Shown here in pieces: positions 1-53,232 of a stretch of 53,232 nt of DNA (the first letter of the stretch is position 1; every line of letters starts with the position of its first letter). The notes under the pieces were generated by a model, which was not told where the DNA came from, made no database searches, and saw only the letters and a program-made list of their open reading frames with translations. Made by a program: the position numbers and the translations under genes. Source of the DNA: an uncultured Bacteroides sp. (GTDB lineage: Bacteria; Bacillota; Clostridia; Christensenellales; CAG-917); the NCBI GenBank assembly GCA_964624745.1, contig CAZUZK010000006.1, positions 1-53,232 of the forward strand, written 5' to 3'.

Positions 1-6
1 ATACGG

Positions 7-35
7 TTAACATTCGGCATATATGGTGTTATAAT
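7..35 (+). promoter_or_regulatory. Candidate sigma-A promoter for the riboswitch-EamA transcript
   Basis: TTAACA (7-12), 17-nt spacer, extended -10 TGtTATAAT (27-35). Confidence 0.45.
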
Positions 36-39
36 GTGT

Positions 40-177
40 TTACCATAAAGAGAAGACGAGAGACAAGCTCTATGACTCTTCAGCAACCTCCTATGTCGGG
101 AAGGTGCTAAAGCTTGAAGGATGGGAACATAACTTAAATTTACGGCTCCCGTCTGAACGATGGGAGCTTCGTTTTGT
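40..177 (+). promoter_or_regulatory. SAM-I-clan (S-box-like) riboswitch with intrinsic terminator
   Basis: Core AAGAG..GAGAGA..AUGA..GCAACC(83-88)..AAGGUGCUAA(101-110). Loop CAAGC (64-68) is complementary to GCUUG (112-116), pseudoknot-like. Terminator stem GCUCCCGU (45..52 of the 140s, i.e. 145-152) pairs with AUGGGAGC (160-167), followed by a U-tract (168-177). AUGGGA (121-126) can alternatively pair with UCCCGU (147-152) as an antiterminator. Confidence 0.55.
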
Positions 178-198
178 CGAAAAGCCTAGAGGTGGGGT

Positions 199-1095
199 AT
201 GTTGTGGATTATACTTGCGCTGATAGCCGCGTTGGCTACGTCGCTTACGACTATTTTCGCAAAAATCGGAATAAGGGATATTCAGTCGAATTTCGCGACG
301 GCATATAGGACGGGCGTCGTAATAATTTGTTGTCTGATTATGTGCTTTATCACCGGCAGTATATATACAATCGGCGACCTTACTCTCTACAACTGGCTGT
401 TTTTGATTCTGTCGGGCTTTGCGACCGGCGGCTCGTGGCTTTGCTATTACAGGGCGTTGAAGCTCGGCGATATAAACAAGGTCGCGCCCATTGACAAGTC
501 AAGCTTTGTGCTTACAAGCATATTGTTTTTGATATTCTTTTTCGATGATACAACAAACAGTGGAGATCCGTTGACGATAGGTATGCTTGTTCTTTCGATG
601 GTGCTTATGCTGTCGGGAACCGTGCTTATGATAGACAAAAAGGAGTCGGGCGAAGCAACCTCGAAGGCTTGGCTTATTTATGCGATTTTATCGGCGGTTT
701 TCGCAAGCCTTGTATCCTTGTTCGTAAAGCTGGGGCTTAAGGGAATATCCTCTGATTTAGGCACGCTTTTAAGGACTATCGTAGTATTTATTTTCGCTTT
801 GACGATTGCTCTTGCAAAAAAAGAGTATAGGGGATTATCGACGGTGACGCCCAAAAGTTGGATATTTCTCACCTTATCCGGTATTGCCACGGGCTGCGCT
901 TGGCTTTGCGAATATTACGCTCTTAACACCGACGGCGTAAATCCCGTTGCGGTGAACTCAATCGGCAAGCTGTCTATACTTTTGACAATGGGTTTTTCAT
1001 TCTTGATTTTGAAGGAAAAATTCACAAAAAAATCATTAATCGGGCTTGTTTTGCTTGTCGGCGGAATAGCCGTGATTATCGCATTCAGCCTGTAA
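199..1095 (+). CDS. EamA/DMT-superfamily permease (10-TM, two EamA repeats)
   Basis: 298-aa very hydrophobic ORF with duplicated 5-TM halves typical of EamA. RBS GAGGTGGGG lies just upstream of the ATG. Confidence 0.8.
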   Translation: MLWIILALIAALATSLTTIFAKIGIRDIQSNFATAYRTGVVIICCLIMCFITGSIYTIGDLTLYNWLFLILSGFATGGSWLCYYRALKLGDINKVAPIDKSSFVLTSILFLIFFFDDTTNSGDPLTIGMLVLSMVLMLSGTVLMIDKKESGEATSKAWLIYAILSAVFASLVSLFVKLGLKGISSDLGTLLRTIVVFIFALTIALAKKEYRGLSTVTPKSWIFLTLSGIATGCAWLCEYYALNTDGVNPVAVNSIGKLSILLTMGFSFLILKEKFTKKSLIGLVLLVGGIAVIIAFSL

Positions 1096-1100
1096 ATTGT

Positions 1101-1130
1101 AGCCGTGAAAGCACGGTTCTTATTTCTTTG
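1101..1130 (+). terminator. Candidate intrinsic terminator after the EamA gene
   Basis: AGCCGTG-aaag-CACGGTT hairpin followed by a T-rich tail. Confidence 0.45.
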
Positions 1131-1339
1131 ATTTCGCATTGAAGAATATATTAATATGCGAAAAATCATTGTTTTTTTGTTTGATGTAGAATAAAAAATA
1201 CCGTTTTATGTTGTTCGTTAAACAAAATAATATTGTTTCGCAGGATTGTGTGTAAATAACTTTTTTATAAAAATGCGCGTTTTCATTAGAATTTCGCGCG
1301 AATTTTTGCTAAAATTTTATTATCGAGGTAAGAGTGAAT

Positions 1340-1594
1340 ATGCCAATGACAACCAATCAATTTATAAATATGCAGACAATTCAAGAAGCTAAAAAAGAGG
1401 TGAAATCCTTGTTCGAAAAAGGGCAGCCCGTCACCGTTATTCTCAAAAAATCTAAGGCGAGAACGCAAGAATACGAAGTGAAAATCGTAGGAATTTATCA
1501 AAATCTTTTTACGGTTGAAAATACCGCGTTGAAGCTTTCCTTTGGCATTCAGTATGTTGACCTGGTTACGGGAGCCATAAAAATTAAAGCCTAG
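1340..1594 (+). CDS. veg: Veg-family (DUF1021) small protein
   Basis: 84-86 aa. The pattern K..L....G..V.V......R..E..G.I...Y...F.V......LSF.Y.D...G resembles B. subtilis Veg. The start is ambiguous (GTG 1334 or ATG 1340) after GAGG at 1325. Confidence 0.55.
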   Translation: MPMTTNQFINMQTIQEAKKEVKSLFEKGQPVTVILKKSKARTQEYEVKIVGIYQNLFTVENTALKLSFGIQYVDLVTGAIKIKA

Positions 1595-1720
1595 CTTTTG
1601 CTTGTAAATTCCACTGCTAATATCGATTTTTGTATATGACGGCAATATTTTTCAGCCTGCCGACTTTTGAAAATATCCTGCAAAATTGACGATAAAACGC
1701 CGATTTACGCGCCGTTACTA

Positions 1721-1749
1721 TTGCTATACGGCTATTTTTATGTTAAAAT
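1721..1749 (+). promoter_or_regulatory. Candidate sigma-A promoter
   Basis: TTGCTA (1721-1726), 17-nt spacer, TGtTAAAAT (1741-1749). Confidence 0.4.
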
Positions 1750-1776
1750 ATACACAATATAATTCGGTTGGTATTT

Positions 1777-2961
1777 ATGAAGAAGCGTTATAAGGTTTTA
1801 ATCGTTCTTGCCGTATTCGTGGTTCTTATCACGGTGTTCTTGTCCGTGCTTATGAACGACGTTACGATAAATGAAGGCGACGGAGAGCTTAACGGCAAAT
1901 ATAAAACCGTGCTTGCCAATATCGACGGAATCGTTGAGGCAAATCCGCGTTTGGTTGATATTGCAATGCTCGGCTCGCACGACGCCGTAACCGACACACT
2001 TTCTCTCGATACTCCGTTGGACTATCACGATAAGGATTCTGTTTTAGGCAAGCTTGAGGGCATTATGGGCGGCATAACCTTCCGCTTCAGCAAGACGCAG
2101 ACCGTCGGGCTTGGCAAACAGCTTGAGCAGGGCGCGAGATTTTTCCATATAAAATGCACCGATTACGACGGAGAATGGTACGGCACGCATTCGCATTTGT
2201 GCGGAAAAATGTCCGACCATATCACCGAAGTATTAAAGTATCTTGCCTCCGACGAGGCAAAGGGCGAAATCGTGGTTTTGCTTTTCCAAATCACGTATAT
2301 GGGCGAGGGACAAAATCTCGACACCTTCCACGAATTTGTCGATAACGTAAAATATGAGGGCAAATCGCTGTTCGATTACGTTTACATCGACAAGGCGGAC
2401 GTTTACGACGTGGGCGACGGCGGTACGCGAATAGGCGAGCTGACGTATTGCGATTTGACAAAGAGCGGCACTGTACCGGGCGTTGTGATGTTCGATAGAC
2501 GTGAAGAGGGCAAATTCCCCGAGCATTGGGACGGCACGAGCGAGTTGACTCAAAAATGCTTCGATATGGACGCTTGCTCGGAGCATGAATGGCACAACAG
2601 TATCGGCGAAGACAGATTGATAAAGAAAATCAATACCGTTTGCAGCAAGATCGAATCGAACAAAACGTTGCTCGGCAAGCTTCGTCTAAATCAAACGCAG
2701 GCGTCCTTTGGCGTTAACAGTGCAGGCGAGTTTTTCTCGTGTGTGGGAGCGTGGTCGCTTTTGCGCTTTGCGACAAAATATAACGTAAAGCTTATCGAAA
2801 ACGAGAATTTCGATAAGTGGTTGACATATATGCCCGTATTTCAGGTTGATTTTTGCAACAGCAATCACGGCGATTTCAACAATCGCGTAAATGCAAAAAT
2901 TGCAAATCACAACAAGAAAACGGTGCAAAATATCTTAAATAAAAACTTAAATCTGGCGTAA
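1777..2961 (+). CDS. Membrane-anchored PLC-like phosphodiesterase (PI-PLC X-domain-like)
   Basis: N-terminal TM helix. Motifs MLGSHDA and GARFFHIK resemble the GTHDS / G.R.FD.R catalytic motifs of PI-PLC X domains. ATG at 1777 is preferred over the TTG at 1768 used in the ORF track. Confidence 0.5.
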   Translation: MKKRYKVLIVLAVFVVLITVFLSVLMNDVTINEGDGELNGKYKTVLANIDGIVEANPRLVDIAMLGSHDAVTDTLSLDTPLDYHDKDSVLGKLEGIMGGITFRFSKTQTVGLGKQLEQGARFFHIKCTDYDGEWYGTHSHLCGKMSDHITEVLKYLASDEAKGEIVVLLFQITYMGEGQNLDTFHEFVDNVKYEGKSLFDYVYIDKADVYDVGDGGTRIGELTYCDLTKSGTVPGVVMFDRREEGKFPEHWDGTSELTQKCFDMDACSEHEWHNSIGEDRLIKKINTVCSKIESNKTLLGKLRLNQTQASFGVNSAGEFFSCVGAWSLLRFATKYNVKLIENENFDKWLTYMPVFQVDFCNSNHGDFNNRVNAKIANHNKKTVQNILNKNLNLA

Positions 2962-2966
2962 TTAAA

Positions 2967-3476
2967 ATGTTGACAAAGCTTGAGAAAAAAGATTTCGACG
3001 CCTTTTTCAAAATAATGGAAGAGGCGTTTCCAACAGACGAAAGGCGTCCGTATTTAGAGGAATACGCGCTTTTGTCCAACAAAAAATTCCTTCCGTACGT
3101 ATTGAAAAACGACGATAAAATCATCGGATTTATCACTGTTTACGATTTTAGCGATTTCGTGTACGTGGAGCATTTTGCCATATCAAGCGAGTATCGCAAT
3201 CAAGGCGTCGGCTCAAAAATTTTAAGCGAGCTATCGGCAATGTATAGCAATATCGTTTTTGAGGTAGAACCGCCGATAACCGAGCAAGCGGTGAAGAGAA
3301 TCGCATTTTATAAGCGCAACGGATTTTGCTTGAGCGATTACTCTTATATGCAACCGCCGATTTCAAAAGGGAAAAAGGAAGTGCCGCTTATGATAATGTC
3401 CTCGTTTAAGCTTGACGAAGCCACCTTTTCAAAAATAAAACAAACGCTATATACAGAGGTGTACCACGTCGTTTAA
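2967..3476 (+). CDS. GNAT-family N-acetyltransferase
   Basis: 169 aa with the acetyl-CoA binding motif YRNQGVGSKIL. Confidence 0.8.
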   Translation: MLTKLEKKDFDAFFKIMEEAFPTDERRPYLEEYALLSNKKFLPYVLKNDDKIIGFITVYDFSDFVYVEHFAISSEYRNQGVGSKILSELSAMYSNIVFEVEPPITEQAVKRIAFYKRNGFCLSDYSYMQPPISKGKKEVPLMIMSSFKLDEATFSKIKQTLYTEVYHVV

Positions 3477-3556
3477 GTTAATATATGTTGTCCGACATAG
3501 GAAATATCGCTTTGATTTTTCCTGAATTTATTTGATATATCAACGCAAAAATGCGC

Positions 3557-3590
3557 GAAAAAAGAGACCTAAGTCTCTTTTTAATTTTGT
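3557..3590 (+). terminator. Intrinsic terminator after the GNAT gene
   Basis: AAAGAGAC-ctaa-GTCTCTTT hairpin followed by TTAATTTT. It is flanked by an A-tract, so it may act bidirectionally. Confidence 0.6.
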
Positions 3591-3634
3591 TTAGGCGTTG
3601 CATCTGGTTTGACAAATCACCTTGCAATCGTTGA

Positions 3635-3673
3635 CAAAAAAATATTAGGGAGCGCATATGCGATGCGCCCCCT
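3635..3673 (-). terminator. Intrinsic terminator of the DUF1508 gene
   Basis: On the minus strand, GGGGGCGCA-loop-TGCGCTCCC (one mismatch) is followed by a T-tract (plus-strand A-run 3635-3641). Confidence 0.55.
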
Positions 3674-3693
3674 AAAAGCTTTATATACGAGTC

Positions 3694-5184
3694 TTACCAA
3701 AGATTGTCGTTTCTTACGATAGCGCAGCCCTTGCTTGCTCTGCCGACAGCCGCGATGCCGTTCTTTGCGCCGCTGATGTCCGCGTAACCGTCGTTTGTGG
3801 TTGCGATAAGGCTACCGTTGGTTGCAAACAAGCGGAGACGATATTCGCCTTTCTTGTCGAGATAGATTTCCCATTTGGGGAACTTCAAAACCTCGTAATT
3901 CTTCAAGGTTTGGTTTTCGACAGGAGCTTTTTCTGCGTTGTTAATAACGCTTTGAATGCCGATTTTCGCCGCGCCGAGAGTGGTGTAGGCTTGTGCGCCG
4001 ATTGCCACTACGCGGTAGTTGGAGGAATAGAGCTTAAACACGAAATTGCCTTTATCCGTCTTTTTGATGACGTATTTGCCGTGCATTCTGCCTTCGCCCT
4101 CGACAAGTACGGTTTCCTCGTTGTCTTTTACGGCTTTGGTTTCTTTAGCTTCCTTTGCAGGGGCTGCCTTCGGGGCTTTTTCGACTTTTCCGTCCTTGGT
4201 AGCAGTCTTGGTTGCTTTGGCTTTCGGAGCCTTTTCTTCTTTTGTTGCCGGTGCTTCCGTTTTCACGGTTTTGTCTGCTGCTTTTGCCACTTTTATATTT
4301 TCCTCCGTTGTAGTATTTTTAGTATTATCGACAGCCTTCGTCGCCTTTTTAGCGGTAGATTTCGGCTTGCTTTCGGTAGCTTTAACGGTATCTTCGGCTT
4401 TTGGCTCGGAGGTAGTCTTTACGGTTTTGGTATTCGTAGCTTTCTTCACGTTTTTGTCTTCTTCAAGTGCCGAAGCCTCTTTCTTTTGAACGACGGGAGC
4501 AACCGCCCAAAGGTCTTCTGCTTTTTCCTGTTTCTTTTTGGTGGAAACGACCTTTGCTTTCGTCGGTTTTTCGATGTCGAAATTGGTATCGAACAACGCG
4601 TCGTTTACGGAGAATCCGTCGCTTATATGTATCTCTGTGTCGTTGTTGGACACGACGCTCTTTGCCTTTTTGACGGGTTTTTCTTCGGCAATCGGTTCTT
4701 CTTGGACGGGAGTAGCAACGCTTTCTTGTTCGGCGTTGTTTTCTTCAATCAGAGTTTCGAGAGAAGAGACTTCTTCTTGTACAACTTCTTCAACCTGCGT
4801 ATCTTCTGCGACGAGAGTGTCTTGTTCGACCTGTTCTTCAACAGCCGCAACAGGTTCTTCAACCGCTTCGGTATGTTCTTCTACGGGTTCAACTACGGCG
4901 TTTGCTTCCTCAACAAGCTCTTCTGCAGGCTCTTCGGTCGGCTCGGCGACGTCTTCGACAGGCTCTTCGACTTTTTCTTCCTGCACGGGTTCTTCTTGCT
5001 CGGCAGTTGTTTCTTCAAGGACGTCGAGCGACGCGTCGTCGTTATTTTCTTCTTCGAGTATCGGCAACGTCACTTCCTCGACGGAGCCGTCCTCGGCTCT
5101 TCTTATAAGAGTGCCGACAGGGGCAGTATCGTCGTCCTCGACGATTTCGCTTTCCAAGAATTCGATTTCATCAAAATTTACCAT
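3694..5184 (-). CDS. Protein with a long acidic/basic low-complexity N-region and two C-terminal YegP-like DUF1508 repeats
   Basis: C-terminal repeats GNFVFKLYSSNYRVVAIGAQAYTTLGAAKIGIQSV and GEYRLRLFATNGSLIATTNDGYADISGAKNGIAAV match the YegP/DUF1508 pattern. The start is moved to the ATG at 5184 (MVNFDEIEF), preceded by GGAGGA. Confidence 0.75.
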   Translation of the reverse strand: MVNFDEIEFLESEIVEDDDTAPVGTLIRRAEDGSVEEVTLPILEEENNDDASLDVLEETTAEQEEPVQEEKVEEPVEDVAEPTEEPAEELVEEANAVVEPVEEHTEAVEEPVAAVEEQVEQDTLVAEDTQVEEVVQEEVSSLETLIEENNAEQESVATPVQEEPIAEEKPVKKAKSVVSNNDTEIHISDGFSVNDALFDTNFDIEKPTKAKVVSTKKKQEKAEDLWAVAPVVQKKEASALEEDKNVKKATNTKTVKTTSEPKAEDTVKATESKPKSTAKKATKAVDNTKNTTTEENIKVAKAADKTVKTEAPATKEEKAPKAKATKTATKDGKVEKAPKAAPAKEAKETKAVKDNEETVLVEGEGRMHGKYVIKKTDKGNFVFKLYSSNYRVVAIGAQAYTTLGAAKIGIQSVINNAEKAPVENQTLKNYEVLKFPKWEIYLDKKGEYRLRLFATNGSLIATTNDGYADISGAKNGIAAVGRASKGCAIVRNDNLW

Positions 5185-5341
5185 AAAAATAAATTCCTCC
5201 GCGAGAAAACAGAAGAATTTTTTTATATAAAAAAACTCCTCTATAATCCATGATATGTATATCATAACATAACAAATTCTCTAAATCAATAAACTTTTGA
5301 ACTTTTTTGCAATCAAATTTTGTGTATTTTGACATAAAAAT

Positions 5342-5370
5342 TTGATAATTCATACAAGATGTGGTATAGT
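5342..5370 (+). promoter_or_regulatory. Candidate sigma-A promoter of pcrA-ligA
   Basis: TTGATA (5342-5347), 17-nt spacer, TGgTATAGT (5362-5370). Confidence 0.45.
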
Positions 5371-5405
5371 TAACCCAAAAGAGCGATTCGTCAACACGGA
5401 GTAAT

Positions 5406-7649
5406 ATGGACAACAAATACAATCTCAATCAACAACAGCTTCTTGCAGTCAACGATACGGAAGGCGCCGTGTTGGTTATCGCGGGTGCCGGAAGCGGAAA
5501 AACGCGTGTGCTTACCGCTCGTATCTGTCATCTTATCGAAAACGGCGTCGAGCCGTACAATATTCTTGCAATAACTTTTACAAACAAAGCCGCAAACGAA
5601 ATGAAGGAGCGTATAGAAAACGCGCTCGGATACACCAACGTATGGACAAGCACGTTTCACTCGATGTGCGCGCGCATTCTGCGTTTCGACATTGAGAGGT
5701 TGGGCTACGGCAAGGATTTTACGATATACACGGAGCTTGAAAGCGAGCGCGTCGTAAAGCGCGTACTTCAAGATTACACGCAAGCCGATCCGAAAAAGCG
5801 CGGAGATTATTTGTGGCATATATCGAGAGCCAAAACTCTCGCTATGTCGCCCGAGCGTTATTACGACGCCATAAAGCTCGAGGACGACGACGCAAACAAT
5901 ATCCGCGAGGTTTACGAAAGATACGAAGCCGAGCTGAAAAAGAGTAATTGCCTTGATTTTGACGATTTGCTTTTGAAAACGGTTGAGTTGTTCAAGCAAT
6001 GTCCCGACGTTTTGGAGAAGTATCAAAACCGTTTCAAATACATAAACGTGGACGAATTTCAAGACACCAACAAGCTTCAATACGACATCGTTAAGCTGCT
6101 TGCGAAAAAATACGGCAATCTGTTTGTTGTTGGCGACGAGGACCAATCCATTTACAGTTGGCGCGGCGCGGAAATCCGCAATATTTTGGATTTTCCCAAG
6201 GATTTTCCCGGCGCAAAGGTGTATAAGCTCGAGCAGAATTATCGCAGCACAACGTCTATATTGAAGGCGGCAAACAACGTTATAAAAAACAATTCCAATC
6301 GCAACGAAAAGAATCTTTGGAGCGATATAAACGACGACAACAGCATCGAGTATTACGAGGCGTACAGCGATAGAGACGAAGCCTCGCAGGTCGCAAGAGC
6401 CGTCAACACGCTCGTCAACAAAGGGAGCAACTACGGTTCGATTGCAGTTTTGGTGCGTGCAAACTCCGTTACGCGCCAATTTGAAGAGGAATTTAATCTT
6501 CATCAAATACCTTATAAGGTATTTGGCGGTTTTAGATTTTACGAAAGAAAGGAAATCAAGGACGCGCTCGCATACGTTCGACTTGCAATTAATCCGAGCG
6601 ATAACGACAGCATTTTGCGCGTCGTCAACTATCCTAAACGCGGCATAGGCACAACCGCCGTACAGGAGCTTCAGGACGTCGCAAAAAACAATAACATGAC
6701 GTTTTTTGAGGTGCTTCTCAATTCCGATATGCTTTCGGGAGCCACAGCAAAAAAGCTGTCGCCGTTTATAGAGATTGCCACCGATTTGGTGAGGCTTTCA
6801 AAGCAAATGAGCGCGGTTGAATTTATCCAATACGCGATACGCCGTAGCGGACTAGAAAACGCGTTGGCGACAAGCCCCGACGTCGAGGACGCGAACAGGC
6901 TCGAGAATATTCAAGAGCTTGTTTCGGCGGTAGACCAGTTTATGCAAGACAATAAGGGCGCAAGTATATCCGATTTTATGCAGTCCGTCGCGCTTGTGTC
7001 GGACACCGATGAAATGAACGGTGACGATTACGTAACCGTCGCGACCATTCACGCCGTCAAGGGGCTTGAGTTCGACAACGTGTTTATCGTTGCGCTCGAG
7101 GACGGGATTTTCCCGACGCAAAAGTCGATTACCGCTGGCGACATCGAAGAAGAACGCCGACTTATGTACGTCGCAATAACGCGCGCAAAAAAGAAGCTTT
7201 TTATTCTCAATGCGCGCCAACGCTTCCGCTTCGGAAGAACGGAATATTTCCCGAAGAGTCGCTTTATAGGCGAAATGAGCGGCTTTAAGCAGTCGGTGCG
7301 CTTCACAAATTCAAGCTATTCGACAAACGATAATCCGTCGAGAATCAAGCTCGGTATCAACAATCCGCAGACCTCGGCGTTCAAGAAGAATTTGTCAAAC
7401 GGCTTTGAAAAGCAAAGCTATTCGACAGCAAAAAGCTCGGACGTAGACTACTCCGTATTCGTAAAAGACGCCATAGTCGAGCATACCAAATTCGGAAGAG
7501 GTATAATTATCCAAACGAGCGGAGACGGCGACGACAAAATAGCGGCAATAGCCTTTAAGGGACTGGGCGTAAAGCGTTTTTCGCTGGCAATCGCCGCGCC
7601 TTATCTCAAGGTTTTGAAAAAAGAGCAAATAGACGATAATTTCGATTAA
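5406..7649 (+). CDS. pcrA: ATP-dependent DNA helicase PcrA (UvrD family)
   Basis: Walker A AGAGSGKT, DEFQDT, the full set of SF1 motifs and a C-terminal Tudor-like tail. Located upstream of ligA, as in Firmicutes. Confidence 0.95.
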   Translation: MDNKYNLNQQQLLAVNDTEGAVLVIAGAGSGKTRVLTARICHLIENGVEPYNILAITFTNKAANEMKERIENALGYTNVWTSTFHSMCARILRFDIERLGYGKDFTIYTELESERVVKRVLQDYTQADPKKRGDYLWHISRAKTLAMSPERYYDAIKLEDDDANNIREVYERYEAELKKSNCLDFDDLLLKTVELFKQCPDVLEKYQNRFKYINVDEFQDTNKLQYDIVKLLAKKYGNLFVVGDEDQSIYSWRGAEIRNILDFPKDFPGAKVYKLEQNYRSTTSILKAANNVIKNNSNRNEKNLWSDINDDNSIEYYEAYSDRDEASQVARAVNTLVNKGSNYGSIAVLVRANSVTRQFEEEFNLHQIPYKVFGGFRFYERKEIKDALAYVRLAINPSDNDSILRVVNYPKRGIGTTAVQELQDVAKNNNMTFFEVLLNSDMLSGATAKKLSPFIEIATDLVRLSKQMSAVEFIQYAIRRSGLENALATSPDVEDANRLENIQELVSAVDQFMQDNKGASISDFMQSVALVSDTDEMNGDDYVTVATIHAVKGLEFDNVFIVALEDGIFPTQKSITAGDIEEERRLMYVAITRAKKKLFILNARQRFRFGRTEYFPKSRFIGEMSGFKQSVRFTNSSYSTNDNPSRIKLGINNPQTSAFKKNLSNGFEKQSYSTAKSSDVDYSVFVKDAIVEHTKFGRGIIIQTSGDGDDKIAAIAFKGLGVKRFSLAIAAPYLKVLKKEQIDDNFD

Positions 7650-7664
7650 GCATAGGGAGCAGTT

Positions 7665-9611
7665 ATGGACAAGCTTGCAAGAATGAAAGAACTTATCACA
7701 ACCCTCAACGAGTGGGCGCGTTTGTATTACGAAGAAGACGCTCCCGTTGTCGCCGACGCCGAGTATGACAAATTGTACGACGAATTGCGCGCGCTTGAAA
7801 ACGAGGAGGAATACTCGCTTCCGAACAGTCCCACTCATAGAGTCGGCGGTGCGCCTAAGGGCAAATTTGAGCAATCCAAGCATCTTTTGCGCCTTTACAG
7901 CCTAGATAAGTGCCAATCGAAAGAGGAATTTGAAGAGTGGTGCGCTCGCCTAGTCAAGACGGTGGGCTATTTGCCAACGCTTACCTGCGAATACAAATTC
8001 GACGGCTTGACCTTGAATATCTTGTACGAAAACGGAAAGCTGATTCAAGCCACGACGCGCGGAAACGGTATCGTAGGCGAGATTGTCACCGAACAGGTAA
8101 AAACCATCGAGAAGCTGCCAAAAACAATAGCATATAAAGGAAAAATCGAAATTCAGGGCGAAGGAATTTTGCGTTTAAGCAATCTTGAAAAATACAATTT
8201 AACCGCAACAGAACCGCTGAAAAACGCAAGAAACGGCGCGGCAGGCGCAATCCGAAATCTAAATCCCGAAGTTACGGCAAAAAGAGGACTTTCCTTTATG
8301 GCGTACAACGTGGGATATAGCGATAGAAGCTTTGAAACACAGTCGGAGGTCAGAAGCTTTTTGCAAAGCGAGGGCTTTGAGGTGGAAGGCGACTTTGACT
8401 GCGTAAACAGCGTATCTAACGCAATGAATTATGCAGATAACACAGGCGATAAGAGAGAAACGCTCGACTATTTGATTGACGGCGTGGTATATAAGGTCAA
8501 CGATTTTAAGCTGCGCGAGGAAATAGGCTTTACCGAAAAATTCCCCAAATGGGCGGTGGCGTACAAATTCAAGGCTGACGAGATGACAACCACCTTGAAG
8601 GACGTGACGTGGCAGGTGTCGAGAAGCGCGAAATTAAACCCCATTGCCATTCTCGAGCCGGTTGACATCGGCGGCGTAACGGTTAGTCGTGCCACGCTCA
8701 ACAATTACGGCGACATTCTAAAGAAAAAGGTTAAAATCGGCGATAAGGTTTTTGTGAGAAGAAGCAATGACGTTATACCCGAAATTATGGGCGTCGCTAT
8801 CGAAAACGAGAACGCAAAAGCCATTGAAAAACCGCAGTTTTGCCCCGTTTGCAACGCTCCAATAAAGGAAGTCGGCGCGTTTTTATATTGCACGGGCGAT
8901 AATTGCGCACCGCAAATCATTTCAAAACTCGACCATTTCGCCTCAAAGGACGCAATGGACATCGACGGTTTCAGCGAAAAAACCGCAGAACTTTTGTATA
9001 ACGAAAGGCACGTCGAAAGCGCGGTGGAGCTTATGCGTTTGACCGCAATCGACCTGCTGGGACTTGACGGCTTCGGCGATAAAAAAATCAACAATTTGTT
9101 GAATGCGATAGAAAAATCCAAGAAAACAACGCTTGACAGATTTTTGTTTGCGCTAGGCATCGACGGTATAGGTAAGAAAACGGCAAAAGATTTGGTTAAG
9201 CGGTTTAGAACGCTTGAAAATCTAGCAAACGCACCTATTGCGGAGCTAGGAGCTGTGGACGGTATCGGCGAAATTTTAGCCGGAAACGTTCACGATTTTT
9301 TCAACGATTCAAGCAACAAGCAATTTATATCCGATTTGCTTTCGTCGGGGATTTCTTTTGAGGAACTTGAAGAAAAAAACGGCGTGTTCAGCGGAATGAA
9401 AGTTGTGCTTACCGGTTCGCTTCCGACGTATAAGCGAGGCGAGGCTACAAGGCTTATCGAAGACAACGGCGGAGAGGTTGCCTCTTCCGTTTCCAAGGCA
9501 GTGAATCTAGTTCTTGCCGGTGAGGACGCAGGCTCCAAGCTCGAAAAGGCTCAAAAGCTCGGAATCAAGATTATAGACGAGGAAACCTTCAAACAAATGC
9601 TCGGGCTGTGA
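7665..9611 (+). CDS. ligA: NAD-dependent DNA ligase
   Basis: Adenylation motif CEYKFDGL, Zn finger CPVC..C, HhH repeats and a C-terminal BRCT domain. Confidence 0.95.
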   Translation: MDKLARMKELITTLNEWARLYYEEDAPVVADAEYDKLYDELRALENEEEYSLPNSPTHRVGGAPKGKFEQSKHLLRLYSLDKCQSKEEFEEWCARLVKTVGYLPTLTCEYKFDGLTLNILYENGKLIQATTRGNGIVGEIVTEQVKTIEKLPKTIAYKGKIEIQGEGILRLSNLEKYNLTATEPLKNARNGAAGAIRNLNPEVTAKRGLSFMAYNVGYSDRSFETQSEVRSFLQSEGFEVEGDFDCVNSVSNAMNYADNTGDKRETLDYLIDGVVYKVNDFKLREEIGFTEKFPKWAVAYKFKADEMTTTLKDVTWQVSRSAKLNPIAILEPVDIGGVTVSRATLNNYGDILKKKVKIGDKVFVRRSNDVIPEIMGVAIENENAKAIEKPQFCPVCNAPIKEVGAFLYCTGDNCAPQIISKLDHFASKDAMDIDGFSEKTAELLYNERHVESAVELMRLTAIDLLGLDGFGDKKINNLLNAIEKSKKTTLDRFLFALGIDGIGKKTAKDLVKRFRTLENLANAPIAELGAVDGIGEILAGNVHDFFNDSSNKQFISDLLSSGISFEELEEKNGVFSGMKVVLTGSLPTYKRGEATRLIEDNGGEVASSVSKAVNLVLAGEDAGSKLEKAQKLGIKIIDEETFKQMLGL

Positions 9612-9737
9612 TTTGAAAGGTGCGTTAAGCAATGTTCAAAAGTCGATTTGGACAATTATGTTAAAGTGAAAATCGTAGGCATTTGTCTGCGATTTTATAT
9701 TTGTCGGAAAAATTGTGCGAAAAATCCTCTCTAGCTG

Positions 9738-9766
9738 TTGTGTTGTATATTTATTTGTGATATAAT
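9738..9766 (+). promoter_or_regulatory. Candidate sigma-A promoter for the yicC-gmk-rpoZ... operon
   Basis: TTGTGT (9738-9743), 17-nt spacer, TATAAT (9761-9766). Confidence 0.35.
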
Positions 9767-9794
9767 TTATAAAAATAATTAGGCGGACGCGCGT

Positions 9795-10670
9795 ATGTAC
9801 AGTATGACGGGCTACGGTAAGGGCGTTTCTCAAAGCAAGGGAAAAGCGATAACCGTAGAGATTAAAACGGTAAATCACAGATTTCTCGATTGCAATTACA
9901 AATTGCCTCGCACTTTTTTATTTGTCGAAGACAAAATTAAGAAAGCGGTTTCCACCGCAATATCGAGAGGTCACGTCGATTTGTATCTTACCTATGAGCA
10001 AACCGCGTCGGATTCGGGTATGTTCACCGTCGACGAGGAGCTGGCTCTCGGCTACGTTCGCGCCGTCGAAAAGCTTGAAATGTGCACGGGGCTTCAAAAC
10101 GATTTCACGCTTTCGTCGCTTGTCAGAGTTCCCGACATAATTGTCAGAGAAAAAGAGGTCGAGGACGAAGATATGCTTGCGCAAATGACTATGCAGGCAG
10201 TTGAAGCCGCGCTTGAGAACTTAAAGATTATGCGCCAAAAGGAGGGCGAGGCTCTCAAGTCGGACATTTCCTCGAAGCTTGACAATATACAAGCCGCGCT
10301 TGACAAGATAGCTACCTATGCGCCCCTTGTCGTCGAGGATTATCGCAACAATTTGAATGCGCGAATCGCCGAGGTCGTGGATCCCGCGCTCGTAGACAAA
10401 CAGCGTCTTGCCACCGAAATCGCTCTTTACGCCGACCATTGCGCCATCGACGAAGAGATAACTCGTCTTTCAACGCATATCAAAAACATGCGCAACCTGC
10501 TCGAAGCGAGCGAGCCGGTAGGTAGAAAAATGGATTTCCTCGTGCAGGAATTCAATCGCGAGACAAACACAATCGGCTCGAAGGCAAACGATATGCGTAT
10601 CACAAGCGAAGTGCTTGCCATAAAGAACGAAATCGAAAAAATGCGCGAGCAATCTGCAAACATCGAATAA
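9795..10670 (+). CDS. yicC: YicC/YloC-family stress-induced protein (endoribonuclease)
   Basis: N-terminus MYSMTGYGKG and C-terminus EVxKMREQxxNIE are typical of the YicC family. Located upstream of gmk. Confidence 0.9.
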   Translation: MYSMTGYGKGVSQSKGKAITVEIKTVNHRFLDCNYKLPRTFLFVEDKIKKAVSTAISRGHVDLYLTYEQTASDSGMFTVDEELALGYVRAVEKLEMCTGLQNDFTLSSLVRVPDIIVREKEVEDEDMLAQMTMQAVEAALENLKIMRQKEGEALKSDISSKLDNIQAALDKIATYAPLVVEDYRNNLNARIAEVVDPALVDKQRLATEIALYADHCAIDEEITRLSTHIKNMRNLLEASEPVGRKMDFLVQEFNRETNTIGSKANDMRITSEVLAIKNEIEKMREQSANIE

Positions 10671-10715
10671 AACACATATATATACCCCCGATTACGGGAA
10701 GGGAGTCGGACAAAT

Positions 10716-11303
10716 ATGCAAAAGAGAGGAATGCTCATCGTCATTTCCGGATTCAGCGGTGTAGGCAAAAGCACCGTTATCGGCTTTATGTATAAAGCTA
10801 TGCCGAATTTGAGATTTTCGGTATCCTGCACGTCGCGCAAACCGCGCGCAAACGAGAAAAACGGCGTCGATTACTATTTCATCAGCGAAGAAGAGTTCGC
10901 TCGCAAAATCGAAAATAACGAATTTGTGGAGTACACGCGCACCTTTACCAACTGCTACGGCACCTTAAAGAGCGAAGTAGACAGACTTTTGGGAGACGGC
11001 TACGACATTCTGCTCGACATCAACAGCGTCGGCGCGATGAATCTCAAAAAGGTATATCCCGATTGCGTGACGGTGTTTATCAATCCGCCGTCCATCGACG
11101 AGCTGAAAAAACGTCTTATCGGCAGAGGAAGCGAGACCGAAGACAGTCTGAAAAAGCGTCTTGACGAAATCGAATTTGAAAGCAAGAGCATTCCGTATTA
11201 CGATTTTGTCGTCATCAACGACGTAGCAAGCGATTGCGCAGACAAAATTGTGACCTTCCTTGAGAATAAACGACTTGAAATCGCGGCAAAATATGCCGAC
11301 TGA
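10716..11303 (+). CDS. gmk: Guanylate kinase
   Basis: P-loop GFSGVGKST and the ..SCTSRKPR..E.NGVDYYF motif. Confidence 0.95.
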   Translation: MQKRGMLIVISGFSGVGKSTVIGFMYKAMPNLRFSVSCTSRKPRANEKNGVDYYFISEEEFARKIENNEFVEYTRTFTNCYGTLKSEVDRLLGDGYDILLDINSVGAMNLKKVYPDCVTVFINPPSIDELKKRLIGRGSETEDSLKKRLDEIEFESKSIPYYDFVVINDVASDCADKIVTFLENKRLEIAAKYAD

Positions 11304-11347
11304 AACGAAAAAAATAAAAAAAGGAAATATATTGGAGGAATACGATT

Positions 11348-11542
11348 ATGATGATTGATCCGCCCATTGACAAACTTATCAAACACGCAGAGTGCAGATA
11401 CGCACTTACCGTTGCCGTGGCAAAGCGCACGCGCGAATTGGTTACCAGCGAAAGCGATTATCTCGCAAAAAGCGGTATGAAGCCGATTTCTTTGGCTTGC
11501 AAGGAAATCTACGAAGACAAAATCAAAATAGTACGCGACTAA
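11348..11542 (+). CDS. rpoZ: DNA-directed RNA polymerase subunit omega
   Basis: 64 aa containing RYALTVAVAKRTREL. Sits between gmk and coaBC. Confidence 0.9.
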   Translation: MMIDPPIDKLIKHAECRYALTVAVAKRTRELVTSESDYLAKSGMKPISLACKEIYEDKIKIVRD

Positions 11543-11543
11543 A

Positions 11544-12728
11544 ATGCTTTACGGCAAGAACGTAGTGTTGGGCGTAAGCGGCGGAATTGCCGTTTACAAG
11601 GCGTGCGAAATCGTATCGCGACTGAAAAAACTCGGTGCAAGCGTCGATGTTATTATGACGAAAAACGCCGAGAAATTCGTCGCGCCTTTGACGTTCCAAA
11701 CTCTTGCGAAATCCGCCGTGGTATGCGATCCGTTCGAGCCTGTGAAGGAATTTGACATCAATCACATTTCGCTTGCGAAAAAAGCGGATATTCTCGTTGT
11801 CGCGCCGGCAACCGCAAACGTGATTGCAAAATTCGCGCAGGGTATAGCCGACGATATGCTGTCAACGACTTATCTTGCTTGCAACGCGCAAAAGCTTATT
11901 TGCCCTGCAATGAACACCAATATGTATGAGGACGAAACAACGCAAGAGAATATGCGCGTTCTAAAAGAACGCGGCGTGTTGTTTTGCGATTCCTCCGTCG
12001 GACTTTTGGCGTGCGGCGACGTGGGCAAGGGGCGTATGGCGGAGCCGATAGATATTGTCAAGGCAATCGAAGATTATCTCACACCCGTACAGGATTTTGC
12101 AGGCAAAAGAGTGCTTATCACTGCAGGCGGTACGGAAGAAAAGCTTGACGGCGTACGCGTGCTTGCAAATCGTTCGAGCGGAAAAATGGGCTGTGCCTTG
12201 GCGCAAGCCGTCGCAGACAGAGGAGGAAGCGTCGTACTAGTTCACGGCAATATGAAGGTTGCCGTACCCACGTGCGTTGAAAAATCCGTTGCGGTCAAAT
12301 CCACCGACGAAATGCTCGAGGCGTGCCGAAAGGAATTTTGCGACGTAGACGTCGCGATAATGGCTGCCGCGCCTGCCGATTACAAGCCCAAACACAGCTT
12401 TGACAACAAGCTTAAAGCGGACAGCTTAACAATCGAGCTTGTCAAAAATCCCGACATTGCAAAAACTCTCGGCGAAAGCAAGGGCAACAAACGCCTTGTG
12501 ATTTTCTCTGCCGAGACGGAAAATCTCATCGACAACGCAAAAGGCAAGCTTATAAAGAAGCACGCCGATTTAGTCGTTGCCAACGACGTTACTAAAGAGG
12601 GCGCGGGCTTTGACGTAGACACCAACGTAGCGACTATTATCGATACCAACGGCAATCAGTTGCAAAGCGGCGTCGTTTCCAAGCGCGAGCTTGCCGACGT
12701 AATTTTGGACAAGGTGCTTGCGTTATGA
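11544..12728 (+). CDS. coaBC: Bifunctional phosphopantothenoylcysteine decarboxylase / phosphopantothenate-cysteine ligase
   Basis: Flavoprotein N-domain (GVSGGIAVYK) plus a DFP C-domain. Confidence 0.95.
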   Translation: MLYGKNVVLGVSGGIAVYKACEIVSRLKKLGASVDVIMTKNAEKFVAPLTFQTLAKSAVVCDPFEPVKEFDINHISLAKKADILVVAPATANVIAKFAQGIADDMLSTTYLACNAQKLICPAMNTNMYEDETTQENMRVLKERGVLFCDSSVGLLACGDVGKGRMAEPIDIVKAIEDYLTPVQDFAGKRVLITAGGTEEKLDGVRVLANRSSGKMGCALAQAVADRGGSVVLVHGNMKVAVPTCVEKSVAVKSTDEMLEACRKEFCDVDVAIMAAAPADYKPKHSFDNKLKADSLTIELVKNPDIAKTLGESKGNKRLVIFSAETENLIDNAKGKLIKKHADLVVANDVTKEGAGFDVDTNVATIIDTNGNQLQSGVVSKRELADVILDKVLAL

Positions 12729-14899
12729 TTTTGGAGGTTATCGTTGACATCTCGACAAGCGAGGTAGACAGAACCTTCGATTATATCGGCGATGACGTGC
12801 CTATAGGCAGTCGCGTCGTTGTCGAGTTTGGAAAAAAGCGACTTATAGGCTTTGTTATCGGCAAAAAAGAGAAGTCGCAATTTGACAATCTCAAGCAAGC
12901 AAAATATTTAGATTCTCCCATAAGTCCCGAGCAGCTGGGACTTATGAACTTTATGAGAAAAACCTACAATCTACGTCATATCGACGTGCTTAGATTGTTT
13001 GTTCCTGCAAAGCTTCGAGAGGAACGCGATCCTGAATTTACAAGGAAATTTCTTTCCGTCGACGATACAAGACCTCTCGAGGAACTTAAAGCAATCGTGG
13101 GTAGCAGAGCGCAAAAACAACAAGAAGCTTTAGATTTCATATTCGCCACCGGCGGTCAGTTTTTGAGCGTGCTCGTCGTAAAATTCGGCGCGAGCGCGAT
13201 AAACGGCTTGCGCGATAAGGGCGTTGTTGTCGAAAGCGACGTGCATGAGCGTTCCGCACCCTTGCAAACACTCTCAAAAGACGATAAACGCGTCACCTTG
13301 ACAAAAGCGCAGTCCGATGCCGTCACGCAAATTTCGCAGGGCAAGGGAACGTTCTTGCTTCACGGAGTCACGGGAAGCGGAAAGACGGAGATTTACGAAT
13401 GCGTCATCGAGCGTATGATAGCAAGCGGAAAAACCGCGATAATGCTTGTTCCCGAAATATCCTTAACTCCGCAAATGCTAGGCTTGTTCAGAGCGCGCTT
13501 CGGCGATGACGTCGCCTTGTTGCACAGCGGCTTGAACGCGTCTGAAAGATACGACGAGTGGAAACGCTTAAAAACAGGACAAGCGCATATAGCGATAGGC
13601 GCGAGGTCGGCGATTTTCGCACCGCTTGAGAATATCGGCGCGATAATCATAGACGAGGAGCATGACGCCAGTTATTTGTCGGAATCCAATCCGCGCTACG
13701 ACACAAAGCGCATTGCCGAGTACCGCGCGAAAGCCAACGACGGAGTGCTTGTTCTAGGATCTGCCACTCCCGATATGGAAACCTATCTTAAAGCAAGCGA
13801 AAACGAGTATACGCTCATTACGCTTCCCGACAGAATTTCCAAGCACAAGCTTCCCGAAATGGAAATCGTCGATATGACGCAGGAGTTTAGACAGGGCAAT
13901 CGCTCGCTCTTTTCAAAGGCATTGCAAGAGGCTCTGATAAGCGCAAAGGAGCGCGGCGAGCAATCCATGCTTTTCCTAAACAGACGAGGCTATGCGTCGT
14001 TTATAAGATGCAAGGAATGCGGATATATCGCAAAATGCGAGGACTGCGACATATCGTTGACCTATCACAGGGAGGATAACGAGCTTAAATGTCACTATTG
14101 CGGACGTCGTTATCACGCCTTGACAAAATGCCCCAAATGCGGAAGCACGCAAATAAAGCAAGGCAGAATAGGCACTGAAAAGGTCGTTGACGAGCTTAAA
14201 CAGCTCATGCCCGACGTAAGAGTTTTGCGTATGGACAACGACACCACAATGCGCAAGGACAGCTATTTCAAGATATTGTCCGCGTTTGCCGAGAAGAAAG
14301 CCGACGTGTTGGTCGGCACGCAAATGATAGCAAAGGGGCATGATTTTGCAAACGTTACGCTTGTTGGAATCCTCGAGGCGGATTCTGCGCTGTATTTCAG
14401 CGATTATCGTTCGAGCGAACGCACTTTCCAGCTGATAACGCAGGTTGCGGGTCGCGCCGGAAGAGCGGATAAAGAGGGTAAGGTCATTCTTCAAACCTAT
14501 GCGCCGAAGCATTACGTTTTCAGGTTCGGAAGAGTATACGACTATCTCGGCTTTTGGAAAAAGGAAATCAACACCCGTATGGTTACCAAATTTCCGCCGT
14601 TCACAAAGATTGTGCGCGTGCTGTTGACATCGGTAAACGAGCAGGACGTCGTAGACGCGACAAGAAACGCGTATAAGGACATTCGCAAGCTTCAAGAGGA
14701 GTACGGAGAATTTGTTTATTTAGGCGCGACGAAATCTCCCGTAACGAAAATGAACGGGCTTTCTCGCTATCAGATAATGATGCGCATAGAGCCGAAGCAA
14801 TTTGAAAAAATCATAGGCGAAATATACAAAATCGCCGACGGTAATAAATCGAAAAAATGCAACGTATTCGTTGAAATCAATCCGCAAAGCTTGATTTGA
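12725..14899 (+). CDS. priA: Primosomal protein N' (replication restart helicase)
   Basis: Walker A HGVTGSGKTE, DEEHD, and a Cys-rich zinc region CKECG..C..C..C.YCG. Confidence 0.95.
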   Translation: MILEVIVDISTSEVDRTFDYIGDDVPIGSRVVVEFGKKRLIGFVIGKKEKSQFDNLKQAKYLDSPISPEQLGLMNFMRKTYNLRHIDVLRLFVPAKLREERDPEFTRKFLSVDDTRPLEELKAIVGSRAQKQQEALDFIFATGGQFLSVLVVKFGASAINGLRDKGVVVESDVHERSAPLQTLSKDDKRVTLTKAQSDAVTQISQGKGTFLLHGVTGSGKTEIYECVIERMIASGKTAIMLVPEISLTPQMLGLFRARFGDDVALLHSGLNASERYDEWKRLKTGQAHIAIGARSAIFAPLENIGAIIIDEEHDASYLSESNPRYDTKRIAEYRAKANDGVLVLGSATPDMETYLKASENEYTLITLPDRISKHKLPEMEIVDMTQEFRQGNRSLFSKALQEALISAKERGEQSMLFLNRRGYASFIRCKECGYIAKCEDCDISLTYHREDNELKCHYCGRRYHALTKCPKCGSTQIKQGRIGTEKVVDELKQLMPDVRVLRMDNDTTMRKDSYFKILSAFAEKKADVLVGTQMIAKGHDFANVTLVGILEADSALYFSDYRSSERTFQLITQVAGRAGRADKEGKVILQTYAPKHYVFRFGRVYDYLGFWKKEINTRMVTKFPPFTKIVRVLLTSVNEQDVVDATRNAYKDIRKLQEEYGEFVYLGATKSPVTKMNGLSRYQIMMRIEPKQFEKIIGEIYKIADGNKSKKCNVFVEINPQSLI

Positions 14900-14921
14900 C
14901 AAAAAGGAAAATAAGAAAAAT

Positions 14922-15386
14922 ATGGCAAAGAGAATAATAGTCAAGGTACCAGATCCCATTTTAACGAAAAAATGTCGCGTTGTCGAAAAGTTCGACGACA
15001 GATTATGGACGCTTTTGGACGATATGAAAGAAACCGTAAAGGACGCCAACGGCGCAGGACTTGCCGCTCCGCAGGTTGCGGTGCTTAAACGCGTTTGCGT
15101 AGTGGACACCGAAGACGGCTTTTTCGAGCTTATCAATCCTGTGATTACGTCGTTTAGCGGTGCGCAAACGGGACCGGAGGGTTGTCTTTCCGTTCCGCAC
15201 AAATACGGCGAGGTTACAAGACCCATGAAAGTGAGCGTCAAGGCATTTGACCGTTTCGGCAAGGAGCAGCGTTACAGGGTTAAGGGCTTTACGGCAAGAG
15301 CGTTTTGTCACGAAATCGACCATTTGGACGGCATAGTTTACACTTCAAAATGCAACGACGTTTTTGAAGAGGAGGATAACGAATGA
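14922..15386 (+). CDS. def: Peptide deformylase
   Basis: Motifs GAGLAAPQ, EGCLSVP and HEIDHLDG. Confidence 0.95.
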   Translation: MAKRIIVKVPDPILTKKCRVVEKFDDRLWTLLDDMKETVKDANGAGLAAPQVAVLKRVCVVDTEDGFFELINPVITSFSGAQTGPEGCLSVPHKYGEVTRPMKVSVKAFDRFGKEQRYRVKGFTARAFCHEIDHLDGIVYTSKCNDVFEEEDNE

Positions 15387-16312
15387 AAATAGTGTTTATG
15401 GGTACTCCCGATTTTTCGGCGGTAGTTCTTCAAAAGCTTCATTCGGTATATCCCGTATGCTGTGTAGTTACCGGGCTTGACAAGCCGATAGGGCGCGGCT
15501 ATCAGCTTAAGCCTTCGCCGCTTAAAGTCAAGGCACAGGAGCTTGGCATACCCGTATTGCAATACGAAAAGGTTTCAAGAGAGGGCATAGAAGCTATAAG
15601 CGCGCTTGAACCGGATATTATCGTAACCGCCGCCTTCGGACAGATTTTAAGCGAAAAATTCTTGTCTATACCGAAATTTGCGGTATTGAACGTACACGCC
15701 TCGCTTCTTCCGAAATATAGAGGCTCTTCGCCCATTCAGTGGTCTATTATAAACGGAGACGAAACCACCGGTATAACGATAATGAAAACCGTAAAAGCGG
15801 TTGACGCAGGGGATATGCTGTTGCAAAAGACAACGGACATAGGCAAAAACGAAACGGCAGGAGAACTGTTCGACAGGCTCGCGCTTTTAGGCGGCGACGC
15901 TATAGTCGAAGCAATATCTCTTGTGGAAAGCGGAAAAGCGACGTTCACGCCGCAAGACGACGCGCTTGTCACGCATTGCTCCATGATAGGCAAGGAGGAC
16001 GGAAAAATCGACTTTTCAAAAACGGCAAAACAAATCGATTGCTTCGTAAGGGGAATGTCGCCGTGGCCGTCCGCGTTTACGCATTACAACGGCAAACTTT
16101 TGAAGGTATATTCCGTCGAAAAATCGGATATTGACGACTTGAACGCCGCCTGCGGTCAGGTGCTTGTAGCCGATGCCAAGAACGGCTTAATCGTCAAATG
16201 CGAGGGCGGTTCGGTACGCCTTTGCCAAATCCAGCTCGAAGGCTCCAAGCGTATGAGCGACGCCGATTTCCTCAAAGGAAGAAAAATCGACGTCGGATAT
16301 GTTTTTGAATAA
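15383..16312 (+). CDS. fmt: Methionyl-tRNA formyltransferase
   Basis: HASLLPKYRGSSPIQW motif. 4-nt overlap with def. Confidence 0.95.
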   Translation: MKIVFMGTPDFSAVVLQKLHSVYPVCCVVTGLDKPIGRGYQLKPSPLKVKAQELGIPVLQYEKVSREGIEAISALEPDIIVTAAFGQILSEKFLSIPKFAVLNVHASLLPKYRGSSPIQWSIINGDETTGITIMKTVKAVDAGDMLLQKTTDIGKNETAGELFDRLALLGGDAIVEAISLVESGKATFTPQDDALVTHCSMIGKEDGKIDFSKTAKQIDCFVRGMSPWPSAFTHYNGKLLKVYSVEKSDIDDLNAACGQVLVADAKNGLIVKCEGGSVRLCQIQLEGSKRMSDADFLKGRKIDVGYVFE

Positions 16313-16337
16313 AATATATTGTTAGAATAACGAAAAA

Positions 16338-17609
16338 ATGAGAAAGTATATAAATTCCGCACTCAAAATAATCCAAAAGGTTTATATGGACGGCACGTAT
16401 AGCAATATGGCTTTTTACGGTGAAAAGGTCAGCGATATGTCTACGCGCCTCGTTTACGGAACTCTCGAGGAAGACGTAAAGACGGAATATATACTCAATC
16501 GGCTTATAGACAAAAAACCGCAAAAGCTTGTATACGTATTGCTGAAAATAGGCACGTACGCGCTTCTCAATCTAACCGACGTACCCTCGTTTGCGATTGT
16601 AAGCGAATGCGTTGAGGTGGCAAAGCTCAACGGAAAGAGCGGTGCGAGCGGATTTGTAAACGCCGTCTTAAAAAAGGTGGCGCAGGGCGCGTATTCCTTG
16701 CCAAGCGAGAATGACGAAGATTATTTGTCTGTTACTTATTCAAAGCCTAAATGGTTTATCGACAAGCTCATCGCGCAATACGGCAAGGAGGACGTCGTAA
16801 AAATGCTCGAAGCTCCTCAAAGTCACTTGGAGCATATTCGAGTAAACTCACGGCTTGCAACGCCTGCTGACGTCGAAAGCTTGCTAAAAAAGGATAAGCA
16901 ACCGATAAAAAGAACGGCTGTCGGCGGTTACGCGGTAAAAGCCGACGACTGCATAAAGCGCGCCTTCGACAAGGGGCTTGTGACTTATCAATCGCCGTCC
17001 AGTATGCTTGCCGTAAGGGCGTTGAATCCCACGGACGGAGCTAGCGTTTTGGATTTATGCTCGGCTCCAGGCGGAAAGGCTATATATATGAGCGAGCTAT
17101 GTCCGCATTCGTTTATCACCGCCTGCGATTTGCACGAGCATAGGGTTCAGCTTATACAGAAATACAAGAATCGTATGCACACGCCGAACGTAAAGGCAGT
17201 GCAGAAGGACGCTTGCGTATTCGACGAGGAGTGGAAGGACAAATTCGATTACGTGCTTGTCGATGCTCCTTGCTCGTGTTTCGGCACGTTTAGGAAGCAC
17301 CCCGACGTATTCCTTACGCGCGGTGAAGAGGACATAGACGAGCTTTGCGCAACGCAAGGCAAGCTTCTTCAAAACGCCTCGAGATACGTCAAAATCGACG
17401 GTAAAATCGTTTATTCGACCTGCACGCTGTTTAGAGAAGAAAATCAAAATCTAGTAAAAGCGTTTTTGGATAACAACGACGGCTTCGAGGTTGAAATTCC
17501 CGACCTTTCGGACGTCGGTATCGAGGTAGGCAAGGACGGCTTTGTACAGCTTTTGCCTCACGACGAATACGACGGCTTCTTTATCGCTAAATTAAGGAGA
17601 ACCAAATGA
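16338..17609 (+). CDS. rsmB: 16S rRNA (cytosine967-C5)-methyltransferase
   Basis: NusB-like N-domain plus a SAM-dependent methyltransferase motif DLCSAPGGK and the catalytic TC. Confidence 0.9.
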   Translation: MRKYINSALKIIQKVYMDGTYSNMAFYGEKVSDMSTRLVYGTLEEDVKTEYILNRLIDKKPQKLVYVLLKIGTYALLNLTDVPSFAIVSECVEVAKLNGKSGASGFVNAVLKKVAQGAYSLPSENDEDYLSVTYSKPKWFIDKLIAQYGKEDVVKMLEAPQSHLEHIRVNSRLATPADVESLLKKDKQPIKRTAVGGYAVKADDCIKRAFDKGLVTYQSPSSMLAVRALNPTDGASVLDLCSAPGGKAIYMSELCPHSFITACDLHEHRVQLIQKYKNRMHTPNVKAVQKDACVFDEEWKDKFDYVLVDAPCSCFGTFRKHPDVFLTRGEEDIDELCATQGKLLQNASRYVKIDGKIVYSTCTLFREENQNLVKAFLDNNDGFEVEIPDLSDVGIEVGKDGFVQLLPHDEYDGFFIAKLRRTK

Positions 17610-18667
17610 ACGAGGTAAACAAAATTTCGTTGCTTGCTATGAGCAAGTCTGAAATATCCGCACTTTTACCCGAGTGCCCGAAATTTACCGCAACGCAAAT
17701 TTACGGTTTTCTCCACGACGGCAAAAACTTTGAGGAAATGACCTCGCTCAAAAAGGATTTGAGGAAATATTTAAGCGACAATTTTCTTGCGAATCCCGTG
17801 AGCATTCTCGACGTATTCAAGGGCAAACTCGGCACCAAAAAATATCTTTTCCGTCTTGCGGACGGCAATCTTATCGAAGGCGTATATATGCCGCACGATT
17901 ACGGCGATACGCTGTGCCTTTCAACGCAAATAGGCTGCAGAATGGGTTGCACTTTTTGCGCGTCTACGCTTGACGGACTTGTCAGAAATCTGACTCCCGC
18001 CGAAATGCTGGGGCAGGTTGTTTGCGTAAACCGTGACAACGGCGGAACCGCAAAATGCCGCAAGGTCACCAATCTCGTGCTTATGGGAAGCGGCGAGCCG
18101 TTTGACAACTACGACAACGTGCTTGCGTTTTTAGACGCCGTAAGCGCGCAGGACGGTATAAATATAAGCGAGCGCAACATTTCCTTATCAACTTCCGGCT
18201 TATGCGACAAAATTCGCCGTTTCGCAGACAGCGGACACAAGGTCACCTTATCGATAAGCCTTCACGCGCCGTTTGACGAACTGCGTAGCGCGCTTATGCC
18301 GGTAAACAAAGCCTATTGCGTAAAGGAGCTTGTCTCCTCGGCAAGGTATTATTTTGAAAAGACGGGCAGGCGAGTTATATTTGAATATACGCTTATCAAG
18401 GGCGAAAACGATTCCGACGCCTGCGCAAACGAGCTTGCAAGGCTAACGCGCGGTTTTCCGTCGCACGTCAATCTTATCAGATTGAACGAGGTCAAGGAGC
18501 GCAATCACGTTGCGCCGAGCGTAGACGCCACCGAAGCTTTTTTGTCAAAGCTCGAAAAGCTCGGCGTGTCGGCAACCATACGCAAGAGTTTGGGCAACGA
18601 CGTCGAGGGTGCGTGCGGACAGCTTCGTCGCAGATATTTGAAAGAAAACGGAGAAATATCCGAATAA
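17606..18667 (+). CDS. rlmN: 23S rRNA/tRNA (adenine-C2)-methyltransferase, radical SAM
   Basis: CRMGCTFCAS radical-SAM cluster motif with family-typical flanks. Confidence 0.95.
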   Translation: MNEVNKISLLAMSKSEISALLPECPKFTATQIYGFLHDGKNFEEMTSLKKDLRKYLSDNFLANPVSILDVFKGKLGTKKYLFRLADGNLIEGVYMPHDYGDTLCLSTQIGCRMGCTFCASTLDGLVRNLTPAEMLGQVVCVNRDNGGTAKCRKVTNLVLMGSGEPFDNYDNVLAFLDAVSAQDGINISERNISLSTSGLCDKIRRFADSGHKVTLSISLHAPFDELRSALMPVNKAYCVKELVSSARYYFEKTGRRVIFEYTLIKGENDSDACANELARLTRGFPSHVNLIRLNEVKERNHVAPSVDATEAFLSKLEKLGVSATIRKSLGNDVEGACGQLRRRYLKENGEISE

Positions 18668-18691
18668 AACGATACAACGATATAACGGTAT

Positions 18692-19555
18692 ATGGCAATG
18701 AAAACATACAAAGGACGAGTTATAAAAGCGGTTGCGTCAAAATTTTTCGTAGATACGTCGGACGGCGTAAAGGTTTGTTTTGCTCGCAAACGACTTAAAA
18801 ACGACGGCTTGATTTACGTCGGCGATTTCGTCACGGTTGCAAAGGATCGCGATTCCTTCGTCATAGAAGAGGTTGCGCCGAGAAAAAATCGACTTATCCG
18901 TCCGTACGTCAGCAACGTAGACGTCTGTTTTATCGTCATAGCTCCCGAGCCGGAACCGGATTTCCTTCTAGTTGACAAGATTATCGTCAACTGCCTTGAG
19001 CAGTGCATCGCTCCGATTTTGGTTAAAAACAAATGTGACTTTGCCAAAATCGATTCAAGCGAGTATGCAAATGTCGTCGATATTATCGAATGCTCCGCGC
19101 AAACAGGCGAGGGAATTTCCGATTTAGTGCGTATGGCAAAGGGAAAGACCGCTTGCTTTGCAGGGCAATCCGCAGTCGGGAAAAGCTCGATACTCAATGC
19201 GATTTTAGACAGTGACGAACTTGAGGTCGGCGAGCTTACGCGCAAGATTAAAAGAGGCAAAAACACCACTAGAAAGACGGAAATCTTCTATGTCGGCGAG
19301 GACACCTATTTTGTCGATACCTGCGGTTTTTCAATGCTCGACGCCGTTGACGTGGAGCCTGAAAGCCTGCGCTTGTATTTTGACGAATTTGAACTTTTTA
19401 GACGCGATTGTAGGTTCAACACCTGCACTCACACCGACGAACCCGACTGTGCCGTAAAATCGCACGTCGGCAAGGAAATAGGCGAGGGACGTTACCAAAG
19501 ATACAAGACCCTTTACGCCGAGCTTGTCGAAAGACGAGAAAACAAATACAACTGA
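18692..19555 (+). CDS. rsgA: Ribosome small-subunit-dependent GTPase A
   Basis: Circularly permuted GTPase (NKCD, GQSAVGKSS) with a C-terminal Zn knuckle C..C.H..EP.C. Confidence 0.95.
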   Translation: MAMKTYKGRVIKAVASKFFVDTSDGVKVCFARKRLKNDGLIYVGDFVTVAKDRDSFVIEEVAPRKNRLIRPYVSNVDVCFIVIAPEPEPDFLLVDKIIVNCLEQCIAPILVKNKCDFAKIDSSEYANVVDIIECSAQTGEGISDLVRMAKGKTACFAGQSAVGKSSILNAILDSDELEVGELTRKIKRGKNTTRKTEIFYVGEDTYFVDTCGFSMLDAVDVEPESLRLYFDEFELFRRDCRFNTCTHTDEPDCAVKSHVGKEIGEGRYQRYKTLYAELVERRENKYN

Positions 19556-19567
19556 TAGGGGGAAATT

Positions 19568-20209
19568 ATGCTAGTTGCTCCGTCAATGCTATCTGCCGAT
19601 TTCGGCAATATGGCAAACGAATTGAAGAACGTAAAGAGCTGGAATGCGGACTGGGTTCATTGCGACGTCATGGACGGCGTGTACGTTCCAAACATCACGT
19701 TCGGTATGCCCATGATATGCGCGTTCAGACGTGACACGGATATGTTTTTGGACGTACACCTTATGATTGTCGAGCCTGAAAAATACGTCGAAGCGTTTTG
19801 CGATGCAGGCGCGGATTTGGTATCATTTCACCCGGACGCGTCGAAGGACGTATCGGGCGCGATAGCAAAAATCAAGTCAAAAGGCAAAAAGTGCGGCATA
19901 GTGATAAACGCCGACGTTCCTTTCGATGTGGCAAAGCCCTATCTAAAAGACGTTGACTTGGTTTTGATAATGACTGTACAGGCAGGCTTTGGGGGACAGA
20001 GCTTCAAACACGATTGCCTTGACAAGGTAAAAGAAGCGGTAGCTCAAAGAGAAGCGCACGGCTACAAATACGTTGTCGAGGTTGACGGCGGAGTATGCGA
20101 AGAAAATATCGAGCTTATAAAGCACGCCAATGTTGACGTCGTTGTCGCGGGAAGCGCGATATTCAAATCGAAAAACCCCAAAAGAACCGTCGAAATCCTG
20201 CATTCATAA
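19568..20209 (+). CDS. rpe: Ribulose-phosphate 3-epimerase
   Basis: N-terminus APSMLSADF, HCDVMDG, and GFGGQSF. Confidence 0.95.
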   Translation: MLVAPSMLSADFGNMANELKNVKSWNADWVHCDVMDGVYVPNITFGMPMICAFRRDTDMFLDVHLMIVEPEKYVEAFCDAGADLVSFHPDASKDVSGAIAKIKSKGKKCGIVINADVPFDVAKPYLKDVDLVLIMTVQAGFGGQSFKHDCLDKVKEAVAQREAHGYKYVVEVDGGVCEENIELIKHANVDVVVAGSAIFKSKNPKRTVEILHS

Positions 20210-20259
20210 TCAAACGCGGATATAAAAATTCGTAGGTACTAACGCGAATATTGAAATAT

Positions 20260-20295
20260 GCGGATATTAAAGCGGATATTAAAACGCGATATTTT
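20260..20295. repeat. Tandem 12-mer GCGGATATTAAA (about 3 copies) with a dispersed copy at 20216
   Basis: Direct reading gives GCGGATATTAAA at 20260-20271 and 20272-20283, a degenerate ACGCGATATTTT at 20284-20295, and GCGGATATAAAA at 20216-20227. Confidence 0.8.
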
Positions 20296-20348
20296 GTATT
20301 GATATAACATATAAGCATGCAAGCAATCAGCGTAAGCCGACAAAATAA

Positions 20349-20374
20349 GAGGCGCCCGTCGCGCTTCTTTTTTT
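20349..20374 (+). terminator. Intrinsic terminator after rpe
   Basis: GAGGCGC-ccgtc-GCGCTTC (7 bp, one G-U pair) followed by TTTTTTT. Confidence 0.65.
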
Positions 20375-20506
20375 ATGTAACGAATCCGACGGCTCAACTA
20401 GTTGATTTTTATTATAAAAACCGATTGCGAAATTGCGGATTATTTTGATTGTATTGAGTAACGGCAAAGTGCCTAAGCGCATAATTTGTAGAAAAAGGAG
20501 AGAAAT

Positions 20507-20596
20507 ATGAACAAAATTATCTGTGTCAATCCGCCCAAATTCGTCAAAGCGATATTAAAGCTGTTCGTGAAGAAAGAGAGTAGAAGAGCCTCGTAA
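20507..20596 (+). CDS. spoVM: 29-aa micro-ORF, SpoVM-like amphipathic peptide
   Basis: Encodes MNKIICVNPPKFVKAILKLFVKKESRRAS. Compare B. subtilis SpoVM, MKFYTIKLPKFLGGIVRAMLGSFRKD. Strong RBS AAAGGAGAG lies 6 nt upstream. The position between rpe and the divergently read rpmB matches B. subtilis. It is below the size cut-off of the ORF track. Confidence 0.6.
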   Translation: MNKIICVNPPKFVKAILKLFVKKESRRAS

Positions 20597-20640
20597 AAAT
20601 AAAAAAAATAAAACGCCTTCCTTTCGGAAGGCTAACTTTG
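20597..20640. terminator. Hairpin terminator between the convergent micro-ORF and rpmB (mainly serving rpmB)
   Basis: GCCTTCC-tttc-GGAAGGC (20615-20632). The A-run on its plus-strand 5' side is a U-tract for the minus-strand rpmB transcript. Confidence 0.65.
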
Positions 20641-20669
20641 GATTGCTACAAAATATAAATCAACAGAAA

Positions 20670-20861
20670 TTATGCACGGTCAACTTTGCCTGAACGAAGA
20701 CAACGAGTGCAGACGTAAGCGTCTTCAACCCCGCCCGTAGGAGTGTTGACTTTGACCTTTTGGACGTTGGGAGCCCAACTGCGTCTTGTCTTTCTGTTGC
20801 TGTGGCTAACGGCGTTACCGCTCATTCTACCTTTTCCGCATACACTACAAACTCTGGACAT
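20670..20861 (-). CDS. rpmB: 50S ribosomal protein L28
   Basis: [22 protein letters not shown]...PN.Q. AGGAGG lies 7 nt upstream of the ATG at 20861, so the ORF-track start at 20885 is too far upstream. Confidence 0.95.
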
Positions 20862-20993
20862 AACTGTACCTCCTAATTTGAACATTTGCTATTCTAACAA
20901 ATAATATTCGGTTTTGCAACTGATTTACGCAAAATTTGTTATTTAGTTGCAAAAATTTATGTAATATAGTAATATTTATGCAAAGGTAACGAT

Positions 20994-21344
20994 ATGTCGC
21001 TCTCAACTTCAAACAAGTTCGGCAAAATATCCATAAGCGAAGAGGCAATGCAAGCGGTTGCGAGCCACTCCGCGCAGGATTGCTACGGCGTTGTAGATTT
21101 AGTCTCACGCCGTTTCAGCGATAATATAAGTCAGCTCATGGGCAAGAATCAACTCGGCAAAGGTGCGATTGTACAGACGGTCGACAACCTTATATATGTC
21201 GAGTTGTTTGTTATACTCAAGGTCGGCGTAAATATCGAAGCCGTAAAAAAATCCCTTGCGGATGCCGTCAAGTTTTCCTTGGAAACGTTCACCGGAATGC
21301 GTGTTAAGCGCGTTCACGTCAACGTTGTAGGCATACGCGTTTAA
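20994..21344 (+). CDS. yloU: Asp23/Gls24-family envelope stress protein (YloU-like)
   Basis: 116 aa containing I.EEA....A..SA..CYGVV. Paired with the downstream DAK2 protein as in Firmicutes. Confidence 0.85.
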   Translation: MSLSTSNKFGKISISEEAMQAVASHSAQDCYGVVDLVSRRFSDNISQLMGKNQLGKGAIVQTVDNLIYVELFVILKVGVNIEAVKKSLADAVKFSLETFTGMRVKRVHVNVVGIRV

Positions 21345-21357
21345 GGTTGAAACAAGC

Positions 21358-23013
21358 ATGATACGAATAGACGGATTAAAATTCAAAGAAATGCTCGCGG
21401 GCGGTGCAAAGGCTCTTGAGATGAACCGCGCCGCAATAGACGAGCTAAACGTATTCCCGGTCCCTGACGGCGATACCGGCACGAATATGTCACTCACGCT
21501 CGCGTCGGCAGTTAGAGAAGCAAACGCTTGCGGTTCTTTGCTTATAGACGAAATAGCATTGGCGTTTTCAAAAGGCGCGCTCAAGGGCGCAAGAGGCAAT
21601 TCCGGCGTTATATCCTCGCAGATATTCAGAGGCTTTGCGGTCGCGCTCGAGGGGAAGGCGGATTTGTCGCCCAAGACCTTTGCGGAATGTCTGAAAAAGG
21701 GCACCGAAATTGCGTACGGCGCAGTCACGAAGCCCAAGGAAGGCACCATTCTCACCGTTATCAAATGTATGGCGGAGGAGGCTTTAGTCGCAAGCAAGAG
21801 CAAGAAGATAGAATTTGACCAATTTTTCAAACGCGTTATCGACGCTGGCGAAGCTATATTGCAAAAGACACCCGAGATGCTTCCCGTTCTCAAAAAGGCA
21901 GGCGTGGTAGACGCAGGCGGTCGCGGACTTATCACCGTATTCGACGGTATGTATCGCACGCTTGTCGGCGAAGAGCTTGTACTTATAAGCGGCGGACGCG
22001 TACAAACGGATTCGACTGCACCCGAAGACGCTCCGTCACAGCCCGTCGACGTGCTTGAAAACGATTACGAGCATATCACGTTCCAATATTGCACGGAGTA
22101 TTTTATCACTCATCTCAAGAACGAAGTCACCGATGCCGCGATTGACAGGTATCGCGATTATCTTATGACGATAGGCGACTGCGTGTTGGTTATCGGCGAC
22201 ACCGATCTCGTAAAAACGCACGTTCACACCAATCACCCGGACAGAGCCTTGAAATCCGCATTGACGCTCGGAGAGCTTGACGGCGTGAAAATCGAAAATA
22301 TGCTCGAGCAAAACAGAAAGCTTCACGCGGACGATGCCGAAGATGTGGTCGAAGAGCTTAAGGATTTTGCAATGGTATCCGTATGCTCGGGCGAGGGCAT
22401 GGCAAGCATCTTCAAGGATTTGATGGTTGACGTAATTGTCGAAGGCGGACAAACCATGAATCCGAGCGTTGACGATATTCTCAAGGCAATTAACGACGCT
22501 CACGCCAAAAACGTATTTGTTTTGCCCAACAATTCCAACATCATTCTTGCCGCAAATCAAGCCAAAGCGCTTGCAAAGGCAGAGGTGTACGTCATTCCCA
22601 CAACCAATATGCCCGAGGGCATTTCCGCGTCGTTGGCTTTTGACGGCGACAATGCTCCCGATGACAATTATCAAGCGATGTGCGAGGCTATGAGCGACGT
22701 TGTATGTGCCGAAATCACTCATGCCGTACGTTCCACTCGTATGAACAGATTTTCGGTTAAAGAGGGCGATATCATAGGTATTTGCGACAAGCGCATAGTT
22801 GCAAAGAGCCTTGACGTCGAAGAAGCCACGCTTGACACTATCCGCAAAATAGCGATTGATAAGGATATGCTTTCCGTATATTACGGACAAGACGTATGCG
22901 AGGAGGACGCTCAAAAGCTTATGCAGCGCGTTCAAGAGGAGTTCCCGGAGCTTGAAACGGCTTGCTACTTTGGCGGACAACCGCATTATTACTACATAAT
23001 TTCGGCAGAATAA
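21358..23013 (+). CDS. yloV: DAK2-domain fusion protein YloV (FakA-like fatty-acid kinase subunit)
   Basis: Dak2 motif DGDTGTNM and a C-terminal DegV-like/uncharacterised domain. Located upstream of recG. Confidence 0.9.
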   Translation: MIRIDGLKFKEMLAGGAKALEMNRAAIDELNVFPVPDGDTGTNMSLTLASAVREANACGSLLIDEIALAFSKGALKGARGNSGVISSQIFRGFAVALEGKADLSPKTFAECLKKGTEIAYGAVTKPKEGTILTVIKCMAEEALVASKSKKIEFDQFFKRVIDAGEAILQKTPEMLPVLKKAGVVDAGGRGLITVFDGMYRTLVGEELVLISGGRVQTDSTAPEDAPSQPVDVLENDYEHITFQYCTEYFITHLKNEVTDAAIDRYRDYLMTIGDCVLVIGDTDLVKTHVHTNHPDRALKSALTLGELDGVKIENMLEQNRKLHADDAEDVVEELKDFAMVSVCSGEGMASIFKDLMVDVIVEGGQTMNPSVDDILKAINDAHAKNVFVLPNNSNIILAANQAKALAKAEVYVIPTTNMPEGISASLAFDGDNAPDDNYQAMCEAMSDVVCAEITHAVRSTRMNRFSVKEGDIIGICDKRIVAKSLDVEEATLDTIRKIAIDKDMLSVYYGQDVCEEDAQKLMQRVQEEFPELETACYFGGQPHYYYIISAE

Positions 23014-23014
23014 T

Positions 23015-25042
23015 ATGCTTACGTTGCGCGACATCAAAGGCGTCGGCGACGCAACGGAGAAAAAACTTCACGACCTTGGCATACACAGCGTATTCGAGGT
23101 CTTTTCTTTTTTACCGAAACGCTATATCGATTTGCAACAACCCGTGCGCGTTTTCGACGCGCAGATAGGACAGCTTTGTCTGCTTGAAGGACGAGTAGAA
23201 AAGGTAGGCGACGTTTCCGCAAGAGGCAAGCGCGCCTTCAACGTCACCTTCAGCGACAACCTGTCGGCAAACAAAGTGTTTTTCAGAGCAACGTTCTACA
23301 ATATGCCGTTTTTGCACGATAATTTTGAAGTCGGGCAGAATTACAGAATGCTCGCTCGCCTTGCAAACGTCCCCGGTGTTTTGACGGTTGTCAATCCGCA
23401 GCTTGAAAAGCTTGAGAGAATTTCAAAGCTACAAGGCATTTACACCTTGTATTCGCTCGGCGGGACAATGGGGCAGAATGCCTACAAAAACATGGTTTAT
23501 TCCGCGCTCGACGCGTTAAATTCCGTGCAATACGAGGGTAGACTTGCAAAGGTCAATAAGGATTTGGCAGCCTGCTTTGAGCTTGCGCATCGTCCGAGCG
23601 ACCTTCAAATCGCCGAAAGAGCGCAAAATTCTCTTGCCTCCATAGACGTTGCAATCGTGTTGTCAATTTATCGAAAATTGCGAGATTCAGCACAAAAACA
23701 AAGAAAAGTATTCTACAATTTTAACGATTTTAGAATAGAAAACTTTATAAAAGCAATAAATTTCACCCCTACTCCAACTCAAATTCAAGCCTTTGAAGAT
23801 ATATTGTCCGATATGTCTTCACCTCTCAATATGTCGCGCATTATAAGCGGCGACGTAGGAAGCGGAAAAACAATCGTAGCGTTTTTTGCAATGTACGCCA
23901 CGGCGTTTGCCAATAAGCAAGCAGTGCTTATGGTTCCCACGGAGATTTTGGCAAAGCAGCATTTTTCAAAGCTTGAACCGCTTGCAAAAAAGCTCGACAT
24001 ATCCTGCGCATTGCTCACAAGTTCTTCAACGGCGCGCGAGCGTAGAGAGGTGTTGAGCGGATTAAAGAGAGGCGAAATATCTTGTGTAGTCGGCACAAGC
24101 TCTCTTGTCGGCGAAGACGTCGAGTATGCAAATCTAGCTCTTGCCGTTATCGACGAACAGCACCGTTTCGGCGTAAACGAAAGGGGAAAGCTCGAGCAAA
24201 AGGGCGCTTGCGACGTATTAAGTCTTACCGCCACTCCCATTCCGCGCTCTATGGCGCTCACTTTTTACGACGATATAGCCATTTCTCGCATTGAAAAACG
24301 CGAGGAAGCAAAGACAAACGTAAAAACGGTTGTTTACATGGATATTGCCGAATCGTTGGAATTTTTGCGCGAACGTCTTAAGGAAGGCAAACAGGCATTT
24401 ATCGTCTGTCCGTCGATTATCGATGCGGAAGGCAACGATATTATGTCTATTGAAAGCTTTATGCGTGATTACGGCGGATATTTCGACGGTTTCTCAACCT
24501 CCGTAATACACGGAAAGCTCGATATGGCGCAAAAGGAGCAGGCGATGAATGATTTTGCGCAGGGCAGAACCTCGCTTTTGGTTGCAACAACGGTTATTGA
24601 AGTCGGCGTTGACACAAAAGCAAGCGAAATTTTGATTCTCAACGCGGACCGTTTCGGGCTTGCTTCGCTCCACCAGCTGCGCGGACGCGTAGGACGAGAC
24701 GGAAGAGAAGCGCACTGTCTTTTGTATTCTCGCGCCGAGGGTGAGAAATCCTCTCAACGACTAAACGCCCTATGCGAGAGCAACGACGGTCAATATCTTG
24801 CCGAGATGGATTTTGAGATGAGGGGCGCAGGCGAATTTATAGGCGTAAAGCAAAGCGGTAAATCCTTAACTCCGATGTTCGAGTTGCAAATGAACGCACG
24901 CGTACTTAAAAATGCCAAGGAGTATTCCGACAAGTATCTTTCCTCCTTAACCCTAAACGAGCTTCTCGCTCTTACAAGATGCTCCAAGGGACGCGTTGAC
25001 AGCTTTATCGAGGAGCTGAAATGCGTAACCCTAAACAGCTGA
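23015..25042 (+). CDS. recG: ATP-dependent DNA helicase RecG
   Basis: Wedge domain plus SF2 helicase motifs GDVGSGKT, DEQHRFG, and QLRGRVGR. Confidence 0.95.
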   Translation: MLTLRDIKGVGDATEKKLHDLGIHSVFEVFSFLPKRYIDLQQPVRVFDAQIGQLCLLEGRVEKVGDVSARGKRAFNVTFSDNLSANKVFFRATFYNMPFLHDNFEVGQNYRMLARLANVPGVLTVVNPQLEKLERISKLQGIYTLYSLGGTMGQNAYKNMVYSALDALNSVQYEGRLAKVNKDLAACFELAHRPSDLQIAERAQNSLASIDVAIVLSIYRKLRDSAQKQRKVFYNFNDFRIENFIKAINFTPTPTQIQAFEDILSDMSSPLNMSRIISGDVGSGKTIVAFFAMYATAFANKQAVLMVPTEILAKQHFSKLEPLAKKLDISCALLTSSSTARERREVLSGLKRGEISCVVGTSSLVGEDVEYANLALAVIDEQHRFGVNERGKLEQKGACDVLSLTATPIPRSMALTFYDDIAISRIEKREEAKTNVKTVVYMDIAESLEFLRERLKEGKQAFIVCPSIIDAEGNDIMSIESFMRDYGGYFDGFSTSVIHGKLDMAQKEQAMNDFAQGRTSLLVATTVIEVGVDTKASEILILNADRFGLASLHQLRGRVGRDGREAHCLLYSRAEGEKSSQRLNALCESNDGQYLAEMDFEMRGAGEFIGVKQSGKSLTPMFELQMNARVLKNAKEYSDKYLSSLTLNELLALTRCSKGRVDSFIEELKCVTLNS

Positions 25043-25342
25043 TTATGATATGCCGACCTTTATATAGCCTATAGCTTCAAACGCTGATTTTCCATATTCT
25101 AACCGTACATAATGCGCAAATTCATATAGCTGATGTTTTCGTTATTCTAACACTGTTTTTTCTCCAATCGGCAATGCTTTTATGTGATAACATTTTGCCG
25201 AATTTCTCTTGTTTTTCTCGCAAAATCGTTTTGATTTTCTTTGAAAATTCGGTTATTTGTTTTCGGCAATTATTGTCGAATTTCCGCAAAATAACGCTTA
25301 TTTCGATTTATTTCTTTTCTTTTCGCGCACACCTTAAACGCC

Positions 25343-25370
25343 TTGACATTTTTTTGAATACATTTATAAT
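25343..25370 (+). promoter_or_regulatory. Near-consensus sigma-A promoter driving the large ncRNA
   Basis: TTGACA (25343-25348), 16-nt spacer, TATAAT (25365-25370). Preceded by a 300-nt AT/T-tract-rich spacer. Confidence 0.7.
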
Positions 25371-25377
25371 AATATTA

Positions 25378-25960
25378 AATGGTGGTGCAGTATTCTAGTC
25401 AGATTCCACCGACTCGGAGGCGGGGGTAAAATATCGCCGAAGGGCATATCGATGAAGTTTCTGGTGATGGCTTCTTTTGCCCAAATCGGGGCTGTTGCTG
25501 GGAGTTAAGGTTTTTGGGCGGTTTGCAACGGCATGCAAAAATGCGACCCAATTTCCGTGGAGACCCAACTCGGTAGACGGCGTAACAATCGTTTACTGAC
25601 TGGGGTTAAACCTGATATGCGGTGCGTCTGCGCTGTGTACAGTGTAGCCTGCTTTGAGTGGCGCGGCGGAATTCGAGAACAACGTTTTTGAGTATGGCCA
25701 ATACAAGAAGACGATCGCTCGATGAAATCCGCGTTGCAAAAAAAGATAAGGGCGGGCGGAATCTGTCAAGGAAATCTTCTAGACTGTTCTTTGGAGACAG
25801 CTTGGGGATTATAGTGTGTTCTAAACGGCGATTCGGTTTCTTTTTAAGATGAAACGTGCAATAGGAAACTTCTCGGACGGCGACGACGAGTTTCGTTTCA
25901 GGGAAATCCTACCGAACCTATGGCGCAAGGTTTACCCATGCTGTTGCCACCATTCAACGC
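25378..25960 (+). ncRNA. ole: Large structured non-coding RNA, candidate OLE (ornate, large, extremophilic) RNA
   Basis: About 580 nt with no credible ORF and a GC-richer composition than its flanks. Terminal closing helix AATGGTGG (25378-85) / CCACCATT (25947-54), nested GGGTAAA (25424-30) / TTTACCC (25931-37), and TTTGCAACG (25522-30) / CGTTGCAAA (25732-40). Followed by a 4-TM membrane protein and then tlyA-nadK-argR-recN, which is the published OLE neighbourhood. The family assignment has not been verified by a covariance model. Confidence 0.65.
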
Positions 25961-25981
25961 AATTACAACTTGAGGTGCTTT

Positions 25982-26863
25982 GTGCAAAATCTCAATCAAA
26001 AGGAAGCCAATGCTTCAAATACCTCTCAACAGCCATCAAAAGCCGATTCTTTTGATGGTGTTTCTTATTCTTCGAGCAATGCGCATTTAGAGAAAGATTC
26101 GACAAACGGCTTTTCGCAAGATAGCAAAAATGTCGTTCTCGATTCTAAAAGCGAGGCTTGCTCCGAGCAAAACGTTGCCAAAGGCAACGATAAGGTGGTT
26201 ATAGAAAAGGTCACCGTTGACAATTCCGTTTCAAAGACGAAAAGCAATCAATCGCAAAAGTTCGAAAAGCATGACAAAAAGAAGAAAAACGCCAAGAAAA
26301 AGCGCAATCTTTGGTGGATTAAGGCAATAATAATTTCACTTGTTTTATCGGCGTTTTTCTCGTATATAAGCGAAATAGTCGCCAATGCCGACCAGCTTGT
26401 CGTGGTTATCGTATTGCTTGCGTTTTTGATACTTTCGGGCGTTGTATTCGACGCAATCGGAGTGGCGGTAACCTCCTGCGACACGACGCCGATAATTTCT
26501 ATGGCGTCAAGAAAGGTTTACGGCGCGAAAACCGCATTATGGCTCACAAAAAACAGCGATACCGTATCAAGCGTCTGCAACGACATCATAGGCGATATTT
26601 TCAGCATTATTTCGGGTGCTTGCTCGGCGGCTCTGGTTGTAAAAATCACGGTATCTCTCAATGAAACGTGGCAAATAGTCTTGTCGATAGCTGTGTCGGC
26701 AGTCGTCTCCGCGCTCACGATAGGCGGCAAAGCGTTTATGAAGAAAATCGCCATAGACAATTCAAAGGATTTCGTAATGTTCGTCGCGCGCACGCTAGCC
26801 GTGTTCTCGAAAGAGGAGAGGAAAATCCGCAAAAAAGCGAAGAAAAACGCTCAAAAGCAATAA
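25982..26863 (+). CDS. oapA: 4-TM membrane protein with a hydrophilic N-extension, candidate OLE-associated protein OapA
   Basis: C-terminal ~180 aa has four TM helices (motifs FDAIGVAV and NDIIGDIFSIISG). There is no in-frame ATG, so the start is GTG 25982 after GAGGTG (25972-77), or alternatively TTG 25970. It starts about 25 nt after the closing helix of the ncRNA. Confidence 0.6.
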   Translation: MQNLNQKEANASNTSQQPSKADSFDGVSYSSSNAHLEKDSTNGFSQDSKNVVLDSKSEACSEQNVAKGNDKVVIEKVTVDNSVSKTKSNQSQKFEKHDKKKKNAKKKRNLWWIKAIIISLVLSAFFSYISEIVANADQLVVVIVLLAFLILSGVVFDAIGVAVTSCDTTPIISMASRKVYGAKTALWLTKNSDTVSSVCNDIIGDIFSIISGACSAALVVKITVSLNETWQIVLSIAVSAVVSALTIGGKAFMKKIAIDNSKDFVMFVARTLAVFSKEERKIRKKAKKNAQKQ

Positions 26864-26936
26864 GATAATCGCAAAAGCAATGAGATAATCGCCAAAAAAA
26901 CAATGAGATAATCGCGAAAAAACACAATAAAAATAA
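26852..26936. repeat. Tandem ~20-nt repeat CAAAAGCAAT(A/G)AGATAATCGC (3 copies plus degenerate copies). The 17-mer CGCAAAAGCAATGAGAT recurs at the tlyA start (27041-27057).
   Basis: Copies at 26852-26872 (includes the last codons and stop of the upstream CDS), 26872-26892 and 26892-26915. Confidence 0.8.
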
Positions 26937-27050
26937 ACCTAAAAAGCTCGCAAAACAATAGGTAGGAGCAAAAAATAGCACAACAATTAAACAAAACGGC
27001 AAAGATAAGCTTAAGATAAGAGAAGACGCAAAAATCAAATCGCAAAAGCA

Positions 27051-27761
27051 ATGAGATTAGACAAGTATTTACAGCTGAAATTCAATTTGAAATCTAGAAC
27101 CTATGCGGAAAATCTCGTCAAAACAGGCAAGGTTTTCGTCAATGGAAAAATCGCGGAAAAAACCTCTTTGGACGTTTGCGATACCGACGAAATTTCAATC
27201 ACGCAGGACGAAAACTACGCCTCGCAGGGCGCGTATAAGCTGGAAAAAGCCTTTGAGGAATTTCACCTTGACGTCACCGACAAATCGTGCGCGGACATCG
27301 GCTGTTCCAACGGCGGCTTTACGGACTGTCTTTTGCGCCACGGCGCAAGAAGCGTGCTTGCCGTAGACGTTGCGGAATGCGCGTTAAGTCAAGATTTGCT
27401 ATCCTCAGGCAAGGTTACCTTTTTGCGTGCAAACGCAAGAGAATTGCCCGATAGCGTCGAAAAGGTAGATTTTCTTTGCAGCGATTTAAGCTTTATTTCT
27501 CTTAAACTCGTACTTTCGTCTATGTACGGCGTATTGAAAAAAGGCGGTGAAGCAGTGCTTCTTGTGAAGCCGCAATTCGAGCTAGACAAAAAGGCGCTTA
27601 ACAAAAACGGCATCGTACAAGACGAAAAGCTACGTCAAAAAGCCTTGACGCAAGTTTTATCCTACGCGCAGTCAACCGGCTTCGAGCTTATTTCTCAAAC
27701 AACGTCGCCCATTCGTTACGAAAACAAAAACGTAGAGTATTTGATTTATCTAAAAAAATAA
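27051..27761 (+). CDS. tlyA: TlyA-family rRNA 2'-O-methyltransferase (S4 + FtsJ domains)
   Basis: N-terminal S4 domain MRLDKYL... and a SAM-binding motif DIGCSNGGFTD. Confidence 0.9.
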   Translation: MRLDKYLQLKFNLKSRTYAENLVKTGKVFVNGKIAEKTSLDVCDTDEISITQDENYASQGAYKLEKAFEEFHLDVTDKSCADIGCSNGGFTDCLLRHGARSVLAVDVAECALSQDLLSSGKVTFLRANARELPDSVEKVDFLCSDLSFISLKLVLSSMYGVLKKGGEAVLLVKPQFELDKKALNKNGIVQDEKLRQKALTQVLSYAQSTGFELISQTTSPIRYENKNVEYLIYLKK

Positions 27762-27846
27762 TTTATCCGAAATTATCTGAAATAAATAATAACTGAAAAA
27801 ATAGTTTATTTTCCTCGCAAAATTACGCCAAAATTTATTACGCAAA

Positions 27847-28155
27847 TCAATTCTCACCGGGATTTTCGGTTGAAGCATTTGTTTGGGGATTTGCGCTTGA
27901 ACCGCTTTCGGCTTCGACTATATTTTTCTTGTTTTTCTTATCTTTTTTCTCTTTCTTTTGGGCTTCTTTAAGCGCAAGCTCCTCGTTTTGCTGTTTAGCC
28001 TTGCGTTTAAGCGCAACGGGACCGTCCTCCGCCTTTGGTTTTTGATAGTGTTTGACAACGACTATCACCACGACGGCAATCGCAATGAGCATACCGGACA
28101 GACCTCCGACGAGCTTTGTAGCGAATTCGCTTATGCCAATGATTTGAGAAAGCAT
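27847..28155 (-). CDS. Small single-TM protein with a Lys/Glu-rich tail (hypothetical)
   Basis: One TM helix (LVGGLSGMLIAIAVVVIVVV) followed by a charged low-complexity tail. The RBS is weak and the start is uncertain (28155 or 28179). Confidence 0.4.
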   Translation of the reverse strand: MLSQIIGISEFATKLVGGLSGMLIAIAVVVIVVVKHYQKPKAEDGPVALKRKAKQQNEELALKEAQKKEKKDKKNKKNIVEAESGSSANPQTNASTENPGEN

Positions 28156-28264
28156 ACTAAAATTATATATCCGTATCAAAATACTGTCAAGCGCGAGAAT
28201 TTTATTTGCAAATGTATAAAACGGATAAATTTATGCAGTTTTTTATAAAAAACGTATTATATAC

Positions 28265-28293
28265 TTGAATAAAAAATATGGTTGTTGTATAAT
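28265..28293 (+). promoter_or_regulatory. Candidate sigma-A promoter of nadK-argR-recN
   Basis: TTGAAT (28265-70), 17-nt spacer, TATAAT (28288-93). The first plausible ATG (28304) is only ~10 nt downstream of the -10 box. Confidence 0.4.
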
Positions 28294-28303
28294 GCGTATA
28301 ACT

Positions 28304-29128
28304 ATGAAAACCAAGCTTGCAATATTCGCAAAAGTGAAAACGCGCGGCGATTCCGCTCGCGCAACGATAGTAAAAGCCATCGAAGACGACGGTGCTTTCG
28401 ACGTTTGCGAATTTGAAGACGCAAGCGAAATCGATTCCTCCTTCGACAAGCTTTTGGTGTTCGGCGGTGACGGCACGATGCTCGAGGCTGTCCGCGCGAT
28501 AGGCGAAAAGGATATATCCGTTCTCGGTGTAAACCTCGGCAATCTCGGTTTTTTGGCTGAGTTTGAACGCACGACAGACGCAAGCGAAATAATCGACGCG
28601 TTAAAGTGTGGCGCAACGAAGGAAAAGCTGCTTTTGTCCGTAAACTTAAACGGCAAAATTTTAGCGCGCGCTCTCAACGAGGTTGTGATAAAAAGCTCCA
28701 CGACGCGCCCGATTTTCATAGATTTGTACGTCGATGACAATTACGTCGATTCCTATCACAGCGACGGCGCGATAATCTCGTCGCCTACCGGTTCGACGGC
28801 GTATTCGTTGTCGGCAGGGGGTCCGATACTTTCGCCCGACGTATCGGCGTTTGTTGTCAATCCGATATGCGCGCATTCTTTGCATTCCCGTCCGCTTGTG
28901 ATAAGCTCCTCGTCGAGGGTGACGCTCAAGCTTTCGGGTGACGAAAACGCAAGCGCGTGCATCGACGGCGGCGCGGTGTTCGATTTGCCGCGCGACTCCG
29001 CAATAACGGTGCAAAAGGCGAGCAACGGCGTGCGCTTTATCACAAAGGGCGACGACGATTTCTACAAAAAACTATTTCAAAAGATGAACAGATGGGGCAC
29101 GACGCACACGACGTCGAGCAACCGATAA
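28304..29128 (+). CDS. nadK: NAD kinase
   Basis: GGDGTML motif, NLG.LGFL, and SSPTGSTAYSLSAGGPI. The start could alternatively be at 28292. Confidence 0.92.
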   Translation: MKTKLAIFAKVKTRGDSARATIVKAIEDDGAFDVCEFEDASEIDSSFDKLLVFGGDGTMLEAVRAIGEKDISVLGVNLGNLGFLAEFERTTDASEIIDALKCGATKEKLLLSVNLNGKILARALNEVVIKSSTTRPIFIDLYVDDNYVDSYHSDGAIISSPTGSTAYSLSAGGPILSPDVSAFVVNPICAHSLHSRPLVISSSSRVTLKLSGDENASACIDGGAVFDLPRDSAITVQKASNGVRFITKGDDDFYKKLFQKMNRWGTTHTTSSNR

Positions 29129-29138
29129 GGAGAATATT

Positions 29139-29612
29139 ATGGCAAGAGCAAACAGACAGCTCAAGATTTTGGATATTATATCCAAGCACGACATAGATAC
29201 GCAAGAAGAGCTTGTAGATTATCTTAAAAGCGAGGGCTTCAGCGTCACGCAGGCAACGGTGTCCAGAGACATCAAGGATATGGGTATAATCAAAACCCTT
29301 TCCGCAGACGGCAGACACTACAAATACGCCTCCCAGCAGACAAAGGAAGCGAGCGCGGCGGATAAGTTTCTTAATATGTTCAAAAACGCGGTCGTATCCA
29401 TAAAAAGCTCGGGCAATTTGATTGTATTGAAGACGGAAGCCGGAAGCGCGTGTCCCGCCGCAGAGCTTATCGACAAGCTTTGCTATGAGGAAGTGCTCGG
29501 CGTTATCGCAGGCGACAACACGATTTTCGTTGCGGTGGATTCCATAGACCACGTAGATCTTATACGCAGACGTCTCGAGGAGCTTCTCGAAGCCAACAGA
29601 ATTTATAATTAA
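29139..29612 (+). CDS. argR: Arginine repressor
   Basis: Winged-helix N-domain (TQATVSRDIKDMG) and a C-terminal GDNTIFV oligomerisation/arginine-binding motif. Confidence 0.95.
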   Translation: MARANRQLKILDIISKHDIDTQEELVDYLKSEGFSVTQATVSRDIKDMGIIKTLSADGRHYKYASQQTKEASAADKFLNMFKNAVVSIKSSGNLIVLKTEAGSACPAAELIDKLCYEEVLGVIAGDNTIFVAVDSIDHVDLIRRRLEELLEANRIYN

Positions 29613-29620
29613 AGCGATTT

Positions 29621-31315
29621 ATGTTAAGTCAACTTTCCATCGAAAATATCGCGCTTATAGACAAGCTGGAGCTTGATTTGAACGGCGGATTGAATATTTT
29701 AAGCGGTGAAACCGGCGCGGGCAAGTCGATTATTATTGACTCGCTCAATTTCGTATTGGGAGAAAGAGCGGACAAATCGCTTATCCGATACGGCGCGGAG
29801 CAAGCCGTCGTTCAAGCGATATTCGAGGATTATCTCACGCCGTCCATACGCGAATATTTGGACGAAATCGGCATAGAAGCCGAGGACGTGTTGATATTGC
29901 GCAGAAAAATGACCGTCGAGGGTAAAAACGAATGTCGCATCAACGGCAGAGTTTTCACGCTGTCCACGCTAAAGGGACTCACCGAGCTTTTGGTTGACAT
30001 ACACGGTCAGCACGAGCATCAATCCTTGCTCAAAAGCGCGAACCATATCAAGCTTTTAGACAATATCGGCGAGGGAAAAATCGAAAACGCAAGGCTTGAT
30101 ACCTGCGAAAAACACAAGCGTTACACGTCCTTGAAAAAGGAATTTTCAAGATTCGGAGACGCAAGCGAAAGAGAGCGCAAGCTCGACATTTTGACCTATC
30201 AGCTTGAAGAAATAGAGAAAGTAGACGTAAAGGAAGGGGAAGAAGAGGAGCTTCTTGCGCAGCGTAAACGCATACGCAATATGGAGAAAATTCTTTCCGC
30301 ACTCTCCGAGGCGCGCTCGACGCTCGACGGCTACGATCGCTCAAGCGTAAGCGCGTCCGTAAAAAACGCGTCGTCCTTGCTTTCGACAATTTCGTCTTAT
30401 GACGAAAGCGTTTCTCCGCTTATCGATAGATTGGATTCCGTAAAGGTGGAAATCGAGGACATCGGCGACACGCTGTCGGATATGCTTGAAAGGCTCGATT
30501 TCGATTCTCGCTCGGCAGAGCGTATCGAGGATAGGCTCGAACAGGTACGCGCACTGTTGCGCAAGTACGGCAATTCGTACGAAGCGTTGCAAAGCTTTTA
30601 CAAAAACGCGCTTGAAGAAGCAAGCGTGCTTGCAAATGCGGAGCAGACCGTTGAAAAACTCGAAGCCGATATAAAGCTTGCAGGCGAAGACCTTATCGCA
30701 AGCGCGAGCAAGCTTTCAAAATTGCGCAAAAGCACTGCCGAGAGCTTTGAAAAGGATATTATGCGCGAGCTTTCCAATTTGGGAATGAACGGCTCGACCT
30801 TTAAGGTTGAAATTACTTCAACGTCGAATATTGACGAAATAAGCGCAAACGGCGCGGATAACGTCGAATTTTTGATTTCTCCCAACGTCGGCGAGCCGCT
30901 CAAACCGCTTGCAAAAATAATATCTGGCGGTGAAATGTCAAGATTTATGCTTGCCTTCAAGAATATAGTCGCAGGCATAGACGGTATCGGCACTATGGTA
31001 TTCGACGAGATAGATACCGGAATTTCGGGCAATATATCCGCAGTCGTGTCCGAAAAGATGTGCAATATATCGCGCAACAGACAGGTTATCGCCGTCACGC
31101 ATATGCCAAGCCTTGCCGCAATGGCGGACAGTCATTATCTCATCGCGAAGTCGGCAAAGGACGGGAAAACGCTCACGCACGTTACGCTTTTAGAGGACGA
31201 TACGGACGAGGTTGCGCGCTTAATCGGCGGAAACGATTACAGCAGGTACGCCGTGCCGCACGCAAAAGAAATGAAGGCGTGGGCAGAAAAATACAAGCAA
31301 ACCTTAAAAAAGTAA
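29621..31315 (+). CDS. recN: DNA repair protein RecN
   Basis: SMC-like protein with Walker A GETGAGKS, long coiled coils, a signature SGGE, and Walker B FDEIDTG. Confidence 0.95.
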   Translation: MLSQLSIENIALIDKLELDLNGGLNILSGETGAGKSIIIDSLNFVLGERADKSLIRYGAEQAVVQAIFEDYLTPSIREYLDEIGIEAEDVLILRRKMTVEGKNECRINGRVFTLSTLKGLTELLVDIHGQHEHQSLLKSANHIKLLDNIGEGKIENARLDTCEKHKRYTSLKKEFSRFGDASERERKLDILTYQLEEIEKVDVKEGEEEELLAQRKRIRNMEKILSALSEARSTLDGYDRSSVSASVKNASSLLSTISSYDESVSPLIDRLDSVKVEIEDIGDTLSDMLERLDFDSRSAERIEDRLEQVRALLRKYGNSYEALQSFYKNALEEASVLANAEQTVEKLEADIKLAGEDLIASASKLSKLRKSTAESFEKDIMRELSNLGMNGSTFKVEITSTSNIDEISANGADNVEFLISPNVGEPLKPLAKIISGGEMSRFMLAFKNIVAGIDGIGTMVFDEIDTGISGNISAVVSEKMCNISRNRQVIAVTHMPSLAAMADSHYLIAKSAKDGKTLTHVTLLEDDTDEVARLIGGNDYSRYAVPHAKEMKAWAEKYKQTLKK

Positions 31316-31323
31316 CGCCAAAA

Positions 31324-31420
31324 GTCGAAATAAGTCGAAAATCACAAGTAAAAGCACAAGCTAGTCGAAACAAATTGAAAATTGTAAGTAAAATGACAAG
31401 TCGGTCGAAAGCAGTCGAAA
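31324..31420. repeat. Cluster of five same-strand GTCGAAA copies interleaved with three GAAAAT(C/T)(A/G)(C/T)AAGTAAAA units
   Basis: GTCGAAA at 31324, 31334, 31364, 31404 and 31414. AAGTAAAA-containing units lie near 31337, 31376 and 31417. Confidence 0.8.
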
Positions 31421-31573
31421 ATCGCAAGTAAAAAGATAATTGCGACTAATATTGACAAAATGTGCCGAATGCTTGCAAAAAACGTCGAATTTTGATTTTT
31501 CAAGGCGTTTGATAACTGCTTAAACAACGTCTTAAACGGCTCAAAACACAACGAAAAATATAACGGAATAACG

Positions 31574-31603
31574 AAAAAAGAAGGCTCTTGCGCCTTCTTT
31601 TTT
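31574..31603. terminator. Bidirectional intrinsic terminator (serves rnpB on the minus strand and any read-through from recN)
   Basis: GAAGGC-tcttgc-GCCTTC flanked by an A6 run upstream and a T6 run downstream. Confidence 0.75.
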
Positions 31604-31605
31604 CA

Positions 31606-31930
31606 TAGCGAGATTAGTCTGTAAGCCGAGTTCTGTATTGGACGGTCATCTATCTAGAGCGTACATTTCTGCACGCTTCAAGCGATGTGGGGAGTATGCG
31701 GGCCACATATATACTCCCGATCTTGCATCGAGTGGGGTTTACATCGCGCATTGTCGCCAAATTGCGGGTGAGCTCTTACCTCGCCTTTCCATCCTTACCG
31801 TATAAAACGGCGGTATTTTTCTGTTGCACTGTCCTTGAAGTCGCCTTCACCGGGAGTTACCCGGCACCCTTGCCCTGTGATGCTCGGACTTTCCTCAAAT
31901 ATTTCATGCGACCGTCTGGCTAACTCGCAA
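31606..31930 (-). ncRNA. rnpB: RNase P RNA, bacterial type A
   Basis: The minus strand reads GAGGAAAGUCCGAGC (31882-31896), GGGCAAGGGUGCCGGGUAACUCCCGG, AGUGCAACAGAAA, GGUAAGAGCUCACC, and ACAGAACUCGGCUUAC (31621-31636). The P1 ends GCGAGUUAG / CUAAUCUCGC pair. Confidence 0.9.
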
Positions 31931-32026
31931 ATAGATTTAACCATATTTTTTTTATAAAAGCAACCGATTGTAAAAGGATTTTCCTTTGTGGGATATAAAT
32001 TTGCAAAATGAGGGAACAATCTAGGC

Positions 32027-33406
32027 ATGGTATACGCGCTCACGTTTTCTATAACGGCGTTTTTCATATTGCTGTATATAATTTTGCGCAAGCCCGACCG
32101 CGAGAGGCATTATTTTACGTTGTCCGACGAGGAGTATCGGAAGGAGTGCAAACGCTTCGTTCACGCCTTGCCTTTGCCTCAAAAGAGCGGAAGCACAAAC
32201 GATAAAAGATATAAGCGAACGATAAGATTTTTATCTAAAAAACTTAAAATGAAACGCTATAAGGGCATTTTCGACGACTTTTTGGAAAATATCAAGACGT
32301 TTGATATACTCTTAAAGACGGATTATTCGGCATTGGAAAACGTCGCAAGCGTAAACGGCGAGGCAAGATGTGTGGCTTTGGCTCGGTTTTGCCTTGCAAA
32401 CAGCGACTATATTTTTACAAACGACAGATTTAGGATAATCGCAGAGTGTCAAAACCGCTTTCGCTCGTTGACCTTTGCGGAAATTCTTTCAATGAAAGAA
32501 GCTTTTTTGTACGTCCTCCTTGAAAAGTTGTATTTTATCTATATGGGACTTGATTCGATAGCAAGGGTTATGAAATACGCAAAGGCTTACGTTTTCGACG
32601 GTGGAAACAGTAAAAGCAAAAAGCTGAAAGGCTATTCCAGGTCAAAATTGTTTTTAAGTCTGTGCGCAATCGAAATCGATTGTATTAGTGAGGGGAAGCA
32701 AGAAGCGTTAAGGGAAGTGATAGACGAGCTGTATACCTCGTATTCGCATGTATTGCGTTCAATCGGCGACGTGCTTTGCTTCGATTTTTCGCGATTTTAC
32801 TCGCCGCTAGAGATATACGACAAGTTTTCTTCCTTTTCAAATGCAGACGAAAACGCAAAGGAAGCTTTTTTGAAGCTTGCCGCTTCGTTGAGCGATAAAG
32901 AAAATTTGGACGAATTTATGTATGCGATACGCGTTGAAAAGTATATGCAATCGGCGTCGGCAGGGCATATAGCCGTTGCGAGAGGAGATTTTTTAGGCAA
33001 GCGGTTTTCTATAATTAAATGCAAAAAGGACATATCGCTTATCGGCTTGGGCTTGAAATCCGACTTTCTTATGCGCGCATTGTTTTCACAGAATAAAAAT
33101 GCAAAAAAGAAAAACACTATTTCAAAATTTATTGATTTTGAGAATAGTTTTGAACCGATTTACAAATTTAATAATATAAATTTCGGAATTTCCACTCAAA
33201 ACGGCGCGTTGAAAATTCTTCCTCGTCTTCCGAACAACGTCGTCCGTGCGGACGTGCGTTTTGTCGAAAACGGCGTCGAACACGCTCTTCACGTTATCCG
33301 CGGCGATAAAGAGGAGATATATCTCGGCTCGACGCGTCTTAAAGGCACGGGATATATAAGACTGTCTGATAAGCCCCTTGACGTTACGGTGGTGGTAGAA
33401 AAATAA
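32027..33406 (+). CDS. Hypothetical membrane-anchored protein. Weak resemblance to the non-catalytic N-terminal region of cyclic beta-1,2-glucan synthase / GH94-type proteins.
   Basis: N-terminal TM helix. The segment ARCVALARFCLANSDY...LTFAEILSMKEAFLYVLLEKL resembles the PR.YALA.EL..HSDG...LT.GELWA.P.MLRLALIENL region of that family. This comparison is from memory only. Confidence 0.3.
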   Translation: MVYALTFSITAFFILLYIILRKPDRERHYFTLSDEEYRKECKRFVHALPLPQKSGSTNDKRYKRTIRFLSKKLKMKRYKGIFDDFLENIKTFDILLKTDYSALENVASVNGEARCVALARFCLANSDYIFTNDRFRIIAECQNRFRSLTFAEILSMKEAFLYVLLEKLYFIYMGLDSIARVMKYAKAYVFDGGNSKSKKLKGYSRSKLFLSLCAIEIDCISEGKQEALREVIDELYTSYSHVLRSIGDVLCFDFSRFYSPLEIYDKFSSFSNADENAKEAFLKLAASLSDKENLDEFMYAIRVEKYMQSASAGHIAVARGDFLGKRFSIIKCKKDISLIGLGLKSDFLMRALFSQNKNAKKKNTISKFIDFENSFEPIYKFNNINFGISTQNGALKILPRLPNNVVRADVRFVENGVEHALHVIRGDKEEIYLGSTRLKGTGYIRLSDKPLDVTVVVEK

Positions 33407-33435
33407 ATTTGTTCAAATTTTCGCCGTACAAAAGT

Positions 33436-33462
33436 GCAAATACGAGTATTTGCTCTTTTTTT
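33436..33462 (+). terminator. Intrinsic terminator
   Basis: GCAAATA-cgag-TATTTGC followed by TCTTTTTTT. Confidence 0.7.
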
Positions 33463-33596
33463 GCGATTTTTAAGGGGCGAAAATCCATTTTGTGTGACAT
33501 AAAACGTTGACTTATCGCCTTACTATTGTTATTATTTTTAGTATAAATTTAGTACGCAAAAATCTGCGTGCTTATCGCAAAATTCAGGAGCTTCAT

Positions 33597-34613
33597 ATGA
33601 AAGAAAAAATGGATGCAATCAAGTATGCCGCGCTCGAAATGATAGAGCAGGCTCAAAATTCCGTTGAGCTTAACAACGTCAGAGTGAAATACCTCGGCAA
33701 AAGCGGCGAAATATCCCTTCTTATGAGAGACATGGCAAAGGTCCCCAAGGAAGAACGCCCGACTATGGGCAAGCTCGTAAACGAGCTTCGCGGCGCGGTC
33801 GAGAGCGTGCTCGACGCAAAAACCGCTCAAATCGAAAACGCCGAAAAGCTTGCCAGAATGAAAGCGGAGGAGGTTGACGTATCCCTTCCTTGCAATCATA
33901 AGCTCGGCACGCTTCACCCCTTGACGCTCATCACAAGAGAGCTTATAGATATTTTTACGGGAATGGGCTTTAGCGTAGCGGAAGGACCGGAAATCGAAAG
34001 CGATCTTTACAATTTTCAGCTTCTCAACGTACCCAAAGATCACCCGGCGCGCGATATGCAGGACACCTTCTACGTCAACGACAACGTGGTCTTGCGTACG
34101 CAAACCTCCGCGGTGCAGGCGCGTATAATGCAAAATCATCAACCGCCTATCCGCATCGTATCTCCCGGCAAGGTTTACAGAAGCGACGACGACGCCTCGC
34201 ATAGCCCGATTTTCAATCAGTTCGAGGGACTTGCCGTCGATAAGCATATCACTATGGGCGATTTGCAAGGCTGCTTGCAGACGTTTGCGGAAAAGCTTTT
34301 CTCAAAGGATACCAAGGTGCGCTTGCGCCCATCGTATTTCCCGTTTACCGAGCCGTCCGTCGAGGTTGACGTCACCTGCTCGATGTGCCACGGCAAGGGC
34401 TGTAGAGTTTGCAAAGGCACCGGCTGGGTGGAAATTCTCGGCGCAGGCATCGTAAATCCCGCGGTTTTGGATATGTGCGGCATAGACAGCTCCGTTTACG
34501 GCGGCTTTGCGTTCGGCTTCGGTATCGACCGCATAGCAATGATAAAATACGGCATTCCCAACATCAAAATGCTCTATGAAAACGACGTGCGTTTTCTCAA
34601 GCAATTCAATTAA
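33597..34613 (+). CDS. pheS: Phenylalanine-tRNA ligase alpha subunit
   Basis: Class II aaRS motifs (HPARDMQDTFY, FRPSYFPFTEPS, GFAFGFGIDR). The ATG at 33597 follows AGGAG, so the ORF-track start at 33507 is upstream of the promoter region. Confidence 0.95.
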   Translation: MKEKMDAIKYAALEMIEQAQNSVELNNVRVKYLGKSGEISLLMRDMAKVPKEERPTMGKLVNELRGAVESVLDAKTAQIENAEKLARMKAEEVDVSLPCNHKLGTLHPLTLITRELIDIFTGMGFSVAEGPEIESDLYNFQLLNVPKDHPARDMQDTFYVNDNVVLRTQTSAVQARIMQNHQPPIRIVSPGKVYRSDDDASHSPIFNQFEGLAVDKHITMGDLQGCLQTFAEKLFSKDTKVRLRPSYFPFTEPSVEVDVTCSMCHGKGCRVCKGTGWVEILGAGIVNPAVLDMCGIDSSVYGGFAFGFGIDRIAMIKYGIPNIKMLYENDVRFLKQFN

Positions 34614-34625
34614 GGAGGACGAAAA

Positions 34626-37022
34626 ATGTTAGTTCCCATTTCATGGCTTAAAGATTACGTAGACATTGACGTAACGCCAAAGGTACTCGCAAAAAAGCTC
34701 GTTGCAATCGGCTTCGAGGTTGAAGAAATAATATATCAGTTAGACACCGTAACCGACGTCGTTGTCGGCAAAATTTTAAGCGTCGAAAAGCACCCGAACG
34801 CAGACCGCTTGCGTGTAACGCAAATCGACGTAGGCGACAAGGTTATACAAGTTGTCACCAACGTGCCGGTGGTGGGCGGCGAAACAATAGCCGTCGCGCT
34901 CGACGGCGCGCGCCTTGCGGACAGAAGCTACATACGTGCAGGCGAACTTCGCGGAGTAAAGAGCGAGGGTATGCTTTGCGGACTCGAAGAGGTCGGCTTG
35001 ACTGAGGACGACGCCCTCGGACAAAAGGCAGGCGACATTTTGCGCTTCCCGGAGGGTACGGAACTTGGTCTTGACGCGCTGTACGTCCTCGGCTATAACG
35101 ACGCGATTCTCGACGTGAGCGTAACCGCCAATCGTCCCGACTGCAACAGCATTTACAAAATGGCAAAGGAGGTTGCCGTCGCTCTCAACAAGGATTGCAG
35201 AGAACCTGAAATCTGCTATGAGGAGTCCGACGTATGGGGCGAGGTTAGCGATATGGTGGACGTTGAAGTTCAAAACCAAGAGCTTTGCCCGAGATATATG
35301 GCGGCAGGCGTGAAAAACGTCAAAATATTCCCGTCCTCGCAGAAGATAAAATCAAGATTGAGAGCTGTCGGTATTCGCCCGATAAATAACATCGTGGACA
35401 TCACAAACTACGTTCTTACCGAAATCGGACAGCCGATGCACTCCTTCGACAAGCGCGAATTGAACGGCGATAAAATCGTCGTGCGCAATGCGAAAAACGA
35501 CGAAACGATCGTCACCCTCGACGGCAAGGAAAATAAACTTAACGACGATATGCTCGTGATATGCGACGCGGAGCGTCCCGTTGCCGTTGCAGGCATAATG
35601 GGCGGTGAGAACAGCGGAATACAGGACGATACCACCGAGGTTGTGTTTGAATCCGCCAAATTCGCACGCGATAACGTGCGCAGAACGTCGCGCGCATTGA
35701 ATCTGCGCTCGGATAGCTCGGCAAGATTTGAAAAGGGCATTGATTTTGCCTCTCAAGAATACGGCTTGAAACGTGCCTTGACTTTGATTTATCAAACAGG
35801 CTCGGGCGACATCGTAAAGGGCATAATCGACAAGAAGGTCGATTACCAAAAGGTGAGAGAAATCAAATTTACCACCAAAAAGCTTCAAGAAATCCTAGGT
35901 TGCAAGGTGCCTAAAGCGAAGCTTATTTCGATATTGCAGCGTCTTGGAATAGAGGTTGTCGAGGGCGATAAATGCCTTATCGCAAGAGTGAAAGAGGATA
36001 GAGAAGACATCGTTGGCGTAAACGACATTGCGGAAGAGTTTATTCGCGTGTACGGTTATTCGCACGTGAAGCCCACGCTGTTTGCCTATGCGCAACTGAC
36101 GCAGGGCGGTATCCCCAACAAGGCGAAATTCGTAAACAAAATCAAGGATACCCTTTGCGCCTGCGGTGCGTCCGAGAGCGTAACGTATTCGTTTACGTCT
36201 CCTAAATTTGCCGACCAAATGGTTTTGGACAAGGACGATAAGGCGCGCGAGGCTATCAAATTGGTAAATCCGCTCGGCGAGGCGTTGAGCGTTATGAGAA
36301 CGACGCTTGCGCACAGCATGATAGAAACACTTTGCTACAACATCACACACTTTAATAAGTGTGCAAAGCTTTTTGAAGTGGCAAACGTCTACTTGCCAAA
36401 GTCCCTGCCGCTCGAGGAACTGCCCGACGAGGAGCAACGTCTTTGCATCGGAGCATACGGTGAGGACGTCGATTTCTTCACGATAAAGGGCTTGCTCGAA
36501 GAGGTCTTCAACGCCTGCGGAATTAGCGCGGAATACGTGCGCTCGCAAAGACCGTATCTGCATACCGGAAGAGGCGCGGACGTTATCGTAAAGGGAAAGA
36601 GCGTCGGTTTTGTGGGCGAAATTCACCCCGACGTCGCAAAGAACTACGACGTTGACAAACGTCTGTACGTTGCGGAAATTTCCGTTGACGGAATATACGA
36701 CGATGGCTTGCTTGAAAAGAACAAGTTTAGCGCATTCTCGAAATTCCCGACAATCGAGAGAGATTTGGCGGTTGTGGTTGACGACGAAATTCCTGCTTCC
36801 GACTTGATTAACGCAGTGAAAAACGCAAAAATCAAGCACCTCGACGACGTGTCTGTCTTCGATACGTACAGAAGCGAACAAATCGGCGTTGGTAAAAAGA
36901 GCGTTGCGTTGAGCTTTGCGTTCTCCTCCTTGGAACGTACGCTTACCGACGACGAAATCGCAACCGAAATGGCAAGAATCTTGTCTGCGCTTAAGAGAAA
37001 AGTCGGAGCAAAAATCAGATAA
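34626..37022 (+). CDS. pheT: Phenylalanine-tRNA ligase beta subunit
   Basis: N-terminus SWLKDYV, tRNA-binding, B3/4 and B5 domains, and a C-terminal FDX-ACB domain. Confidence 0.95.
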   Translation: MLVPISWLKDYVDIDVTPKVLAKKLVAIGFEVEEIIYQLDTVTDVVVGKILSVEKHPNADRLRVTQIDVGDKVIQVVTNVPVVGGETIAVALDGARLADRSYIRAGELRGVKSEGMLCGLEEVGLTEDDALGQKAGDILRFPEGTELGLDALYVLGYNDAILDVSVTANRPDCNSIYKMAKEVAVALNKDCREPEICYEESDVWGEVSDMVDVEVQNQELCPRYMAAGVKNVKIFPSSQKIKSRLRAVGIRPINNIVDITNYVLTEIGQPMHSFDKRELNGDKIVVRNAKNDETIVTLDGKENKLNDDMLVICDAERPVAVAGIMGGENSGIQDDTTEVVFESAKFARDNVRRTSRALNLRSDSSARFEKGIDFASQEYGLKRALTLIYQTGSGDIVKGIIDKKVDYQKVREIKFTTKKLQEILGCKVPKAKLISILQRLGIEVVEGDKCLIARVKEDREDIVGVNDIAEEFIRVYGYSHVKPTLFAYAQLTQGGIPNKAKFVNKIKDTLCACGASESVTYSFTSPKFADQMVLDKDDKAREAIKLVNPLGEALSVMRTTLAHSMIETLCYNITHFNKCAKLFEVANVYLPKSLPLEELPDEEQRLCIGAYGEDVDFFTIKGLLEEVFNACGISAEYVRSQRPYLHTGRGADVIVKGKSVGFVGEIHPDVAKNYDVDKRLYVAEISVDGIYDDGLLEKNKFSAFSKFPTIERDLAVVVDDEIPASDLINAVKNAKIKHLDDVSVFDTYRSEQIGVGKKSVALSFAFSSLERTLTDDEIATEMARILSALKRKVGAKIR

Positions 37023-37176
37023 ATAACAGCGGCGCGAAATTACACTGCAAGGTGTAAAAAGGACGGGACAAAAATCAGATAATCAACAGCGTTGCGAAAT
37101 TGCACTGCAAGGTGTAAAAGGTCGGGACATAATCGGATAAACGATAACGTCACGATTGCACTGTAAGTACAAAATC
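37010..37176. repeat. About 60-bp tandem repeat, 2 good copies plus 1 degenerate copy. The first copy begins inside the pheT 3' end.
   Basis: Copies at 37010-37069 and 37070-37128 are ~85-90% identical (AAAAATCAGATAA.AACAGCG..GCGAAATT.CACTGCAAGGTGTAAAA). A degenerate copy lies at 37129-37176. Each contains a TTACAC-tgcaag-GTGTAA hairpin. Confidence 0.85.
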
Positions 37177-37239
37177 ATACGCCTAGAAGCGTAAAATCAC
37201 ACATCTGCAAGTGCAAAGTCGCGCGCCTTAAGGAATGCT

Positions 37240-39288
37240 ATGTTCGATAAAAAAAGTCTAAATACGCTTGAATATCCGAAGATACTAGCCGAGCTTTCCA
37301 AATTTGCGCAATCGCAAGGAGGAAAGAAAAAGGCTCTTTCCTTGACGCCCTTTGAAAGCGTTTCCGAGGCGCAGGACGCCTTGAACGAAACCGCGGAGGC
37401 GGATAAAGTGTTGTTTGAATATTCGTTGTCGCCGTCTTTTGCGGTGGACGATATAAGCGATATTTTGATAAAGGCGAAAAAGGGGGCTACGCTTGCGATT
37501 GGCGAAATATTGAAGGTCGGGCGCACTCTTCGCACGTCTAGAAGACTTAAAAAATCTATCCTGACGGTTAAAGATTGTCCTCTTCTTTACGATATGGCGT
37601 CAAGACTTTTTGACAACGAGCCGCTTGAAAATTCCGTCTTCGATTCCTTTTTGAGCGAAACGGAAGTAGCCGACAACGCTACGCCCGAATTGCGCCAAAT
37701 AAGAATACGCATTCGCAAGCTCAACGACAACGTAAAGACGAAATTGCAGTTGTTTATTACGTCTCCGCAATACTCGAAGTATTTGCAGGACAATATCATT
37801 ACGATGCGAGGGGACAGATACGTCATTCCCGTAAAAAGCGATTGCAAGGGAACTATCCCCGGTCTTGTACACGATCAATCCGCCTCCGGCTCTACGCTTT
37901 TTGTCGAGCCTATGCAAATCGTCGAACTGAACAACGAATTGAAGGTGGAGCTTGTCAACGAACAGCAGGAAATAGAACGCATTTTGCGCAATTTCTCCGC
38001 TTCGATACAAGGGTGCGCGGACAATATCGATTGGAGCTATCAGCTTGTTGTGGATATGGATATGATATTTGCAAAGGCACAGCTTGCAAGAGATTATAAG
38101 GCAATTCGTCCCGAGCTTAACGAAAAAGGAATTATCGATATAAGAGCGGGCAGACACCCGTTGATTGACGCAAGAAAGGTTGTTCCCGTATCGCTGGGAC
38201 TTGCCGAAAGCGACAAAATGCTTTTGATAACAGGTCCTAATACGGGCGGAAAAACCGTCACGCTTAAGCTTGTAGGACTGTTTACGCTTATGGCTATGAG
38301 CGGATTGTTTATACCTGCAAAACACGCGAATCTGTCGATTTTCGACGGCGTGTACAGCGATATAGGCGACGAGCAAAGCATCGAACAAAGCTTGTCTACA
38401 TTCTCGTCGCATATCAAAAATACAATTTCCATTCTCGATACGATGACTAGCAAATCTCTTGTTTTGTTTGACGAGCTTGGAGCAGGAACGGATCCCGGCG
38501 AGGGCGCGGCGCTTGCGGTCAGCATAGCCGAGCATCTTTTGAAGGTGGGCGCAAAATCCTTTATCACGTCGCATTTCAACGATTTGAAGGAATTTTCCTT
38601 GGTGACTCCGAACGTCGTTGCCGCTTCTATGGAATTTGACAGCGAAACGTTTTCGCCGACGTTTAAGCTTGTGATGGGGGCTATCGGCTCTTCAAACGCG
38701 CTGGCGATTGCTAAAAAGCTGGGGCTAAAGAACGAAATAGTGGAAAGCGCAAAGAGCAAAATTTCCGTAGAAAAACGTCAATTCGATAACGTTTTGACTG
38801 CCGCCGAGCAAACGAGAATGAAAGCCGCGGAGCTTGTAAACGAGGCGTCTATCGACAGAGAAAACGCCGCAAAAGCCCTAAAAGACGCCGAAAACGAGAA
38901 AAAACGTATTGCCGAAAAACGCGAAAAGCTTGACGAAAGCATCAGAAAAGAGACTAAACGTCTTATCGAAAACAGCGTCGAAGAAGCAAACGACGTGCTT
39001 GACAGAATAAAGGAAATTTTGAATAAGCCGCAAATCGAGGACAAAGATTTGTTTGACGCAAGAAAGCTGAAAAAACAGCTTGAAACTATGTCCGCACAAT
39101 ACGAGCAGGAAGCCGTCGTGGAAGACGAAAGGGACGATTCGCCCTTGAAAATCGGAGATAACGTATACGTTAAATCCTTGCAGAAAAAGGGTAAATTGAA
39201 GTCTATAAATAAGCGCGGCGAAGCGGAGGTTTCCTTTGGAAAACTAACGACAAAGGTCAAAAAAGACGATTACTACAAGGTGAAATAA
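37240..39288 (+). CDS. mutS2: MutS2-family protein lacking the C-terminal Smr domain
   Basis: N-terminus and ATPase core (GPNTGGKT, DELGAGTDP) match MutS2. The coiled-coil and KOW-like end (GDNVYVKSLQKKGKL...) is followed directly by a stop codon. 682 aa versus about 780 aa for typical MutS2. Confidence 0.85.
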   Translation: MFDKKSLNTLEYPKILAELSKFAQSQGGKKKALSLTPFESVSEAQDALNETAEADKVLFEYSLSPSFAVDDISDILIKAKKGATLAIGEILKVGRTLRTSRRLKKSILTVKDCPLLYDMASRLFDNEPLENSVFDSFLSETEVADNATPELRQIRIRIRKLNDNVKTKLQLFITSPQYSKYLQDNIITMRGDRYVIPVKSDCKGTIPGLVHDQSASGSTLFVEPMQIVELNNELKVELVNEQQEIERILRNFSASIQGCADNIDWSYQLVVDMDMIFAKAQLARDYKAIRPELNEKGIIDIRAGRHPLIDARKVVPVSLGLAESDKMLLITGPNTGGKTVTLKLVGLFTLMAMSGLFIPAKHANLSIFDGVYSDIGDEQSIEQSLSTFSSHIKNTISILDTMTSKSLVLFDELGAGTDPGEGAALAVSIAEHLLKVGAKSFITSHFNDLKEFSLVTPNVVAASMEFDSETFSPTFKLVMGAIGSSNALAIAKKLGLKNEIVESAKSKISVEKRQFDNVLTAAEQTRMKAAELVNEASIDRENAAKALKDAENEKKRIAEKREKLDESIRKETKRLIENSVEEANDVLDRIKEILNKPQIEDKDLFDARKLKKQLETMSAQYEQEAVVEDERDDSPLKIGDNVYVKSLQKKGKLKSINKRGEAEVSFGKLTTKVKKDDYYKVK

Positions 39289-39792
39289 ATGACGGACAAT
39301 TATAGTCAGGCGGTCGATATTTTAATTGAGCGAGGAGCGCGCAGATTGCAGTGGATAGGCATTTTTGCAGTGCTGTTTTCTCTCGGCTTTGTCATGATTT
39401 CGATTTTCTATAATTGGCTCTTCATGATTGCGTTTGCGCTTGTGCTTGCAATAGGCATAGTCTGCATATACAAATATAATCGCCTTGCAAAGGAATATAT
39501 ATACGAGTTTTCAAAAACCTGCCTTACCTTTGTGAAAAAGGACGTCGTAAACAGACAAAGCGTCGTTTGTCGAGTGGCATATACGGACGTAAAGGCGTTC
39601 GAGATTATGAACGAGGGCTATTTTGAAAACGACAATACGAGGCTTTATTGCTCAAAGGCTTACGATATGGGCGTGTACCAGCTACGCGTTGACGTAGAGG
39701 GAAAGGAAATGAAAATTCTGTTTGCGCCCGACGATTACATGATTGCGCTGATAAACGAAGCGATAAAAGAAAATACCGCGATAGAAGCTTGA
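39289..39792 (+). CDS. Hypothetical 2-TM membrane protein, translationally adjacent to mutS2
   Basis: The ATG directly abuts the mutS2 TAA. Two TM helices are followed by a ~90-aa soluble domain. I recognise no motif. Confidence 0.55.
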   Translation: MTDNYSQAVDILIERGARRLQWIGIFAVLFSLGFVMISIFYNWLFMIAFALVLAIGIVCIYKYNRLAKEYIYEFSKTCLTFVKKDVVNRQSVVCRVAYTDVKAFEIMNEGYFENDNTRLYCSKAYDMGVYQLRVDVEGKEMKILFAPDDYMIALINEAIKENTAIEA

Positions 39793-39796
39793 AAAT

Positions 39797-40942
39797 ATGA
39801 AAAAAACGATATATCTTGACAACGCCGCGACGACAAGGATTTATCCCGAAGTCGCCGACATAATACGCGAAGAAAGTCTTAACGACTACTTTAATCCCTC
39901 CGCATTATATAAGCCGTCGGTTGCGCTTACCGCAAAGCTTAAGCAAGCAAGAAGCGATATAAGCAACGCGCTTCGCGCTCCGGAGGGGGATTTGTATTTC
40001 CTTTCGGGAGGTACGGAGGCGGATAATACCGCGCTGTTTTGCACCGTAAAACCAAAGGGGAGCAGAGTTATAGTCGGGCTTGGCGAACACGACGCAATTA
40101 TGAACGGCGCAAATCAGCTTGCACAACAAGGCTTTGACGTCAAATATGCGCCCATCGATAAGAACGGTAGGGTTGACGTAGAGGAATTTGAAAAGCTTTT
40201 GAGCGAGGACGTATCACTTGTGTCCGTTATGCACGTCAGCAACGAAACGGGCGCGATTAACGATATTGCAAGGCTCGTTAAGCTTACGAAAAAGCATTCT
40301 CCGAACGCTATATTCCATAGCGACGGCGTTCAAGCTTTCGGAAAAATCAAGGTCAATCTGCGCGCGCTGGGCGTAGATTTGTATACGATTTCCGCACACA
40401 AAATTCACGGACCGAAGGGTATAGGCGCATTGTTCGTAAAAAAAGGCACGCACATAAAGCCGTTGCTTTACGGCGGTGGACAGGAAAAAGGCTTCCGTTC
40501 GGGCACGGAAAACGCGCCGTCGATTATCGGATTTGCACAGGCAGTGAAGACTTGTTTTGCAAATTTCGATAACTACTATTCTAAAAAAACGGCTTTTAGA
40601 GACGTCTTATTGAGTAAAATCAATGAAAATATCCCCGACACGACGATTATTTCGCCGAATGCCGATTTTGCCCCCAACATTTTGACAGTCGCGTTCAAGG
40701 ACGTGCGCGGAGAGGTTTTGCTGCACGATATAGAGGACGACGGCATTTTGGTGGGAATAGGCTCGGCTTGCTCGAGCCATCACGAAAGTAGATTCAAAAC
40801 TCTGCTCGGACTTGACGATGAGCATAGGGACGGCATCATTCGCTTCAGCTTTTCATACGAAAACGATATAAGCGATATAGATTTTGTGGTTGACAAAATC
40901 AAAAACAGCCTTGATAAGCTGGCAAATTACAAAAGAATATAA
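39797..40942 (+). CDS. nifZ: Cysteine desulfurase (class V aminotransferase, NifZ/IscS-like partner of ThiI)
   Basis: PLP-lysine motif SAHKIHGPKG and active-site loop GSACSS. Immediately upstream of thiI, as in the B. subtilis nifZ-thiI pair. Confidence 0.85.
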   Translation: MKKTIYLDNAATTRIYPEVADIIREESLNDYFNPSALYKPSVALTAKLKQARSDISNALRAPEGDLYFLSGGTEADNTALFCTVKPKGSRVIVGLGEHDAIMNGANQLAQQGFDVKYAPIDKNGRVDVEEFEKLLSEDVSLVSVMHVSNETGAINDIARLVKLTKKHSPNAIFHSDGVQAFGKIKVNLRALGVDLYTISAHKIHGPKGIGALFVKKGTHIKPLLYGGGQEKGFRSGTENAPSIIGFAQAVKTCFANFDNYYSKKTAFRDVLLSKINENIPDTTIISPNADFAPNILTVAFKDVRGEVLLHDIEDDGILVGIGSACSSHHESRFKTLLGLDDEHRDGIIRFSFSYENDISDIDFVVDKIKNSLDKLANYKRI

Positions 40943-40959
40943 AGTATATAAGGATAAAT

Positions 40960-42138
40960 ATGGACAGAGTTATTATTATACGCTACGGCGAAATCTTCTT
41001 AAAGGGCAAAAACCGCGACTATTTCGAGAGTTTGCTGATAAAAAATATCAAGCACGCGCTTGATGGCTTGAACTTTGAGTTTACGCGCTCGCAAGGCAGA
41101 TATTTTGTCGAGGGCTACGATTGCGACGACGAGGAGGAAATAATCGACCGCTTGAAAAAGGTGTTTGGAATTTACTCGATTTCGCCTGCGTTCAGAGTGG
41201 AAACAAGGTACGAGGAGGGCTTTTGCGATATTAAGGAGTGCTTGAAGGCTCTTGCGGTGCAAGCGGAAGAAGATTGCGTGTTGAAGGCTCCGAAATTCCG
41301 CGTGACGGTGAAGCGCGCAGATAAGAGAATACCCAAGGCTTCCTTTGAAATCGCGGGCGAGCTTGGCGGTATCGTGCTTAAAAACACGCATTTTAGCGTG
41401 GATTTGAAGAATTTTGACTACGATTTTCTCGTTGACATAAGAGAAAACGGCTATTCGTTTGTGTTCAGCGAGGTTATTAGCGGCGCGGGCGGGCTTCCCG
41501 TAGGCTGTTCGAGCAAGGGGCTTATGCTTCTTTCGGGCGGTATCGATTCTCCCGTCGCGGCTTATATGATGGCAAAACGCGGTATGAAGCTTTGCGCAAT
41601 ACATTTCTGCTCGCCGCCGTATACGTCGGAAAGGGCAAAGCAAAAGGTGGTTGAACTTCGCGATATAGTGAGCAAATACACGACGGAAATGAAGCTGTAC
41701 GTCGTGCCGTTTACCGAAATCCAAACGGAAATTCATAAAAATTGTCCTGCCGAATTTATGATTACGATTATGCGCAGATTTATGATGCGTATCGCTACAA
41801 TCGTCGCAAACAAAACGGAATGTAAGGCGATAATTACCGGCGAAAGCCTCGGACAAGTCGCATCTCAAACCGTTGAAAGCATGACATCGACGGAGGATTG
41901 CGCAGGGCTTCCGATATTCCGTCCGCTCGTCGCATTCGATAAAGAGGAAACTATGAAGCTTGCAAGAAAAATCGGAACGTACGAGACCTCGATAGAGCCT
42001 TTTGAGGATTGCTGTACGATTTTCTTACCCAAAAATCCGTCTATTCATCCGCGCCTTGAAAGAGTGCGCGAGGCGGAAAAGGCAATGGATATCGACGCGC
42101 TCGTTCAAAGAGCAATTGACGGAATCGAAATTATATAA
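40960..42138 (+). CDS. thiI: tRNA 4-thiouridine(8) synthase
   Basis: THUMP domain plus PP-loop SGGIDSPVAAY. Confidence 0.92.
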   Translation: MDRVIIIRYGEIFLKGKNRDYFESLLIKNIKHALDGLNFEFTRSQGRYFVEGYDCDDEEEIIDRLKKVFGIYSISPAFRVETRYEEGFCDIKECLKALAVQAEEDCVLKAPKFRVTVKRADKRIPKASFEIAGELGGIVLKNTHFSVDLKNFDYDFLVDIRENGYSFVFSEVISGAGGLPVGCSSKGLMLLSGGIDSPVAAYMMAKRGMKLCAIHFCSPPYTSERAKQKVVELRDIVSKYTTEMKLYVVPFTEIQTEIHKNCPAEFMITIMRRFMMRIATIVANKTECKAIITGESLGQVASQTVESMTSTEDCAGLPIFRPLVAFDKEETMKLARKIGTYETSIEPFEDCCTIFLPKNPSIHPRLERVREAEKAMDIDALVQRAIDGIEII

Positions 42139-42143
42139 AAAGG

Positions 42144-44414
42144 TTATTCAAGGCTTATATCGTCAACGAAAACGCTCTTCGTTGACGATATTTTTATTGT
42201 CGGATTGCACTCGATAAAACATTCCAAACGATAGGTTACGACATCAAAAAAGAAAGGGGAGTCGTCTATTATCTTGTATTTGCCCTCCGAGCCGTAAACG
42301 CAAGTCAATTCCTTTTCGCCAAAAAGGTCGCTTCTGTATAATCGGTAGACGTATATGTCCTGCGCGTCGAAAGAAAGCTCGACGCTTGTCAAGTTTTTTT
42401 CAAGCTCAAAGGCGCACGCGCTGTCGGGAATTTGCTCGAACACGGAGGATAATTCAAACGTTTGATTTTTGGCGAAAAGCTCGCTTTTTCGATATTCTAA
42501 AGGGGTATGCTCGCTTGCTAGCGTTACGCATTTATTCCTTGAGGTGGCGTATAAATCGACGTCTAGACGCGTTACGTCGGCACTTTTCTCGATACGCTCC
42601 GAAAAGGCGGATTTCGCACTTAAACGCTTCCATAATTCCGCGGACTGCTTGGTCGGATAGCCACCGCCTTTTTCGGTCATGCCGTTGTCGCTACCGTGCC
42701 ATACTACCATTGCATAGCGAGAATTGTAACTTGCGCACCAGGCGTCGGAATTTTTCTTGTCCGATCGCTCCGCCGTACCTGTTTTGGCGGCGATTTCAAA
42801 GGGAAGAACGGATAGCGAACGCGCCGTACCGTCCTTTACCGCGTCTAAAAGCGCATCGGTAATTATGCTTGCCGTTGAGGCTGACAATACGCGTTTTTCT
42901 ATCTTCGGCGTTTCATAAATCTTTCTGCCGTCCTTTACGACGTATTTAACGAATCCGCCGTCCTTATACGTTCCGTCTTTCAGGCTCGAATATGCTTTTG
43001 CAATTTCGACAGGGGATACGCCCTTTGCCGTCGCGCCTAATGCTAATGCGTAATTTCGGTCATCTAACGAGGTATTTATGCCAAAATCGGCAAGGTACCG
43101 CGCGCTTTTGTCCGTGCCCAAATAGCTTAAGGTTTTCACGGCTACGACGTTCATGGACTTTTTTATGCCTTCGCGTATCGTGGTTTCTCCGTAGTATTTG
43201 TCCGAATGGTTCTTGGGCGAATAACCGTTGAAATCGGTCGGCTCGTCGATTATCGGCGTGGCTAAATTTACGACGTTTTCGTTTATCGCCGGGGCATATA
43301 CCGCTAGCGGCTTCAGCACGGAGCCTGCTTGGCGCAAGGGAATGTACGAAAGCTTCGACCACAGCGCGATTATATCGCCGTTTTCATCACAAAGAACTAT
43401 CGCGCCGTCTACGTCGTCGCTTTCGTAATAGGCACTGCTTTCTCCCACAAGCGAAAGCTCGCGCTGAAGGGGAAGACGCAGATTTGTGTATATCTTATAG
43501 CCCGAATTGTCAAGCTGATATTGGGTGATATTAAGCTCTCGGCACACCTGCTTCGAGGCTTGCTTTAGGTATAAATCATAGCCGAAATCGTCCTTTTTCG
43601 TCGGTAAATCCCTAGACGAAATCAGCGGCGACGAGCAAGAGTTTTTATATTCCTCCGATGAGATAACGCCATTGTTCAGCATCACCTTTAGGACTAGATT
43701 TCTGCGCGCTACGCAATCGCTTTTATCTGCAAAAGGCGAGTATTTAGATGGATTTTTCACTATTCCTGCAAGCGTTGCGCATTCTTGAAGCGTAAGCTCG
43801 TTTACGCTTTTTGCAAAGTAAAGCTTCGAGGCTTGCTTGACTCCGTACGCGCCGTTGCCAAAGTATATGACCGAAAGATACATAGCAAGAATTTCGTCCT
43901 TGGAATATTCCTTTTCAAGCTTTGCAGAGATTGCGATTTCCTTTAATTTCCGCTTTAGCGTGCGCTCGTGGCTTAAATGCGTGTTTTTGACAAGCTGTTG
44001 AGTTATCGTCGAGGCTCCTTCCTTTACCGAGCCTGACTTCAAATTGTTGATAAGCGCGCCGCACATACGCACTACGTCGTAGCCATTGTGAGAATAAAAA
44101 CGCTTGTCTTCAAGAGATACAAAGGCGTTTTTCAAATCGTCGGGAACCTCTAAAATCGATACGTAATCGTCGTCGGCATAGTCTAGCTTGTTGCCGTCCG
44201 CATCGTAAAACGTTGCGACTGCCGTGCCTTTTGGCAATAAGGACGCATCTACCTCTACGCCTTGCGCCCATATTGCGTAGCCGCCTATCGCCAGCGAGGC
44301 GAGCAATATAGGGAGAAGAAGGGCAACAAGCAAGCACGTGCATATTATTTTTTTGCGTTTTGCGCGTTTTTCCTCTTTTGGCGAAAGATTTTTCAAATTG
44401 GATTTGTTTTTCAT
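42144..44414 (-). CDS. Class A penicillin-binding protein (glycosyltransferase + transpeptidase)
   Basis: GT51 motifs EDKRFYSHNGYD and RKLKE, transpeptidase motifs SVLKP (SxxK) and KTGT, and an N-terminal TM anchor. The ATG at 44414 is preferred, because the GTG at 44498 would abut the miaB start. Confidence 0.9.
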   Translation of the reverse strand: MKNKSNLKNLSPKEEKRAKRKKIICTCLLVALLLPILLASLAIGGYAIWAQGVEVDASLLPKGTAVATFYDADGNKLDYADDDYVSILEVPDDLKNAFVSLEDKRFYSHNGYDVVRMCGALINNLKSGSVKEGASTITQQLVKNTHLSHERTLKRKLKEIAISAKLEKEYSKDEILAMYLSVIYFGNGAYGVKQASKLYFAKSVNELTLQECATLAGIVKNPSKYSPFADKSDCVARRNLVLKVMLNNGVISSEEYKNSCSSPLISSRDLPTKKDDFGYDLYLKQASKQVCRELNITQYQLDNSGYKIYTNLRLPLQRELSLVGESSAYYESDDVDGAIVLCDENGDIIALWSKLSYIPLRQAGSVLKPLAVYAPAINENVVNLATPIIDEPTDFNGYSPKNHSDKYYGETTIREGIKKSMNVVAVKTLSYLGTDKSARYLADFGINTSLDDRNYALALGATAKGVSPVEIAKAYSSLKDGTYKDGGFVKYVVKDGRKIYETPKIEKRVLSASTASIITDALLDAVKDGTARSLSVLPFEIAAKTGTAERSDKKNSDAWCASYNSRYAMVVWHGSDNGMTEKGGGYPTKQSAELWKRLSAKSAFSERIEKSADVTRLDVDLYATSRNKCVTLASEHTPLEYRKSELFAKNQTFELSSVFEQIPDSACAFELEKNLTSVELSFDAQDIYVYRLYRSDLFGEKELTCVYGSEGKYKIIDDSPFFFDVVTYRLECFIECNPTIKISSTKSVFVDDISLE
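42161..42196 (+). terminator. Intrinsic terminator for thiI, embedded in the 3' end of the convergent PBP gene
   Basis: CGTCAACGAA-aacgctc-TTCGTTGACG (10 bp) followed by ATATTTTTATT. Confidence 0.6.
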
Positions 44415-44425
44415 TGAATTTATTA

Positions 44426-44454
44426 TTGTTTTATCCCTAAATTTTATGTATAAT
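44426..44454 (+). promoter_or_regulatory. Candidate sigma-A promoter of miaB-mutS-mutL-miaA
   Basis: TTGTTT (44426-31), 17-nt spacer, TATAAT (44449-54). Confidence 0.35.
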
Positions 44455-44500
44455 GTATTTTTGAGAAAGAACGTGCGCGAGCGCGCATATATGGACACTG

Positions 44501-45865
44501 ATGAATAAATATTATAAAATAAACACCTACGGGTGCCAAATGAACGTTCACGAAAGCGAAAAAATCGCAGGTATTCTAGAGAAAATGGGGTACGTCGATT
44601 GCCCCGACGGAGAGGCTGCGGACGTTATCGTTTTCAATACCTGCTGCATAAGAGATACCGCAGAAAGACGCGCTCTTGGCAATATCGGCGTGACTAAAGC
44701 GGAAAAGAAAAGAAATCCCGACCTTATTTTGGCGGTTGTCGGGTGTATGCCGCAGCAGGACGGCGCGTGCGAAAGCATAAAGGAAAAATATCCCTACGTG
44801 GATATAGTGCTCGGCACAAGAAATATCTCCGCTCTCGAAAATGAAATTCAAAAGGTTTTGAGCGCACGTGCGAAAATCAGAAAAAGAAGCGATAAAAAAT
44901 ATCGCTGCTTCGACGTCGAACAACCCGTCAACTATCTTGAAATCGACGAGAATACTCCGCAAACGAGAACAAGCTTTCCGAATGCTTGGATAAATATCAT
45001 TTACGGCTGCAACAATTTTTGCACGTACTGCATAGTGCCGTACGTGAGAGGCAGAGAGGTTTCAAGAGATATGCAAAGCGTGCTTAACGAGGTGAGAAGC
45101 TGCGTTGAGCAAGGGTATAAGGAAATTACGTTGCTTGGACAAAACGTCAATTCTTACGGGAACGACATCGCCGACGAAAACGTGAATTTTGCGACGCTTT
45201 TGCGCGAAATCGATAAAATCGAAGGGAAATTCCGCGTCAGATTTATGACGTCGCACCCCAAGGATTTGAACGACGATATAATCGACGCGATGGCTACGTC
45301 GAGCAAGATATGCAACAATTTGCATTTGCCCGTGCAAGCAGGCTCAAACAAGGTGCTAGCCAATATGAACAGACGCTACGACAGTGAAAAATATCTCGGC
45401 TTGATCGAAAAACTGCGCGAGCGTATGCCGGATATAGGAATTACCACCGATATTATGGTGGGCTTCCCGACCGAGACGGAAGAGGATTTTCTCGATACGA
45501 TGAGGCTTGTGGAAAAGGTGAGATATTCAAACGCCTTTACCTTTATCTACTCTCCAAGAAAAGGTACTCCCGCGGCAAAAGCCGAGCAAATTCCGTACGC
45601 GGTGAAGCAAGAGCGTATATCTCGTCTTATTAAGCTGCAAAACAAAATCACCAAGGAAATTTCCGAAACGTATATAAACGGCGTGTTCGAGGTGCTGTGC
45701 GAGGACGTCGCGCCTAAACACGAGGGTATGGTTGTCGGCAGAACCGAAAGCGGACGTCTTGTGACGTTCGACGGCAAGAAAGAGGATATAGGCAAATTCT
45801 TTAACGTGAGAATTACCGAATCGAAATCCGCGTCGCTGTTCGGCAAAAAGGAGGAAGAGCTTTGA
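44501..45865 (+). CDS. miaB: tRNA-2-methylthio-N6-dimethylallyladenosine synthase
   Basis: UPF0004 N-domain (TYGCQMN), radical-SAM motif CNNFCTYC, and a TRAM domain. Confidence 0.93.
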   Translation: MNKYYKINTYGCQMNVHESEKIAGILEKMGYVDCPDGEAADVIVFNTCCIRDTAERRALGNIGVTKAEKKRNPDLILAVVGCMPQQDGACESIKEKYPYVDIVLGTRNISALENEIQKVLSARAKIRKRSDKKYRCFDVEQPVNYLEIDENTPQTRTSFPNAWINIIYGCNNFCTYCIVPYVRGREVSRDMQSVLNEVRSCVEQGYKEITLLGQNVNSYGNDIADENVNFATLLREIDKIEGKFRVRFMTSHPKDLNDDIIDAMATSSKICNNLHLPVQAGSNKVLANMNRRYDSEKYLGLIEKLRERMPDIGITTDIMVGFPTETEEDFLDTMRLVEKVRYSNAFTFIYSPRKGTPAAKAEQIPYAVKQERISRLIKLQNKITKEISETYINGVFEVLCEDVAPKHEGMVVGRTESGRLVTFDGKKEDIGKFFNVRITESKSASLFGKKEEEL

Positions 45866-48486
45866 TAGTCGAAAGAGAAAAATTATCTCCTATGATGAGA
45901 AGGTATTTTGAGATTAAAGACAACTACAAGGATTGCTTGTTGTTTTTCCGCCTAGGCGATTTCTACGAGATGTTCTTTGACGACGCAGTTACCGCGTCGA
46001 GAGCGCTTGATTTGACGCTTACCGGAAGAGATTGCGGACTTGAAGAGCGCGCGCCGATGTGCGGCGTGCCTTATCACGCTGTTGATAACTACGTCAGAAA
46101 GCTCATCGAAAACGGATATAGGGTTGCCATATGCGAGCAGTTGAGCGATCCTGCGACCTCAAAGGGACTTGTAGACCGCGACGTCGTGAGAGTTATCTCG
46201 AGCGGAACGGTGATGGAAGAGGATATTCTCGACGAGAAAAAATCCAACTATCTTTGCTCGATTTACACGGATAAAGCCGCCTTCGGCATGGCATGGACGG
46301 ATATTTCTACGGGCGAATTTAACGTGTACGAATACTCGGGCGAAAACTATACGGACAGGCTTTCCAACCTTTTGGGAAGCGTGGCTCCGAGCGAGATTAT
46401 CTGCAACGAGGACTTTCTTGTTCAATACTCGAAAATCCAATATTTTATCGGAAGCGAAAAAAGACCGAGATGTTACCACGATTTTGCATACAACGTAAAT
46501 ACCGCGACTAAAAAGCTTTGCTCGGCGTTTAACGTATCGTCGCTTTCGGTGTTTGAATGCGAGGGTAAAAACAATGCTATCTGCGCAACCGGCGGACTTT
46601 TGGAATACCTTTCGCAAACACAAAAAAGGAGTTTGGGGCAGCTGAATAAAATCGTTTTTCTGCACGATAAATCCTTTATGATGCTGGATACCGCTACACG
46701 CAGAAATCTCGAGCTGACAGAGCGCGCAAGAGACGGAAAACGTATTGGCTCGCTTCTTTACGTGCTTGATAAAACGTCCACCGCTATGGGCGCGCGCACG
46801 CTAAAAAGGTGGATTGAACAGCCCTTGCAGGACAGCGACGCAATCAACAAGCGTCTCGACGCCGTTGAGGATCTTATCTCTTCAAAGCAGACTAGAGAAA
46901 GAATGCACGACGCGCTCGAGGGAGCAAGGGATTTGGAAAGACTTAACGGGCGCTTGGCGTACGGCAACGCTTCGCCAAAGGATTTGCTTTCGATAAGCGA
47001 TACGCTCGACGTGATTCCTAGCATCAAAGACGCGCTTTCCGCTACGCAATCCAGCTTGCTTAAAAAAATCAATTCCTCCTTGCATTCTCTCGATAAGGTA
47101 AACGCGATTCTTCAAAGCGCACTCGATAGAGAAGGCGTGAACTCATATAAGACGGGCGGATACGTCAAAAAGGGTTACGACGATAATCTCGACGCGTTGA
47201 GAGATATTAAAAATTCCGCAAAGGAATGGCTTGCCAATCTCGAAGCAAGAGAAAGAGAGGAAACGGGTATTCGCACTCTTAAGGTCGGCTTCAACAAGGT
47301 CTTCGGCTACTATATAGAGGTTTCAAAATCCTTTACGGATAAGGTACCGTATCGCTATCAAAGAAAGCAGACGCTTGTCAACGGCGAAAGATACATAACC
47401 GACGAATTGAAGCAACTAGAAGAGAAAATATTGTCATCCGAGGCAAACGCACAGGCTCTTGAAGAGAGAATATTCTGCGAACTTAAGGAAGCCTGCTACG
47501 AGCATATATCCAAGCTCCAATCCAACGCGCAAGCATTGAGCGCGCTCGATTGCCTAACGTCATTTGCGACGGTTTCGGTTGCAAACGGATACGTGAAGCC
47601 GACAATCAACAAAAAAGTGAAGGCGATAAACATAGTCGAGGGTAGACACCCGGTTGTCGAAACGCTGTTGTCAAAAGGCTCGTACGTGCCTAACGACACG
47701 CTTCTTGACGATTGCGACAACCGCACTATGATTATAACCGGTCCGAATATGGCGGGCAAAAGCACGTATATGCGACAGGTTGCAATCATTACGCTCATGG
47801 CGCATATCGGCTGTTTCGTTCCTGCAAAATCGGCGCAAATCGCCCTTACCGACAGAATATTCACGCGTATCGGCGCAAGCGACGATTTGAGCGGCGGACA
47901 GAGTACGTTTATGGTGGAAATGATAGAGGTCGCCACTATTTTGAATTACGCCACGTCCTCGAGCCTGCTCGTTCTAGACGAAATCGGTAGGGGTACGTCC
48001 ACCTTTGACGGCTTGTCTATCGCTTGGGCGGTGCTTGAATATATCACCAAAAACCTCAAGGCAAAGACGTTGTTTGCAACGCACTTCCACGAGCTTACCG
48101 AGCTTGAGGATTTGGAGGGCGTGAAAAACTATAGGGTGCTTGTTAGTCAGTTTAAGGACACTATAGTTTTCCTGCACAAAATCGTCAGGGGCGGCGCGTC
48201 ACAAAGCTTCGGTATCGAGGTGGCGTCTCTTGCAGGCGTGAACAAGGCGGTTATCGAACACGCAAAAAGTATAATGCGCTCTCTTGAAGAGGATTCTAAA
48301 AACAGAGATACCAACGAGATGCTGCTGTCCTCGGCAAAGAAAAACGTCACGGCGCAGGTGAGCTTTTTCGATAGCGGAGAAAGCAAAATCGAAAAGCAAA
48401 TCCTAGATACGGACGTCGATAATTTGACGCCGATTCAGGCATTGACGATACTTTCGGATCTCAAAAAACAAATCGAAAACAAATGA
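45862..48486 (+). CDS. mutS: DNA mismatch repair protein MutS
   Basis: N-terminus SPMMRRYFEIK..FFRLGDFYEMF and Walker A GPNMAGKST. The TTG start overlaps the miaB TGA (TTTGA), with AAGGAGGA 7-9 nt upstream. Confidence 0.95.
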   Translation: MIVEREKLSPMMRRYFEIKDNYKDCLLFFRLGDFYEMFFDDAVTASRALDLTLTGRDCGLEERAPMCGVPYHAVDNYVRKLIENGYRVAICEQLSDPATSKGLVDRDVVRVISSGTVMEEDILDEKKSNYLCSIYTDKAAFGMAWTDISTGEFNVYEYSGENYTDRLSNLLGSVAPSEIICNEDFLVQYSKIQYFIGSEKRPRCYHDFAYNVNTATKKLCSAFNVSSLSVFECEGKNNAICATGGLLEYLSQTQKRSLGQLNKIVFLHDKSFMMLDTATRRNLELTERARDGKRIGSLLYVLDKTSTAMGARTLKRWIEQPLQDSDAINKRLDAVEDLISSKQTRERMHDALEGARDLERLNGRLAYGNASPKDLLSISDTLDVIPSIKDALSATQSSLLKKINSSLHSLDKVNAILQSALDREGVNSYKTGGYVKKGYDDNLDALRDIKNSAKEWLANLEAREREETGIRTLKVGFNKVFGYYIEVSKSFTDKVPYRYQRKQTLVNGERYITDELKQLEEKILSSEANAQALEERIFCELKEACYEHISKLQSNAQALSALDCLTSFATVSVANGYVKPTINKKVKAINIVEGRHPVVETLLSKGSYVPNDTLLDDCDNRTMIITGPNMAGKSTYMRQVAIITLMAHIGCFVPAKSAQIALTDRIFTRIGASDDLSGGQSTFMVEMIEVATILNYATSSSLLVLDEIGRGTSTFDGLSIAWAVLEYITKNLKAKTLFATHFHELTELEDLEGVKNYRVLVSQFKDTIVFLHKIVRGGASQSFGIEVASLAGVNKAVIEHAKSIMRSLEEDSKNRDTNEMLLSSAKKNVTAQVSFFDSGESKIEKQILDTDVDNLTPIQALTILSDLKKQIENK

Positions 48487-48511
48487 GCCGCTGTGCGGTC
48501 GGAGATAAAAC

Positions 48512-50440
48512 ATGAGCAAAATCAATATACTCAAGCCAAACGTTTTCAATATGATTTCGGCAGGCGAGGTGGTTCAAAGACCGTCTTCAGTCGTCAAGGA
48601 GCTTGTCGAAAACTCGATAGACGCCGGCGCATCGAAAATCGACGTGTACGTCGAAGAGGGCGGTATACGCAAAATTCAAGTGAGCGACAACGGTATAGGC
48701 ATCGAGCCGGACGATATGCGCAACGCTTTTATGCCGCACGCGACAAGTAAACTCGAGCAGATAACCGACCTCGATTCGCTTGCGACGCTAGGCTTCAGAG
48801 GCGAAGCGCTTGCCAGTATCGCGTCTGTGAGCGAGGTTATGCTTTCGTCAAAAAACAAAAACTCGGATTTAGCTTCAAAAATAGCGTTAGAAGGCGGAAA
48901 AGTTACGTTTGAAGGCATAGATTCAAGGGCAGAAGGCACGATAATCACCGTTGAAAATCTATTTTTCAATACGCCTGCGCGCTTGAAATTTCTAAAAAAA
49001 GCGACCAGCGAATTGCACTACGTAGAAGACGTCGTTAAAATGCTGATACTTGCAAATCCGTCCGTTGCCATATCCCTTTCAAACGAGGACGGAGTTGTGC
49101 TTTCAAACGACGGCGGAAGTCTTCACGACGCAATTTATTCGATATACGGCGCAAAAACCTCCGATAATTTGCTTGAAATCAATCAAAATCATATCGGGGC
49201 GATAAAGGTTGTCGGCTTTACCTCTAAGGTTGATTTTGTTAAACCGAACCGTACGTATCAAAATATTATAGTCAACGGCAGAGCCGTGCAGGACGTAACC
49301 ATACAAACGGCGGTAGAGAAGGCTTATTCGGAATTTTTGATGAAAAGAACGTATCCGATGTTCGTTTTGGATATTCTTTTGCCTTTTGACGAGGTTGACG
49401 TCAACGTTCACCCGTCAAAAACAGAAGTGCGTTTTAGAGATAAGCAATCCGTTTTCAGCGCGGTATATCACGCGGTTTTGGATACGATAAACGCAAGCAT
49501 CTCGGACATTTCCTTTGGATTTGACCTTTCAAACGACACGCAAAAACCAAACGACGATATATTGCCGAGCGCAAGCGTAAAATCCGACAGTATTGACCGA
49601 GCAAGCTCGGATAACGCTCGCATATCGCAAACGCATTTCGATACAACCAAGCTGTTTTCAGGCAAAACAACGCCCAAAAATTATATCGGACAAGACGTAT
49701 TTTCGGTGCCTAGCGGCGTGCTTAACGATTCTGCAATTCCATATTTCGGAAATTCAGATTTTACGCACAGTTCTAATGAGCCGATTGCAGGCACAAGCTC
49801 AAGCTTTGATGAAAGTATTATAAAAAATGACGAAATCGAGAATACGTTTTCAGACGAAATTGCGATTTTCGATGGGAAAATAATAGGGCAAATCTTCGAC
49901 ACGTATATCGTATGCGAAAGAAACGGGCTTGTTTACCTTATAGACCAGCACGCCGCACACGAGCGCATATTGTACGATAAGATTATCGAAAAATTCAACG
50001 TTGAATTTTCTCAACCGCTTCTGATACCTTATAAGCTGTCTTTAACTGGCGAGGAAGAGGAATATTTCGATAAAATATTGCCGAATCTCGAAAAACTCGG
50101 ATTTGAAATCGAACAAAACGGCAACGCATATCTCGTAAAAGCCGTGCCGGAACCTGTGTCCAAAATCAATTTTTCAAAGTTTTTCTCGGATTTGTTTGCA
50201 AATATGCTCAACGAAAACGAGCTGACTTTGGAAAATCTACTCAAAGACAAGCTCTGCCAGCAAGCCTGCAAAGCAGCAATCAAAGGCGGAGAATCACTGA
50301 CACGCGCACAAATCGAACGAGTTATCCGCTCGTACGTCGACGAAAACGGTATGCTTCCGACAAAATGTCCGCACGGAAGACCTGCCGTGATTGCGTTTAG
50401 TCAACGCGACGTCGAAAAGCTCTTTAAGCGCATCGTGTAA
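48512..50440 (+). CDS. mutL: DNA mismatch repair endonuclease MutL
   Basis: GHKL ATPase N-domain (AGEVV.RP.SVVKELVENSIDAG) and the C-terminal endonuclease motif DQHAAHERI. Confidence 0.95.
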   Translation: MSKINILKPNVFNMISAGEVVQRPSSVVKELVENSIDAGASKIDVYVEEGGIRKIQVSDNGIGIEPDDMRNAFMPHATSKLEQITDLDSLATLGFRGEALASIASVSEVMLSSKNKNSDLASKIALEGGKVTFEGIDSRAEGTIITVENLFFNTPARLKFLKKATSELHYVEDVVKMLILANPSVAISLSNEDGVVLSNDGGSLHDAIYSIYGAKTSDNLLEINQNHIGAIKVVGFTSKVDFVKPNRTYQNIIVNGRAVQDVTIQTAVEKAYSEFLMKRTYPMFVLDILLPFDEVDVNVHPSKTEVRFRDKQSVFSAVYHAVLDTINASISDISFGFDLSNDTQKPNDDILPSASVKSDSIDRASSDNARISQTHFDTTKLFSGKTTPKNYIGQDVFSVPSGVLNDSAIPYFGNSDFTHSSNEPIAGTSSSFDESIIKNDEIENTFSDEIAIFDGKIIGQIFDTYIVCERNGLVYLIDQHAAHERILYDKIIEKFNVEFSQPLLIPYKLSLTGEEEEYFDKILPNLEKLGFEIEQNGNAYLVKAVPEPVSKINFSKFFSDLFANMLNENELTLENLLKDKLCQQACKAAIKGGESLTRAQIERVIRSYVDENGMLPTKCPHGRPAVIAFSQRDVEKLFKRIV

Positions 50441-50491
50441 GCGCGCGTATATATAAGGATAAATAATAATATAGCAAGGCAAAATATATTT

Positions 50492-51451
50492 ATGGCAATC
50501 AAATACCAACCGATATATATCGCAGGTCCCACGGCGTCGGGCAAATCGGCGTTGGCAATCGAGCTTGCAAAAAGGCTCGACAGCGTTATCATTTCTGCGG
50601 ACAGTATGCAGATTTATAAAGGACTTGACGTTGGCACCGCAAAGGAAAGCGCGCAAATTCGCGCAATTTATCCGCATAAAATGATTGATATAGTCGACGC
50701 TGATAAAGAGTTTTCGGTCGCGGAATTTGCAAATATCGCAAAAATCGAAATCGAAAAAGCGCAAAATGATGGCAAGCTTCCTATAATCGTCGGCGGTACG
50801 GGATTGTATTTCGAGGCGTTGCTGTATCCGATGAGCTTCGGAAATACCATAAAAAACGACGAGCTTAGACAGCAACTCAAACTCGAGCTCGAGAATTTCG
50901 GCGCAGCCGAGCTTCATAAAAAGCTTGAAAAATTGGATTTTGAAACCGCAAAACGCTTACATGAAAACGATACTAAACGCGTTATGCGCGCCTTGGAAAT
51001 CGTTTTGACAACGGGAAAAACTCTCGCCGAATCCGAAGATAAACGCGAAAATCCCGACGTAATTATGGTTGCGCTCGACACCGAGCGTGCCGCGCTGTAC
51101 GACAAAATCAACCGTCGCGTCGATAAAATGTTCGACGACGGCTTGGTCGAGGAGGTTTTTAGCGTCGGCAACTTCGGTTATCAATCAATGCAGGCAATCG
51201 GATATAAGGAATTTTCCGACTGTGAATACTCGATTGAGGACGGAAAAATCGTTATCGACGACAAAACGCTCGGCGAAATCAAAGAAAAAATCAAACAACA
51301 CACGCGAAATTATGCAAAAAGACAGCTGACTTGGTTTAGAAAATATGATTTCGTGCGCTGGTTTGACGCTCAAAAGCCTCAAGAAGCACTGGATTATCTT
51401 CTTGAAAAAATCAAAGAAAAATCGTCGCAAAATGCTGCGAATAATCAATAA
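50492..51451 (+). CDS. miaA: tRNA dimethylallyltransferase
   Basis: P-loop GPTASGKS plus family-typical motifs (DSMQIYKGLDVGTAK, GGTGLY). Confidence 0.95.
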   Translation: MAIKYQPIYIAGPTASGKSALAIELAKRLDSVIISADSMQIYKGLDVGTAKESAQIRAIYPHKMIDIVDADKEFSVAEFANIAKIEIEKAQNDGKLPIIVGGTGLYFEALLYPMSFGNTIKNDELRQQLKLELENFGAAELHKKLEKLDFETAKRLHENDTKRVMRALEIVLTTGKTLAESEDKRENPDVIMVALDTERAALYDKINRRVDKMFDDGLVEEVFSVGNFGYQSMQAIGYKEFSDCEYSIEDGKIVIDDKTLGEIKEKIKQHTRNYAKRQLTWFRKYDFVRWFDAQKPQEALDYLLEKIKEKSSQNAANNQ

Positions 51452-51465
51452 AATATAGGAAAAAT

Positions 51466-52713
51466 ATGGACAAAACTGCTGCTAAAAACCTTGTGGCTCA
51501 ATGCGAAATCGAGCTGAAAGAACAATTTGCGCGACTTGACGACATCGCGCTTTACAATCAAAAAAAAGTGCTTGACGCCTATAAAAGTCAAGCTATTCAG
51601 GCTCGCCATATGTTCGGCACGACCGGCTACGGCTACGACGACATCGGCAGAGATACTCTTTGCAGACTTTATGCGGAGATTTTCCACGCGCAAAGCGCGA
51701 TTGTTTCGCCGAATATCGTTTCGGGTACGCACGCGCTTACGCTGATGCTTTTCGGCGTTTTGCGCCCGGGCGATAAGCTTTTAGCGGTTTCGGGAATGCC
51801 GTATGACACACTTACGGACGTAATTTTGGCGGAAAATAAAGGCTCACTTAAGGATTTCGGCGTAAAATTCGATAAAATCGATTTGAAAACCAATCCCGAT
51901 TTGACGCCGCAATTTGATTTTGACGCAATTAAACACGCACTTGAAAACGAAAAAATCAAAGCCGTATTTCTCGCAAGAAGTCGCGGATACAGCCTACGTC
52001 AAGCAATAAGCGTGGAAAAAGTCGCCGAATTGGTCGCTTTTGTCAAAAAAATCAGCCCGGAAACGCTTGTTTTGGTCGATAATTGCTACGGCGAATTTGT
52101 CGAAAAAATCGAACCGACCGACGTCGGCGCAGATTTGATCGCCGGTTCGCTAATCAAAAATATCGGTGGCGGTATCGCGCCTACAGGCGGTTACGTCGCC
52201 GGCAGAGCCGATTTGGTCGAGCTTGTTTCATATCGCTTGACCGCGCCGTCGCTAGGCATGGAGGAAGGCTCGTACGCATACGGTTATTTGCCGTATTATC
52301 AAGGGCTTTTCCTTGCGCCGTCTGCGGTAAAAAATGCGCTTAAGGGCTCGCTTTTGTTTGCAAAAGCCTACTCGAAACTCGGATTTGAAACGCTTCCGCG
52401 CGACGATATGTATCCGTACGATATCGTTACGAGCATTAAGCTCGGTTCGGCGGATAAGCTCATCGATTTTTGCGGCGCAATTCAGGAAATTTCGCCGATT
52501 GACAGCAACGTAAAGCCGATGCCGTGGGATATGCCCGGATACCAAGACCAAGTTATTATGGCTGCAGGCGCGTTTGTGCAAGGTTCTTCGATAGAATTAA
52601 GCGCAGATTCGCCCATAAAAGAACCGTATATCGTGTACGTCCAAGGCGGACTTACGTACGAACACGCATATTTGGCGGTTTTGCATACGCTCGAAACGCT
52701 AAATTTCGACTGA
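51466..52713 (+). CDS. ynbB: Aluminium-resistance-family / YnbB-like PLP-dependent (Met gamma-lyase-like) protein
   Basis: 415 aa. The N-terminal region ...YGYDDIGRD.L...YA..F.A..A.V.....SGTHA is typical of this family. Confidence 0.8.
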   Translation: MDKTAAKNLVAQCEIELKEQFARLDDIALYNQKKVLDAYKSQAIQARHMFGTTGYGYDDIGRDTLCRLYAEIFHAQSAIVSPNIVSGTHALTLMLFGVLRPGDKLLAVSGMPYDTLTDVILAENKGSLKDFGVKFDKIDLKTNPDLTPQFDFDAIKHALENEKIKAVFLARSRGYSLRQAISVEKVAELVAFVKKISPETLVLVDNCYGEFVEKIEPTDVGADLIAGSLIKNIGGGIAPTGGYVAGRADLVELVSYRLTAPSLGMEEGSYAYGYLPYYQGLFLAPSAVKNALKGSLLFAKAYSKLGFETLPRDDMYPYDIVTSIKLGSADKLIDFCGAIQEISPIDSNVKPMPWDMPGYQDQVIMAAGAFVQGSSIELSADSPIKEPYIVYVQGGLTYEHAYLAVLHTLETLNFD

Positions 52714-52745
52714 AATTTAATGCAAATTGCAAAAATTTGACAAGG

Positions 52746-52780
52746 AAAAGCGAGATTATCGCAAGATTTTCTCGCTTTTT
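52746..52780 (+). terminator. Candidate intrinsic terminator after the ynbB-like gene
   Basis: AAAAGCGAGA-(14-nt loop)-TCTCGCTTTT followed by a T-run. The loop is rather large. Confidence 0.45.
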
Positions 52781-53232
52781 ACAGTCAATCGACCAAGCAT
52801 TTTCAACAGTGTTTTCAGCGGTAAAATTGACCGCATAATCGATGTGAAATCATAGATGCAAATCGACGGTATAATCGACCGTTTTAATGGAGTTTATAAC
52901 GCAGATTCGATAAAGCTATTGCGAAGAAAACGGCAAAATTACGCAAGAAAACGATAAATTCAGTCAAGCTTATCTTGTGAAAGGCGCATGTGAGCGCAGA
53001 CGACTGAAGAATCGGTTGATTAACCGAATAGAGTAAATAAACCATATGAAACGCAACTGCAAAAGCGCAAAAGCTTGCGGATCGTTCGGAATTTAAAGTG
53101 GCTAATCGGGTTTTGAAATCAGTATTTTATTGACGAAATTGAGCGATTAAAATCCGAATTTGAGTTTAACTGAAAACCTGAAAATTTAAGCGGAAATTAA
53201 AAATAATATATCAAACGATATAAAATATACAA

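Follow-up and report, generated by a model that had tools for sequence, protein, structure and literature searches.

OLE (ornate, large, extremophilic) RNAs, a class described in 2006, are membrane-associated noncoding RNAs (ncRNAs) of anaerobic Firmicutes. A long half-life and a complex with OapA, OapB and OapC also count among the features of the class. In GTDB Bacillota, 2,822 OLE representatives have been reported (PMC11332333). The OLE RNA of Halalkalibacterium (Bacillus) halodurans, an alkaliphilic Bacillus relative and the experimental model for the class, belongs to Rfam family RF01071. It is closed by helix P1, is transcribed from its own strong promoter starting at P1, and is followed directly by oapA, with tlyA, nadK, argR and recN nearby. 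The proximal promoter is active, and the 5' ends of the RNA have been mapped close to the beginning of P1 (PMC3413148). Studies of OLE RNAs from H. halodurans and Clostridium describe an abundant and stable RNA (PMC3413148; PMC12265935), and a neighbourhood of the tlyA/nadK/argR/recN type has been reported as typical for ole (PMC12265935).

Several features distinguish members of the class and their protein partners. In Clostridium acetobutylicum, OLE RNA is 577 nt long and carries a palindromic GGCC in the P9-tip loop that makes a kissing contact in the dimer (PMC12286853). Cryo-EM work on the OLE dimer also documents palindrome switching at this kissing-loop site (PMC12286853). The high-affinity site for OapB consists of the GNRA tetraloop and single-nucleotide bulge of P13, while the P14.1 loop is a secondary site (PMC7936274). 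"Variant 1" OLE RNAs, found mostly in TANB77 gut Clostridia, have shortened P7, P8 and P9 and frequently lack the OapB-binding tip of P13 (Fernando & Breaker 2024, PMC11332333). Loss of the P13 tip is thereby documented as natural variation, and the tip is not needed for membership of the class (PMC11332333). Four transmembrane helices and a DxxxD motif are distinctive features of OapA, and the CorB structures 7M1U and 7M1T are the closest to H. halodurans OapA (PMC11332333). Here, we describe an ole-oapA locus of an uncultured anaerobic gut clostridial lineage and compare it with these systems.

A full-length OLE RNA

The original prediction regarded the segment between recG and a membrane-protein gene as a candidate OLE-class RNA and named a covariance-model search with RF01071 as the check. 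Using Rfam 15, we scanned the whole window, that is, the entire 53,232-nt stretch of DNA analysed here. RF01071 matches positions 25366-25966 of the forward strand with a score of 406.1 bits, far above the gathering score of 50 (E = 6.4e-116). The match spans positions 1-616 of the 616 model positions and is complete at both ends. In the alignment, 218 of the 249 highly conserved (upper-case) consensus positions are identical to the window. Including both strands of P1, the OLE RNA occupies 25378-25954 (+) and is 577 nt long, in keeping with a family of RNAs of ~600 nt in which ~25% of the nucleotides are highly conserved. The length is equal to that of C. acetobutylicum OLE RNA and the junctions are conserved between the two, although their sequences share at most about 70% identity.

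Large size and extensive structure are also properties of other large ncRNA classes, and the segment might in principle belong to GOLLD, ROOL, HEARO or raiA, or to a novel class. Nothing beyond size and structure speaks for such an assignment. The comparison with the other large-ncRNA models, likewise suggested by the original prediction, was made by a permissive RNA-family scan of positions 24900-28400 with relaxed filters and a cutoff of E ≤ 1. Neither GOLLD nor ROOL, HEARO or raiA matches at this cutoff. Apart from OLE, the scan returned a single match, a sub-threshold chance match to a snoRNA model at 26043-26114. We therefore consider the probability that the segment belongs to another class to be negligible. 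That the match to the OLE model is an artefact is excluded, because the match is full length, its helices covary and the locus is syntenic with other ole loci. We thus conclude with great confidence that 25378-25954 (+) is a functional ole gene for a full-length OLE RNA, and that the next gene, 25982-26863, encodes the membrane partner OapA.

The RNA represents an already established class, of which it is an ordinary, full-length example, and is no new kind of element. Any Rfam-based annotation would detect this copy, and close relatives of it are present in public metagenome-assembled genomes (MAGs). The closest loci come from MAGs labelled Clostridia, Clostridiales or Christensenella, as expected for a class with Bacillota hosts.

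Gene neighbourhood and conservation of the locus

The gene order around the RNA is rpe, rpmB (reverse strand), asp23, fakA, recG, OLE, oapA, tlyA, a small ORF (reverse strand), nadK, argR, recN and RNase P RNA (reverse strand). The upstream neighbour recG (23015-25042, +) was identified by Pfam and NCBIfam and is syntenic in 11 relatives. The cluster downstream of oapA extends from 27051 to 31315 and includes tlyA (27051-27761), nadK (28265-29128), argR (29139-29612) and recN (29621-31315), all on the forward strand. Pfam and NCBIfam confirm all four assignments, and with them the OLE-type cluster that had been read from the sequence. The four genes are the same as those near ole in H. halodurans. 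In contrast to H. halodurans, recG takes the upstream position here instead of isoprenoid genes; ispA and dxs, isoprenoid genes that often adjoin ole, are absent from the cluster. Clustering of the ole gene with its usual neighbours is thus through tlyA, nadK, argR and recN.

The order fakA-recG-OLE-oapA-tlyA-nadK-argR-recN is common to 11 relatives, as far as the genes fall within the fetched stretches. These relatives are uncultured gut Clostridia, some of them labelled Christensenella. Full-length OLE RNAs with 86-88% identity occur at six genome loci (L012, L116, L050, L005, L054 and L077), some of which are labelled Christensenella sp. UBA7588 or UBA767. Exact matches to the window were found in metagenome contigs only. 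A metagenome scan with a 16-mer from the 3' end of OLE returned 120 loci, of which 14 are real OLE and most of the others are chance matches. Among the relatives, OLE is about 87-88% identical at the nucleotide level, compared with 67-80% for recG, tlyA, fakA, argR and the oapA core, and OLE is therefore the most constrained element of the locus.

Promoter and upstream spacer

The ole gene has its own promoter, of the sigma-70/sigma-A type, at 25343-25370 (+). Specifically, the -35 element TTGACA (25343-25348) and the -10 element TATAAT (25365-25370) are separated by a 16-nt spacer, and both hexamers together agree with the consensus at 12 of 12 positions. The near-consensus promoter proposed earlier, placed behind a 300-nt AT-rich spacer, is thus borne out. 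Transcription of ole is predicted from the sequence to start at about 25377-25378, the first nucleotide of P1. A start near the beginning of P1 agrees with the mapped 5' ends in H. halodurans, the one organism for which this start is experimental. In six relatives, neither the hexamers nor the spacing between the -10 element and AAUGGUGG varies, while the sequence upstream of the -35 element is unalignable. More broadly, a promoter with at least 10 of 12 consensus positions occurs at the same place in 69 of 121 OLE loci, compared with 4 of 605 random positions.

The spacer between recG and the promoter (25043-25342) has 34% GC. Within it, the Rfam scan at E ≤ 1 gave no RNA-family match, and only short imperfect repeats are found. 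The 300-nt spacer is missing in the relatives, where the distance from the end of recG to OLE is 44-155 nt. As had been noted from the sequence, the transcribed part is richer in GC than its surroundings, with 49% for 25378-25960 against 34% for the spacer and 46% for the whole window.

Closing helix P1

The 5' strand of the closing helix, AAUGGUGGUG (25378-25387), pairs with the 3' strand, UGCCACCAUU (25945-25954), through eight Watson-Crick and two G-U pairs. The original prediction had noted that AATGGTGG (25378-25385) is complementary to CCACCATT (25947-25954). The two are exact reverse complements, and in shuffled sequence a complement to the first 8 nt turns up among the last 40 nt with a probability of ~0.00075. 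The 3' strand is unpaired in the Rfam structure line. Indeed, ~53 positions at the start and ~19 at the end of the RF01071 model are unpaired in the consensus structure, and P1 is not annotated there.

To align P1 across the class, we used sequence anchors only. Scanning genomes for the invariant 5' motif GTGGTGCAGTATNCTAGTCA yielded 120 OLE loci, and 75 distinct loci were used for P1. For each of them, the 10 nt upstream of GUGGU were joined to the 15 nt from the 3' (A/G)CCAC. The covariation score of P1 is 0.392, compared with 0.181 for shuffled alignments (none of 500 shuffles scored as high) and 0.06-0.17 for slid registers. Of the P1 cells in the 75 loci, 85.7% are paired, against 73.9% in shuffles. 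The pair adjoining the invariant core is GC in 45 loci, AU in 24, GU in 4, UA in 1 and unpaired in 1. The closing helix AAUGGUGG/CCACCAUU is therefore real, with strong covariation, even though the Rfam consensus omits it. The helix formed by 25378-25387 and 25945-25954 is almost certainly the published P1. Thus, P1 gains strong covariation support as a helix left out of the consensus structure of Rfam. The other helices described below are taken from the covariance-model alignment and from compensatory changes in an alignment of seven sequences of the clade.

Internal helices and small open reading frames

Two further long-range pairs nested inside P1 had been proposed, GGGTAAA/TTTACCC and TTTGCAACG/CGTTGCAAA. 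Both are exact complements in the sequence, but neither is a conserved helix, and both conflict with established local helices. Complements of this kind are not unusual; the region contains five inverted complements of at least 8 nt, and shuffled sequences contain 2.3 ± 2.2.

GGGUAAA is a loop segment of the P2 hairpin (25419-25438, +), which is defined by the Rfam alignment and by loop comparison across loci and contains an invariant UAAAA motif. The base preceding UAAA, a G here that lengthens the complementarity, is C in most OLE RNAs, and GGGUAAA/UUUACCC was rejected as a conserved helix. Because UAAAA and UUUAC are invariant across loci, no covariation is possible for this pair; a 4-bp loop contact between the two motifs may exist.

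The long-range pair UUUGCAACG/CGUUGCAAA was also rejected, as its strands belong to two different established helices. Specifically, UUUGCAACG forms the 5' side of a local hairpin with a compensatory C-to-U/G-to-A change in L050 and L054, and CGUUGCAAA contributes the 3' strand to the basal part of the long P9 arm. In L012, L005 and L077, the sequence CGCUGCAAA breaks the proposed pairing.

The terminal loop of the long P9 arm carries a palindromic GGCC at 25696-25699 (+), which aligns to the consensus GGCC and corresponds to the P9-tip loop of C. acetobutylicum OLE. In L050 and L054, the loop reads GCGC, which is also palindromic. A switch from one palindrome to another is as expected for a kissing contact. 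By analogy, the OLE RNA here would form dimers by way of conserved loop contacts, among them that of the palindromic P9 loop; in C. acetobutylicum the kissing contact belongs to a described dimer, whereas here we infer dimerisation from the conserved loops and the GGCC-to-GCGC switch.

Two ORFs overlap the region, 25658-25852 and 25849-26055, and the region might be regarded as protein-coding through one or both of them. It had been stated that these ORFs overlap each other, lack a ribosome-binding site (RBS) and are rich in arginine. The first two statements hold: the ORFs share 4 nt, and a Shine-Dalgarno sequence is absent from both. The third applies to the first ORF (13 Arg in 64 residues) but not to the second (5 Arg in 68 residues). 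Besides the existence of the ORFs, the one observation in favour of coding is that relatives keep the place of the first ORF free of stop codons, and this persistence is explained by the 87% nucleotide identity. The second ORF is unconserved in relatives, 1-nt indels occur inside the first, the region's substitutions compensate one another within RNA helices, and the covariance-model match covers the entire region. Coding by the region is thus extremely improbable, and the small ORFs within OLE are unsupported as genes.

Loss of the OapB site in P13

P13 departs from the H. halodurans form. The hairpin is reduced to a mini-P13, UCUU-UUU-AAGA (25839-25849, +), through a 10-nt deletion relative to model positions 482-491. 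It has neither the GNRA tetraloop nor the bulge, both bound by OapB in H. halodurans, and the main, high-affinity OapB site is thus missing. In the clade, the P13 segment measures 30-34 nt, compared with 40 nt and a GG(U/C)(G/A)AC loop in typical OLE RNAs. The adjacent P14/P14.1 arm (25850-25900, +), defined by the Rfam alignment, keeps its GCGA tetraloop (25880-25883), a weak secondary OapB site. Among the ORFs scanned in the 53-kb window, neither oapB nor oapC (ybxF) was found.

The missing P13 tip is shared with "variant 1" OLE, whose hosts are likewise uncultured gut anaerobes. Unlike in "variant 1", arms P7, P8 and P9 are nearly full length here, with deletions of 1-3 nt. Only the loss of P13 fits "variant 1", and the RNA is otherwise of the full-length type.

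A truncated P13, the loss of the usual ispA and dxs neighbours and the failure to find oapB and oapC within the window would all be understandable if the RNA were a decaying, non-functional relic. However, among species with proteins of only ~70% identity, no segment of the locus is better conserved than OLE. Compensatory changes occur in the helices of OLE, and its promoter does not vary. The mini-P13 itself covaries, with UCUU/AAGA replaced by UCUC/GAGA, and P13-tip loss has precedent in "variant 1" (PMC11332333). Decay is therefore highly improbable, and we regard the RNA as functional.

OapA and its N-terminal extension

The gene downstream of OLE, oapA (25982-26863, +), encodes a protein of 293 residues. 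Its start is marked by the RBS GAGGUG (25972-25977) and the GTG codon at 25982-25984. Since no in-frame ATG occurs upstream of the transmembrane core, GAGGUG with GTG is the evident start, and the publicly available annotation of an identical contig, likewise with a protein of 293 residues, is consistent with it. Relatives L050, L054, L142, L227 and L143 have ATG at this position.

Codons 1 to ~111 encode a low-complexity extension, which is followed by a four-transmembrane, CNNM-like core. The core has a weak match to the Pfam CNNM family (PF01595; 29.9 bits), four hydrophobic segments predicted to be transmembrane helices and a DxxxD motif (NDIIGD). Among solved structures, its best match is CorB (7M1T/7M1U), a weak one. 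The protein thus resembles the CNNM-domain Mg2+ transporters MpfA and CorB in the four predicted transmembrane helices, the weak PF01595 match and the DxxxD motif; like other OapA proteins, it has no CBS or CorC domains. In 100 of 106 other loci, the ORF next after OLE is a homologue of this core. The proposal that the downstream membrane-protein gene is the OLE partner oapA is thus upheld: as predicted from its sequence, the protein combines four transmembrane helices, a CNNM-like fold and DxxxD, and its gene lies downstream of ole.

By analogy with the described systems, the OLE RNA here would be abundant and stable, and would bind OapA at conserved palindromic sites to form a ribonucleoprotein at or in the cell membrane. 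This ribonucleoprotein would help the cell to cope with alcohols, cold, excess Mg2+ and poor carbon sources.

The extension, which H. halodurans OapA does not have, comprises ~110 residues, is disordered and is Lys-rich at its end. It places the OapA core 355 nt from P1, compared with a median of 102 nt, and the frame is open throughout. Among the loci examined, an extension of this length occurs only in the present clade and in L004. Past the first ~90 nt, the sequence is barely alignable within the clade, but the frame is open in all its members. That the frame stays open despite such divergence argues that the extension is translated. A link between the extension and the loss of the P13 tip is unsupported, as an OapA of ordinary length accompanies a mini-P13 at many loci.

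Predicted hairpins at the start of oapA

The first codons of oapA can fold into three hairpins. In the first (25970-25995, +), the Shine-Dalgarno segment UUGAGG is predicted to pair with UCUCAA of codons 4-5; GAGG is paired in the minimum-free-energy folds of the window and of all 13 relatives. The second is a small predicted hairpin, GAAGC-CAAU-GCUUC, in codons 8-12 (26003-26016, +). In L077 it becomes GAGGC/GCCUC, through synonymous changes that keep the pairing.

The third, found by a terminator scan, is a terminator-like hairpin with a U-rich tract, GUUUCUUAUU, in codons 17-29 (26028-26069, +; core 26032-26059). It folds with -14.6 kcal/mol (z -4.7). Five other lineages carry equivalent hairpins, with z from -2.9 to -5.1, and the L143 lineage has none; the U-tract after the hairpin is weak or absent in the L054 and L012 lineages. 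Across nine distinct sequences, 88.9% of the cells are paired and four of eight pairs change on both sides; these values come from nine related sequences only, with arms anchored on a partly self-complementary Pro-Ser/Asp-Gly codon motif. Specifically, covariation links the wobble position of a Pro codon to that of an Asp or Glu codon. In the class at large, 24 of 75 OLE loci have a terminator-like hairpin at most 260 nt past P1, compared with 22 of 324 control segments. In eight lineages elsewhere, a conserved GCUGAUAG...CUAUCAGC terminator lies 3-12 nt past P1.

Proposed coupling of ole and oapA

A gap of 27 nt separates P1 from the start of oapA, and the analysis revealed no promoter of its own for this gene. 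The genes ole and oapA are therefore almost certainly co-transcribed. The same two features, together with the predicted masking of the RBS, would also suit a different reading, in which the 580 nt are merely a long, structured, cis-regulatory 5' leader of oapA mRNA and not a stand-alone RNA. Yet the sequence is a full-length member of the OLE class, and OLE of H. halodurans is a single, very stable, highly abundant species that binds OapA in trans (PMC3413148; PMC12265935). Moreover, a terminator directly follows P1 in several other lineages, and a terminator-like hairpin is found here as well. We therefore regard a mere leader as very improbable and favour a stand-alone OLE RNA that shares its transcription unit with oapA.

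A single promoter serving both genes would have to provide far more OLE RNA than OapA, which the conserved hairpins in the oapA start could explain. In the proposed mechanism, ole and oapA would be transcribed together from the one promoter, and the majority of transcripts would end or be stabilised at the terminator-like hairpin ~80 nt past P1, within the first 30 codons of oapA. Read-through transcripts would be the sole source of oapA translation, and the partly masked RBS, the GTG start and the hairpin would hold OapA well below the amount of RNA. In H. halodurans, oap mRNA rises far less than OLE RNA upon ethanol induction (PMC3413148), which fits this model. We put forward only tentatively that the embedded terminator-like hairpin, the masked RBS and the GTG codon might uncouple high OLE output from low OapA synthesis; a weak U-tract in some lineages and a small sample keep our confidence low.

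The arrangement invites comparison with pyrBI and pyrE. In E. coli, these operons are controlled by translation-coupled attenuators. By analogy, the terminator hairpin here lies shortly inside a translated frame, and a closely trailing ribosome could suppress termination. The analogy differs in the upstream element, which here is a stable ncRNA and there a metabolite-sensing leader peptide.

The possible clade-specific rewiring around oapA is the only mildly new aspect of the locus. For comparative work, its value is a lineage with full-length domain-1 arms but no OapB site in P13, an N-terminally extended OapA and hairpins in the oapA start. As a possible but doubtful reading of these features together, the ole-oapA unit of the clade may have been rewired such that the P13 site was lost, the OapA extension was gained, and the first ~90 nt of the extension came to act as a translation-coupled attenuator controlling how much OLE RNA is made relative to OapA. 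The extension itself may stem from an upstream extension of the oapA frame across the terminator that follows OLE in other lineages.

A promoter directly upstream of ole

A proximal promoter is a general property of ole genes and is not confined to Halalkalibacterium (Bacillus) halodurans, because 69/121 OLE loci, compared with 4/605 random positions, have a σ70 promoter that agrees with the consensus at 10 or more of 12 positions and whose end lies 6-20 nt ahead of GUGGUG. The sample comprised the window and 120 further loci (L003-L122), each searched just upstream of P1, the helix that closes the 5’ and 3’ ends of the RNA. In the window, recG and the ole promoter are separated by an AT-rich spacer of 300 nt (25043-25342). 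The spacer is found in the window alone; recG of the relatives ends 44-155 nt ahead of OLE. Its content is limited to short imperfect repeats, direct as well as inverted, and an RNA-family search of it gave no match.

The OLE-oapA junction

The reading frame of oapA (25982-26863, + strand) begins with an N-terminal extension of ~110 aa (25982-26314, + strand), which is of low complexity and ends in a Lys-rich stretch. The OapA core lies 355 nt past OLE in the window, with the frame open throughout, while typical OapA genes begin ~100 nt past OLE. The extension is clade-specific and is also present in relatives L005, L012, L054, L077, L116, and L004.

Three conserved RNA hairpins are embedded within the first ~30 codons of oapA (25970-26069, + strand). 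The predicted folds comprise a hairpin that masks the ribosome-binding site, a GAAGC/GCUUC hairpin, and a terminator-like hairpin with a U-tract. Relatives show synonymous and compensatory codon changes in these hairpins, and the terminator-like hairpin is missing from the lineage represented by loci L143, L188, L225, and L230.

In other lineages, a hairpin with conserved sequence, GCUGAUAG-N4-6-CUAUCAGC, is followed by a U-tract and is located 3-12 nt past OLE P1 (loci L022, L024, L025, L055, L072, L078, L090, and L113). Several Clostridia and Tissierellia-type lineages apparently use this hairpin as a dedicated terminator for OLE.

Intergenic regions downstream of oapA

The oapA-tlyA intergenic region carries a tandem repeat with 3.4 copies of a 20-23-nt unit (AAAAACAATGAGATAATCGC; 26853-26928, + strand), which was not found in any relative examined. 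An ATG-AGA-TAA mini-ORF is found in two of the copies, and in a third copy ATG is replaced by ATA; all three resemble the start of tlyA (ATGAGATTA at 27051).

Inserted between tlyA and nadK is a small divergent ORF of 110 aa (27847-28179, - strand) with its own promoter, a 12/12 consensus match (28190-28162, - strand). Its product has one hydrophobic helix and a Lys/Glu-rich tail, and a Pfam search with it gave no match. Its conservation is weak: the versions in L225 and L230 share 49% identity with it across 63 aa.

Other elements in the window

A SAM-I riboswitch (RF00162, 58.3 bits; 40-166, + strand) immediately precedes a gene for an EamA-family transporter (199-1095, + strand), suggesting that expression of the transporter is SAM-controlled. 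A full-length class A bacterial RNase P RNA (246 bits; 31605-31927, - strand) is located between recN and an unannotated 459-aa ORF (32027-33406), for which neither Pfam nor NCBIfam gave a match. A 447-aa ORF (3910-5253, + strand), with no family match, overlaps a 523-aa ORF with DUF1508 repeats at its C-terminus (3694-5265, - strand). The latter is among the few minus-strand genes; the rest of the window is almost entirely plus-strand.

Taxonomic labels of OLE-bearing contigs

Two OLE-bearing contigs belong to MAGs labelled “uncultured Bacteroides sp.” (L116, CAZXUW010000003.1) and “Deltaproteobacteria bacterium” (L047, JBLMYQ010000034.1). Both labels probably stem from errors in binning or labelling such as those noted by Fernando & Breaker (PMC11332333). 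The Firmicutes-type gene order fakA-recG-OLE-oapA is shared by L116.
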